From Octopus sinensis (lineage: Eukaryota): DNA of 64,000 bases. Position numbers and translations under genes: made by a program. The notes below the pieces were generated by a model. That model saw nothing but the letters and a program-made list of their open reading frames with translations. It searched no databases and was not told the DNA's origin. Where the stretch lies: positions 93,682,001 through 93,746,000 of the forward strand of contig NC_042998.1 in NCBI RefSeq assembly GCF_006345805.1, in the 5' to 3' direction. Shown here one piece after another: positions 1 to 64,000 of the stretch (positions are counted from its first letter, which is position 1; each line of letters begins with the position of its first letter).

Positions 1-1789
1 TATTACTTCTACAGAACTGAGAAACAATGCTGAATTAATCCCTAGAGTAATGTTTTCGTGTCTTAATCCCGTGTTTAATCATTATGCAGCTGAAGATAAA
101 GTTATGCGTTTGTTGGAGACAATACATGCTGTGTTCAGATGTTATGCTTGCAGTTCAATAAACAACATCAAGGACGATGACAGTATTATTAGCAACAGTA
201 AGTGATAAAAAAAAATGTGAATGTTTTAATACGAATTCGAAATGATGACGTAAATAGGCGTTAAATGCGAAATATATGGCAGGTGTTTTGGAACCGTTTT
301 ACCAGGATAAACGGTTCTTTAAGAATATCTCACATGCCACCTGTTATTCTATTGTTTCCCAGAATACTACCATAAACTCACCTTCCTTCAGTTTTGACAT
401 TCAAACGACAAATCTTACTATTTCTATTTCTTTGTCGTCAAATCCTTTTCTAAACAAACGTCAAATGTCTTCCTACGATTTCAGTGTAAGATTTACTGGT
501 GGCCACTAGTTTATGCTAAACCATAATCAACTGTATTAATTAATGGTGAGAGAGAGAGAGAGAGAGAAAAAAAAACAGAAACTCAGTTTGGCAACAGGTT
601 TAACTGTAACTTAATGTCAGAGAAAATTTATAGGCCCCGTATACATTATATTCAAAACATTTAAATCTTCGGACTATTAAGCTGCTTAATATAAAGATTT
701 CTGTTTCTAATTCTGAAAGTGATACATCATCACTTTCTATTTGAAAATAAAAGATGTAGATATATTCTGATTGGTTTTAAATGGGAATTAAACAATAAAA
801 CACCTGGTGTCATGACAGTAGTTATTGTAAGGGAAACAATCACTTCTGGAAGTTGGAATTTTAAATTGAAGAGAATATGCTCAGAATATACATATTTGAT
901 ATTTTTCCTACTCTTAACAAAGCTCTTAGATATTTTTTAATCATTGTTGTCCATGTGTATAGCGCCATTTCATCCTTTTTTGAAATAAGCAGCATAACAT
1001 AACCCCAGGCAAGTAGATTGCACTAAGTTAAGTATTTTATGGAGCGAAACAGTTTAGAAGACATTCAACTAAACAGTAGAATCTAATTACTAATAACCTG
1101 ATGCACTAAATTAAAAAAAAGAAAAGTAAGCAACAATGAATAAATGAAACTTTTTATTCAATTTAGATCTCTTTATAAATTTTAAAATTTCATTTCATTT
1201 GTGAGTCATAAAAAGGTTTCTAAAGATCGTGATGTTAACTCATATGGTTTCGTCTGGTATAAATAAGAAATGTTAAAATAATAATAATAATAAATAAAAA
1301 CCTTATTTATCATTACTCATTCTTTCGAAAATATTGATCTCTCATAAAAGGATAAATTTAGTCAACTATAGGTGGACTCTTGACTTTTCACCTTTAAGTA
1401 TACGGATATCGATAAACAATATTAGTTACCCTACATTTGGAGCCTTCTCTGCTTTGTTTACAAGTTTGGAAATCGAATTTATTACTTTCAGATTCCACTC
1501 CTACCATTTACCACATAGCTCTTTCTTGTAACTGTATTATCTGAACTCGTGATTCCAGTCCCTCTTCCCTAGATTTGCCTCCATCTGTCCTATTGCATAC
1601 TTTCACTGTAGTTTCTTTCGTCTAATAAATAAATAATGTATTTTCTAATAAGAGGGAAGTAGTAATTCTGTGACATTCATGTCTTTTTCAAACGTAATAA
1701 TACTAGGTTAAGTAGAACAATAATAGCAAAGCAGGAATATAAAGTTTGTTCGCCAAAAGTGAAACATATCTTCGTTATTAAGTATGTAA

Positions 1790-2142
1790 ATATATCGACT
1801 TGGAGTGTTATGAATACCACACGCCCCTATACAATCCAGGCTCACAACACATAAATACACTGCAACACAATTTACTTTTCCTCAACAATGTTTAACATTA
1901 TCCCAAAACAAATCAAAGAAGAAAACGATCCCTTCCTCCTCGAACAATATCTCAACAAATTTCTTCGAGCAACTTATGATACATCTCAGTAACTAACAAC
2001 TTCCAGCTTGAATGGACCATGATGTCGCACAACTTGGCTTAAAATGATTTAACAGATTCTATGAAGTGATGCTACTAAGTTAGATACGGTCTGGGTCAAT
2101 TTTTGGCCGAAACGTATCTAAATTTATCTAAGTTTATGTAAG
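1790..2142 (+). mobile_element. Decayed 3' end of a CR1-like LINE
   Basis: Translates to MFNIIPKQIKEENDPFLLEQYLNKFLRA, resembling the CR1 ORF2 C-terminus. Followed by a short tandem tail (tatctaaatt/tatctaagtt/tatgtaag). Confidence 0.5.
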
Positions 2143-2734
2143 AAATACGTTACGAACCGAAACGTATTTGACACTTTAGTTCAAGCGTGGGAAACAACGG
2201 CGATGTTTTTTTTAATTTCATTTTATCTTTTTTTTTTTGCAAATGCATTAACAAAATAAATGAATGGAAATAATGTGTTACTCAAGAAGCCAGGTTCGGA
2301 TAGCGAACGCAGTAACCGTGAGAACTGTGGTGTATGCGGGAGATTTGAAGTAAGACACCCATCTTCTCTTCGTCGACTCAGACCTCTCCGGTGGTAACGC
2401 ACCCTTCCACGTGGCCCGACCTTAAAGATCACATTCTCTCTACTCTACGTCTAAGTCCACCATCCAACCAGTAGGGCGCTTTGCGCGTCGAGATCTTCTC
2501 AGGCTAGGCACCTTGTTCTCCTCTCCACGATCGTCATCCGACGAAGCGACAATCCTGCGAAGGTCCAAGACGTGTCGCGGAATTCCATCCACGGAGACGT
2601 TTCTGGAATTGATCGCTGTTACCATTCCTCTGCTTCAGTGAGACGTACAGCGCGCCTTTGGTGGTTTAACCCAGACTTCCTCCCCTATTTTCACGCAGGC
2701 AGGTTCCTTCTCTTCCTCATGACACTCCGGCACT

Positions 2735-3995
2735 TTACTCGCATTCGTATTTAAATAGCGCTCTGTGTGGCACAGATTCTTCAGCTTGTCCGGATTGGGG
2801 AGACATGTTGTACCAGAAAACTGCTTCCAGCGGCGAAATGTGCCCTCTTTCCGCTATGGCATTGAATGCCCGATGGTGCCTCTCTACGATTCCGCTACCA
2901 CTCGACCTATACGCTGCTTTGAACAAGCGATGCACTTTCCACCGAACGAAACGTCGCTCCGTTGTCCATTTGCAGTTCTTCCACGGGATCCTTCTCTAAA
3001 AATATCCCGTTCAAAATCTGCGCAATCTCGTCAGCAATGCCCGTTCTCAACTCCCTCCAAATGGCCAGCTGGCCCGGCTCGCAGTCGACCATGGAGAGAT
3101 ACATTCCCTGACGGTAGTGCGTCACATCCACAGCTAGTCTCTTCCAGTTGTGCTCCACCGAAAGGTTTCCTTGCTCATGCCCATACAGAGTAGGGTCAAT
3201 GGACTGACACCTGTCGCAGCTCCCGATTACTTTCCGGATGCTTCTCCTAGTGACGTCAGCATCAATGATCTTCGCGAGATACAGGGTCCTGTTCACACCC
3301 AAATGATGCATAGCGTGCAGTCTCTTCAGTTCGGAGTCATCCAACCGACACGCCACAGCTATCCCTTTCTTTACCTCCTCCAGTTCCGCCACCAACGCCC
3401 TTTTCACCCTGGTCAGTGCATCTGCCCTGTTTCTCTCCGAAGGCACGAAAACTACGTTCAGCTTCAGTCCAAACTCGGCAATCAATTCTCCTAGAACTCC
3501 TAGACGGCAGTTCACCAACATCTCCGCGGTACCTTTCGTCCGAAATCTCCTCTCACCGGTAATCACCGATCCTACCCAGTCAAGCACTGCGGCCGAATCC
3601 GTCAGGATTTCGATTGAGCGCAGACTCCATTTCAGGGCCAAGTTAACCCCCTTCAGCACCGTGTCTGATTCGGCAACATTGATGTGGTTAAATTCGTCTG
3701 CTTTCCGAAGCCAAACCGCGTCCTTCTCCTCAGCGCCTTCGATCTCCAATACAACCCCTATCGCTATACTGCTAGCATCACACCAGGCGATCCCGCATTC
3801 CGTCTTGGGCACATACCAGTTCCCCCTGACCGGGTCTTCCGCTCTCGTCCTCTCTAGGATTTCCTGCATCATCGTCACCGTCCCTTCTCCCATCTTGTCG
3901 CCCCAACTCTCCCCCTCCGCTCGTCTCTTGGTGTAACTGCACGCTGTACGCAGCCATCCAGCGATCGGATAGTGACCGACCAACTTCCCACACAC
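2735..3995 (-). pseudogene. RNase H + integrase of the LTR element (frameshifted)
   Basis: RNase H motifs WCDASS, HINVAE, TDS and NRADALTR. HHCC (HAMHHLG...CDRC). DDE core AVDVTH, MDNGATF and GIVERHHR, the last in a shifted frame. Confidence 0.85.
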
Positions 3996-4101
3996 CGAGA
4001 ACAGCTCTCTCCTGCTGACGCTGAAACTCAGCTCTGGGATTCAGAGATGGCACTCCACCCACTACCTCCTCCTCCCACGGAACAAGGCCTCCTTCCTCGA
4101 T

Positions 4102-4641
4102 CTACCTCTCTACCTTGTCTTCGAACTCGACCCTGGCGTGACCTTTCAGGGTACGCTGGTAGCAGCTCACCCTGTTCTTCAACATCGGGGGCTCGTCTTT
4201 ACATCGCCACTCTATCGTCCACCACTGACCATCGAACGCCGCCTGAAAATCCTTGTCCTCAATGGTGTATGCGGCGCAGTCCCTCGCGGGGCTCTGCTTT
4301 CTCCAGCGATCCTGACTCACAGCGCACCACGCCCCCACGCTTCCGAACGTGACCTCATCACCTACAATACTGACATCACCGAGGCGGTTGATGGTGTCCA
4401 TCCCCATCACTACATCAACCCCGTCTATCACGCGTTCAACCACAATTACCTGCAGCCTTAGCGTCGCGCCTCGCACCACTATCTCTACATTGCTGCTGCC
4501 TTTGCATCGGATTTCGCTGCCGTCGACCGCCCGGACGCTACTTGTCCCCTTCCATTTCTTCGCCACCTTGAAGTCACGAGGGTGGTCGTGCAACCCGTAT
4601 CCACGAGGGTCTACGTCGTCAGGGAACCCACTTACGAACAC
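4102..4641 (-). pseudogene. Aspartic protease / pre-RT fragment of the LTR element
   Basis: VRAVDGSEIRCKG...VDVVMGMDTI resembles the C-terminal half of a retropepsin. No catalytic DTG motif is present. Confidence 0.6.
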
Positions 4642-4713
4642 TAGTCGCGCTGCTCTGTCCAGGCCTTCTCCCGTAAACCCAGCCAGCGTGGCCAGCCTAC
4701 GTACCTCCGTCGC

Positions 4714-5019
4714 TTATTCATCCACCTGCTCTCCTGTCCATCTAATTGTACCCAGCTTAACAAAGGCTGTATATTCACACTCGGTGTAAGCATCTCTCAG
4801 ACGTTGCTCAGTCTTCTCCTCACTCAGTCGTTCTTCTTCGTCCATCTCGAGATATAGAGTCAACGCGCTCCCTTCCAAATATAGTGCCATAAGGTTCGCC
4901 ATGTCGCTAATGCCTTGCAATCTCACCACAAGCCTGAGTTTACGCATCCAGGCCACTATATCGCCCTCACCATTAAATGGTCTGATAACGTCGCTGGCGA
5001 TCCTGATTCTAGCTGCCAT
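4714..5019 (-). pseudogene. gag N-terminal fragment of the LTR element
   Basis: IRPFNGEGDIVAWMRKLRLV...LYLEGSALTLY is gag-like. Starts just after the 5' LTR and has a premature stop. Confidence 0.7.
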
Positions 5020-5475
5020 CGTGGTGACGTCTTATGGTGGAGTGCCGAAATAACTTGTGGTGTATGCGGGAGATTTGAAGTAAGACACCTACCTTCTCTT
5101 CGTCAACGTAGATCTCTCCGGTGGTGACGCACCCTTCCACGTGGCCCGACCCGAACGCTAAAAATAGCAGCTGCTTTTCCCTCACCTTATCGAAGCGCTC
5201 ACACGTCCAGCACTGTCAGCTACCCCGATCGAAAAGGCCCAATCTTGCCCTGCCTGTGCGCGCGTCACTCCTCCCCTTCCTCTTCCGGTCAGCTCCCAAG
5301 TTCCGGTCAGCACCACAGCTGACAACAATAAATTTTAAAAATAACAAAGAATGGCGAACAATTTATGCTAAAAGAGTTGTTATTTATCAGCAGCAGTAAT
5401 ATTTGAAGTAGTATATTAGTTTTGTATCTCCTCTTGCTATGAAGTATATTGGTTGTAGAAGAGATGGTTTTGCTA

Positions 5476-5553
<78 letters not shown>

Positions 5554-5570
5554 CATCATCATCATTATTA

Positions 5571-5784
5571 AGGCAGCGAACTGGCAGAAACGTTAGCACG
5601 CCGGGCGAAATGCTTAGCAGTATTTTGTCTGCCGCTACGTTCAGAGTTCAAATTCCGCCGAGGTCAACTTTGCCTTTCATCCTTTCGGGATCGATTAAAT
5701 AAGTACCAGTTGCGCACTGGGGTCGATATAATCGACTTAATCCGTTTGTCTGTCCTTGTTTGTCCCCTCTGTGTGTAGCCCCTT
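5571..5784 (+). mobile_element. tRNA-derived SINE, family A
   Basis: aggcagcgaactggcagaa head and a gagttcaaattcc B box. Further copies in the window at ~8020, 12745, 14351, 34063 and 42128. Confidence 0.85.
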
Positions 5785-6028
5785 CTGGTGCTGGTGGTGC
5801 TGGTGATGGTGGTGATTGCAGTGTCGCTAGTATTTATTTGGACATGATGTAGCTTCATTAGAATTAAAGAAGCTGATACATTGATATATATATATATATA
5901 TATATAAAAGTTTTTCAAAATTAAAAATTACTTTCAATTTTTATATTAAGGTTTCTTCAATCACACCTTTGAAGTTACATATTTCCTTTTATAGAGAAAA
6001 AAGAAAGCAAAGCATTTAACAACTATCA

Positions 6029-6063
<35 letters not shown>

Positions 6064-7069
6064 AAATAAATAACACATTAATGTCGTTATTATTTTTATG
6101 CAAAATAGTAGTAGCAGCAGTAGTAGCATTATTATCGTTATTTTTATCTTCATTATGTTTTTTTTTAATTAGTAATTTGTCATCTCTTAGACTTCAGTAG
6201 AAAAGGAATCCATTTATGGAATCCCGAACAATAAACTACTGTTATTTGTTGTTGTTTTGTTTTCCGTGACCTCACATTCCACTCCAAAACTCTTCAGGGA
6301 GTGTGACAGTCAATAAAGAGAATTACCGACTAAACTTTAAAATTGTTATTTGATAATTAGTGAGGGAAATTATAGCCCACTAGTCTACTGCGTACGTGTT
6401 TCCGGTCACGACGTAGGTTCCGGCAAAGCGAAAACTTAAAACAGAAATAGAACGTTAAAAATTACAGATCTTTTTCATTCTTTTTATTAATAAATGCATT
6501 GTCTATTTTAGTCGGTTACAATTTCCTTTACGTTTTCTAATTCTTAAGACAGGTCTAATGTGGAAAGCGAAGATATAAAGCAAGAAAAAAGTGAGACAAA
6601 GAGATAGAGAGATAGATAAACAGATAGGTAAAGAGAAAGAGTGGGGAGAGAGTAATAATGAAATAAATGGAGAAAACGATGGGTGTTTTTAATCATTAGA
6701 GACATTAAAAATATATGAGTGTTTAAATTGTCCCTTATTGCTTTCTTTTTGCTCTATAAAACGTGTTTGTTGATTTATCATACAAATGAATGTGCGTACG
6801 TGACTGTCTTGTCTTTTGTATAAACAGATAGGCAAGAGGCTCCACATGCACGTACGCACACGTACACTCCCACACGCTCGCTCGCTCGCATGCACGCAGA
6901 AACACGCGCGCACGCGGCATTTTGCTAACGTTAGAACAACAGGAGTAAGAGGGTGGGGCAGTTAGGTGAGAGAACCTCGCAAAGATGCTTGAATGCTCCC
7001 TCTCTTTGTTTATCGTAAGATAACTTTCGACACACAGCTGAGATGTGTCATCAAATCACCCCAATTTAA

Positions 7070-7101
<32 letters not shown>

Positions 7102-7940
7102 GCGCTGGTGCTACTACTTCATCGGAGAAGACAACACATGTCCAGTATGAACGATTCCTTTTGGGTTGAGCCAAATCAGTGCGTATAGATTATGTTATAT
7201 CGGACCGTGAACCTCCTCCTTCTTTGAAGTATTATATGTGGTTTGTGCGCGCGCGCGTGTGTGTGTATGTGCGTGCACGCGCGCACACACGTGGGAGTGT
7301 GTGTGTGCGTGTGATTGTGTGTAGGAGTGAGAGGGAGAGAGAGCGAGAGAAGGAGAAAGTGAATGGTGTATGTGTGAGCGAATGAATGCGTGTATGTGTG
7401 CGTGTATATGTAAGTGCATACATTTATGTATACACATATGTGTGTGTATGTGTATATGAATCTATGGGATCTTTTCACTTTGACCGCCAGATTTTTAAAA
7501 TAAGTTCTTTGTAACTAAACACTTTAAAACTTCGTATACTGGTAGAATGTGTTACATAAAACATCTTTTTCTCTTGGCTTTCTTGAGAAAATTCTGTAGT
7601 TTGTAAGCTATTTCTTGTTAAATTTCTAGCAATTCTGCATTTTCAACCAATCAATGACGTCTATTGAGGTGAATACAATTTCTGCGGTTGTTTGTCAATG
7701 CGGTGTCTACTCAATTTGTCACTGTTATTTATGACATATTTCATATCAGTTACGTTCGTATGAATAAAAGATTATCGTTATTAAAATTTTATTAATAAAC
7801 ACATATTCTAAGTTCACAACATATGCAGTTTTAATTTTCCTCTCTGTTGCACAGATACACACATTACATATTATATATTCGTTTAAGAAACAGATTGGGT
7901 TTATTTACATTTCTGAAGAAAAAAGATACCCTTCACCCAC

Positions 7941-7984
7941 CCCTAACCCTAACCCCTAACCCCTAACCCTAACCCTAACCCTAA
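7941..7984 (-). repeat. Interstitial telomere-type (TTAGGG)n array inside a ~500-bp unclassified segment
   Basis: About 7 units of ccctaa, two of them as cccctaa. Confidence 0.85.
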
Positions 7985-8019
7985 AACAGATTGAAATGCA
8001 ATAGATCGATACTTTATAA

Positions 8020-8205
8020 AGGCGGCGAGCTAGCAGAATCGTTAGCACACTGGGCTTGACAGCTTTTCGTCTATCTTTACGTTCTGAGTTCAAATTCCGC
8101 CGGGGTAGACTTAGCTTTTCATTCTTTCGGAGTCGATAAAATAAGTACCAGGTTATTAATGGAGCTGATGAAAATTTGAAGCTTTGTGCCTATAGTAGAA
8201 ATAAT
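8020..8205 (+). mobile_element. SINE family A copy
   Basis: ggcggcgagctagcagaatc head and gagttcaaattcc B box. Confidence 0.8.
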
Positions 8206-9073
8206 TATAATTATCATTTATTTTGTTAATCATGTACAAGTACGTGTGTATTCGTCATTATTTTATTTATTTAATTATTTAATGTGCAATATATATTGAG
8301 TGTTAATCACCATTGCCTTCTTCTTCCTTTTGTGTGTGTGTGTAATGTGTGTGTAATATTTTGCCTCTTTATATATGATATTTCGCATTAGTTAATCCGT
8401 CTCCCAGTTCCTAGCGCACAAAATTGAGTTGAAAACGTCAATGGACCAAAGTAGAAACATTAGCACCAAAGAGTGGTGTACCATGAACAAAGCAGCTTGA
8501 TAGCCAGATATATCTTGTTTGTGTTATTTATCCTCCATTCTTACAATCGAAAATGGACGTCACTGCACATTTTTCTTACTTTTCGTGATCATTCTTTTTC
8601 TTGTCTTACTCATACAGTTATCAAAACAGTTCGGGTTTATTAAGTATTTAAGATTGAATCCACAAAACATGATTATCAGGGAGTGTAGTAAGGCGTCATT
8701 CAACTATTTTTCAGATCTACTACCAGGTTACCTATCCGAAGTGATAACCTCTCTTTTCATGTGTAAATTGCGTCTTAGTATATTGCAAAATACTTTCTAT
8801 ATCGTAATTAGTTTTTCCTCCGTGAAGTGCATAGACGGATGTTCACTATTATAAACGTTATTTCTGCTACGAACCTAATTTTGTCTTCTAAGATGTAAAT
8901 ATAATTAAGCCTTTTCTTATTTATTATATTTTTCATCATCTCACTTATCGGGTCCGTCTTTGTGGCTCCAGTATAATTCCTTTATGTTTTCTGCAAACTT
9001 ATTTCAACATTCTGTAAACAGGAACTGGTAAAAACCACGTCACAGGTCATAACTCCATGTATATATATATATA

Positions 9074-9194
9074 CATTGCTCGAAACATTAAACCATTTTT
9101 CCTTCCTTCCCTGAGCGTCTGCTAATACTTTACCTGTACCACGTCCTCGTGTTGTTGTGTGTTTTGTGTTTGTTGTTCTTTTTGGGGATTTACT
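9074..9194 (+). mobile_element. Penelope/Neptune pLTR end fragment
   Basis: gctcgaaac...ttccctgagcgtc is similar to the reverse complement of 50690-50755. Flanked by (TA)n. Confidence 0.5.
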
Positions 9195-9378
<184 letters not shown>

Positions 9379-9379
9379 G

Positions 9380-9690
9380 TGGAGGCGCAATGGCCCAGTG
9401 GTTAGGGCAGCGGACTCGCGGTTGTAGGATCGTGGTTTCGATTCCCAGACCGGGCATTGTGAGTGTTTATTGAGCGAAAACACCTAAAGCTCCACGCGGT
9501 TCCGGCAGGGAGTGGTGGCGATCCCTGCTGTACTCTTTCGCCACAACTTTATCTTACTCTTTCTTCTGTTGGCCAGCTCGCTTAGCCAGCGGGGTGGCGT
9601 CATTTGAAGGCTAAAACAATGCGAATCGCTTGTGACCTGCGATGTGTAACAACATCTGATAGCCTGGTCGGTCACGGTGATCACGGTGAT
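9380..9690 (+). mobile_element. tRNA-derived SINE, family C (full length)
   Basis: A box tggcccagtgg, B box ggtttcgattcc, and a tandem tail (cacggtgat)2. A partial reverse copy lies at 63712-63832. Confidence 0.85.
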
Positions 9691-9703
9691 ATATAGATAT
9701 ATG

Positions 9704-9812
<109 letters not shown>

Positions 9813-9905
9813 ACTATATATATATATATGACTATATATATGTGTATATATATATATATACGTATATATATATGTGTGTGTATATATATATATATTTTTC
9901 TTTTT

Positions 9906-12068
9906 TTTTCTATTACCCAAGCTTCTTTATCTGCTCTCTCCTTTTCATGGGACTGATGCAGACTTTTCTCAATTTCCATTAGCATTCTCTCGAGCCGAGA
10001 CTTCTCACCACTTTTGGTGTGCTTGCTCAGGCGATTCGCAATCCTTGTCCGTCGTCTCATAAGAATCTTCCTTTCTCTAGGGATCCTGTTTTTGTTTTTG
10101 TGTGTGCTGGCCCTGCACACTGGGACATATTTGTCACATATGGCTTGTATTATGGACATGAAGTGTTTGTGTTTCATGTTTATGTCCGGTGTGGAGAGAC
10201 ATTTAGGCCAATTCCTGTTTGAGGATCTCTTTCTCAATCAACTACCAGTTTGCTTTATGAAAGTTTAGGTTGGAGAGATGGTGGATGCTTCGTATAGGCT
10301 GTGTGTCTACGGGGACTTTTGTTCCATACATAGACAGCTCTATTATGTTGTGATCCGAGATCATTGTCGGCATCACATTAACATTATGGATAATATCCAT
10401 ATTGTTTGTGAAGCAGAGATCCAGTATATTATCTGCCCTTGTTGGTTGCAGAACTATTTGCTCCATGAAAGAGGCATTTGTGAGATGGAGCAGGGACTCT
10501 GCCTGTGCCTGCTGATGGTGTGTCATCCCTGGGGGCATCTGCCCCCCAGGCCATTCCACATTGGGGAGGTTAAAGTCACCCATGAAGAATACACGGTTGT
10601 GTTGTTCAAGGTTGGTGAGGACTTCTCCTATTTTTGTTAGGCAGTCTTCAAACATGCCTGAGTGATTTGGGGCATCTGGTGGGCGATATGTAGTGCATAT
10701 GACGATATTCAGTTGTCTTATGTGTACAATATGAGTTTCACACACTGAGTTTGAATATGACAACAGGACCTGGGGCGTGAGGTCATATCGGATGTACATT
10801 GCAACTCCACCATGGCTCCTCCCTTTTCTATCTGTGCGTATGACTGCATATTGCGGCATGTGTATTTCTGCATCACCTATATCGGGTTCAAGATGCGTTT
10901 CTGTGAGTGCCATGCATATAGCTTGATTGCATGTCACAAGGTCTCTCAGGAATGAGATTTTCCTTTTACAGTTTCCGCGCAGCAGCCCTCCTACGTACAG
11001 TAGAAATATTTTTGTGGTGTGTGTGTTGGTGTTGGTGTCTGTGGTGGCCATCCTGCATCTGTCGGTGGTGGCCTTATGTGGTGGCTCCTCCCTTTTCTAT
11101 CTGTGCGTATGACTGCATATTGCGGCATGTGTATTTCTGCATCACCTATATCGGGTTCAAGATGCGTTTCTGTGAGTGCCATGCATATAGCTTGATTGCA
11201 TGTCACAAGGTCTCTCAGGAATGAGATTTTCCTTTTACAGTTTCCGCGCAGCAGCCCTCCTACGTACAGTAGAAATATTTTTGTGATGTGTGTGTTGGTG
11301 TTGGTGTCTGTGGTGGCCATCCTGCATCTGTCGGTGGTGGCCTTATGTGGTGGTAGTTCCAGCTTTGTGCTTGTAGCCAGGTCAGCTGCTGAACAATTTT
11401 TTGTGCCATGCACAAAAAAGATTGCTGTTCAGCTGCTGCCCTTCTCACATCTGGGTGAAGCTGGCCATTTGTTGGGTTACCGCGCACCACATCCGCATAT
11501 CGTCTTTCAGGAGTGGTCAGTGCGCTTTTTTTCCTTCTTTTATATTTTTCTTTTTCTTTTTCTTTTTGCTCTCCCCAAGGGAGGGACCCCTGTCTCGCGT
11601 CCGTGCGGTTTTGGTAGGGCCTCTGATGTGCAAAGCGACAGTTCGCACCTTCGACGCCGTAACAGCAGTCCCCCCTTCAGGTAGAATTTGCAGATGTTTC
11701 TTTCTTTGCCCTTATAGTTCTTGCTGGGGTCCTTTTGTTTTCTCTGGACAGGGTTTCTTTTAGCTTTGATTTTCTTGCCTTTTACCTCCTGTTTCCCATC
11801 AATTTTAGGGTGCTTTTCTTTTCTTGCAGTCAACGCACCTCTTTGGTCTTCAGTTGTGGTGTTGGGAGCTGGACATGTGTCATTGTTTCCTTGTGTTCTA
11901 GGTTTCTCGGTTTTGTTTTTTGTTGGGTCCTGGATGTTTTCTTCATCCTTTTGGCTTTCCCTGGTGCCGTCACCTCCTAGGATGATGTCCAGAGTGTCTA
12001 CATGTTGCCTGATTAGAGCGTATGAACGGATAAATTCTCGTTTCTTTCGCTCTATCTGGGCGGTGGTT
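9906..12068 (-). mobile_element. CR1/L2-group LINE fragment: end of ORF1 plus APE endonuclease, no RT
   Basis: ORF1 with a CCCH-like CKFYLKG motif. APE motifs ALTETHL, RTDRKGRSHGGVAMY, YRPP, MGDFNLP, PTRADNILDL and SDHN. Both ends abut (TA)-rich tracts. Confidence 0.88.
10242..11051 (-). pseudogene. LINE ORF2 apurinic-like endonuclease domain
   Basis: 269-aa ORF containing the canonical APE motifs. It continues in 9906-10237 after a stop. Confidence 0.88.
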
Positions 12069-12183
12069 ATATATGTATATATATGTGTGTGCATATATAT
12101 GTATATATATGTGTGTGTATATATGTATGTATATATACATATATATACACACACATATATATACACACACATACATACGCACA

Positions 12184-12253
<70 letters not shown>

Positions 12254-12302
12254 ATATATATATATATATATAATACATATTTTTGCATATATACATATAT
12301 AT

Positions 12303-12505
12303 CATTAGCCTTGATTGATCGCTAGTCACTAGACTTTTTTATTTTCTCTCTCTGCTTATTTCTATGTTCCTTTCTGTTGAAGAGCATAGGCTCGAAACGT
12401 AAAAGACTTTCTCACTTACCCACCGTTAAACTAATATATCTGTTTGTTGTTTACACACCCGTCTTCGTCTTTTGTTTTGTTTTGTTTTTTGTAAATAACA
12501 ACTAT
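12303..12505 (+). mobile_element. Penelope/Neptune pLTR fragment with a degenerate minimal hammerhead
   Basis: tgttgaagagcataggctcgaaacgtaa. A homologous copy is at 30632-30820. Both lie in (TA)n. Confidence 0.6.
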
Positions 12506-12607
12506 ATATGTGTGTGTGTGTGTGTGTGTGCGTATGTATATATGTGTGTATATATATATGCATATATTTATGTATATATATGTGTATATATATATAATAT
12601 ATATATA

Positions 12608-12665
<58 letters not shown>

Positions 12666-12744
12666 CTGTTTTTCAATAAGTTACCGAGGCATGGATCATC
12701 CCTCAGATGATTATCTTATTGACGAAATATATTAGCAAATATTA

Positions 12745-12895
12745 AAGGCGGCGATCTGGTAGAATCAATTCTCCAATTCCGCCAAGATCGACTTTGCCTG
12801 TCATCCTTTCGTGGTCAATAAAATAAGTACCAGTTGCGCACTAGAATCAATGTAATCGATGTAGCCCATTCTCTGAATTTTCTGAACCCAGTATA
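12745..12895 (+). mobile_element. SINE family A copy (internally deleted)
   Basis: aaggcggcgatctggtagaatc...gactttgcctgtcatcc...aagtaccagttgcgcact. Confidence 0.7.
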
Positions 12896-13485
12896 TTAGA
12901 CATATCATTTTTTAGTATTCTAAATCATTACACACTGTCACCTGTCACTTTATTTCCTCCCAATATCGATTTCACTACTTACCTTTTGAATTTCAATCGG
13001 ATATCCGGGTGTGAGCCGTATAATAGTTGTACAACGGCCGAGTTGATATATAAAATTACATCTTTAATTACCAGATTGCTACCTCAAAACAGTTAATGTC
13101 TCGAGCAAATATATGTATATTTGTGTTTATGTATGTAAGTCTCCATGTATGAGTGTGCGTTTGAAGGTGTAAAACTGGAGATAGCTGAGTGGATAAGATG
13201 TTGAACGATCTGTGTAAGTGAGATAGGTTCGAATCCGTTTCTGATGTCTGTTCAGGACAGAACGTTTCACATTTAGTTGCCGATAATAAGTTCCAGATGA
13301 ATCTGCTGACATACCTTATTAAAGTACACGAATCGGCTCAGTTGATTGTAATTAACAGCCCGCATACAATAATTTATTCCAATTTATACTCCCGTTCCAC
13401 GGGGAAATCCTTATTAGATCATTATGAGGGAACTTTGCAATGGTCAAACAACCCCTAACCCCACATATACGTATGCATGTATATG

Positions 13486-13530
<45 letters not shown>

Positions 13531-13538
13531 TATATAAC

Positions 13539-13592
<54 letters not shown>

Positions 13593-14350
13593 CAGATATA
13601 TACATTTATATATGTGTATATATTTATGTGTTTCTGTACATAAGTATGTATACAAACACGCACACACATACACATATATATTTATGTATGCATCATGCAT
13701 ATATATATCATATGAATATATGTGTTTGTATGTATTCATATATATATATATATATATATATATTTGGATGCATGTATATATATATGCATGTACGCTTATA
13801 CACACTGAAACCTTGTATGAAGTTATACCTATCTCATTTTCACTTTCTTTGAAGGTATCGTCCTGGTTCTCTTCAACCTCTCATGCTGGTCAGTGGTGCA
13901 CTTTGATTACGCTTGGCAACGCATACAATAAGCAACACATGTACTTAGCAACACGCGCGCTTAGCAACATGCGCACTTAGCAACACACGCACTTCAGCTG
14001 TTACCCATTTGAGAGAATTAAGCAAGTACTTGAAACCATCCCCCGTGATATGTTGTACAACTTCACACACACAACCAACATTTTCTATATGAATAAAATA
14101 TGGAATAATAACTGCTGGAATGCTTTTCATTATAGACCTACTCGATTGGGTTGATCAGTGGACTAAACAACAGCACAAACAATAGCGACAACAATAACAG
14201 CAACAACACAACAGCAACATATTAATCATTGCTATTCATATAAGAGACATGCTAGCCACCCAGAAGATGAATTAATTCGAGCTTCATTAGCCTAAATTGA
14301 TTTTTAAATTTTAACCCAATGCTCTACATGCTATTATTTGTAGCATTTTC

Positions 14351-14565
14351 AAGGCGGTGAGCAGGTAGACTCCTTAGCACGCTTAGTGAAATGCTTCGTG
14401 GCATCTCATCCGTCGTTACGTTTTGAGTTCAAATTCCGCCGGGGTCGACTTTGCCTTTCATCCTTTCAAAGTCGGTAAAATAAGTACCAGTTGAGCACTG
14501 GGATCGATATAATCGACTTATTCTATCCCACTAACTTGCTGGCTTTGTGATAGAATTTGAAACTA
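14351..14565 (+). mobile_element. SINE family A copy
   Basis: Head, B box gagttcaaattcc, core and tail are all recognisable. Confidence 0.8.
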
Positions 14566-14999
14566 TTATAGTATTATCTGCTTCAAACTCCATTGTTAAA
14601 AACAATTTGTTTCATCTCTTGAAGTCTCTAAATTCATATGATGTAAACAACATACAACTCTTGATAAGAAAAATCCTTCTAAAATGCATGAAGAAAATTC
14701 AAAGTATTGCTTTGGTATAATGGCAGGACGTCTGGAATATGTGTGTGTTCGAGTGCCACGAGCAGCTTTCAACGTCTTTCTATCCATTGGTCTTTTTAAC
14801 CCAAATTCTACATACAATTATTTATAGCTTATGTACTTTGTGCTCCACCGTTAAAAAACTGTTTATTAGGAAAAGTTGTTACGGAATTAATACCTCGGGC
14901 TTTATTTTCTAGTACATGCTTGCATGTTATCAATTGCCTAAATGTTGTATATTTGCCCAATCCTGCGGACACGTTTGTATATTATTAACTAGACACAAA

Positions 15000-15154
15000 G
15001 AAGTTCTCTTCCCAACCACATGGTTTCGGGTTTTGTCTCACTGTGTGGCACCTTGTGCAAATGTCTTCTGCTACATCATCGGGCAGATCAAAGCCTTTTA
15101 AGTGGATTTGATAGACAGAAATTGATAGAAACCCGACGAAGCACATTGTGTATT

Positions 15155-15233
<79 letters not shown>

Positions 15234-15420
15234 AACACTACTTGACAACTGGTGTTAGTTTGATTTATATCCTCGTAACTTAGCGGTTCGGCCTAAGAAG
15301 CTATAGAATAAATACTAAACTAAAAAAGAATAAGTATTGGGGTATATTTATTCGACTAAACCCTTTGAAGCAGTGCCCCAGTATGGCCGCAGTTTAATGA
15401 CTGAAGTAAAAAAATAAGAA
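15000..15420 (+). mobile_element. tRNA-derived SINE, family B, with internal (GT)n
   Basis: cccaaccacatggtttcggg...gtggcaccttg...gtggatttgatagac. Other copies at 21962, 25196, 33625, 40412(-), 44161/49308, 55621 and 62515(-). Confidence 0.8.
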
Positions 15421-16702
15421 ATAAGAAAAGGTGTTTTTTGTTAGTTTAGTTATTCTTATTTCCTTTCACCTGCTTTTAATAGTCATTTGTGTACCATACT
15501 TAATGTCTACACGTTATCGATCGGCTAACTACAGCAATATTTGTTCCGTGATATAAGAAATTTATCTCAGGACAAAAATTGCAGTAGCTGACCTAGCCTA
15601 TATACATTAAGTATGATATATAGATGGCTGTTTTAATTTTAATGGCTTAGAACTGGATTTGGTCACCTTCATAATAAAAATATTTTGATAGTCAAATGAC
15701 TGTTCTTCATTTCTTTAAGCGTCATCATTAAGAATTTCTTAACTTAACCTAAAACAGGACAAATGGCTGTTTTATGAAGGTATTGATTTATCATTATATA
15801 CATATGTTAAGTCATAGTCAGCAAGTTGTGACTGAAAGTATTCATAAGTGTAAATATTGGATTGACTAAATGAATACAAGTACTAACATGCTTCAGATAA
15901 AATGGCTGAAAGGTTTAACGGAATACACTAGGCAAATAACAAAGTCAATAGCTTTTCCATAATAAACGTAGTAACAACAAACTTAATATTGTTTTATTTA
16001 CAAAAACATCAAAATATTTGCGCCTCCATCGAAAAACATCACCATGGACGAAAAGCTCAGACAAGATTTCTGTACTAAATCTGAAATAGAGTAAGTTGGT
16101 AATTCTGTTTGATATTGTGTAACTAATAACCGAATTATGCTGTAAAATCTTTCTATTTACACATATTGATTAACCAGTATTCGATACGCATATCATGCAA
16201 AATACGTTTAAAACAAACGTGTTTTACTATCTAGTATAGAAAACTTGTCCTTACATGTCTTTAACGACATACAACTTGCGCAGTCAGCAAATATATCTCA
16301 GTAATCGGATCGTTTGGAAACAATTCCAATTGAAATCATTTTCTGATGCAAGAGCGAAAAGACTGAATAGATTTTTCCACTGCCCCCACAGGCTTCGGAA
16401 TATCTGCGCTAAATGTTGGTAACTAATCCAGCAATTCCCACTAATTTCATATTTGGACTGTTCTCCGTCATATTACCATTATAATTAGTTGAATTGGAGA
16501 ATTGAGTGGTAACTATTCCAGAGAAAACTAACATTGCTTTGGATAGGATACGAAACAATAATGACGGATGTTTTGGAGAAACATAAAACTATAAAGTTTG
16601 TAAATTAGTGAAAGCAACGATGACAATATGCACACGCACAAACACACACATTTACATAACATACTCACATACGCACACATATACGTGCACATGTATGTAT
16701 TC

Positions 16703-16761
<59 letters not shown>

Positions 16762-16789
16762 TATATCTATCTATCTATCTATATACAAT

Positions 16790-19700
16790 ATTAAGGATTC
16801 TGGAGAGAATCGGGTACTTAAATGATATGCACCAGGTTGGGTTGAATTAACCTGTAAGTACCACCTTTATATATATACTGGGTACTGAAGTACATCCAGT
16901 AAAATATTCAGGTTGTGAATACAGAGAAAACCACCCCTACGTATATTGGCACACGTTATGTTGATCACACGGTGCTTGGTATACTCTACAATGTTCAACG
17001 GGTCGTGAATCCCTTTTGGTGTATTATTAGCAAATGAATAGATAACAGGCGATGGATAGATGTCAGTTCATTACAACTGTTTCTTATGCATTTTTATTAG
17101 ATGAATGAGTACATTACATTATTGCAAAAAACCGTATTCATCAGATGGTACATATAATTTCAAAACAATATAAGATCACTAACACTCCATGAACACAGTG
17201 GGAACACGCCTATGAATGGGGGAAATGACCATGAATGGGTGAAAACAAGACATAGGCAATAATGACCGTTAAAGGGGTGGAAATACATTAAGAACTTAGC
17301 TAGTGAGTAGCGGTAAGATGAGATTTATAGCCACCATACCATTTAGAGAGCCCGTCAGGAGTTGAGGCTGTAAGTTGGAGTCAGCTTCCTTATAAAAGAC
17401 AGAGATGAAGTGTAGGTAATTATATATGTATTTTTATGTTATTCGTTTTATGACATTAGGCTCAGAAATGTGAATAGCAATAATTAAACCCAAGACAATG
17501 TAAATAAATAAAAGCAACTAAGTACCAGATATGAGTGCAGCATACCCCTGTTAAAGATTAAAATTTAAAAAGAGGAGGGGAGAGATAAAGTTCAGAATTT
17601 AGGGTTATACAAGAGATGGTGGTTATGGTTGGGTAGGGTTGGAACTGGAGCTCAGGTAATTAATCTAATAGCTGTAGATTGGTAGTATCTCGTGTGATTG
17701 CCTTTTTTCCTGGTAAAGAAATATAAAGATAGGATGTTAATATAAATACAAATATATTGTAGGTGTTAGACAAACATGCTTGTAGCAAGAAGACATGTGT
17801 ACCTGAAATGGAATTATTATTATTATAAATAATGTGCAAGGAAATAACGGGAAGTAGTATTAGTGTACTACTTCTCATTTCAATTATAGAGTTCGAAGAA
17901 TAAAAAAATACCTAATATATGTCACCTAATACGAGAAGAAGAGGGCATAGCAAATCAGATATCTTAGTAAGCTACCGGATATGCAATTATCTATTAATTA
18001 ACTTTTTAGTTTGTTTTATATGTGTTGTGAATATTATTAAATTAGAATGTATAATTCGCTATTATATACGCTAAATCAGGTTGTATACCACGGACCAATA
18101 GTCGTAGGTAGAAAGGTTCAGATGATGTGTTCTTTCATTATCATGTGCAGCACAAATAAAAATTACTCGGTATAAAGATTACTTACGGATAGAACTAGTG
18201 GAATTGGAAAATCTCGCTAGGGTGTATAGGCTGTTATTTTATAGGTTAGATACGATCGGATACCGTAAATACATAATACTACACAAAACTAGCTAGAAGA
18301 TTCATTCCTTCATTATCACATACTTCCAAATAATATTATCAGGGTAATTAGGGATAGAATGTGTTGGAAAGGGGAAAAGGAGCAGACTCGTCAAAAGATC
18401 ACACAAATCATTGGACTTTCGAGCCTACATATGAGAAAGGTAGTGGGACTGGGGTTGTTTTGTCTTTGGCTAAAAACTAAAATAGATGTTATGTGATGCT
18501 CTTAATATTTGAAGGTACGGATTACTTTATGGATACATGAAAGACGAAGGGGCAATTTATTATTAATTAAATTTTCATTATTTGTTCGCTTTCATATTTC
18601 GTACAGCTCCATACAGCATAGCTTGTACACGTATCTGCTGCTAGAGTATGGTTTTGCGACCCTAAATATATCTCATTTCAAGTCGAATCTAACGTCATCA
18701 TCTGTGAGTTCCCAAATCTTCGTGGCTAATGAGGCTCTGCCTGCCCTATGTTTTAATTCGAAGGATGATACATGATTGCGTAAGCGCTGCTTCAAATTTA
18801 CATAAGTATCCGTCTCCGTCACTACATTACACCTGTAAACTACATTTTCGGCCACACATTGATCAGAAAGCGGGCATAAATTTTTATCTAAACAATTGCA
18901 TCCATTTTTGGTCATGACATGATTGTTAATACGAGTGAGCCTTCCTATAATATTACATCCTATGGGATAAAGATCATGAGAGTTATCAATGCTCATATAC
19001 CTACTACCAGGGTTAATGCTACTGTTACTAAGGTTGTTACCATTACTATTACTTGCTAAATTTGGAGTAAAAGAATGTAGGTTATGAGCAAGGCCATAAG
19101 GGATTATGCCATCGGATTCTGACATCGAAGGGTTGAGGATGAGTAATACAACAGATTGGCTGTCGGCACTACTGTTTACGTTATGTTCAATTACCGTATC
19201 AATAACAGGAGACGATGTGTGTTGGCTTGAATTAAGGCTGGTGGAAAGAGTGTCAGAATCGTTGCCCGTAACAGGGTGAGAAAGTCGGCTGCTGCTTGAA
19301 CAATTAGTACTACTACTTTTGCTTTCAGATGCAGTAAGCCGACTGATGCTATTATTATTAGCACCACTACTAGGAAGAACTTGCTCACTAGGGATATTAG
19401 TATGTTTAGTATTATTGTCAATTAAGTCGATGGTGTTATTACGATTATCATTATTGTTAGTATTATTAGTTGGTGCGGTGCTACTTCTAATGCTTCGGGC
19501 CATGGTTATGTATTTCTTGTTCATGCCAGCTATAATCGTACCTAGATTAAAGAGGGTTGAATAGGAAGCCCTATCATTTTTTTACGGGAGAATAATAAAC
19601 AGTTATATTTATGTAACAATGGGAAGTTTCTCTTTAATATGCTAAATAATTTGCTGCATAAATTCGTATCTGTTACGTAATTCTAAGATGGATTATACCA

Positions 19701-20860
19701 TATCACGTCACTTTGATGTTTCATCAGGACAATGCGCGACCCCACACTGCAAAGATCACATCAAAGAAGATCGAAGAGCTTAGTTGGGAAAAAATTCCTC
19801 ATCCACATTCTCCCGACCTTGCTCCTTCAGACTACCATATGTTTCGTAGTTTACAGAATCATTTGGAGGCCATAACTTTCGCAAGCCAGGAGGAGGTCGA
19901 AACTGACATTTCAGAGTTTTTCGCTTTGAAACCAAAAGAGTTTTACATTGATGGGATTGAAAAGCTTGTAAATAGACGGAAGGAAGTCACAGATAATCAG
20001 GGAAGGTACATTGATGATTAAATTTCAATTAAATATAACATTTGATCACTTGTTTTCTTTATTCAAAATTTGGACAGAACTTATGGGATGACCTGATGCT
20101 TTTCGCAATCTTCTATTAGTATGCCGATTAGTTACTCCTTAGACCCCATCACCAACACAATCATGTTTATTATTTTTATTTTCCTTATTTTTGTTATTAA
20201 GGAATTTATTAGGCTTTCTAATTTCACTACCACAATTTAGGGGGTTAATATTTTTCCCATGTTATTCCTGTGTACTTCATTGTCTAGTTTGGGCGATTTT
20301 ATGAAGCCAATGTCTGCACAAGAATTAGTAGAAGCCAGTATACTCCCATCACCCTGATTTATCACACTCGCTCGGCTATGTGTTATATATTATTACTATT
20401 AACATTACCTTTAGTACACCCATCATTAATATTGATATTATAGGTGTTTCTAGTTTATAGTCATTTTTAGAAAGAGCCAAATTATAAAAATTTTAAATGT
20501 CTTTATTCGCTGAAATTTGTGTAATTCTACGTGAAATACCTTTTACTAAAAAATTAGTTACGGAGGAGTGGCGGTGATTGGAGAATTTACTAACATATTT
20601 AGTGATTTCATCCGGTTTCCTATGGGGATAGTATAAGCCGGATTTAAGGTTTCACTTGGCATCTAAGAAATTAACGGTTTTAGTTCCTTGTTCGAAAGTT
20701 AGATTGAGGTTAAAGTTTCGAAAGAATTTTCTAATTTTTTTACTCGTTCTCTCAGGGATAACTTTATTATTACTGGGTATGATAAATAGAGCGTCGATCC
20801 TATAAAGACCACCGCGAAGATCTAGGATTTCATTACTAAGGCAATGTAGAAAGTAGATTC
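16790..20860 (-). mobile_element. Old Penelope-like element (RT C-terminus, GIY-YIG, long 3' region with hammerhead core), interrupted by a mariner fragment
   Basis: 20500-20830(-) reads LRGGLYR...TVNFLD...HRKPDEITKYVSKFSNH. ORF 18673-19524 has CNC..CPL..C..NVVYRC...KQRLRNH...LATKIWEL. CTGATGA...GAAAcagttgTA at 17150-17065(-). Confidence 0.8.
19713..20098 (+). mobile_element. Mariner transposon 3' fragment (C-terminal half of the transposase plus right TIR)
   Basis: HQDNARPH...HPHSPDLAPSDYHMF motifs and a TIR-like ggacagaacttatgggatgacctga at 20072-20096. Confidence 0.9.
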
Positions 20861-20868
20861 TTATCTAT

Positions 20869-20991
<123 letters not shown>

Positions 20992-21104
20992 TACATACAT
21001 ACATACACACGTACACACACATATGCATATACGTATGTATATATATATATATATGTAGGTATGAATGTATCTCCTTACGTACTTATGTATGTATGTATCT
21101 ATGT

Positions 21105-21212
21105 GGGCCATTATTCAGTTTTATCTCCAGATTACTTGCCAATAGAGAAAGAACCGGTTTCTTACCAAGATCCAAGGCTCCTTCATTGGAATTTCAACAT
21201 CAGTAACAGATT
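21105..21212 (-). mobile_element. 3' UTR stub of the R4/Dong-like family seen at 60.7-62 kb, in (TACA)n
   Basis: Reverse complement ggagccttggatcttggtaagaaaccggttc matches 61953-61985. Flanked by (TATG)n. Confidence 0.65.
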
Positions 21213-23269
21213 ATGTATGTATGTATGTATGTATGTATGTATGTATGTATGTATGTATGTATGTATGTATGTATGTATGTATGTATGTATGTATGTATGT
21301 GTGTATGTGTGTGTATGTGTGTATTATGTATGTATGTATGTATGTATGTATGTATGTATGTATGTATGTATGTATGTATGTATGTATGTATGTATGGTAT
21401 ATACACGCACATAAACGCGCTTACTGTACAAGTCATGTCTGGTGAATAACTGTTTATCTCTAATGGACCTGGGTGCAGTTACTATGCAACTAACTGTCGC
21501 ATAGAAGCGGTTACTACTTAATTCCGTTATAACAAGGTGGAGATACTGCATCTGTGTATCGAAAGTTGTAGTATGATAAATGAGTAAGAATGCTTGCTTT
21601 TGCGTGTAACCTAAAATGTTTATGTGTGTAACCGCAGCTACTGGTGAGAACCGAAATATTTTCAGTCTATAAAGAGAAAGGATAGTTATGAGGGTGCAGA
21701 TGTTACTCTGGTATATATACAGAGGTCTAGAATTTGCAGTGATTTTGAGGACTTAACAAAGTTATTCGAGACTAAATAGAACGGTGTACGAAATTGTTTC
21801 TATGATATGAGCTGTGATTGTGTCGTTGTACGACTGAAAATGAATATATTATCATCATATATTCCTGTTAAAGAATGTTTCCGAGGTTTTTATCTTCATA
21901 TACACAGTGCAAGTTTGATTTAAGATAGTGGTACGTATATGTCTGACGCCTGTGTTCCAACAGGTTTTCTTCCTACCCACATGGTTTCGGGTTCAGTCCC
22001 ATTGTGTGGCACCTTGTGAAAGTGTCTTTTACTATCGCCTCGGGTCAACCAAAACCTTGTGAGTGGATTTGATAGAATCCACTCACTGAAGGAAGCTCGA
22101 CGTATTTATTTGTGTATAACACCTGTATTCGAACGGTTAGAGAGGCGTGAATAATGGTAGTAGCCGCGTAGTCGTGATCGTTGTGAGAGCAAAGAGGTTG
22201 TTTATGTACAGAAAGAAGAGTGCAGAGGACATGTTGAGTTGTTTGAATAAAAAACTGTAAGTGGTTCGATATTTTCAAGTCGCTCTTTGAATCCAACTAA
22301 AATCTTATATGAATCGAAAATTGGTTCCAGCTATAATTCAGACTCTGAATGGATTGCAAGCTGTCATAAAAAGGTATTACCACTTCATTTGGAAACATGG
22401 CTTTCCGATTTAATGAACACATTTTAAGGTGACTATCGAAAAAATATTATAACATATCCGTATATCATAGATATATCATAAATGTATCTTTGCTCCGACA
22501 CAGCCTATTTCATTTATTTCTCATGATTGGTGAACATTTATTTCAGAGGTTATGCTCATATCAAATTGTTTTCTGTCATCAACAACCGACAGATGCCACT
22601 TGTTATACTTACTGTCATCTATATTTTCTTGCTTTCCCAACTGACACGTATCTGTTGGTGCAATAACGTTCCTATTTGTACGTAAACTTTTCTCTTATAA
22701 TATAGATCTAAAATTGAGTCAAAGTAGATTCTCTAATTATATTTTTACGAAATAGACTCGAAAAGAAATGCCTTCATCTCTACTGTACTCCGCTTTTATA
22801 TTGATTGTCTTCGTAAACTATAGATTATTTTTTAAAGATGAAAATTGATTTTATCATTAATGTATTGTAGTTGTAACTGTACTCTGCATTATGTAAAGGT
22901 ACTATCGGTGCCTTTTTAACCAGATTTTTATAGTATAGCTTATGGTGTACTTCTATAAAAGCAGACTTAGCCGATTGGATAATATAGAAAGTACATACAC
23001 GGCCAAGAAAACAAAGAATATAAAGTTTATAATATTCATATCTACAGTAAATTCTTTCATACTGCTACGGTAATTTTAAATATTTGCCGATTCTTCTTGC
23101 TTTAATTTCTCATCTTTAGATTGATTTAGAAAGTCGGTAACTTGTGGTAAGAGATACAAAGGTTGGTGTAAAGTCGAGCAAGATGAATATCATCTGTATT
23201 CAGCCCTTTACTTTTCTTTGATAATAGTGCCCCTATATTTAATGAACCACCACAAAGCTTAGTCCTTAT

Positions 23270-23590
23270 TTTAAGTTGTGGTGGTTTGTGTCCCTCGATG
23301 ATCCTGAGAACTATACAAGTAAAGCGCAAGCTCCTAGTAGGGTCTCCCATGCTGGACAGGTCAAATGATAGAGGTCAGACTAATATCAACCACGTCGTCT
23401 CAGAAGTAGAAATGGGTTTGCAAAGTTACAGAAACATCGATGGCAATTCAAAAGCATCCAGACTTGGGATTGGAAGGCGTTCTTTCAAGGAAACGTATGA
23501 CGTGGTGCAGCAAAATCGGAAAGGACGCTGCAAAGAAGTAGGGATCCAATTGAAGACAATCCAGATTTAAGAACAGTGGAGAAAGGTCGT
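23270..23590 (+). mobile_element. Decayed RTE-like LINE 5' region
   Basis: gtagggtctcccatgctggacaggtcaa...gaggtcagactaa resembles RTE 5' UTRs. This is recognition only; no ORF supports it. Confidence 0.4.
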
Positions 23591-25195
23591 CAAAATAAGT
23601 AATATGAAAAGGCGTTTCTAGTGAGTGTAACAGCTATGGAAGAAGTTTGAGATGTCGATCGAAATGTTGCGCACGTAAAAGCAAACATCAATGTAAACAG
23701 CCAAAATATTTTTATATATTAATTCATTGACTGAACTCTCTGGAACTGTTTGCTATTATCTCCGACAATGATCATACCTTTACCTTAATTCACACCACCC
23801 TTACACTCCGAACGTGCCACTACCTATATTTAGGCGAAATATTATGTCATCTTCAAACCTAAAAACTAAAAAATCTGACATGGAGATCTCAGAGACATTA
23901 ACGAGCAAAACTAATCTATGGGAAGCGAACACTTTAACACATATGATTCTTGCCTGATGGTTATTGGTACACTCTAGAGTGTTTTTGGTTACTACTTCCC
24001 GTAGATTTTGTACGATTTAACTCTGGGTTTATGAATTAGCTAGTGGCTTGTGAATTTATTACTAACTTTGCACTTAAATGGTAGTAACCATTTGATCGTT
24101 ATTTATTCTGGGTTGTTTGTCCATGTAAATTTGTATACATTTGTGTATAAAGCAAGCTTAGATAAGTTCTTGTAGATTTGCTTATCCAATATTAGGTCTG
24201 ATATTGAGGTGTGCACAAACGCTAGAACGAAAGTTTAAACGGTTTTCGATCGAAACTCACCGGGATCTACTCCGCTTTCAAACTTTCGATTTTGATAAAA
24301 TGCGTACAAATTATACGCAAGAGTCCGTTCAATTGATGATAGCACTCCCACAGAAGTAACGGCTTGATCTAAAATGAAGTATAGTTATTAATCAATATAT
24401 CTAACACTATTCTTATTATTACACGCGTACATACATACGTACACATACACTCACACATATACACACACATACATGCGCATGCATCACATACATATACATA
24501 TATATTCATACACACGCATGCACCACATTACAGACATATATATTTGTACACACACACACACATACACATGCGTGCGCGCACGCACGCACACACGTACACA
24601 AATAAGTCGAGTTTGTGGGGTTTTGTTATAGTTTTATAGTCATCTGACATGGAGACTTTATCATCCAGTAAAATTTCATGTTAAATTATGTTCGAAACAC
24701 CAGTTTAATAACGAGAAAGTTATTCTAAATTCTTTATTCTTTTCAAAATTATATGAAATAAAAATAGTGTATTTCAACAGAAATATCTTCCGGAAATATT
24801 TCACTAAGAAACTTGAAATACGCTTTCATACATACATACATACAATTTTTCGAAATTGGAATTCTCAAAACCAGAAAGAAGAAAGCTGATTCGAAGACTA
24901 CAGATCCAATCCGTCGCTGGAACTGTAAAAATCTGTAAAACTTACAAGTTTATCCTTTAAGTATATATGAACATGTCTAGGTATGCAACTATATACATTA
25001 TTTACATTATTTACTACTGACAGATATTTGTCCTCGCCTTGCTTGTTGTTAACACAACATTTCAGCTGATATACCTTCCAGCTTTCTGTTAACAGCAAAC
25101 AAGATGACGACACATATCCGTCAATTGTAAATAATGATAATAAATTAATGTACATAATTCCTCATCTCTTAAATATAGAACTGTATTATGCAACT

Positions 25196-25540
25196 ATGTG
25201 TTGCGGGTTCTGTCTCACTGCATGGTACCTTAGACAAATGTCTTCTACAATAACCTCGGGTCGACCAAAGCCCTGTGAGAGGATTTAGTAGACGGAAATT
25301 GAAAGAAGCCCGTCGTGTGTGTGTGTATGTATTTGTGTATTTTTGTATCTCTGTTTGTCCCACACCATCGCTTGACAACTGAAGTAGGTGTATTTACGTC
25401 CACGTAACTTAGAGGTTCGGTGAACGGAACCTATAGAATAAGTATTATGTCTACAAAGAATAAGTCCCGGGGTCGATTTGTTCGACTAAAGGCGGTGCTC
25501 CAGCATCACTGCAGTCAAATGGCTAAAAGAAGTAAAAGAA
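25196..25540 (+). mobile_element. SINE family B copy
   Basis: tgtcttctacaataacctcgggtcgaccaaagcc...gactaaaggcggtgctccagcat. Confidence 0.8.
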
Positions 25541-25552
25541 TATATGCATATA

Positions 25553-25631
<79 letters not shown>

Positions 25632-25699
25632 TACATATATATATGTATGTATATATATATATATGTTTGTGTGTGTGTGTGTGTGCGTGTGTGTGTATG

Positions 25700-25738
<39 letters not shown>

Positions 25739-25880
25739 CTGTGTCTGTGTGTGCGTGTGTGTGTGAATATATATATATATTATATATATATTATATATAT
25801 ATATGTATATGTATATATATATTATATATATACATGTATATATATATATATATGTATATATATTATATGTATATATATTA

Positions 25881-26343
25881 TGTCAGGTCACTTTCGAGTG
25901 CTACTGGTAACATGTAACCCAGTACAACCTGTTGCATGGTCGGGTCGTCGGCGACTAAACCGGCAACTTCACCAAGCTTGCTTGGTGAGGAGGGTGTTTA
26001 TTGGACACTCTGCGGGATGAAAAGCAAAACCCGTGAAAGGGCGGAGGAACTCTTGAGAGTCAACGGCCATCCAATAAATGCGCGGGGACATAGAAATAAG
26101 AGGACTGAATACCCGATCGCGCGGTTAAACCATTAGGAGTGAAGGACTCCTAGCCTTTGTTAGGACATCCTTTTAGGAGAAGGTAACTCAGGTAACTGGG
26201 ATAACTCCGACATAAAACATGCGGCTCAGTGGTTACCGATGATGTTGACTTCTTTTCAGATAATGGTTGCTGTTGCTTAGTGAGTGGGATTGACGCAGTG
26301 CACAGCCTTTCCTCACTTTAAGAAAAAATCTTCTTGCACAGGC
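25881..26343 (+). mobile_element. Probable RTE-like 5' UTR fragment between (TA)n tracts
   Basis: GC-richer island containing taggagaaggtaactc and ctttaagaaaaaatcttcttgcacaggc, similar to RTE 5' regions. Confidence 0.4.
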
Positions 26344-26467
26344 ATGTATATATACATATGTATATATATATGTATATATATATATATATAGATATATATA
26401 TATATAATATGTATATATATATGTATATATGTATATATATACATATATATATGTGCATATATATATA

Positions 26468-26535
<68 letters not shown>

Positions 26536-26705
26536 ATATATATACATATATATGTATACGCATATATATATATGTATACGCATATATATATATATAATAT
26601 ATATGTATACGTATATATTTGTATATATATATATATATGTGTGTATATATATATGTTTACGTATATATGTATATATATATGTGTATATATATATGTATAT
26701 ATATA

Positions 26706-26774
<69 letters not shown>

Positions 26775-26846
26775 ATATATATATTATATATATATTAATA
26801 TATATATAATATGTATATATATATATACGTATGTGTGTGTGTGCGT

Positions 26847-26902
<56 letters not shown>

Positions 26903-27505
26903 TGTGTGTACTGCATCTTCTTCATGCTGTCGCACTACTATGTGGTCCATGATGCTTTTTCCCATCTGCAACTGCGTCAATGTTTCCAGGAATGTATCCT
27001 GTCCTTATTTCTACGAGTCATAAACAAAAATGGCGACAGCAGACCTGTCAGTGAATAAACAAGGACAATACCAACTAATAATCTCTCCTTCCTCTGTACT
27101 ATCCAAAATCTAGTGCATTATTTATCGTTGTTTTATTTTGTTTTTCTATTGTATGAAAATTGCCGAAAGCATTTTCTCTGTCGGACAGTAGTACTTTGGC
27201 GTTCTGGCTGGAATCTGCATTGTTTTGCACCATTTTGGTGAAGTTGTAATTTAGAACTAATATCAAAAATAATTCCGGTGAATAAATATCGCCAGGTTGT
27301 TCAGTGCATTGTTTCCGACGTTGATTGGAAAAAATCCAAATATCTGAAATATTCATATAAGCAGACCTAATGTCGTCTTAGAGATATTAGTCGCGACTTC
27401 TGACGAGCCAAACTGTAATGTTCCGATATATTTATATAAATTAATGCTTTCATGCAAGATTACCAAGCAGGTATGTGTGTTTACCTGCCTCAAATTACGC
27501 TTATC

Positions 27506-27584
<79 letters not shown>

Positions 27585-27681
27585 TAATCTATCTATTTAT
27601 CTATCTATCTATCTGTCTGTCTGTCTGTCCATCCATCTGTCTATCTATCTATGTTCAGCCCTGTGTGGCCAATAAAGAAAG

Positions 27682-27756
<75 letters not shown>

Positions 27757-27846
27757 CCTATATGTTTGTATATCTATGTGTATATCTGTGTGTACTTTCC
27801 CTCTTTCTCTCTCCCTCTCTGAGGTCTCTCCTTCCTGCTCATCTTA

Positions 27847-27888
<42 letters not shown>

Positions 27889-28720
27889 CTTCCCTCTCAT
27901 CTTTCTGTTTCTCCTTCTCTCCCTTTCTGCGCGATTGCATGTGTGTTTTACTGTAAAATAGTTAAGTAGTGAAAGAGAAGCTACTTTTTAGCGTCTGAAC
28001 TATAATTGTAATATAAAATAACGAATAGAAAAGAAGAAAGAAAAAAAAAGAAAACAATTTACATTAAAATCAATGAATAAATGAATAAAACAAGAAATGA
28101 ATAGAAGAAATAAATTAGTTGTGCAAAAGGATTCTGGCAGGAAACAAGAGGAATGGATCCAGTAAGATAGCTGGGGCCATTGTTTCTGGAAACTTTCCTT
28201 GCTGTCTCATCAAGACTATTTAAGTCTCATTTCATTGACTACAATTAATGTAAAATACATCTCAAGTTGTAATCAAATTTTAATCAAATGACTAATATTT
28301 AGGTTAATATACATATAGGCTGTTACACACGAACACACATACAAGTGCACGCATGCACCTACGCATGCAAATATGCATGAAATACTAGCTCGCACTCACA
28401 CATTCATGAATGTAACAGGAACACAAGTGTACAGAAACACGAACACACTAATATATATGTGTATGTGTATGCATGCATGCATGTATGTATGTATGTATGT
28501 ATGTATGTATGTATGTATGTATGTATGTATGTATGTATGTGTGTGTGTATGTGTGGATGTGTGTATGAATGTGTGTATGAAATATCGACGCTTTTTGTCT
28601 ATGAATGCTTTCCAAAATTTGCACACAAATCCAAAATCATTCAAGGAAAATAAATGAAAAATATCCCGAGTTCGCGGGGTAAAAACAAGAAGAATTCAAG
28701 ATTTGAGATATTTAAAGATA

Positions 28721-29773
28721 CAGTAAGCCATCGCCATATCGTGGTCTACCTATCGCGCACTCAGTACATCGCGGATTTTTCTGGCTAATATATGTAAATT
28801 TATATCGCGGACTCCTCAGTATATAGCGAGTTTTTGCGGCCGATATCTCTCTATATATAAAAGGCAGTTTGTCTGTCTGTGTGTCTGTCAGGTTGTACCC
28901 TCACTTTGACCACGGCTTTCAACCGATTCTGATGAAACTTGACACACACATAGCCCAATGTCATAATTCAAAACTAACGTAGCGAAAATTTTGAAAAGTT
29001 CCCCCAGTTCTGAAAAAAATCGATAAATTCGACATGGGGTCGAGAATCTAAGCTTATCATATGCAACACATTTTCCGTTGTAGTTTTCACAACTTGCATT
29101 CGATTTTCACCAAACTCATGGTGAAGCTTAATGTTACTCTAAGGAACTTAGTTTTCCATGCAATACCTTACCATCAGAAAAAATCGATAAAATCATGCCA
29201 TTTTGGGAAATCGCGTTCAAATTCAAGATGACATATTTTCGACAATATCTTTAACAAATTGGCAGGAATTTTTTTGAAATTCACAGCGAGCATCATGTCT
29301 GCTCCAAGGAGCTATATGGCCCTTTTGATTCCAATAGGATACGTTATTACTGGAGAAAAATCGGTTAATTACATCATATGTGGCACACATAGCAAACCGA
29401 TTTTTCTGCGATATTTTTTGAAAGTTCACATAGATTTTCCCTACACCGATGTTAGACATCAAGTTTGCATTAAATGTCAAACTAACGACCTTTTGTCAAT
29501 GCAGTTAACAAGTATTGGGAGAAATCGACAAAACTATATCACTTTGAGACCGACCATGCGAACCCTACAAAACTGACTTTTGTTATTTACAAAATAACTG
29601 TTCAATGAGTACAAAAAAGGGTAAAAATGTAAAGGGCATTGCTTATCGACAAAGTTTCTTACATACCCGGGCAACGCCGAGCTATTCTGCTAGTGTATTT
29701 ATATTTTTTAGATTTTAATTATTTCTGTGGGAGGTTTTGGAACGTAGCACCCGCGATAGTCGAGGGATTACTG
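28721..29773. mobile_element. Tc1/pogo-type MITE hosting a Helitron
   Basis: TA|cagtaagccatcgccatatcg ... cgatagtcgagggattactg|TA gives imperfect TIRs and a TA target duplication. Confidence 0.75.
28846..29693 (+). mobile_element. Non-autonomous Helitron
   Basis: A|TC start, 3' hairpin cccgggcaacgccgag, and CTAG|T end. Confidence 0.85.
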
Positions 29774-29804
29774 TATAGTTATAATGGAGTAATAAGCCCT
29801 CCCC

Positions 29805-29847
<43 letters not shown>

Positions 29848-30404
29848 ACTCACTCATTCGCACACACAATACAATTACACGCATATACAGAAGCGCGCAC
29901 GCACATAGACAAAAACAAACACACACTTTATCACTTTTTATTAGAGGACGCTATATAAACAGTATATACTGAAACATTATTGTTATTAAATACCTCATTT
30001 AATATCCATAGATATCAAGCTAATCACGAAACCTTATGAGCGTGAGTGCTATTTTTGCCAATCTGAATTTTCGTATCTCGCAGTCTTTTACTTGGTCATT
30101 TTCAAATACTTACTCTGTTTTATGGTCATTCTTTTTACCATGAGTTTGAATTAAAAAATTACAGATTTGTCAATGTACGACTTCAGAAACATTGTCATGT
30201 TTCCAGTTCTTATAAACTCTCTGGGCAAGGATTTTATATTAAAAATCTACATGCGCAATCATTTATTCTCTTCGAACACATATTTTACATGCAACCAAAC
30301 GGAGGTTTGGCTTTTCTTTATCTATGATTTTCATGTTGTGTGTATTATGTTCTGGTTATTTGATTCTGCACAGCTAGGAAGAAGCTAAATGTCTCACCTT
30401 AGAA

Positions 30405-30468
<64 letters not shown>

Positions 30469-30516
30469 TGTGTGTGTGTTGTGTGTGTGTGTGTGTGTGT
30501 GTCTGTGGGTGGGTGG

Positions 30517-30574
<58 letters not shown>

Positions 30575-30631
30575 AAACGAAAAAAAGTGGCATGCAACAC
30601 GTTTAGTAGAAGATATATATATATATATATT

Positions 30632-30819
30632 CGCCATGATAGATCGCTAGCGACTATACATTCTTTATTTTCTCTCCTTATTTCTTTCTGTGTTCCTTTC
30701 TCTGGAAGAGCGTAGGCTCGAAAAGTTAAAGGCTTTTCCACTTCCGGAGCGTTATACTAATACATCTGTTTGTTGTCTACACCACCTGTCTTCGTCTTTT
30801 CTTTTGTGTGAATTCTCCC

Positions 30820-30820
<1 letters not shown>
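30632..30820 (+). mobile_element. Penelope/Neptune pLTR fragment
   Basis: Homologous to 12303-12505 (gatcgctag...gaagagcgtaggctcgaaa). Confidence 0.6.
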
Positions 30821-30913
<93 letters not shown>

Positions 30914-31124
30914 ATATATTAAGGGTTCAATAGGAAAATTTGACGAAAACATAACAGAAAGTTCACAAAAACAAACGGAACTGTCCAGAAACATCCTAGG
31001 ATGTATTGGGGCACTGACTGATGAGGAATCAACTGCGTATTCGGTTATATGAACCCGAACGAGCTAGGTTTCTGTAAGGAGCCCTCGAAACTATAAGTCA
31101 TATTGAGCCGAATGAAACTCCTTG

Positions 31125-31159
<35 letters not shown>

Positions 31160-31168
<9 letters not shown>

Positions 31169-32012
31169 GAAACAGTATGGAAGGAGAAAAATGGTACGAT
31201 CAATTTGCAAGAGATATCAACGTCAAGACAGATACAGAAGACCGGTGGCTATGGATGAGGAGGAGTGACCTGAAGACAGAGACAGAAGCACTTATATGTG
31301 CAGCACAAGAACAAACGTTAAGGACTAACTATGTGACACTACCGACAGTGACAAATGCAGAATGTTTGGTTAGAGGAGTGAAACGGTATGGCACATGGTT
31401 AGCGAATGCCCGAAATTGGCACAATGCGATTACAAAAACGACATGACAATGCAACAAGAATGACCCATTGAGAGCTCTGTGGAAATCACGGCCTACAAAG
31501 AGCAAAGATGTGGTATGAGAAAACCCAGAAGGAGTCACTGAGATTGAGGATTGCAAAATCCTGTGGAGTGCAACGATTCAATGCGATGACCTGACCAGAC
31601 ATCGGAAACTGGACATTGTTGTGGTGAATAAAAAAAAAATATGCATGATAATCGACATAGCATGTCCCGGTGACAACAGGATCAAAGAGAAACAAAAAGA
31701 AAAAAATAAACTACTTTGACAATTTGAAGTGGGAAATCCGAAAGTTGTGGTCAATGAGTAGAGTAGACGTAATATCAATAGTAACTAGCGCATTTGGAAG
31801 TATCAGCACTCAACTACCAGCATAGGTCAAAAAAGATTGGCACAAATGTAAAGATAGAACACCCAACAAAAATCAGCATTGCTTGGAATTGTAAGAATTC
31901 TTTGCAGAGTTCTTGAAGCATGACCGGTAAACAAGTGTCACATCAGAGTGCTGGCTGTGGACAGTTGACAATTTCCACCACACCCAGCAAAATAAGCCGA
32001 GAGTTTCCATCA
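31160..32012 (+). mobile_element. R4/Dong-clade LINE, 5'-truncated, inserted in (TAA)n
   Basis: LKTETEALICAAQEQTLRTNY; CCHC remnant and RHD motif; restriction-like endonuclease (HRKLDIVVV...IIDIACPGD). (TAA)n on both sides. Confidence 0.85.
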
Positions 32013-32080
<68 letters not shown>

Positions 32081-32342
32081 TAACAATAATAACAATAATG
32101 ATGATGAGGAAGATGATGATCATGATGATGATGACGACGACGATGACGATGATAATTGCATCATATCTGCTCACCTGGTTTCCTCTTCTAGCCACTCTTT
32201 ACACCGCTACGTATGTATGTATGTATGTATGTATGTATGTATGTATGTATGTATGTATGTATGTATCGTTGTCTGTGCTTGTCTCACATACACTGTGAAG
32301 AAGCCCGTTATACCGTTATATAAATATAAATATATATGTATA

Positions 32343-32400
<58 letters not shown>

Positions 32401-32404
<4 letters not shown>

Positions 32405-32962
32405 GAAAGAATGGAGTCGAACGACGATTTTAACAAAATTCCTTTACTCTCGACACATGTTTCGAAGGCTGCATATTCCTAATTCCGAAGGAATAAAGGG
32501 TGCATTATGCCGCCATCTCATCAGGAAAGACAAGGAACTTATGTCAGCACCATGAAGAGCAAAAACTTTTAGATGACTGCCCACATGATGTCCACAGTAA
32601 TAATGATTATTACTGTGGACACCATGTGGGCAGTCATCTAAAAGTTTTTGCTCTTCATGGTGCTGACATCATTATTGTTCCTTGTTTTTCCTGATGAGAT
32701 GGTGGCATAATGCACCCTTTATTCCTTCGGAATTAGGAATATGCAGCCTTCGAAACATGTGTCGAGAGTAAAGGAATTTTGTTAAAATCGTCGTTCGACT
32801 CCATTCTTTCATTTATTCATAGTTAAAAAAACACACAAATTTACACACGTGAACACGGGATCCCTGCCCTTGGCATATGGCTTCAACCGTGTTTTCTGAC
32901 GTGAATTTGCTACCCAGGTATCGGTTAACCGAATTATCCATACTAGGATAATTCATTCACCT
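32401..32962 (+). mobile_element. ORF-less Penelope pLTR insertion forming a ~415-bp palindrome
   Basis: 32401-32604 is the reverse complement of 32606-32814. Same family as the ends of the 37.7-40.3 kb element. Confidence 0.85.
32678..32775 (+). ncRNA. Type I hammerhead ribozyme motif (mirror copy on the minus strand at ~32440-32535)
   Basis: CTGATGA (32691), stem II, GAAA (32752), catgtg, then TC with predicted cleavage after 32763. Stem I is formed by ttttc/gagag. Confidence 0.65.
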
Positions 32963-33053
32963 TCTCATATATATATATATATATATATATGTATGAGTGT
33001 GTGTGTGTGTGTGTGTATACGTATGTATGTATACACACATACACACACACACA

Positions 33054-33589
33054 GAGTAATGCCTCAATATACGAATTAATTTCTTCCTGGAGACCGCTCG
33101 TAATTGAAAACTCGTAAAGCAGACCAATGATTTTCCAATGTAGCAATGTTATAGATAGATCGTAATTCATCCCTAGAAAAATATTTTACCTATAAAATTT
33201 ACCATACTCGTAAATAAATAGTAAGAAAACAACAGTAGAATGTAAAGAATATTTTATGTAATATAAAAAGAATGTCAAGATCATTTATAATAAAAAATAT
33301 TATTATTATTATCGTTTTCTGAATCATTTTCTCTCTCACTAGACTCGCGCACACCATCACAAAGCACTCGTAGACTGACTTGTGGATTTCTTTTTAAAAA
33401 GCAGGTCTAGAATTGTTTGCTTAGAAGTTTTTTCTCTCTATAAATTTCTCGCTAACTCGTAGAAGCATCTATTATGGTAGTAGAAACTTTAGGACTTCGT
33501 CCAAAATTTGGATCTTTATATTCATTATAAAACTCGTAAACCTTGTGTCTCGTAAAGCGGGTCGGTCCTCGTAAAGTGAGGTATTACTG
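33054..33589. mobile_element. Tc1/pogo-type MITE
   Basis: Imperfect TIRs gagtaatgcctcaatatacga and tcgtaaagtgaggtattactg|ta. Confidence 0.65.
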
Positions 33590-34062
33590 TATATGTATTT
33601 GCTTGTTTATTTGTTTGTTTGTGTTATACAGCTTGACAACCGGTTTTGGTTTGTTTACGTCCCAATAACCTAGCGGTTAGACAAAAGAGAAAATAAAAGC
33701 GGTACCAGACTTTAAAAAGTGCTTAAAGTACTGGAGCCGATTTGTCCAAATAAAGCCCTTCGAGTTAGAACCCCCAGCATGGCCGCGTTCCAATGACTGA
33801 AACCAATGAAAATTAGCATTAAAATATTCTTTGAGTGTGCAGGTTATGAGCGACTTTTGCTTACTCTCCTGTCGGTCGATATACTAGCGTTGCGAGTGCT
33901 CAGCTGAACTACACACGTAATTTGCATAAAGCCTTCCCAAGTTTATCACATTTTACAAGAGACAAAGAGGCGAGATTTTACTTCAGAACGTACAGAGTCG
34001 AGACAGACACCACACGGCTCCTCTTTCGGCGCCATAATATTCCACCAATCTCCCACTCCTAC

Positions 34063-34540
34063 CGATAAATTAAGTTGATAAATTAAGTCCCAGTTACGCA
34101 TTGGAGTCGATATAATCGACTTAATCCGTTTGTCTGTCCTTGTTTGTCACTTCTGTGTTTAGCCCCTTGTGGGTAGTAAAGAAATAGGTATTTCGTCTGC
34201 CGTTACGTTGTGAGTTCAAATTCCGCCGAAGTCGACTTTGCTTTTCATCCTCTCGGGGTCGATTAAATAAGTACCAATTACGCACTGGGGTCGATATAAT
34301 CGACTTAATCCGTTTGTCTGTCCTTGTTTGTCCACTCTATGTTTAGCCCCTTGTGGGTAGTAAAGAAATAGGTATTTCGTCTGCCGTTACGTTGTGAGTT
34401 CAAATTCCGCCGAAGTCGACTTTGCCTCTCATCCTTTCAGGTTCGATAAATTAAGTACTAGTTGCATACTGAGGTCGATGTAATCGACTGGCTCCCTCCC
34501 CCAAAATTTTGGGCTTTGTGCCTAAAGTAGAAAAGAATTT
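34063..34540 (+). mobile_element. Multimeric SINE family A (internal ~181-bp tandem unit)
   Basis: The core plus tail is repeated, with the junction gaaata|ggtatttcgtc seen twice. Confidence 0.85.
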
Positions 34541-34544
34541 TAGT

Positions 34545-34820
34545 AGCAGCTTCGTTGGTTATCAACAAAACAGCCGGCTCCTAAAATTAATGTGCAAGTG
34601 ACTGAACAATCCACAAGCACGAAACCCTTAAGGAGACTCAGCGTCACACAGAATGTGACAAAACTGGCTCTTTGAAATACAGGTACTACTCATTTTTGCC
34701 AGCTGAGTGAACTGAAGCAACGTGAAGTAAAGTATCTTACTCAAGGATACAGCGCGCTACCAGGAATAGAACCCACGATCGTCAGCCGAATACCTTAACC
34801 ACTATGACATGCGTCTTCAT
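34545..34820 (-). mobile_element. tRNA-derived SINE, family D
   Basis: Reverse complement gacgcatgtcatagtggttaagg...gggttctattcc...tccttgagtaagatacttt shows A and B boxes plus a core. Confidence 0.7.
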
Positions 34821-35421
34821 ATAGTATTCACTCTAATTTTGTCGCATTATGCCTTTATAGAAAATTATTTAGTATATATCTTTTTCCATTATTAGCAAAC
34901 TTAATATAATGACCTGGAAGATTCGATTACCGTTTTGACTTACGACACTAATGCCCTTAGTAAAAGTGCAGTTGCTACAAATTTCGACAGCCCCCACCCG
35001 TACAAACATAAAACTTTAGTCATTGTGCGTATCAGAAATATTTGTTAATATTAATGAATATCCTTTTCATTATGTACGATACGACGAGGAGGAAGAGGCG
35101 GTGGTGGATGCGAAGTAAGGTGGGGGCACCAAATCGACAATATTTTTTCCTGTATAAACAAGTATTACAGTAACCAGTTATTTTGATCATTGTCTATCTG
35201 CGTTGATTATATATTACGCAGAATGTTACAACATAAACAAACCGACAAACCATGGTAACCCCCATCTCTGATCTTATTGCTAAGGGAATGGCTGACGTTA
35301 TTTTGCAAAACCAAACATTCATGTAACAACTTGACTGAAAGCGTAATCTGTCTGGCTAATGATCGCTTATAAATATGTCCTTGTGCTAAGGAGAAGTAAA
35401 AAATATGTGTAGTTAATGTGG

Positions 35422-35453
<32 letters not shown>

Positions 35454-35649
35454 ACTCACAGGCGCAAGGTCTTACGTATAGCCTATCTGTATTATAAGGT
35501 TTTTATGTGTGTTAACACTTCATGACAAGAAAGCAGAAACTAAATGGCATATATATATGTCATTTATGTACATGTGTGTGTAAATGGTATATCTTATGCT
35601 GTAAGACTCCAACAAGTAGAATAGCACCCGATCAGCTAAAAGAGTAAAT

Positions 35650-35776
<127 letters not shown>

Positions 35777-36083
35777 GGATAGATAAACGGATGTGCATGT
35801 ATTTCTTTTATTCGTGTTCAGCTTGGGGACGACAATGATTATTTTTGCATATCATCATTCTTCTTTGACCGATTTCCCCTGGGTGGTGGGATTTCATATC
35901 ACCACTCCTGCTTCTACTATTCCCCTTGGTTGTTGCTCCATTTCTTATATTAGAGAATATATGTATCATTTACACATACACACACACACACACACATACA
36001 GAGTTATGCCTGTTTGTATATTTGTGTAATGTATACATATACATTTACATATGTGCATATATACATACATACATGTTTATTGC

Positions 36084-36137
<54 letters not shown>

Positions 36138-36349
36138 TAAGACTTATTGTCAAATCCTCAGAGACTCGTGGGTCCTTACCTCTGCCTTACTAACATCTGT
36201 CAAGAATTCTACAATTCAGTAATGTTACATATAATGGTTACACATTCCTGGAGATTTGACAGCGTGTCTTATTAATTCGTTTTATGTAACTAATGATAAT
36301 TTATTCTTAATAAAACCTACATAAGATAGAGTAACTAAATATCTTATAA

Positions 36350-36676
36350 ACAAGAAGTTGTAAACCATTTTTTTACCTATGGACTCCTTTGATTCGTATT
36401 TTACTCAGATGGACCACCATAACTATTTACTGTATATAGAAAATAATCTTACTCTATTTTGTAATTATAAATTATAATTTACAATTATAAATTATAAAAT
36501 TGTAATTACAGTTATAATTTTCATAAACAATAGCTGGAACTGAACCCTACCACCCCACAAAAAATTTAATATTTTGTGCATTGTAGAACTATAACCATTC
36601 CATTGCACATAAATTTTAGTAACAAAATCTTATATGGATCCCCAAGGGTCATATGGATCCCAGTTGAGAACCCCTA
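36350..36676. mobile_element. Possible hAT-type MITE
   Basis: Right end gttgagaacccctag. Left end agaagttgtaaacc is degenerate. Confidence 0.4.
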
Positions 36677-36703
36677 GTGTAAACAATCTATTATATTTTG
36701 TTT

Positions 36704-36746
<43 letters not shown>

Positions 36747-36748
<2 letters not shown>

Positions 36749-36911
36749 CAAAAATAGGACAAGAACGCAAAACATCCAGACAGACGATACAAAGAAAACA
36801 AGGACGAGACATTCGGAGTTTTCTATACTCAGTCGAGTTCCAGATTATCTTTGCAATTTCGGCTGCTTATACTCGAGATTCGAGATTGCTCCAATCTGGC
36901 CAGCCCCAATG

Positions 36912-36946
<35 letters not shown>

Positions 36947-37545
36947 ATACATATATATATATTATATATATATATATATTATATATATATATATTATATA
37001 TATATATATATACATACGCATATATATGTACAGGACGTCACCAATGGTACAAATAACATGAAACAATGAGAAAAAATGGAAAACAGGACTAGGAAACACA
37101 GAGAAAGGACCCTTCATCAGCTGTCTATCTACTCCTTATTTCGAGCATTCAATAACAATATGAGCCTTCAAAGAAAGTTGCTCCCATAAATTCTAATATA
37201 ACATTTTGGATTTATGGAGGGTCAATATATATTAATATTATTGTATTTTGTATTTATATTCGTGTAACATCGTCTGTTTTTTCGTCCTTGTTTTCGTACA
37301 CATTCGATGTTTTCTTCCAAGGAATCAAATGCTCTTAGCTTAGTTTTCCTTGGGGCTGACCAGATTGGAGCAATCTCAAGATTAATCAGCCGAAATTGAG
37401 AGGATGATCCGGTTCTTGGCTGAGGATAGAAAGCTTTGAATGATCCATCCTTTTTTTTTTGTATCGTCTATCTGGATGTTTTGTTGTCCCTTTTTGTATC
37501 ACCTTGTTGTCCGGATGTTTTGCGTTCTTGTCCCATTTTGTATTT
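36747..37545. mobile_element. Cluster of pLTR-like fragments (36747-36910 minus, 37030-37225 minus, 37240-37545 plus)
   Basis: 36747-36910 and 37350-37545 are diverged inverted homologues, with another copy at 58410-58552. The fragments are separated by TA-rich tracts. Confidence 0.55.
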
Positions 37546-37610
37546 TTTATATATATATATATAGCGGCATACGTACACTTTGTTCTCTCTCTATATATAT
37601 ATATACATAC

Positions 37611-37662
<52 letters not shown>

Positions 37663-38223
37663 ATAATATATAATATATATATTATATATATATATATATA
37701 TATTTCAATAGGTGAATGAATTATCCTATGTTTATCAACAGCATGGAAAATTCGTTGAACCGATACCAGGGTAGCAAATTCGCGTTGAAGCGTTGAAGCG
37801 AACTGTCCAAGGGTAGAAACTCCGGGTTCATTTGCAGAAATTTGTGTGTTATATATGAATAAATGAAAGAATGGAGTCGAACGAAGATGTTAACAAAATT
37901 CCTTTACTCTCGACATATGTTTCGAAGACCACATGGTTTCATTCCACAGGAATAAAGAGTGTATGATGCAATCTTCTCATCAGGAAAGAAAGGGAGCCTC
38001 TCTCGGCAACAAGACAAACATTTCGATGACTGTCTACATGGTAAACAAAACGACAATAAGTGATTTTTTAAAAAACCGTTAAAAGATTTGACGTCAAAGT
38101 TAGATAGTAGGAAGAGAAGGGTTAAAGGAATGATTAAGAATGTTCAAAGGCTTAGGAAAGAATTTCACTATTGAAGTGGAGTGTATGTTAGGCTAATTGT
38201 TCAAAGCACGATGCCTATCGTAA

Positions 38224-40150
38224 TCATTTGTAAGAGTAAAAAGTATGTTTCTGCCAGTGCTTACATTTATAGGATTTCTCTATGAGTGTGTTTACAAGGG
38301 GAACCTTAAAGAAGAGGATATGGAAGAGCTCAGAGTTGCAAATATTACAAAATCTCCTGCCCTTATCAAAAGGGAAGGATATAGACAGTATGAACCAATC
38401 TAACTTGAAATCTAAATTAATGTCTTTAAGACGCCAAACTAATTTACTTAGCCCTGTACTATGTCGTTTTTTACTATTCCTGAATGTTGAATAATGGTTT
38501 GAAATTCTCTTGGATAACTGGGAAGAGGACGCTCCTATATAGAAGAAGACATTGGTACCAGAGGAGATTCTACACTGGTAAATAGAATTCTCGATCTTAG
38601 AATTACTAGACAAAAATTTAATTCTGTTGGGGTTGTCCTCCGAGATCGAAACGAAGTTTTTATTGCTATGATTGTTGTTACTATTATTATTAGCGTTAGC
38701 AACTACACTATTCGTATTATTATTAGTATTATTAATGGTAATACAATCAGTAATTTCTCCGTTATTGTTATCACTATCAACATTACCATTGTTATTAACA
38801 CGACTGATACTATTATTAATATTATCATTGTTAACACTATCGCTACTACCATTGCTATTACTATTAATACTATTCCTATTAGTATGACTGTATGATGGGT
38901 TGGAAATAGTAAGATTTATGTTGGAACTCCCAGGTGAAGAATCTCTATTTATCAGCTTGGTATTGTGAGAAGATATAATTTGTGAAAGATTTCTAGTGTT
39001 AGAGAAAGCGATTTTGACTATGTGGGAATTGATAATAGAATAATATCTAGAATTTCTGGGAAAGTTCCTAGCGACGGCTTCACGGAACTGTAAGGGAAGG
39101 TTCGATTTAATTTGTTTACCGAAAGGTATTACGAACCAGATATGGCTCTTAGTGGCCTTTGACTTGTACGTAGAGTTATTTGTGAAAGTAAGGGGAAAAT
39201 TACTGGGTTGAAAATTTGGAGTTGAACGGCGCTTACCTCCCCTGGTCCGTAAAGAATTTATATTTTGCATAGTGTTGCTGGCACTACTAGAATTAGAACT
39301 ATTATTCCTATTACAAGTAACTATTCTATCTGGAGAAGCAGATGTTGGTTTAGAATGAGCTGAATCTATGTATGACACTTTGTCCTTATAGCCGGCTTTT
39401 GCCAAGGCGGCGTTATAAAAGCCTGCCTTTTGGTTAAAGATGTCAACATTGGCAGATAATTTAGAAAGTCTCAAAGATATGTTTTTGACTAAATTATCGG
39501 TAACGGGCTTGGCATGATTACTGTAAAGGCTAATATACTTAAGATTTGTGGAGGGTTTATGGTAAAGGAAGTATGAGTTATTTTGTAAATTGAGGGTAAT
39601 GTCTAAGAAGTTGGCTTTAGTTAACTCATCGTCAAAAACGATGTGCAAGCCCATTCTACCAAAAAACCTAACTAACCTATTTTTAACCTTCTGTATTTTT
39701 TGGTTCGAGACATTTTGGAGGTAAAGCAGACAATCGTCGCGATAAAGACCTCCACAGATGTCCGGGAATTGGTCGGCCATTTCATAAAGAATATAAATTC
39801 CGACCAAATCGGCTATCTGGGCGCTGTCTGTACTTCCCATTAGTACATCGAACGCATTAGGGGTATCTCTGCGGACCCACAACTTGCTATCGAACTGGAT
39901 GAAGGATTTCCTAGCAGTCAATATCACATTAATTTCTTCCCTGGAGAGGCCTGCCTTATTGTGTGCGTGCCATAGGGCCTTATTAAGTATAATAGGGTTG
40001 ATTGAAGAATAGAAACTAGATATATCGAATTGGATAAATTTAGTGCTGGCCTTATCAGTAATAGAAGTGAACCAATCTACGACTTGAACAGAATTGGACC
40101 ATAAGCTAAGTTTTAATTTATTAATTAATATAGGGATATACTTATCTAAT
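38224..40150 (-). CDS. Penelope RT + GIY-YIG endonuclease (N-terminally truncated, frame open)
   Basis: QFDISSFYSSI, DVLMGS, GLYRDDC, NFLDITL, YHKP...SNH, and SIYQC...FYIG...RISNH. The frame stays open upstream of the track ORF start at 39927. Confidence 0.88.
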
Positions 40151-40209
40151 ATTTTTGTTTACCATGTAGACAGTCATCGAAATTTTTGTCTTGTTGCCGA
40201 GAGAGGCTT

Positions 40210-40302
40210 CCTTTCTTTCCTGATGAGAAGATTGCATTATACACCCTTTATTCCTTTGGAATGAAACCATGTGGTCTTCGAAACATATGTCGAGAGTAAA
40301 GG
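40210..40302 (+). ncRNA. Type I hammerhead ribozyme motif in the inverted pLTR (sister copy on the minus strand at ~37900-37993)
   Basis: cctttctttc-CTGATGA-gaaga...tcttc-GAAA-catatg-TC-gagagtaaagg. All three stems can form. Confidence 0.75.
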
Positions 40303-40355
40303 AATTTTGTTAACATCTTCGTTCGACTCCATTCTTTCATTTATTCATATATATA

Positions 40356-40403
<48 letters not shown>

Positions 40404-40411
40404 TATATATA

Positions 40412-40575
40412 CAACGGACTTTTTTCAGTTTCCGTCTATCAAATCTACTCACAAAGCTTTGGTCGGCTCGAGGCTATAGTAGAAGACACTTGTCCAAGGT
40501 GCCACGCAGTGGGACTGAACCCGGAGCCATGTGGTTGGGAAGGAAGCTTCTTACTACACAGCCACTCCTGTGCCT
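40412..40575 (-). mobile_element. SINE family B, 5' half (uninterrupted head)
   Basis: Reverse complement ggctgtgtagtaagaagcttccttcccaaccacatggctccgggttcagtccc. This serves as the empty-site reference for 44161. Confidence 0.85.
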
Positions 40576-40592
40576 ATATGTATGTATATTTA

Positions 40593-40677
<85 letters not shown>

Positions 40678-41128
40678 TATATATATATAATTTTTAAAAT
40701 GTGTAGTAAACTAACATACAAACATCTACCAAATACACAGAAGAACGGAAAAACAGGTCACCAACTACTCTTCAGTTATCGGTCAGAAGGTCGAGCGCAA
40801 TTCCGGCCATTATCGATAACGTTGCTACCATTCTGGCGGCGCCGGCAAAAAACTTAACGCGAATGGGACCCAAACATAACAAAACGAGACGGGCTCGAAA
40901 CAAGACCGTTAGTAGACGGACGATGGACAAAACAACAAACAGAATAAAGCCATACGAAGACAATTAAAATAATACATATACCACAAAAATCCTTAGGGCT
41001 GCAAGACAAGACAAAATTTGGTAACGCGAAGGAGAAATGAAAATCTGTCCTAAAGGATTATAGACAGGGGTAGGGGAGTAGAGCTCGGAGCTCGGAAAAA
41101 CGTGACCAGTTCGGTCATCAGTCCAAAT

Positions 41129-41329
41129 TGCTTCAGGCATATTCGAACCCTAAGAAAGTCATTCACTGTATTTTGTCATGGAGAAAATTTCTCAGTGTAA
41201 TCAGATAGGTTTAAACACACAGAGTCAATTCGCAGGGCTCCCTAACCAGACTAGTTAGTTAGCGAGAAATTTTCTCCATGACAAAATAGAGTGGATAGCT
41301 TTTATACGGGTTCGAATAAGCATCAAGCA
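41129..41329. repeat. ~200-bp MITE-like inverted repeat
   Basis: tattcgaaccc...tattttgtcatggagaaaatttctc pairs with gagaaattttctccatgacaaaata...gggttcgaata. Confidence 0.75.
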
Positions 41330-41390
41330 TATTTGAACTGGTAACAAGTTGTATTTATGCACATCACTGCTTAACGCTTTTCTCTCTCAT

Positions 41391-41446
<56 letters not shown>

Positions 41447-41471
41447 TATATATATATAGAGAGAGAGAGAA

Positions 41472-41522
<51 letters not shown>

Positions 41523-41721
41523 GCATTTTATGGTTTAGGTTATTTCGGGGCGTCTTGGTATAATCGATAACGCTGTTGTCTGGAATATAGGAGTATGGTT
41601 CGATTTGTGAATAATTTTAAGTTTATATTATAAAAAATTATCTGTTTATATTACCTCATGTATACATACGTAGATACATATATACATATATGTATGTATC
41701 TACGTTTGTGTGTATCTGTAA

Positions 41722-41769
<48 letters not shown>

Positions 41770-42127
41770 GTGTGTGTGTGTGCGTGCATGAGTTTAGCCC
41801 TACACCAGCCTAGATCCAGCAGTCATACGTTCAAAGGCAATCTAATCATGACCAACCCTTGTTGTTTGAAGTCATTGTCATTTGTTGAACTTCATCAACT
41901 AATGTCTTTTTTTTTAAATGGTTGGGTATAATTGAGCAATCGCAGAGAGATTCCAATATTGGCTCTTTTATATGTGTTTATATGTAATCTGTTCTTCGTT
42001 TAATAATTCTATAAAAATGTTTAATTATTTGTTGCGGATCTGTGCGTACTGACTTCAAATCTCACCTCTTACCTTTGTCATCATAAAAAAAAAGTGACAC
42101 TCTTATCAGGAATTGCGAACAAATAAT

Positions 42128-42524
42128 CGTTTCTTCTAAAGGCACAAGGCCTGAAATTTGGAGGGCAGGACTAGTCGATTATATCGGCTCCAGTACGTAA
42201 CTGGCACTATTTCATCGACCCCGAAAGAACGAAAGGCGAAGTCGACCTCGGCAGAATTTGAACTCAGAACGTAAAGACGGACGAAATACCTATTTCTTTA
42301 TTACCCACAAGGAGCTAAACACAGAGAGGACAAACAAGGACAGACAAACGGATTAAGTCGATTATATCGGCTCCAGTGCGTAACTGGTACTTAATTTATC
42401 GACCCCGAAAGGATGTAAGACAAAGTCGTCCTCGGCGGAATTTGAACTCAGAACGTAACGGCAGACGAAATACCACTAAGCATTTTGCCCGGCGTGCTAA
42501 CAATTCTGTCACTTCACCGCCTTA
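42128..42524 (-). mobile_element. Dimeric SINE family A
   Basis: Head-core-tailA joined to core-tailB, with the same junction as at 34 kb. Confidence 0.85.
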
Positions 42525-42854
42525 GTTGCGAACAAATAATGTCAGTAGATTGAAAAAGAAAGCAGTGTAAACATGTCTATGTTTGATCAGAAGGTTGGAT
42601 GCGATGCAAAGCGATTAGTCAAGCTTAACTTACAATGCGACCGGCAACAGATTAAACTGAGATCACTGACGAGCATGTGAATTAATTGAAGCATAAACTG
42701 AGACAGTTATATGTGTTCACATTCCTAACTGGTTATCAGTTTCGTAATTAAATATGCTATTACATTTAAAGCTTACACATCCTGTTAGCACATATAAATA
42801 CTTCATAGAATAACCATAAATTTAACAGATCGCCAAGCAACACTTCTTTGTAAT

Positions 42855-43040
42855 TTTCCTAATGGACTACCGCAAAGATCCTTCCTCTCACCTATTCTTC
42901 TTAATCTATACATACGCAATCTTTACACATATCCCCACAACTTCATACACAAAAGTGATACCGCACTCACTTTTTCCTACTATTTTCCCATATTCACAAC
43001 AGCATATCAACTCCAATCCTAAATCAGTGGCTCCGTAACA
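42855..43040 (+). mobile_element. Decayed LINE RT fragment
   Basis: NGLPQRSFLSPILLNLYI resembles the GxPQGSxLSP motif. Confidence 0.5.
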
Positions 43041-43093
43041 GCGAGCAGATTCATTTTCTTCCTACTGCTCAGAAGCATCAGGGTACCTTAGCT

Positions 43094-43491
43094 CAGTGGC
43101 GTAACTTATAGGGAAACAAAAAGGAGCAAGAGGAGCGACCGTTCCCTGCGTGCACATTTTTTTAAAACAGCGTCTTTTATAAAATATATAAGCAAACACA
43201 TAAAAAGAATATTTATACGTAAACTTGATCGGTTCGCGTTTTAGCCAATGCCGATAGTGTGTTTAATTTGTTCACTGAACACCGCCGCGAATTCCCCCTT
43301 GCTTTTGAAAAACAAACCCTAGATCACAAAATAAGGCGGGGGAAAATTTGCCCTATTTTTCAAATCCTGGCAGCAACACTGAAGTTGGAAGCAAGATAAT
43401 AATCTAATAATTTCAAATACGTGCCCACCCAGAATATTCTGAAGCACCCCCAGGTGCCAAAATCTGGCAGCGGGTCTGCAGCTACACTACT
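43094..43491. mobile_element. Possible hAT-type MITE
   Basis: cagtggcgtaact ... agctacactact, a degenerate TIR pair. Confidence 0.35.
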
Positions 43492-43892
43492 TTTAAAAGA
43501 ATATTGAAAGTGAAAGACAGTGACGATGGGCAGTTTGTTATAACTTAGTGTTTCAACCATCGTGATCCTTTCCACTGCTTGAAAAAATCACCTAATATCT
43601 AAACGGTTACAACATAAAAACACAATTACAGCTGTTATATTAAATTACTCTCTTTCCCATTGAGCTCCGAGAAATAAAAATATAACAAGTTTAATCCATA
43701 AAAGACTTGCAGCATTTGTAGCTTCATAACGACCCAAACCTTGTCCAGGGATACAAACCACCAATAATAAATGTATCGGAATAGCAGCTATTAATTTCTT
43801 TTGCTAGTTTACGGAGACGTAGTGACATTAAACACAAAGACGTGCATACACCCTTCCATACATATGTGTGTGTTGTGTGTGTGTGTGTTGTG

Positions 43893-43923
<31 letters not shown>

Positions 43924-44185
43924 TGTGTGTTATTTTATGTTAAGCTCAGGAGCGGTGCCCGCGAGGAAGGTTTACTAAATAGATACATTTCCTATTGCAA
44001 AGCCGAAACATATGTATTAAATGATTTCGAAATCAAAACTTCATTTTATTGCTACTAAATTCACTAACAAGACCTGCAGCAGGAATGAACTCGAAACCAC
44101 GTGGTTGTGAAGCAAATTGTTTTATCCATGCTTGCGTCTCGTATGGAAAAATATGTGTATGGCTGTGTGGTAAGTAGCTTCTTAC

Positions 44186-46175
44186 TGCGCATGTGCGAGT
44201 CAGTGTTGTGTTTGGCACTGAAGCGGTGAAGATGTGCTTTTGAAGCCGTCTTGAATTGAAAACTTTGGAAGCCCCATGTAAGGTAAGATTCTGTTTTCTG
44301 GGTCCAGTGGGAGTTTTTGTTGAGAATTGTTTTTTACATGCAGGAAGTCCTACTGGATTCAGAATTCTGATTCTGTCGACATGTGGCAAATATATTTTTC
44401 TCGCTGAGAAAATTTTTTGGGGCGTATCCGTCTTCGAATTGTGAGAATTGTATTGTGCTGTGAAGAACTACCAATTTTACACCAATTTTTGTGGAAGTTG
44501 TGCGATCCTGGTTCGATTTAGGCCGGGAGTACCAAATGGCCAAAAGGATTTTGCTGTGTTATTGACTTTCTTTTTAACTTTATTTGACTTTCTTTTAAAC
44601 TTTATTTGACTCTCTCCTTTTTTCATTGTGACTTTCTTCGGATTTCCTTTTCTTCTCGTTTTTTAGTTTTATTCTAAATACATTTATTTAAAAAAAAAAA
44701 ACATGGCAACAAAAGAAACCACCGCTTTGGAATGGGAGGTCATCCCACCCAAGCAGTGGATTGAAAGTCTTGAGAAGAGGACGGTGGTCCTACGAACCTA
44801 TTCTAGGTCGCGTGGAGCCATTGCCCTCTTCGACAGGAATACTATAGAGAAAGAGTTGGGGGACCACCTGCCAACTATAAAATTTATTTCTCGGGGGACT
44901 AAATTTGCAACGGTGTGGTTGCTGTTTGGTACCCCCGAGGAAGCTAGCAGATTTGCTAGCGAGCCACTGGAGGGAGAGGAAATTTTGTTCCTCCCCTCGT
45001 ATTGTGGCAGAAAAGTAAAAAGAGCCTGGGTGTGTGGGCTGCCCCCGGGCACGGAGGCGGAATGGATCGAGAAGACCATCCGGCGAGGCCTGGGGGATAG
45101 CGGACCCAGACTACTGAGTGTGAAAATGGCTCCCGCGGTCGCCTGGGAGGGGTCAAAGGCAACTTTGACCCTGTGGACACCGGTGGCCGTGGGAGAAATG
45201 AAATTCCCGGACTTCCTGAGAATGGCTGGACACAGGTACCCGGTGATACTCGAGGGTCGCCCCCCCCCCAAGTGTCACCTGTGCCTGAAGCCCGGACATA
45301 TCAGGAAGAATTGTCCCGGGGGCCGTGGTGGTGCCCCGGAGCAGAAAGGGGAAAAGGCGCCCGCCGCCCCCTCATTGGAGGGGGAGACGGTGGAAGTCGT
45401 GGAGGAGGTTGCCTCCACGAAAAGAAAGAGACAGGCGAGCAACAATGGTTGCCCGCCAAAGAACGCTCAGGGGGCGGAGGGGGATAGCAATCCCCCGTGT
45501 CTGGTGACGGAGTCCCCTGGGTCAGCAGTCTCCCCCAAAAGAAGGAGGAGAAAAAGGAGAGGTCGGACGACTGACGTTTCTGTGTCGCCGACGGAGCCGC
45601 GGGTGGGATGTGTGCCACCCGCGGACAAGGCTCCGCCAGTAGGAAGTGTGCCACTGACGGAGCAGTGTGAGGTCCCTTCCTGTGAAGAGGAGATGCTTCT
45701 CCTCCTTTACCACAAGGGAGAGGAGGTGGAAAGATTTTTGAATGGCTTGGGTGACCGAGAACGTAAGGGCACGGTCGGCTCAAGGAGTCCGTTATGGCCT
45801 CCGCGGGTAGCTGCGGAAAAAGTAACGGAAGATACTTTGTCAAGGGTCGCAGAGACCTTTGAAAGGAAAGATTTTACTTTTCTCTTTGCAGGCCCCGACT
45901 TGTCGTCGCAGAGTTGTCTGCAGGCGGCAAGACAATTTGCTTCGGGGAGCTGACGAGGAGAATTGTTGAACATTTTTTATGTAATTTGAATCATTGTGAA
46001 CATTTTATTAAATGTATTTATTGAAACATTGTTTTAGAGAAGCGAAAGTCGGCGGGCGCTTTCGACTTCTCCCATCACCATCTTCATCCACCACCACCAT
46101 CATCCATTAATGTCCTTGTCCAGCCCGTAGCTACTACTCTGTGTGCTGCCCTAGTGGCAAATTATATAAAATAAA
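44186..46175 (+). mobile_element. ORF1-only Tx1/L1-like retroelement, unit 1
   Basis: ~520-bp 5' UTR, a single ORF and a ~220-bp 3' UTR ending in AATAAA. Flanked by aagtagcttcttac and aagtagcttccatac. Confidence 0.8.
44703..45953 (+). CDS. Intact 416-aa gag/ORF1-like protein (RRM-like N-terminal half plus CCHC zinc knuckle)
   Basis: Good Kozak context (aaacATGg). CHLCLKPGHIRKNC knuckle preceded by YPVILEGRPP, an arrangement typical of Tx1/ZCCHC3-like ORF1. Basic KRRRRKRR patch. Confidence 0.82.
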   Translation: MATKETTALEWEVIPPKQWIESLEKRTVVLRTYSRSRGAIALFDRNTIEKELGDHLPTIKFISRGTKFATVWLLFGTPEEASRFASEPLEGEEILFLPSYCGRKVKRAWVCGLPPGTEAEWIEKTIRRGLGDSGPRLLSVKMAPAVAWEGSKATLTLWTPVAVGEMKFPDFLRMAGHRYPVILEGRPPPKCHLCLKPGHIRKNCPGGRGGAPEQKGEKAPAAPSLEGETVEVVEEVASTKRKRQASNNGCPPKNAQGAEGDSNPPCLVTESPGSAVSPKRRRRKRRGRTTDVSVSPTEPRVGCVPPADKAPPVGSVPLTEQCEVPSCEEEMLLLLYHKGEEVERFLNGLGDRERKGTVGSRSPLWPPRVAAEKVTEDTLSRVAETFERKDFTFLFAGPDLSSQSCLQAARQFASGS

Positions 46176-46807
46176 GTAGCTTCCATACGCACATGCGCAG
46201 TTAGTCGACTTCTTCCAGCTTTACCAGAGTGGACATGAGCTTGTTAGCTCCATCTAATTACAAGAAAAAAGAACAAAAACAGAGGAGTTCGTCGCGGTAG
46301 GTAGTTTTGTTTTATCTGAGCTGGGCGTAATTTCTTATATTGTAATTTTTTGTTAATAAATTTTGCCCAGCTTTGGGACAATTTCGCCTGCTCTCGACGA
46401 CTGCTGTTTTTGTATATTGTGGATTTATTGTGGAAAAAAAAAGGGGGACGTATCCTCGCTCGAATGATTAGAACCTATACAGTTGCTGATGAAGTTACCG
46501 TTGGCTGTAGCCAGTATTGTGTTTGGATTTATTGGATTTATTTTACCAATTACCAGAAAAAAAGTTTCATACCAAGGACCCTATCCACATTTGGCCGGGA
46601 GTACTAGTTGGCCAGGAAATAGGATTTTTGCTGAATGAATTGTTTTTCTTTTTTCCGTCTCGTTTTCCTGATTCTTTCTTTCTTTTTGAACTGTTTATTT
46701 ACTTTTTGGACTTTGTTTTAATTTTTGACTGTTTCTGTTAACTTTTTGTGTACCTTTTTTTGGACTTTTTTCTTTGAACTTAGAACTTTCAAGATTTCTT
46801 TTTGCAC

Positions 46808-48067
46808 ATGGCAAAAATAAACGGTGCCGCTGTTTTGGAGTGGGAAGTTGTCCCTCCCAAACAGTGTATTAAAGATCTTGAGAAGAGGACGGTGGTGCTA
46901 CGGACCTATTCTAAGTCGCATGGTGCCATCGCCCTATTCGACAAGATTGTGATAGAGAAAGAGTTGGCAGACTAGCTGCCAACTATAAAATTTATTTCAT
47001 GGGGGACCAAATTTGCAACGGTCTGGTTGCTGTTTGGTACCCTCGAGGAAGCTGGCAGATTTGCCAGCGAGCCTCTTGAGGGGCAAGAAATTTTGTTCCT
47101 CCCCACTTATTGTGGGAGGAGGGTGATAAAAGCCTGGGTATGTGGGCTACCCTCGAGCACAGAAGCAGGATGGATTGGTGATACCATCCGGCAGGGCCTG
47201 GGGGAGAAGGAGACCAGGCTTTTAAATGTGAGAATGATGCCAGCGGTCGACTGGGAGGGGTCAAAAGCAATTTTGACCGTATGGACCCCATCGGCCGCAG
47301 GCGAAATGGTACTCCCGGACTTCCTAAAAATGGCTGGCTGAAGGTATCCGGTGATACTTGACGGTCTCTCCCCACAAGTGTCACTCGTGCCTGGAGCCAG
47401 GTCACATTAGGAAGAACTGCCCCCGGGGCCGTAACATCGCCCAGGCACAGGAAAGTAAGGTGCCCACCCCACCCCCTGTGGCAGAGGAGACGGCGGAAGT
47501 CATGAAGGAAGTTGCCTCCACGAAGAGAAAAAGAAAGGTGAGCAACAATGGTTGCTCACCAAAAAATGGGCAGCGGCACAGGAGGCGGGGGAATAGCGCC
47601 CCCCGTGCCTGCCGACGTATGTCCCTGCTCCCGTAGCCTCCAAAAGAAAGAGGAAAAAGAGGAGCAGAGGACAATCGGCGGATGTCCCTGTGTCGCCGAC
47701 TGAACTACCGGTGGTATGTGTGCCACCAGCAGAAAAGGCTCCGTCAGTGGGAAATGTGCCACTGACGGAGCAGTTTGAGGCTCCTTCCCGTCAGGAGGAT
47801 GAGGAGGAATTTGTCCTCCTTTATCACGAGGGAGGGCGTGTGGGAGAAGTTTTGGACGGCCTGGGCGACCGAGACCGTAGGTACTTGGATTGCATAGGCA
47901 GTCCAATATGACCTCCGCAGGTGTCTGCGGTGGTAATAGAACATAAAATTCTATCAAGGGTCATAGCGACCTTTGACAAGAAAGAGTTTGCTTTCCTCTT
48001 CACGGGACCCGACTTGTCGGCGCAGAGTTGTCTGCAGGTGGCAAGTCAACTTGCTTGGGGGTTCTGA
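46808..48067 (+). pseudogene. Pseudogenised paralogue of the 416-aa ORF1
   Basis: Colinear with 44703-45953. Stops at 46973 and 47339, plus frameshifts. CHSCLEPGHIRKNC is retained. Confidence 0.88.
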
Positions 48068-48182
48068 TGAGGAGGATTGACCTTATTTGTATTGATATTT
48101 CTGAATTTTTGCATTAAAAAAATTGTATTCGAGGGCTTGTTGGTCGGTGGGCGCCGACATCCCTCTCATCTTTATCATTATA

Positions 48183-48577
48183 CTAGCAGTATCGCCCGGC
48201 GTTGTTCGGGTTTGTTTCGACACTTTAGAATTGAAATTGTTTAAAAGTAAAAATTTTGCATTATGTAGCTTGTTATCTCCTTTAAGTGAACATTTTTCTG
48301 GTTGAAATACACCTAAAAATGGCGACACAGCAGTCAAAAAATAGTAAAAGATAGGAGTTTTCATAGAAAAAAAAGCACCTTTTTGATGTTAATAATTTTT
48401 GGTGTTAACATGGTCCGATTTGAATTTTTTCTTCTACGGAAGGCAGAGCAAACCTTCTTCTATCATATTCTCAATTTTGGTCAACTTGCGCCGCAGGGCC
48501 TCTGAGGAGATAGTGTTACTTGAAGGCTACCAAACCTCCCATACACAGACAACTTCAGCTTTATATATATAGTGAGA
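48183..48577 (-). mobile_element. Non-autonomous Helitron
   Basis: Minus strand reads A|TCtcactatatatataaag ... ccgaacaacgccgggcgatactgCTAG|T. Confidence 0.85.
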
Positions 48578-48694
48578 TTTTCATTTCATCTCATTTTGTC
48601 TACATCCAGCCCACAAGCTTCTTACTCTGTGTAATGCCCTTGTGGCAAATTATATGAAATAAAGTAACTTGCTTACCAAGTAGCTTGCTACCTC

Positions 48695-48945
48695 ATTGCG
48701 CATGTGCGAATTAGAGTTGTGTTTGACACCGAAGATGTAAGACATGCTTTTGAAGCCGTCTTAAATTGAAAACATTTGAAACTCAGCTGTAAGGTAAGAC
48801 TTTTTTCTGTCTAGTGGGGACCTGTTCTCTGTCGCAATTATTTTTACAAACAAGAAGTCCTCATCGGATTCTAGTCTGCCTGAGGCTGAGGGAAAAAAAT
48901 TTTCTCACTTGATTGTGAAAATTGTTGAAAAGAAACACAATTTCA
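48695..48945 (+). mobile_element. ORF1-only-family element, unit 3 (5' UTR only)
   Basis: tgcgcatgtgcga...tgcttttgaagccgtctt...tgtaaggtaaga matches 44186-44300. Confidence 0.75.
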
Positions 48946-49307
48946 TTGTCGTCCGTGGGCTGGCTCGTAAATTCACGAGCCACTTCTGGGGAGTCAAACA
49001 GCAACCACACGGTTGCGTATTTGACCCCCGAGTGATAAACTTAATCGCTGGCTTAAGTTAAGGAAAAAGAAGGAAGAGGAAAAAAAGGAAGGAGAGAAAA
49101 AAATTAACAGTTCAGTAAAGAGTATTTTTTAAATAAAAGAAAGATGAAGAGAGAGCAACAGTTCAAAACACAGCAAAGGCCACTCGGTACTCCAGGCCAA
49201 AATTTTAACGCAATTGTAAAACAGTTAAAAAAGCATTCCAATTTTCTTCTCATAGGTACTCCTTGACAGAAACAATATTGTTGAAACACTATTTTCAAAC
49301 AAAATTT

Positions 49308-49598
49308 TGCGGGCCGACCAAAGCTTTGTGTGTGGATTTGCTAGACGGAAACTGAAAAAAGCCCGTCGTATATATGTATGTGTGTGTATATGTTTGTGTG
49401 TCTGTGTTTGTCACCCCAACATCGCTTGGCAACCGATGGTGGTGTGTTTACGTCCCCATAACTTAGCAGTTCGGCAAAACAGACCGATAGAATAAGTACT
49501 ACGCTCCCAAAGAATAAATTCTGAGGTCGATTTGCTCGACTAAAGGCGGTGCTTCACCATGGCTGCAGTCAAATGTCTGAAACAAGTAAATGGGTAAA
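49308..49598 (+). mobile_element. SINE family B body (probable 3' part of the SINE whose head is at 44161-44185)
   Basis: gggccgaccaaagctttgtg...cagtcaaatgtctgaaacaagtaaa. Confidence 0.8.
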
Positions 49599-49605
49599 GT
49601 ATATA

Positions 49606-50625
49606 TCTGTATATATAAAAGGCAGGATGTGTTTGTGTGTGTATGTGTGTGTGTGGTGTGTGTGTGTGTGTGTGTGGTGTGTGTGTGTGTACGTGAATGT
49701 AATTTATGCACATCTACAAATTAGCACGCATGTCGCTCAAATTTTAGGAGGATATTCGTCACGATCCTAGCTGTATTTTCGTCAAATCATTTTCCCCCGA
49801 GACACCAGCGAATAGCGGTAAAAAAATTTTGAACCATAACTTCTAACAATTTTCAAGTCGGGGAAATACACCATCTTTTGCAAATATGAGTTAAGTCCCC
49901 TTCTAGCGACGGTGTTTTTGAAAGGAGAGATTTAATTGTCACATCTCTGCGGGTGAAGGTAGGCCTTTTTATTCCTCTTACAAAACTTACGCCGGGGTGC
50001 CAAATTTGCCTCAGTTGATGGTATTACTCGGGCAGGAGGTGGTGGTGGGACAGAGGCAGGGGTAGGGGCAAGGGCGTACAAAAAACATGTATGCAATAAA
50101 TGTATGTACGTATATGTTTGTGTGCAACCCTCCTTTTCCCATGGGTTGGGAACCCTTCCAGCAAAGAAAATAGAATGCTGGAATGATGGGGGTGGTGTTT
50201 TCAAAAGGACTGGCATATGGAACCTGATCACCTCTGCCGATCAAACTCCCAAACCATGAAACTCCTGTCGCGACACTGATCCTGCAGAACTGGGTTGGGT
50301 ATGAAAACCAAATTTAAAGTATAAATATAGATGTTTTTGAATCAGCAATGTTGTTTTCGGTTAAGTTCTATTTGGAGTGAAAAATCAATAAACTGATTCC
50401 TTGTGGGTTTTCCATTTAATCCTGATAAAAAAAATCGATAAACGGATTCCTTATTGGACTTCCCATTCAAATTGTCTGCAACTCATTTCCAGCCAAAAGT
50501 TTACCAATTTCAACGGATTTCGTTCAAATTTGACGTCGATGTTACTTAGTTTGGTTTGAAATAAAGAGCTTGATTAGCTTAATAATCATAACTTAATCCC
50601 GAGCAAAGCCGGGCTATACTGCTAG
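49606..50625 (+). mobile_element. Non-autonomous Helitron
   Basis: A|TCtgtatatataaaaggcag ... cccgagcaaagccgggctatactgCTAG|T. Confidence 0.85.
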
Positions 50626-50649
50626 TATATATATATATATATATATAAT

Positions 50650-53600
50650 TTTAATCCAAACGGGAAACAAAAAAACAACAACAAAGGAACAATTACAGTA
50701 TTATTATTAATAGGCGCTCAGGAAATGGAAGCAGGGAGGTATGACGTTTCGAGCGGAGCTCTTCGTCGGAAACATAAAGAAGGAAGAGAGAGGAAAGAAA
50801 GATCCCAGAGCGGGCAACAGGGAAAGAGAAAAAAGACGACTGGTGTTTACGAGTTGCACATGGTGAAAGGCGGATGTTGACGATAACAAGAGCAAAGTGG
50901 GTTTTTAAGGCAAAAAAGAGGAGAGATAAGGTTGGTAACGCAACAGATGTGTGTGTATGTGTGAGTGTGTGTGTGTGCGTGTGTGTATGTGTGTGTGTGA
51001 GGCGAGATGAGAAAAAAACAAAAAATATATATGTGTGTGTGTTAGTGTGTGTGCGTCTGTGTGTAGGCGTGTGAGGTAGGGCGAGACTAGTGGTCAGCTT
51101 AGCAGACAAGGTCAGTCAGTAGTAAGAAAAAGAAGGAAGGAGGAAGGGAGGGAGGGGAAGGGGTGGGGGCGTATGTAGCGTGCCAGCGTGTGTTGAGTAG
51201 TAGTGTGTGTGTGTGTCCAGTGTCGTGGTGGTATTAATGGCGAGTAGATTGAATGTGTGTAAGAGTAATGTATATATTTAAGCAATGTGTGTATATGTGT
51301 GCGCGTGTGTGTAACGAAAAAGGGGGGGGGGTTAAGGAAAAGGGACTCCAGCTGAGGAGAAGATGGAAGAGTGGTCCCGCGGAGACGGGCGTGGGAAAAC
51401 CCAACGACACGCGATGGTCCCAGGAACGGGCGGGAGGTCTCGTCGGGTCCAAGAGCGAGGTGCCTGCGGCGCGTATGCGTGCGCGAACCGGCGCAAGCGC
51501 GTGCGTGCGCGCGCCTGCGAGTATGCGCGTAAGTATGTATGTGTGTGGATGTGTGAGTGTGTCTGTGTGTATGTCTGGGTGGCAGTGTATCCGATGAATG
51601 TATGTGAGTATGTGTGTATGTATGTGTGTGCATAGATGTATGTCCGTGTGTGTGTGTGTGTGTGTATGTGTGTGAGTGTGTATGTATGTACGTGTGTGGG
51701 TGTGGGGAAGTGTGTGTATGTGCATGTGTGTGCGCGTACATACAGGTGTGTGAGTGAGTGTGTGTGTGTGTATGTTGTGTGAGTGTGTATGTATGTGTGT
51801 GTAGGATGCATGTATGTGTATGGGTGTATGTATGCGTGTGTGTATGTATGTATGTGTACGTGCGTGTGTGTGTGTGTATGCGTGTGTAGGTGTGCGCGTG
51901 TGCATGCATGCATGCATGTGCGTATGTGTGTGTGTGTGCATGTGTGTGGGTATATATGTATGTGCGTATATGTGTGTGTATGTGCGTACATGTGTGTGTG
52001 TGTATGCATGTGTGTGTATGTAGGTGTGTAGGCGTGTGTGTATAGGTGTATGTATGAGTATGTATGGGTGTGTCCGTGTATGTGTGTATGTTATGTGTGT
52101 GTATGTAGGGTGTGGGCGTGTGTATAGTGTGTGTATGTAGGTTTGTGGGCGTGTGTAATAGGTGTATGTGTGTATGTCTGGGTGTGTCCGTGCATGTTTT
52201 GTGTGTGTGGTGTATGCATGTGTATGTGGTGTGTAGGTGTGTGTAGGGTGTTGTGTATGTGTGTGTATGCGTGTGTTTGGGTCGTGTGTTGCTGTGCGTT
52301 GTATGTATGTAGGGTGTGTTGTGTAGTGTGTGGTGTGGTAGTGTGTGGTGTGCGTGTGCGTAATTTGGTGTGTGTGTATATGTGAGTGTGGTTTAGGTGT
52401 GTGTGTGTTGTATGTGTGTGTATGCAGTGTATGGTGTGTGTGTATGCGTAGTGGGTGTGTGTGTAGGTGGTGTGTATGTGTGTGGGAGTAGTGTGTGTGC
52501 GTGTGCGTGTTTATGTTGTGTGTGCGTATGGAGTGTGAGTGTATGGGTGTTTGCATGTGCATGTGTGTGCCGTGCAGGTGAGTGTGTGTGTAAGTATGTG
52601 TGTGTGTATGTTTGTGTGAGTGTGTAGTGTGTATGTCTGTGTGTAGTAGTGCGTATATAGGAGTATGTGGGTATGTGTGTGTGTATGTATGGGTGTATGT
52701 ATGTATGTGTGTGTGTGTGCATGTGTATAAATATGTGTGTGTGCGTATGTGTGTATATGTGTATGTGTGTGTGTTTATGTATGTGTGTATGTAGTGTGTG
52801 TGTGTGGTAGATGTTGATGTAGGGTGTGTGTCCGTGTGTGTTTGTGTGTGTGTGTAGGTAGATGTGTGTGTCTGAGTGAGGGTATGGCTGTGTAGGTGTG
52901 TGTGTGTATACAAGTGTAATGTATGTATGTAGGTGTGTGTGTGTGTGTGTATGTGTACGTGTGCGTGTGTATGTGTGTGTGTGTATGCGTGTGAGTGTGA
53001 GTGTATGGGTGTATGTCTGTGTGTGTGTATGTCTGAAGTAGGTATGTATGTGTATGTATGTATGTGTGTGTGTGTGCAGGTATGTGTGTGTATGTGTGTG
53101 TGTGAGTAGGTGTGCGTGTATGTATGTGGGTAGGGATGCATGCGAGTGTGTGGGTATGTATGCATACATACGCACGCGCACATCCGAAGCAAGCCCACAC
53201 ACACGAAGCGCGCTCACGCACACAACGCACAAGCAGTACAACGCAAGCCCAAGGGGCCGACCAAGCCCCCAGCGCGCGCCAAGGCGCGCGAGCGCAAAGG
53301 CCCTCGAACGCCCCGCTACGCGGGAACCGAGGATCCATCAGCCAAAACCGGAAAGCAGAAAAGAGGGGGGGCTGCCTGGATGCAAGAAGGTGTATGTGTG
53401 TGTGCATTCAGTGTAAGGGTGTGCATGTGTGGGTATGTATGTATGTATGTGCCTACATGTATGTTTGCATGTGTGTGTGTGAAGTATGTACGTGCGGTGT
53501 GTGTGTGTGAGTGTGTGTGTATGTATGTGCGTATGTATGTGTGTGTGTATGTGTGTATGTATGTCTGTGTGTGTGTGTGTGTAAGTATGTATGTGTGTGC

Positions 53601-55605
53601 GTATGTATGTATGTGTGTGTGTATGTGCATGTTGGTTTGTATGTTAGTGTGTGTTAGTATGTCTGTAAGTGTGTGTGATTAAATGTGTGAATGTATGTAC
53701 GTAGATGGGTCTACGTATGTGTGTGTGTGAACAGGCGTGTGGGTGTGTGCGTGTGTGGGTGTGTGCGTGTGGGAGGTAGGTGGGTGGGTGTGTGTGGGTG
53801 GTGTGTCCACAAAAAAAAAAAAAAAAAAAAAACAGATCTCAAGAGGAGGGGGCTGTGTTAAGTCCGTGTGGGGTGGTAGTTTGTAGGGTGAAGATGTAGC
53901 GTTGCTCCAAGTGGAGCCTGGAAAGTGGGCGACCATGGTGGGGGGCGAGACCAAACACTGAGATGTCATCTAGGGAATGGCCGGCCGAGCGGAAGTGGCG
54001 TGCGACGGGAGAAAGAGAGTGTAGGCGAACGTCCCTCAAGTGTTCAGTGAAACGGTCGGACAACCGGCGTCCTGTCTGTCCCTACATACAGCATCCCGCA
54101 TAGGTTGCATTTAATGCAGTAAATAAGGCCAGACGAGGTGCACGTAAAAGAGTGCCTAATGCGTACAGTGTGCAGGTTGGAGCCGGTGACAGCGGTGTGT
54201 GTTGGTGATGAAGGGGCAAGTGTTGCAGCGGGATCTAGAGCAAAGGAATGATCCGTGTGGGGCTGAGGGGGAAGGAGAGAGGGTGCTGTGGACCAGGAGG
54301 TCACGCAGATTGCGGGCTCGTTTGAAAGAGGACAGGGGTAGGTTAGGGAAAATGGGGCGGGTGGTGGGATCAAGCTGGAGGCGACGGAAGGCACGTAGTA
54401 TCTTGCGACGAAGGGGTAGGGTAGAGGGGTGGAAAAGGAGGGGGAAGGGGGTGCGGTTGGGGGGTGGGGGGGGCGGGTGGGAGGGGGGGAAGGAGACGGC
54501 GGTAGGTGCGGTCGATGCGACGGGCGCGGGTGAGGGCATCAGAGAGGAGTATGGGTGGGTAACCTCGGAGTCTGAACATGCGGGCCAGGTATTGAGATTG
54601 GGTCTCGAAATCCTGGTCGCGGCTGCACAACGTCGGAGGCGGAGGAACTGGGAGTAGGGGATGGCTCTTTGGTGTGGAAGGGGTGGAGGAAGAGAAGTTG
54701 AGATAGAGGTGGGAATCCGTAGGTTTAAAAAAGGCGGTGGTGGTGAGAGAGCTGGAGGGTGATCGATGCGGAGAGAGATGTCAAGGAAGTTGACAGAGGT
54801 GTTGGAGATGGTGGAGGTGAATTGAAGAGAGGGGTGTGAAAGTTGGAAAGGAAAGAGATGAATTGGCAGAGAAGTTCACGGGAAAGGGAGGTGGCACCTA
54901 CGCAGTCGTCGATATAGCGACCGTATAGTTCGGGGGTCGGCCCAGAGAACTGGGAGAACACTTGGGCCTCAATGTAGCCAAGAAAGAGATTGGCGAAATT
55001 GGGGCCCATCCTAGTTCCCATCGCGACCCCGGACACATGTGGTACGTTTCCCCGGCGAACGTGTGAAGCAATTGAGGGTGAGGACGAGACTCAGCCAAAC
55101 GGAGAGAAGGGGTGGGGGTGCTGGGGGTGGGGTCGGGACGACGGTCGAGGAAGTGTTGGAGGGCTAGGAGGCCGTCATTGTGGGGAATCACTGTGTACAG
55201 GGATTTTACATCTAAAGTGAAGAGGAGGTGTGAGGGGCTGGAAGGGAAGGAAAAGGAAGTGAAGAGAAGAGATGGAGGGCGTGGTTGGTGTCGTGTATGT
55301 GGGATGGGAGGGCTGCGACTAAGGGGACAGGATGCGGTCGAGGTATAGGGAGATGAGTTCAGTGGGGCAATTACAGGCAGAGACTATGGGACGGCCAGGA
55401 TTAGAGGTTTATGGATCTTGGGAAGGAAGTAGATGGTGGAGGTGCGGGGTGTGTGCGGACGATGAGGTTGGTGGCGGTGAGGGGGGGGAGAGCGGAGGAG
55501 GAGATGAGGTCGTGGATGGTGGAGGACACTCGCTGTTGGTAGGATGAGGTGGGATCGGAGGGGTGGGGAGGCGATAGAAGAGGTGGATTTTGAAGCTGGT
55601 TGAGC
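50650..55605 (-). mobile_element. Neptune-type Penelope-like element (frameshifted RT + GIY-YIG, very long low-complexity 3' region)
   Basis: GVAMGTRMGPNFANLF and RYIDDC; CSRSRCNTC zinc linker; FTCTSSGLIYCIKCNLCGMLYVG and DRFTEH...PVARHF. Minimal hammerhead-like ccgacgaagagctccgctcgaaacgtc at 50769-50743(-). Confidence 0.88.
51530..53810. repeat. Cryptic, degenerate (GT)-rich low-complexity tract
   Basis: Read directly from sequence. It produces the spurious His/Thr and Val/Cys ORFs. Confidence 0.95.
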
Positions 55606-55620
55606 GCGCTTCCTATATTA

Positions 55621-56092
<472 letters not shown>

Positions 56093-56101
56093 ATACCAGA
56101 A

Positions 56102-56147
<46 letters not shown>

Positions 56148-57084
56148 AAAATATTTTAAACTCGTGAAGTATTAACTCTGCGGAACTGAAAGATTACCGC
56201 TACTACATCAACTTAACTCGAAAGTTTTAATAAAATATGTGATTAGGTTCCGAATAATTGTGAAATATAGAGATACAATAATTTTACGTTTTTTTTTTTC
56301 ATTTTTTCTTTTTTTACTTTTTCTCTCTCGTGTTCGCTGTAAATCGGGTATCTTTAAGGGTAAGATAGAAAACCCCTTCAACACAGGTCTGCACATGTAA
56401 AATCAAAGATAATTTAAAACACTCAGGATAATTGTCTGCAGGATGAAAAGCCCTGCATGGTTCCAGTTAATGACTCATTGTCGGCGGATTGAAAATTTAT
56501 CTGGCCAGAGATGTGACTGATGTTAGATAGATCCCGGATTACAGTAAATAACATTCTTTTATAGTATACTTTAAAAGAAAGAAAAAGAAGATATAAAGTC
56601 ATTTAATGTCCTTCTCGGCTTTTTATATTCCAAACCTTTGACACCTAGCTACGTTTCAATCATAAAGCATCCAACCTACTTTTAAGTTCTTATTTTCTTA
56701 TAACTTCAATTAAATATGCTTAATGGAGTGTAAACTGTTAGTGAAGGGCAAGCAAAGCAGTTTTCTTCTGATTATAAAACAGTGTACTACTTATAATCTT
56801 AAATCTTGATTAATGTGACTTTTTGTACGTTTTATAATTGAAAATTATCATTTCCATTCAGATAATTGAAAAAATTTTCGCAAAGTAGAGGAAATATAAT
56901 TTTTGTTTTTAGTGAATATGTAATTCTCTCGGCCATCACTCGCAAGTGAGTATGGCTTGGTTATATGTACCATGCTCTGTATAAAGTTTAGTGCCCCCCC
57001 CCACAAACACATACGAATATACTTCATATACTTACATACATTCTATATATATATATATATATAAGTAAGGAAAAATTTTTTTTT

Positions 57085-58165
57085 AAATGCACATGCGCTG
57101 GTTGCCAACATAATTATGTTGGACAAACGAGTCTCCCGTTACGTAAACGAGTAACGGTGCATAAAGAACAAATAAATCTCCCGGAATACCGACAAATTCC
57201 ACTGAGTGACCACTTAGACTCATGTGCTAAAGACTTAAACCCCAAATTCTATATATTCCCCTTACCAATGAAAGACGGGATCACCACACGGAGAGAATTA
57301 ACAAGGAGAATCTTTTATTGAAAAATTCCAAACACAACTTAATATGCAAACTCCTCGTTGATCAAACTTCCTTTCTCTACCTTACTCTTCATGGATGGAC
57401 TAACACAAATATATAAAGATACCATGCATTCATCACTTCAAGCTAAAACTTATATTCTTTAAATATCATTTTTACTATTGTTGTTATTACTATCATTTTT
57501 ATTAAAATGATATGACAATTTGAAATGCAATTGTCTATGCAGATATTTATATATTAGAAAATAATATAAATAAAGTGTTAAAATCTGAAAGTTAAGTTAA
57601 CAAGCAATGATATAAAAAAGATAACGCAAATAAAGCTAAAATGATAATTTTATAATTTGGGTTTTATTGAAGAACTCAAAAGAGTTGTCTCCCCTTACTC
57701 ACACACAGGAACTGAAGAACCAGAACCACAATTACTACTACTTCCTGTCCTGCAAACATGCTGAATAAAAAACACAACACATGCTCTTAATCCCTTTGGA
57801 TCTTAACACCTCAAGGTAATTTTTTCGTGAACAACCATAAAACTCAAGATACAAAACGAACTCACAATGTATCGGAGAACTTATTTTTTAATTTTTGTAC
57901 ATTTTTATCATTATTCTTTTACAAAAAACAATGCAATTTTCTTTTTTTCCCCTTTCTAATTTTTAAAAAAACTTTTTTAAAACATAAATATTCTTGACAA
58001 GTCATACAATGACGAAAACCGTTGAATAAATATATATTTATATATTTTATCAATTTCTCATTTTATTAAAATTTTCTTTCATTTGAGCATTCTGCATTTT
58101 TAAAAAAATTTTTCCTTACTTATCATTTCTCCACGTGCGGTCAACACAACCCCACCATTTATTGA
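57085..58165 (+). mobile_element. Penelope/Neptune 3' fragment (GIY-YIG plus pLTR)
   Basis: 57088 onward reads CTCAGCQHNYVGQTSLPLRKRVTVHKEQI...PLSDHLDSC. Hammerhead-like ttgacaagtcatacaatgacgaaaaccgttg near 57995-58024. Confidence 0.75.
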
Positions 58166-58209
58166 TCTATATATATATATTATATTATATATATATATTA
58201 TATATATTA

Positions 58210-58249
<40 letters not shown>

Positions 58250-58319
58250 TGAGGGAATATTATTCCTAACTTACAGGGAAAAATTCAATTTAGAAATACT
58301 AAATCAAATTTCACAAAAC

Positions 58320-58409
<90 letters not shown>

Positions 58410-58566
58410 TAAACAGTAAAAATAATTACAGACATGGACAAGAACATGAAACACCACAGAGACGATACAAGAACCACAGGACGGGACATTCGAAGCCCTC
58501 AGTCATCAGTCAAGAACCAGATCATCTTAGCAATTTCGGCTGATTAATCTTGATATATATATATAT

Positions 58567-58891
58567 AAATTAGAAAAAAACAACTTTTATCAATTCAAAA
58601 TGAACAATTAAATTACACCATCTAGAAAATTACATATAATAGAAATATTAGAATTAAAATAACAATAATATACCGAAGATTAATAAATTGCAAAAGGTAA
58701 TATATATAGCCCCGAAACACTTGTCGTTATTCTACCAAATATATACGTTTTTATTAATTTTTTTGCAATTTACTTAATCTTCGGTATATTATTGTTATTT
58801 TAATTTTAATATTTCTATTATATGTGATTTTCTAGATGGTGTAATGTAATTGTTCATTTTGAATTGATAAAAGGTGTTTTTTTTCTAATTT
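58567..58891. repeat. Fold-back inverted repeat (~130-bp arms, ~64-bp spacer)
   Basis: 58567-58696 is the reverse complement of 58761-58891 with few mismatches. Flanked by (TA)n. Confidence 0.88.
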
Positions 58892-58934
58892 ATATATATA
58901 TATATATACACACACATATATGTACACATATATA

Positions 58935-59344
58935 ATCCATGAATGGAATTTATGAATATTTTAATGCATCGCTAAGCGCGAGCCTCATGTTTCAAACGAT
59001 CACGCACCGAATTCCTGGGATGATTACACAATTCGGAGTATCCATTGATATCAGGTGGATCGACTTCATGCCGTCATTTCATCAGGCGGTATGGCATTAA
59101 AGTTGGAAGCAACGAATGTATAACGTAAAGGATGTTTATCAGTTTTCATCCTTCAATTATACATTCGTTGCTTCCAACTTTAATGCCATACCGCCTGATG
59201 AAACGAAGGCATGAAGTCAGATCCACCCGCTGTCAATGGATGCGACGGATTGTAGTGTTATCATCCCAGGAATACTATGATCGTAAGATTTGTGAAAACG
59301 TGCGGAGTGCTGCATTAAAATATTTATAAATTCCGTCCATGGAT
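58935..59344. repeat. Fold-back inverted repeat (~200-bp arms) containing CTGATGA
   Basis: atccatg...aaggatg pairs with catcctt...catggat. An inner ~46 bp is perfectly complementary. Confidence 0.88.
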
Positions 59345-60722
59345 AATTATTATTATTATTATTATTATTACTATGTTTATCCTACAGTATATCGGCACAG
59401 CTTGATACAACCCCATAAAACTGCTATTGCAAGTTGATATCATTAGGCTGCAGCCGACATAATAAAATAGCTTTTATATACGTTTCAGTAAACGAACTTA
59501 AAGGATGTGCGTATGTGTGTCCGCGCTTGTGTGTGTGTGTATCCCACTGCGAAGTGAACTTCTTAATCACAAGCCAACGCCCTTTAATCCACACAACGTT
59601 AACATTTCGCAAGAGAATGCTGTCTGGAGATTATTTAGTTAATCCCTGAACCTTTAATCCTTGGAAAGAGAACTAGAGCTATTGAAGCTTCATGAAAATG
59701 TTTCAAGAAGAATAAAGCTATTGGGAATCATCAGCTTAAATATACTTAAAAATTACTTCTAAAGAGTCTAAACGCGTAGTCTGAAAAAGACCAATTTGTT
59801 TAATTTGTACAACCAACTATTGTAGTGGCCTGAATTATCTGTCAGATAATAATGAAATCCACCTCCATTCAATGATATTTAACTAGTTATGCTCTTCATC
59901 AATATTCAAATATATTTCTCGTTGTGTTGAATGTAGGTAGATACGTTAGCCTTGGTCCAGTTCTGCGTGATGATTCCAAAGTACACAACTCTAATTGCTG
60001 ACGCACATTAGAATATTAACTACAGCGGGAATAGAATGTATAAGGTCAGCTGCCAGTAAAGTTGGATTAAGCTAAGTAATGTATCAGATGCCATACGAAA
60101 AATATTCCCAAAACATTAACACCCTCCTGTATCTACTAATGTTATTCAAACAGTTTATTTGAACAAATCAGATCTTTCTACAGAGAAAATGATCTTAAAA
60201 GTTTAGGTTTTTTCCGATACATTTCGTTCTATTTTTTTATATCACTTAACTTTTTTTTAGTTAATAAGTTTAATAACTAACCTGCATGTTACAAGCAACT
60301 ATATTTTCGACGTCATAAGCATTTTATTGCACGTCCTATGCTCAATATACCACCTCCAGTTTTTTTCATTCCTTTGTATGACAGGCTCTGTCTTCACTGG
60401 TCGCTGTTGATAATCCATATTACCTACCTAAGAATATGACCAAAAATATTTCTGAAAGTTGCCCATTTTCTGGAAGTCAAGTTCTCTGAATCTGAGATCA
60501 CCAATGGTACCACCAAAGATTTCATTTTAAGTAGTATGATTGATATCATCTTACCTTGATAATCAATTAGTTTCTCTTTAAACCTCTATAAATTATTTGT
60601 AATTTGATGAAAGAATGAGTTTAACAAGAATTCAAGTAGACTCGGAGTTTACAGTAAGGTTAAATATATTGTATTTTCCCTACATAAATAAATACATACA
60701 TACATACATACATACATACATA

Positions 60723-62027
60723 GTGTCCTGGAATAAACCTAGAAAATCTCTGTTATGGAATACTTTCATAAACACCAATTCAAGGAATACTGGTGGAATA
60801 TCCTGACGACTGGGATCTTCCACAGAAATAGTGATGTTGACAGGTACTACCTAAGAAGAAATGAAGGTGGTAGAGGCCTGAGATCAGTGCAGATGGCCTT
60901 CGAATGCCCTATGGTATCATTCAGGCAGCACCTGCTAAACAACAGCAACAAAAATAAACATATTAATGCAGTGCCGAAAAGTGAAGTGAGCAACGTTGTA
61001 CGAGTAGGCAGTGGACTCCTCAATAAACACTCTCTTCCTGATGATCTCCTATACAGCCCCAAAACAGCTGGGCTCTCTTACCTTAGAGAAGACCTGGATG
61101 GAAAGCATTTAGTATACAAAAAAATAAAAAAAGACCATGCATGGGTATGTTTCCCGGAAGCTTCAAGAAGACAGTAGAATTGACACGAAATGCAGCCTCT
61201 CTTGGACACAAGACCACAACATCATATAACACTTTGAAGGTTATGCATTTGCAATCCAGGAACAGGAGATTGTCACAAGGTACCTGGTGAACAAGAGAGA
61301 CAGAGGCGCTCTTGCAGTCCCAAAGTGCAACCACATGTGTAGGCTATGTCATGTTTCTGTGGAAGACATTACGCATGTGATTAGCAGCTGTCCTAAAATG
61401 TCACCACCTCCTTATGTGGCACGATGTTGTCGCTGAAACAATTTACAATGCCATCCGCAAAAAAGACTGTCCAGAAATAAACTTAGAAAACCCCTCTGTT
61501 AAGGAATGCATTCATAAGCACCAATTCAAGGAATACTGATGGAATATTCCCATCAAAACTTCTGTCAAACGTAAGCATAATAGGCCAGATATTGTTGTTT
61601 GGGACAAGGGGCAAAGGTATGTACCATCATAGAAGTTAGTTGCCCTGCACAAATAAATGTCCCGTTGAAAATCAAAGAAAAAGAGGACATCTATGGACAA
61701 CTGCTTCGAAACCTCCAGCTTCTATATCCAGACTATGAATTCATATTCATACCGTTATTAATTGGAGCACTAGGTTTTGTTAGCAAATGCTTAAAGGAGA
61801 ATCTGGATAAACTGGGATTTTCAGAACTAGAAAACGACCGACTAATTCCAACATTACAAGGGAAATCACTGAGTGGAACAGTAAAAATATGCAAGACTAT
61901 TCTCAAGTTCCAAATGTGAATTTATTCCAAATGTTTACTACATCCCAAAGATGGAGCTTTGTATCTTTGTTGGAAACCGGCTCCCTCCTTAGTGGAAGAT
62001 TTCTAATAATTAAAAAGTAGGACAGAC
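60723..62027 (+). mobile_element. R4/Dong-clade LINE, 5'-truncated, inserted in (TACA)n
   Basis: FHRNSDVDRYYLRRNEGGRGL, FEGYAFAIQEQEI, CRLC...HVISSC, RHD, HNRPDIVVWD and IIEVSCP. (TACA)n on both sides. Confidence 0.88.
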
Positions 62028-62067
62028 TACATACATACATACATACATACATACATACATACATACA

Positions 62068-62101
<34 letters not shown>

Positions 62102-62571
62102 CATACATACATACGTACATATATACATACATAGGTATATATATATATACATACATATAAATGTATGTATGTACGAATGTACTCAAACATAATAGATGAT
62201 ATGTCAGAATACATGGGTGTGTCCTGGACATCGACCGAACGGCGTTCTCAGGTATTAAAATGGATTCAGTGTTAGCTGTCTAAATCGTGTTTGTATGTTC
62301 ATTTATGTGTACACACAATCACATAGTCACACATATTTAGCCGAGGAAGAAGGTCGTACGAACGTGTCGAATCCAGTCTGTCGAAACCCCTCCCAACGTA
62401 TGTGTTATGTGTGTTATGTGAGTGTGTGTGTGTATGCGTGTGTGTGTTCGTGTATGTATATGTGTATGTATATATGTAGGTATATGTATATGTATGCATG
62501 TATCATCCTTTTATTCTTTTACTTATTTCAGTCATTTGATTATGACTATGCTGGAGCACCGCCTTAAACAC

Positions 62572-63700
<1,129 letters not shown>

Positions 63701-63711
63701 ATATATATATA

Positions 63712-63832
63712 ATCACGTGATGACGTGACCGACCAGTCCATCAGATGTAGTTACACATCGCTGGTCACAATGCGTTCGCATTGTTTTAGCCTTCGAATGA
63801 CGCCACCCTGCTGGCTAAGCGAGCAGGCCAAC
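63712..63832 (-). mobile_element. SINE family C, 3' fragment
   Basis: Reverse complement matches 9567-9690. Confidence 0.8.
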
Positions 63833-63876
63833 CTATATATATTATAAACATATGTGTGTGTATGTGTGCGTGCGTG

Positions 63877-63915
<39 letters not shown>

Positions 63916-64000
63916 GTGCGAGTGACCACGTGTGTATCGTTGGCGATTTTATTTCCTCCGTCTTCCCTTCCGTGGATCTTTCCTTTTTCTATGTTTCTGA

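What the first reader, a model, noticed from the sequence alone, without database searches (positions are those of the whole stretch)
44186..48945. Age gradient along the stack matches sequential upstream insertion
Seen: unit 1 (leftmost) has an intact ORF. Unit 2 has stops, frameshifts and a Helitron insertion. Unit 3 survives only as a 5' UTR. Units 1 and 3 share a 5' UTR type while unit 2 has another, which argues against simple tandem duplication. Inference: each insertion leaves the upstream target intact, so new copies are added at the leading end and the array records time order.
Basis: partly seen in the sequence, partly recalled or inferred. Interest (0 to 1): 0.7.

Follow-up and report, generated by a model that had tools for sequence, protein, structure and literature searches.

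The report
Half-LINE stacks record order loosely
Three jumping-gene copies sit head-to-tail at one landing site inside a common short repeat, and the front copy is far younger than the two behind it, but other stacks in this genome show no general front-to-back age order, so stacks likely grow at any joint and only the longest one examined reads as a rough time record.

Summary
Partly supported. The stack is real: three ORF1-only (half-LINE) units head-to-tail inside a tRNA-like SINE head, joined by copies of a ~16-bp target. A 5.4-kb endonuclease+RT partner has the same site and tail. Unit 1 is young (0.8% from its nearest relative, intact ORF). Unit 2 is old (8.7%; 4 stops, 2 frameshifts, a precise 396-bp Helitron-like insert). 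Unit 3 is not detectably older than unit 2 (8.1% over 640 nt, p=0.73), and is not only a 5' UTR: an inversion plus deletion cut it. So the gradient has one step, not two. Across 196 loci, polarity is no rule. The upstream unit is younger in 25 of 47 adjacent pairs outside one long array, and the first unit is younger than the last in 18 of 38 arrays. Neighbours tend to be of like age, and some young units sit mid-array or last. One array of at least 15 units does age from front to back (rho 0.81, or 0.56 by a second measure), and 8 of 9 read joints in one run carry the same variant. Polymorphism was inconclusive. The scan noted this SINE-targeting system before on other DNA. Stacking through duplicated targets is known.

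The parts
44161..44171 (+). 5' part of the tRNA-like SINE head (left half of the target element)
   Evidence: Same head directly before the first unit in 169 of 196 loci; 41,674 exact empty head+target+body sites in the genome
44172..44185 (+). Joint J0: target copy in front of unit 1 (9 nt of target plus a short element-borne tag)
   Evidence: the same 9-nt-plus-tag form recurs at 5' joints of solo copies
44186..46173 (+). Unit 1: young ORF1-only element (5' UTR type A, ORF, 3' tail)
   Evidence: Nearest relative 0.8%, terminal branch 0.2-0.3%
44703..45953 (+). Intact ORF1, 416 aa, CCHC zinc knuckle at aa 190-205; no RT or endonuclease
   Evidence: zf-CCHC E 0.034, below cut-off; 28% identical over 195 aa to the autonomous partner's ORF1, E 4e-19
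46174..46188 (+). Joint J1: target copy between units 1 and 2
46189..48661 (+). Unit 2: old ORF1-only element (5' UTR type B), ORF remnant 46808-48069
   Evidence: 4 stops, 2 frameshifts; nearest relative 8.7%, terminal branch 4.7-4.9%
48182..48577 (-). 396-bp non-coding Helitron-like insertion in the 3' UTR of unit 2
   Evidence: Precise against empty sister copies L091, L099; copies at 89-91% in L065 and L143
48662..48677 (+). Joint J2: target copy between units 2 and 3
48678..48927 (+). Unit 3, forward part: 12-nt target-like 5' tag and first ~240 nt of 5' UTR type A
   Evidence: The same tag follows the SINE head in family copies L111 and L130; alignments
48930..49312 (-). Unit 3, inverted part: ~130 nt of ORF1 and the rest of the 5' UTR
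   Evidence: Reverse-strand matches to copies of unit 3's family
49310..49500 (+). SINE body resumes, without roughly its first 70 nt (right half of the target element)
   Evidence: (match begins at position 70 of the body)

Best explanation
This is a head-to-tail stack of three ORF1-only non-LTR retroelements at one 16-bp site in a SINE head, likely built by separate insertions that borrow the endonuclease and reverse transcriptase of a full-length partner, with unit 1 likely added last at the front and units 2 and 3 of indistinguishable age. Shown: the shared site, the target copies at every joint, the partner with the same site and tail, and the ages. Inferred: target-primed reverse transcription duplicates 9 or 15-16 nt of target, so each insertion leaves a usable copy at both ends. 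The front joint keeps the SINE head upstream of the cut and is probably favoured to some degree, but rear and internal joints are reused too. Short stacks form mostly among units active in the same period and carry no reliable order. A stack that keeps growing for a long time shows a loose front-young gradient. In this window the rear joint and the start of the SINE body were lost in unit 3's rearrangement, which may have left the front joint as the best target (untested).
For: Site: SINE head before the first unit in 169 of 196 loci, SINE body after a tail in 134 of 196. Duplication: 5' and 3' joints of 97 solo copies agree for 9 nt in 37 and for 15-17 nt in 25. Partner: ORF1 + Exo_endo_phos (E 1.9e-12) + RVT_1 (E 6.1e-28), same tail and target. 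Ages here: 0.8%, 8.7%, 8.1%. No polarity in short stacks: upstream younger in 33 of 58 dated pairs, 25 of 47 without the long array (this window's pair included), 20 of 36 among well-sampled pairs, 24 of 47 with CpG masked. Significant pairs outside this window and the long array split 5 up, 5 down. Neighbours are alike in age (rho 0.34-0.47; permutation p=0.019). Long array: rho 0.81 on 13 dated units, 0.75 on 10 well-sampled ones, 0.56 by nearest-neighbour distance; a one-base joint variant at 8 of the 9 joints read in one run across three clusters, absent from the first three joints and the last ones.
Against: The largest age gaps mostly run front-young. At p<0.001 there are 6 such pairs (this window included) against 1, and that 1 is a mid-array insertion counted both ways, so the front bias may be stronger than the sign test shows. 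Terminal-branch ages are inflated when a family is thinly sampled (L062u1 fell from 16.2% to 1.4%), and the rear units of the long array are among the less sampled. The loci were chosen by similarity to selected units, not at random. Young copies of unit 1's subfamily have a unit behind them in 12 of 16 cases against 1 of 26 in a sister subfamily (p=2e-6). Random reuse of joints does not explain that.
Confidence: 0.68

Rival explanations
1. Strict leading-end growth: only the front joint is reused, so every array is a time record, and the apparent exceptions are dating noise.
For: Unit 1 much younger than unit 2. Long-array gradient and run of a shared joint variant. Monotonic triplets L062, L066, L140. 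Several early counter-examples vanished with better sampling.
Against: 25 against 22 pairs and 18 of 38 arrays. Rear unit significantly younger in L035, L039, L241, L251; middle unit younger than both neighbours in L243 and at position 12 of the long array. Units 2 and 3 of equal age here.
Confidence: 0.15
2. Co-insertion: young stacks form in one event, by the RT jumping from one RNA to the next or by read-through transcripts. Neighbours are then of the same age and position means nothing.
For: Neighbour ages are correlated. Most of the 12 young unit-1-type copies with a unit behind them have a young one there, 3 of them a full-length partner. The same pair of subfamilies recurs at L050 and L066. 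End-to-end jumping is reported for R2 RT (title only, in the reference list of PMC4494074).
Against: Cannot explain this window (0.2% against 4.7%) or L240 (0.1 against 2.8). Trees of front and rear partners are not congruent by eye. At L167/L271 the local SINE's own target variant stands at all three joints, so the inner joint was copied from local DNA.
Confidence: 0.14
3. Tandem duplication or unequal exchange of one resident element.
For: It occurs at some loci: L041 internal repeat at 0.7%, L034 units 2 and 3 at 2.1%.
Against: Here units 1 and 2 differ by 21.4%, and each has relatives elsewhere at 0.8% and 8.7%. Most adjacent pairs are 14-31% apart or unalignable.
Confidence: 0.03

Closest known systems
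Tx1-clade elements that target other repeats, and tandem SINEU-3 (Kojima 2015, PMC4494074; passages and sections 3 and 15 read)
   Same: Endonuclease+RT element with a fixed site inside an abundant transposon; non-autonomous passengers use the same site; tandem copies sandwich a target duplication and are ascribed to sequential insertion.
   Different: Here the target is a tRNA-like SINE head, the passengers are 2-kb ORF1-coding elements of many subfamilies, and stacks reach 15 or more units. The passages read do not test order within tandems. Tx1 placement of the partner's RT was not tested by a tree.
TE tandems by double insertion, including R1 arrays (McGurk and Barbash, bioRxiv 10.1101/158386; passages read)
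   Same: An insertion that duplicates its target preserves it and makes a new one; dimers form during bursts. This matches the like ages of neighbours and the use of more than one joint.
   Different: Those are dimers or expanded arrays of one family; these mix diverged subfamilies and the autonomous partner.
HAL1, half-L1 (described in PMC5753468, passages read; the original paper PMC2923044 is not held)
   Same: Non-autonomous element that encodes ORF1 only, related to the ORF1 of a full-length partner.
   Different: HAL1 is described from mammals. These elements are site-specific, end at the target without a poly(A) run, and stack.
HeT-A/TART/TAHRE telomeric arrays (PMC6581046; passages read)
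   Same: Head-to-tail arrays that mix an ORF1-only element with RT-bearing partners.
   Different: Those are jockey-clade elements added only at the chromosome end, hence strictly polar. These are internal, joined by target duplications, and at most loosely polar.

Membership tests
ORF1-only non-autonomous LINE (HAL1-like) | Encodes ORF1 only, no endonuclease or RT | tested here: met
   One 416-aa ORF, about 220 nt from its stop to the tail
ORF1-only non-autonomous LINE (HAL1-like) | ORF1 and 3' end related to an autonomous partner | tested here: met
   ORF1 28% over 195 aa, E 4e-19; shared terminal tail motif
HAL1 proper (mammalian L1 derivative) | Derived from mammalian L1 | tested here: not met
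   The partner's endonuclease is only distantly like human L1 ORF2p (E 2e-14), and unit 1's ORF has no Pfam hit above cut-off. It works like HAL1 but is not filed as HAL1.
Tx1 clade (partner element) | ORF2 with apurinic-like endonuclease and RT | tested here: met
   best solved relatives are L1 ORF2p
Tx1 clade (partner element) | Target preference with target-site duplication | tested here: met
Tx1 clade (partner element) | RT groups with Tx1 in a tree | not tested
   No reference RT set at hand; the homolog search returned nothing. The name Tx1 is recalled and taken from earlier scan notes.
Tandems by repeated insertion | A target copy at each joint; units of independent origin | tested here: met
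Strictly polar array (HeT-A/TART-like time record) | Age rises from the leading end in every array | tested here: not met
   25 of 47 pairs, 18 of 38 arrays; met loosely in one long array
Non-autonomous Helitron | 5' TC, 3' hairpin and CTAG, insertion between A and T without duplication (features recalled) | tested here: met
   against empty sister copies
tRNA-derived SINE (target) | tRNA-related head with A and B boxes | tested here: inconclusive
   Box-like motifs seen by eye on both sides of the site; ARAGORN found no tRNA in 4 of 4 loci; no Rfam search run

The most novel reading that the evidence does not exclude
Long stacks are a fossil ledger of subfamily succession. Growth is biased to the leading joint, one-base variants of the target are copied forward from joint to joint as a mark of order that needs no clock, and some half-LINE subfamilies seek out occupied sites (12 of 16 against 1 of 26), steered by their 3' tail or their inherited 5' tag.
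Probability: 0.3. Interest if true: 0.62.

Novelty: new variant of a known kind. Interest (0 to 1): 0.36.

Why it matters
The general idea that these stacks are time-ordered tapes does not hold for short arrays, so they cannot be used unchecked to order subfamilies. If front-biased growth holds in long arrays, they would give an internal chronology of a retroelement radiation and show which side of the cut the endonuclease reads. The strong subfamily difference in landing on occupied sites is unexplained and testable. I did not find this SINE-targeting half-LINE system, or a test of order in such stacks, in six literature searches (listings only, most subscription journals and Repbase not covered, no supplements read).

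Tried and rejected
Polymorphism of unit 1: inconclusive. No contig spans the stretch, and raw reads gave almost no cover. Joints from 44180 to 46190 carry other letters between and have short sides, so they most likely come from other loci. Short single-depth contigs of 'organism B' match unit 2 at about 97%, a weak hint that unit 2 is shared; not used as evidence. Counts of stops and frameshifts as a clock: rejected, since young copies show up to 9 frameshifts (L051u1, 1.8% from its nearest relative), probably assembly indels. Raw nearest-neighbour distance without targeted sampling: rejected as biased. Shared loss of one base at J0 and J1 as proof of order: rejected, because that form recurs at 5' joints of solo copies. 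The extra target-like 12 nt at J2 as a lost fourth unit: rejected, it is part of the 5' end of unit 3's family. A looser joint motif gave false joints inside ORFs and was dropped. A rule that arrays with a broken rear joint are polar: suggestive (this window, L140, long array), not significant (16 against 8, p=0.15). Homolog search for the partner's ORF2: no hit at E 1e-20. The upstream neighbours of the 40 young partner copies were not examined. Rows left out before dating: of 284 units, 249 were dated; 10 fragments of internal duplications, pieces under 430 nt and clusters under 4 members were dropped; two non-adjacent pairs were excluded.
Full report
Observation. The region holds three related units on the + strand. 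Unit 1 has an intact 416-aa ORF at 44703-45953 whose only hint of a domain is a CCHC knuckle below Pfam's cut-off. Unit 2's ORF is 76% identical in DNA and carries 4 stops and 2 frameshifts. A 396-bp insert at 48182-48577 has Helitron-type ends on the minus strand and is absent from two sister copies. Units 1 and 3 share a 5' UTR type. Unit 3 is more than a UTR: 48930-49312 is the rest of its UTR and about 130 nt of its ORF, inverted, and the SINE body resumes at 49310 without its first ~70 nt. Its short length is one rearrangement and says nothing about its age.

What it is. A search of the own genome returned 150 scored relatives of the ORF. I fetched and merged 196 loci with 284 units. A SINE head stands directly before the first unit in 169 of them, and the SINE body follows a tail in 134. 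Every joint read holds a copy of the same ~16-bp site. In 97 solo copies the two joints agree for 9 nt (37 copies) or 15-17 nt (25 copies), and the rest of the 5' joint is often a short tag typical of the subfamily. A 5.4-kb element with ORF1, endonuclease and RT sits at the same site, ends in the same tail, and has an ORF1 related to unit 1's; 40 copies at 94-98% were listed. The genome has 41,674 exact empty sites and 1,383 exact tail joints (the motif finds 172 of 232 tails in my loci). That the animal is an octopus is my recall from its repeats and the wording of earlier notes; no call shows it.

Ages in this stack. Unit 1 is 0.8% from its nearest relative, unit 2 8.7%, unit 3 8.1% over 640 nt. 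Terminal branches are 0.2-0.3% and 4.7-4.9% for units 1 and 2, about 3 against 59 substitutions. Units 2 and 3 do not differ (p=0.73; UTR-only branches 4.5% and 5.9%). The gradient has one step. Tandem duplication is excluded.

Polarity in other arrays. I dated 249 of 284 units by terminal branch length within 10 clusters. Thin sampling inflates ages, so I searched for relatives of five poorly sampled neighbours; one fell from 16.2% to 1.4%. Of 58 adjacent dated pairs the upstream unit was younger in 33 (p=0.36); without the long array, 25 of 47 (p=0.77; includes this window's pair); well-sampled only, 20 of 36; CpG masked, 24 of 47. The first unit was younger than the last in 18 of 38 arrays. 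Significant pairs outside this window and the long array split 5 and 5; two cases show a young unit between older ones. Against my reading: the largest gaps run mostly front-young (6 against 1 at p<0.001). Neighbours are closer in age than random pairs (p=0.019).

The long array. On contig C7 (about 10.43-10.46 Mb, minus strand) at least 15 ORF1-bearing units follow one SINE head. Their ages run 0.6, 1.6, 2.1, 1.6, 2.0, 2.2, 2.6, 7.6, 3.8, 1.9, 4.6, 5.8, 11.3% (rho 0.81, p=0.0008; 0.75 on 10 well-sampled units), rho 0.56 by nearest-neighbour distance. A one-base variant of the target stands at 8 of the 9 joints read in one run, across three clusters, as expected if each new unit copies the joint in front. 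The variant also occurs at 5' joints of some solo copies, so this support is partial.

Mechanism. From established knowledge of non-LTR elements: the partner's endonuclease nicks the site, the RNA tail is copied in place, and the second cut duplicates the target (inferred, not assayed). Both copies keep the core. The front copy keeps the SINE head upstream and is often rebuilt by the tag; the rear copy keeps the SINE body; inner joints keep the core alone. The data fit reuse of all three with a modest front bias, mostly within periods of activity. One thing is unexplained: young copies of unit 1's subfamily have a unit behind them in 12 of 16 cases (this window included) against 1 of 26 for a sister subfamily with another tail, while only 2 adjacent pairs appear among the 95 exact tails listed on contig C1. 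Co-insertion could contribute, but partner trees are not congruent by eye, and one array carries the local target variant at its inner joint.

Comparison with what is known. Tx1-clade elements that target other repeats, and tandem passengers that sandwich a duplication, are described (PMC4494074, passages and two sections). That a duplicated target lets dimers form in bursts is described (10.1101/158386, passages). ORF1-only elements are known as HAL1 (PMC5753468, passages) and HeT-A (PMC6581046, passages). A recent octopus repeat annotation lists L1-Tx1 families, and its main text has no hit for 'nested', 'ORF1' or 'non-autonomous' (PMC13282606, passages; supplements not read). Earlier notes of this scan describe the same SINE-targeting system on other DNA; I saw none that tests age order.

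Verdict. A real stack in a real and unusual system. The specific claim of an ordered record is partly supported: true for unit 1 and loosely for one long array, not for units 2 and 3 or for short arrays.

Noticed in passing
G000:C7 about 10,431,500-10,463,400 (L037, L235, L071, L236; minus strand): Array of at least 15 ORF1-bearing units behind one SINE head, with partner-like ORF2 pieces further on; loose front-young gradient and a run of joints with one shared variant.
   Followed up: yes
Loci L031-L080: Subfamilies with nearly the same ORF1 N-terminus but different tails differ sharply in stacking: 12 of 16 against 1 of 26 have a unit behind them. Tail type tracks position (one tail abuts the SINE body in 31 of 32 cases).
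   Followed up: partly
Loci L031-L266: 5' UTR types, ORF halves and 3' tails are shuffled among subfamilies like modules, and 5' ends carry stacked short tags that resemble earlier target copies.
   Followed up: partly
Loci L091-L108, L192-L208 against L031-L068: Older element families more often sit in a SINE variant whose target differs at two bases from that of young ones, a hint that target and elements changed together.
   Followed up: no
window 42270-42400 (minus strand): A second SINE type matches the 3' end of the full-length partner over about 80 nt, as earlier scan notes suggested.
   Followed up: partly
L243 (G000:C19:26,905,500-26,915,499): A full-length partner, younger than both neighbours, sits in the middle of a three-unit stack: insertion at an inner joint.
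   Followed up: partly
window 38224-40158 (minus), inverted arms 37850-38050 and 40153-40353: 644-aa open frame without a Pfam hit above cut-off, Penelope-like by eye (recalled), between 201-nt inverted arms that are 98% complementary.
   Followed up: no
window 2907-4713 (minus): LTR-retrotransposon-like remnant (DUF7047; weak RNase H-like and integrase zinc-binding hits).
   Followed up: no
window 10242-11096 (minus): Endonuclease frame of another LINE inside a 269-bp tandem duplication (10813-11353).
   Followed up: no

Follow-up and report, generated by a model that had tools for sequence, protein, structure and literature searches.

Octopus sinensis carries retroelements that encode only ORF1, insert at one position in a SINE, and end in a set of covarying RNA helices, of which a terminal stem-loop is common to an autonomous partner that uses the same site, and an upstream hairpin, P1, occurs solely in the ORF1-only elements, where we prefer to read it as half of a predicted loop-tail pseudoknot. 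We propose that this structured 3' end is a handle that captures the ORF2 protein (ORF2p) of the L1/Tx1-type partner, and consider this a reasonably probable account; the structures are well supported, and the functions are what we infer from them.

ORF1-only elements and an autonomous partner at one SINE site

The window, a 64,000-nt stretch of contig NC_042998.1, holds, between 44172 and ~48870, two full units arranged head to tail, plus a stub of a third. The features are as follows.

44161..44171, + strand: 5' remnant of the host SINE (head probably tRNA-derived), ending at the insertion site; the same left flank is present in most ORF1-hit loci
44172..46173, + strand: unit 1, a full-length ORF1-only element of lineage 1, starting with the target-like AAGTAGCTT
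44703..45953, + strand: unit 1 ORF1, intact, 416 aa, one CCHC knuckle (a single weak match); 30% identity over 197 aa to the autonomous partner ORF1
46037..46071, + strand: P1 hairpin of unit 1, 12 bp with one bulge and a 10-nt loop at 46049-46058
46052..46057, + strand: loop strand GCGGGC of the predicted pseudoknot, unit 1
46123..46128, + strand: tail strand GCCCGT of the predicted pseudoknot, within the conserved GTCCAGCCCGY motif, unit 1
46129..46135, + strand: anti-target motif AGCTACT of unit 1, the reverse complement of 46175-46181
46147..46159, + strand: terminal stem-loop NGCC-N5-GGCN of unit 1, common to the autonomous partner
46170..46175, + strand: AATAAA of unit 1, made of the element's last four bases and the first AA of the target duplication
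46174..46182, + strand: target-duplication core between units 1 and 2
46174..48661, + strand: unit 2, a decayed ORF1-only copy from a different subfamily, B; its ORF1 spans ~46808-48068 and has 7 in-frame stops
48131..48165, + strand: unit 2 P1 hairpin with a B-type stem; its loop strand, GTGGGC, is at 48147-48152
48181..48580, no strand assigned: unrelated dispersed repeat of ~400 bp, ends approximate, inserted in the unit 2 linker (40 scored matches at 90-93%; uninterrupted copies compared)
48609..48614, + strand: tail strand GCCCAC of unit 2, complementing its own loop GTGGGC
48615..48622, + strand: anti-target motif AAGCTTCT of unit 2, A-type; the junction at 48662 is AAGTAACTT, a mismatch and an exception
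48635..48647, + strand: terminal stem-loop of unit 2
48678..48871, + strand: third unit, 5' remnant only, with 76% identity to the unit 1 5' UTR
~48931-49052: inverted ORF1 piece after the third-unit remnant; the SINE body resumes at ~49311

The ~400-bp repeat splits the unit 2 hairpin from the rest of its tail. AlphaFold prediction of the ORF1 protein gave a mean pLDDT of 37, and the model was set aside.

At least 104 ORF1 matches are present in the genome, and, judged by their flanks, the insertions share a single position within the head of an abundant SINE, GTGTGGT^AAG(T/A)AGCTTGC. From this head, the SINE is likely tRNA-derived; a scan of the window with ARAGORN reported no tRNA. Among copies that can be seen at both ends, target duplications measure 6-16 bp, one of which (L323) carries a private mutation in both duplicates, and 5' truncation is common, leaving as little as ~50 nt. 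Duplications and 5' truncation are marks left by target-primed reverse transcription (TPRT), and a crossover origin of the duplications, as by a tyrosine-recombinase-like enzyme, is ruled out by the truncations and by the variable duplication length. Poly(A) is absent at the element junctions, and the AATAAA is completed by the target's AA. The element spans ~2 kb between duplications, and ORF2 hits fall in a separate class. ORF1 is intact in many copies, and ORF1 N-terminal halves and 3' UTR types have been freely swapped between subfamilies. The target site would be regenerated on insertion, such that later copies could stack, as in this window.

A search with the junction pattern returned 1,272 exact genome matches vs 2 for the control, and the first 100 of these places yielded 99 distinct ends: 49 of ORF1-only elements, 20 with ORF2, and 30 truncated. 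A motif search gave ~1,500 hits genome-wide. Four of the truncated ends have the partner tail, giving 24 partner-type ends; approximately five of the 99 match by chance and are unrelated. In the search pattern the first 11 target bases were set, with the SINE body beyond left free; 86/99 junctions run on into that body, and 24/24 partner ends lie at the same SINE position as the ORF1-only elements. One locus (L182) is a nearly full-length partner with a CCHC-containing ORF1 and an ORF2 with APE and RT domains, and another (L181) provides the zf-RVT end of ORF2. The partner ORF1 matches that of unit 1 (30% identity, E 3e-19), and the best PDB match of its ORF2 is L1 ORF2p. Both in its domains (ORF1 CCHC; ORF2 APE, RT and C-terminal zinc finger; L1-like RT) and in its target-sequence preference, the partner fits the Tx1 clade.

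Helices of the 3' end

The sequence-only reading had described an upstream hairpin in each unit, with a conserved central 12-mer and stems that differ between units but still pair. Both hairpins are present (46037-46071 and 48131-48165) and fold well (z ~ -2.5 in each unit; out of 200 shuffles, 1 and 2 are equally stable). The conserved part is a 10-nt loop; the outermost two bases of the 12-mer form the closing pair, which itself covaries (G-C 48, A-U 23 of 77 copies). Alone, the 12-mer is not diagnostic: it has 1,056 genome matches vs 20 for the control, and 16 of the first 30 matches sit in an unrelated repeat.

Two copies alone are insufficient to show selection, and a deeper alignment was built. 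We gathered 155 anchored 3' ends, of which 148 have a recognisable loop and form 45 clusters; 81 representatives were chosen (up to four per cluster, with four mis-anchored clusters removed), and 77 were aligned using MAFFT with no structure fitting, omitting four large-indel copies (L006, L135, L229 and L284). RNAalifold recovers the inner P1 stem unaided, with 5 of 6 pairs doubly changed. In the 77 copies, 90.7% of cells in the named structure are paired, vs 80.6% in shuffled and 37-54% in slid controls. Because these controls ignore relatedness, we used a tree-aware, R-scape-like test (a G-test with APC, with a null from Fitch reconstructions in which substitutions are re-dealt along branches, 60 replicates). 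Over the proposed pairs in the 77 copies, E<0.05 is reached by four inner-stem P1 pairs (21:32, 19:34, 17:36 and 18:35), by 140:157 in the terminal helix and by 122:177 in the anti-target helix; over all 10,930 column pairs, none reaches E<0.05, the best being 0.16 and 0.26. Watson-Crick types switch independently 2-6 times per pair on the tree. P1 cells have G-U 67 times vs A-C 18 times, and therefore sense RNA, rather than DNA, is likely the paired strand. The majority states of the 12 clusters with three or more copies are paired in 60/60 anchored stem cells. The covariation thus bears out the pairing of the rewritten stems, and together with the G-U asymmetry and the majority states it upholds the earlier view of these as selected RNA structures. 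The top-scoring pair overall, 144:152 (U-A 42, C-G 29, six switches), lies inside the terminal loop, where it would close a 2-nt loop. Rfam covariance models (ribozymes, xrRNA and cis-elements) gave nothing near gathering threshold over the 3' UTRs, and hammerhead, pistol, twister and HDV cores, compared by eye, did not fit.

P1 is confined to the ORF1-only elements. Among the 49 ORF1-only ends, 43 match a P1 profile and 45 the tail-motif profile, whereas neither profile matches any of the 24 partner ends or the eight long partner loci, and the covariance-model scores of the partner (22-44 bits, the level of terminal-part-only matches) compare with 144 for unit 1. Three of the six ORF1-only ends lacking P1 led to two more lineages (below), and the other three are deletion copies. 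A GC-rich block after the partner ORF2 stop was considered as a P1 homologue and rejected, as it folds inconsistently; no complement of the full P1 loop was found in L182. Because P1 is missing from the partner, it cannot be the signal that ORF2p reads on its own RNA, and since the partner functions in its absence, P1 is dispensable for ORF2p.

The loop of P1 is instead complementary to the element's own tail. In lineage 1, the loop GCGGGC complements GCCCGC in the conserved GTCCAGCCCGC motif ~60 nt downstream, and in subfamily B, GUGGGC is matched by GCCCAC in 23/23 copies. In lineage 2, a stem of 13-14 bp carries the loop GUGUGGGG, with the complement CCCCACAU ~130 nt on, and in lineage 3, a stem of 15 bp carries the loop AGGUGGGG, with the complement CCCCACCU ~65 nt on; located with fuzzy patterns, which favour matches, these are 8/8 paired in 16 of 21 scored lineage 2 copies (23 extracted) and in 10 of 15 scored lineage 3 copies (17 extracted). 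In both of these lineages the whole 8-nt loop complements a motif at the equivalent tail position, after TGT. The loop-to-motif distance is thus 45-135 nt, and the pairings are 6, 8 and 8 bp in the three lineages, with differing sequences. The lineages are separate ORF1 clades with ORF1s only ~30% alike, and in an unrooted ORF1 tree lineage 3 is sister to the partner (96/88); four rows of that tree (L009, L347, L353 and L386) most likely belong to adjacent units of mixed arrays.

The duplex energies in lineages 2 and 3 are reached in 1-10 of 2000 shuffles, and single lineage 1 duplexes are unremarkable (matched by 50-1186 of 2000). With the lineages anchored on GGG:CCC, both sides differ at three flanking positions, two of them by transversion; loop and motif homology among lineages rests here on position and architecture, not on alignment. 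Loop (0.89) and motif (0.94) are the best-conserved blocks, compared with 0.53-0.63 for the stems, and 70/72 subfamily-majority pseudoknot cells are paired. Within lineage 1, none of the pseudoknot pairs is significant (E 0.7-0.8), and the lone fixed double change, C-G to U-A in subfamily B, has CpG sites on both sides. Two subfamilies have mismatches as majority states and yet have spread, c31 with C.U mid-pseudoknot and c23 with A.G at the end pair. Apparent G-A/C-T covariation at pair 27:113 was discarded as CpG decay (A-U 3, G-U 8, unpaired 9); loop pairing with GCGCCCGCC inside ORF1 was rejected, as only some subfamilies have it and unit 2 lacks it. We think that the P1 loop very probably pairs with the C-rich motif as an H-type pseudoknot, predicted from the complementarity in three lineages to lie upstream of the terminal stem.

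The second hairpin of the sequence-only reading, TGCC-CT(A/T)GT-GGCA immediately before AATAAA, is present in both units (46147-46159 and 48635-48647) and ends 10 nt before the AATAAA (46170 and 48658), although the final two A's belong to the duplicated target rather than to the element. In unit 1 it is thermodynamically weak alone (z -0.62), and its support comes from covariation and from sharing. All 24 partner 3' ends carry it, with 20-21 of 24 copies paired per position and the first pair variable (T-A 16, C-G 2, G-C 2); the 'term' profile score is inflated, the junction letters being the search pattern. A second SINE has ~55 nt of tail in common with the partner, including a GCCC/GGGY hairpin. 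A stem-loop common to LINE and passengers, with compensatory changes, is the pattern of stringent-type tails. Of the two hairpins once suggested as signals for a partner ORF2 in trans, and looked for in autonomous 3' UTRs, the terminal one fits (24/24 partner ends, and the second SINE), but P1 does not (0/24); since P1 is absent and the terminal hairpin present in the partner, only the latter can be a shared ORF2p signal. By analogy with stringent-type elements, we think it likely, with good confidence, that the terminal stem-loop is an ORF2p recognition site.

The earlier set lacked a third helix, one that joins an internal motif to the target. The MFE fold of unit 1 pairs AGCUAC with target-derived GUAGCU. 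Empty SINE sites among the loci have AAGTAGCTT (25) or AAGAAGCTT (10), and the internal motif reads GCTAC where the site is of the T type and GCTTC where it is of the A type in 85 + 40 = 125 of 129 informative ORF1-only copies (148 examined), in 23 + 15 of 40 clusters, and in 18 + 4 = 22 of 24 partner ends; unit 2 of the window, with an A-type motif, is an exception. The variable base is identical at both junctions in 45/47 copies and travels with a linked SINE variant, and therefore derives from the target; an element-encoded 3' junction base is ruled out on the same grounds. The base switches at least four times on the tree, and subfamilies at 5-7% divergence (overlapping in age, with small clusters understating divergence) hold opposite variants, so that age alone is insufficient to explain the pattern. 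Lineages 2 and 3 lack the anti-target motif, yet insert at the same site, and lineage 2 uses both variants (17 T and 11 A, partly clustered), a pattern that fits inheritance of the variant through a read-through tail and selection of the motif to pair with that tail. The motif-target match, read from sequence, thus implies a putative pairing with read-through target RNA.

Proposed capture of a partner ORF2 protein and its alternatives

We suggest that the transcript would run past the element, the AAUAAA being completed only by the target, and would carry ~15 nt of target sequence. The internal AAGCU(A/U)CU motif would hold this tail in a helix closing the terminal hairpin, the terminal stem-loop would be presented to the partner's ORF2p, and the released tail would anneal to the nicked bottom strand, from which the RNA would be copied. 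That read-through tails are held and then used in this way is probable in our view; tail annealing would explain both the junctions without poly(A) and the subfamilies that keep their parent's target variant. The pseudoknot, which occurs only in elements that need ORF2p in trans, may add a second binding surface beside the terminal stem, by analogy with the pseudoknot-hinge-stem and avian R2 protein, and might so strengthen binding that the passenger RNA can compete with that of the partner. In our view this is the likeliest role for the pseudoknot, though a tentative one at slightly below even odds.

The pseudoknot could instead be unrelated to ORF2p binding, and stabilise, export or aid translation of the ORF1-only mRNA, or block 5'-3' decay like a viral xrRNA. 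Its absence from the partner suits such a role, as does a pile-up of truncated-copy 5' ends at the foot of P1, where there are 16 exact 5' junctions (two of them one duplicated event) vs one before the tail motif. On manual reading, 23 distinct junctions near the loop comprise 16 within 4 nt of the first base of the stem, on A, B and D stems, together with four in the arm, two ~12 nt upstream and one unclear. However, the near-loop junction pattern reached only ~8-14 nt upstream and its reversed control had 29 matches, and a pile-up is equally expected from target microhomology or from cDNA snap-back after copying of the full stem. Nuclease stalling, snap-back and microhomology all predict it, and it shows only that the stem likely affects insertion. 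Moreover, a stable, promoterless 150-nt fragment would compete with full-length RNA and would be a doubtful object of selection, and Rfam returned no match. We consider a role in RNA stability or expression unlikely.

A bolder version of the capture model is that the motif and the read-through tail, bound to one another while the RNA is free, swap partners to pair with the top and the nicked bottom strands, forming a two-strand guide, with the passenger-only pseudoknot overriding ORF2p cis-preference and being kept or reinvented in three lineages. In the IS110 bridge RNA, the target-binding loop has two RNA segments that complement both strands of one target site. The likeness is confined to these paired segments and to this reading; IS110 uses a recombinase rather than TPRT, and the octopus match is 7-9 nt and missing in two lineages. 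Were it true, the target would be chosen partly by RNA and be reprogrammable, but we regard it as decidedly unlikely.

P1 or the pseudoknot could alternatively serve the element's own ORF1p in packaging or dimerisation, with loop-tail pairing possibly between two RNAs. ORF1 is indeed intact in many copies, and each of the three ORF1-only lineages found has the structure, but the partner, which also needs ORF1p packaging, lacks it, and a specific ORF1p-loop pairing is hard to reconcile with the free swapping of ORF1 N-terminal halves and 3' UTR types. We consider this reading highly improbable. That the stems are unselected, with template switching perfecting inverted repeats and with CpG decay and shared ancestry mimicking covariation, is barely credible: the loop and motif are CpG-rich, the all-against-all test has no significant pair and G-U excess is absent from the terminal (9:8) and anti-target (9:14) helices, but the G-U excess of P1 is strand-asymmetric, double changes include transversions (A-U to C-G and U-A to G-C), stems are rewritten while loops stay fixed, and the long-range complementarity recurs in three lineages with different letters.

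Related systems and significance

Among known systems, HAL1, Tx1-Mar/SINEU, stringent LINE tails and the R2 pseudoknot-hinge-stem come nearest, and in the available descriptions no one of them brings these features together. HAL1, the mammalian half-L1, is non-autonomous, encodes only ORF1p and has several independent origins (PMC5753468). The octopus elements are similar non-autonomous, ORF1p-only derivatives, with a LINE-derived ORF1, no ORF2, target duplications and 5' truncation; they work like HAL1 but are not members of it, since HAL1 proper descends from mammalian L1 and the sole ORF1 homologue found is an octopus protein. Unlike HAL1, they are site-specific in a SINE, form head-to-tail arrays with junctions lacking poly(A), and have a structured tail common to the partner and a covarying hairpin and predicted pseudoknot, which are unmentioned for HAL1 in the available text of PMC5753468. 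Stringent-type LINE/SINE 3' stem-loops, known also in a monocot L1 lineage, similarly have a terminal stem-loop with a variable but compensated stem, common to a LINE and its non-autonomous passengers, as described in the available part of Ohshima 2013 (PMC3747384); the octopus passenger differs in coding for a protein, in a closing helix that would need read-through target, and in its passenger-only upstream structure.

Tx1-Mar/SINEU of crocodilians, and Tx1L in Tx1D, involve Tx1-type elements (Kojima 2015, PMC4494074). As in the octopus, Tx1-Mar and its passenger use one target inside another transposon, with ~15-bp duplications and tandem insertions by site reuse, and target co-transcription is said there to strengthen specificity (PMC4494074, available text); in the octopus, however, the target is the head of a putative tRNA-SINE, the passenger encodes ORF1, and a tail structure is also in common. 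In A-clade R2 elements, the 3' UTR has a pseudoknot upstream of its terminal stem, and after the stem come nucleotides homologous to the target, which pair with the primer. The retrotransposon protein binds this structure, and the templates used include a few target nucleotides pairing with the primer (Thawani et al. 2025, PMC12180492, available text). The R2 structure is compact (~65 nt), lies in the autonomous RNA and is bound by an RLE-type protein, whereas in the octopus the linker of the predicted pseudoknot is 45-135 nt long, the autonomous partner's own 3' UTR lacks the structure (0/24 ends), and the enzyme is APE-type. In O. vulgaris, 13 L1-Tx1 families have been recently active according to the available portion of PMC13282606, the main text of which lacks the word 'target'. 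Our literature search returned no account of these elements' structure; Repbase, subscription papers or the repeat library of PMC13282606 might already list the families.

What is new here is the loop-tail complementarity in three lineages, a predicted pseudoknot, and an anti-target motif that tracks the T/A target variant. Capture of RT by non-autonomous RNA against LINE cis-preference is understood mainly for Alu, and a covarying RNA module present in passengers, absent in their partner and with natural compensatory variants makes the question of RT capture testable in an L1/Tx1 system. A putative 3' UTR/target helix that tracks a one-base change of the host SINE in both partner and passengers is genomic evidence for read-through RNA in APE-type site-specific insertion, and the role of such RNA matters for all-RNA insertion tools.

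Terminal loop and 12-mer

The strongest covarying pair in A2, the alignment of ORF1-only 3' ends, comprises columns 144 and 152 (window 46151:46154) and lies within the 5-nt loop (Y-N-N-R-U) of the terminal stem-loop; its formation would leave a 2-nt loop and a bulged U. The 12-mer at the centre of the upstream 3' UTR hairpin (P1) is also present in a dispersed repeat unrelated to the ORF1-only elements, at 16 of the first 30 genome loci matching it (L061-L090), and sits there within the repeat's own predicted hairpin, TGAATTTCGCTGCAGCC-GTCGGCGGGCGC-GAACTCA. This match is probably due to chance.

The partner's ORF2 end and shared tail

In the autonomous APE-RT partner, the ORF2 stop falls within a conserved CAG/GTAAGT (L154, L157, L159, L171, L225), a perfect match to the 5' splice-site consensus, and is followed by a conserved GC-rich block bounded by AAAGG...CCTT. 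The partner's ~55-nt tail is common to a second SINE (window 34079-34489, 5745 and 42348; many loci), which is arranged as tandem units. One variant of this SINE (L053, L074, L097, L125, L250) carries AATACCTAT immediately 5' of the tail, and this is the reverse complement of ATAGGTATT, the junction of that same variant; the other variants lack this complementarity.

Array structure, rearrangements and other remnants

The 5' UTRs of the ORF1-only units open with GCGCATGTGCG-like motifs (window 44187, 46188, 48698), which we take to be NRF1-like, and have a 5' splice-site-like AG/GTAAG ~100 nt in (44281, 46295, 48792); in other copies the opening motif is CTTCCGG or GACGTG. The unit 2 linker is interrupted at 48181-48580 by an abundant ~400-bp repeat, Helitron-like by resemblance only, whose first bases are ACTAGCAGTATCGCCCGGCG and whose other end is a TA run. 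Within 48662-49311 are a doubled short target (48662 and 48678), the stub of a third unit and a fragment of ORF1 in inverted orientation; the SINE is partly missing there. Both this arrangement and a head-to-head joint of two 3' tails at L211 resemble 5'-inversion products.

Further retroelement remnants were taken from the window's ORF list and labelled by eye from translation:

2907-5019, minus strand, retroelement remnant
10242-11320, minus strand, retroelement remnant
38224-39840, minus strand, retroelement remnant
60755-61177, plus strand, retroelement remnant

The types among them, as judged by eye, are LTR-type gag/protease/integrase-like pieces, an APE-like ORF, a Penelope-like RT ORF and an RTE-like piece.

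Mixed arrays at L009, L347, L353, L386, L330 and L362 stack more than one ORF1-only lineage and the autonomous partner at the same SINE site. Modules are shuffled between subfamilies, namely the UTRs at both ends and halves of the ORF.
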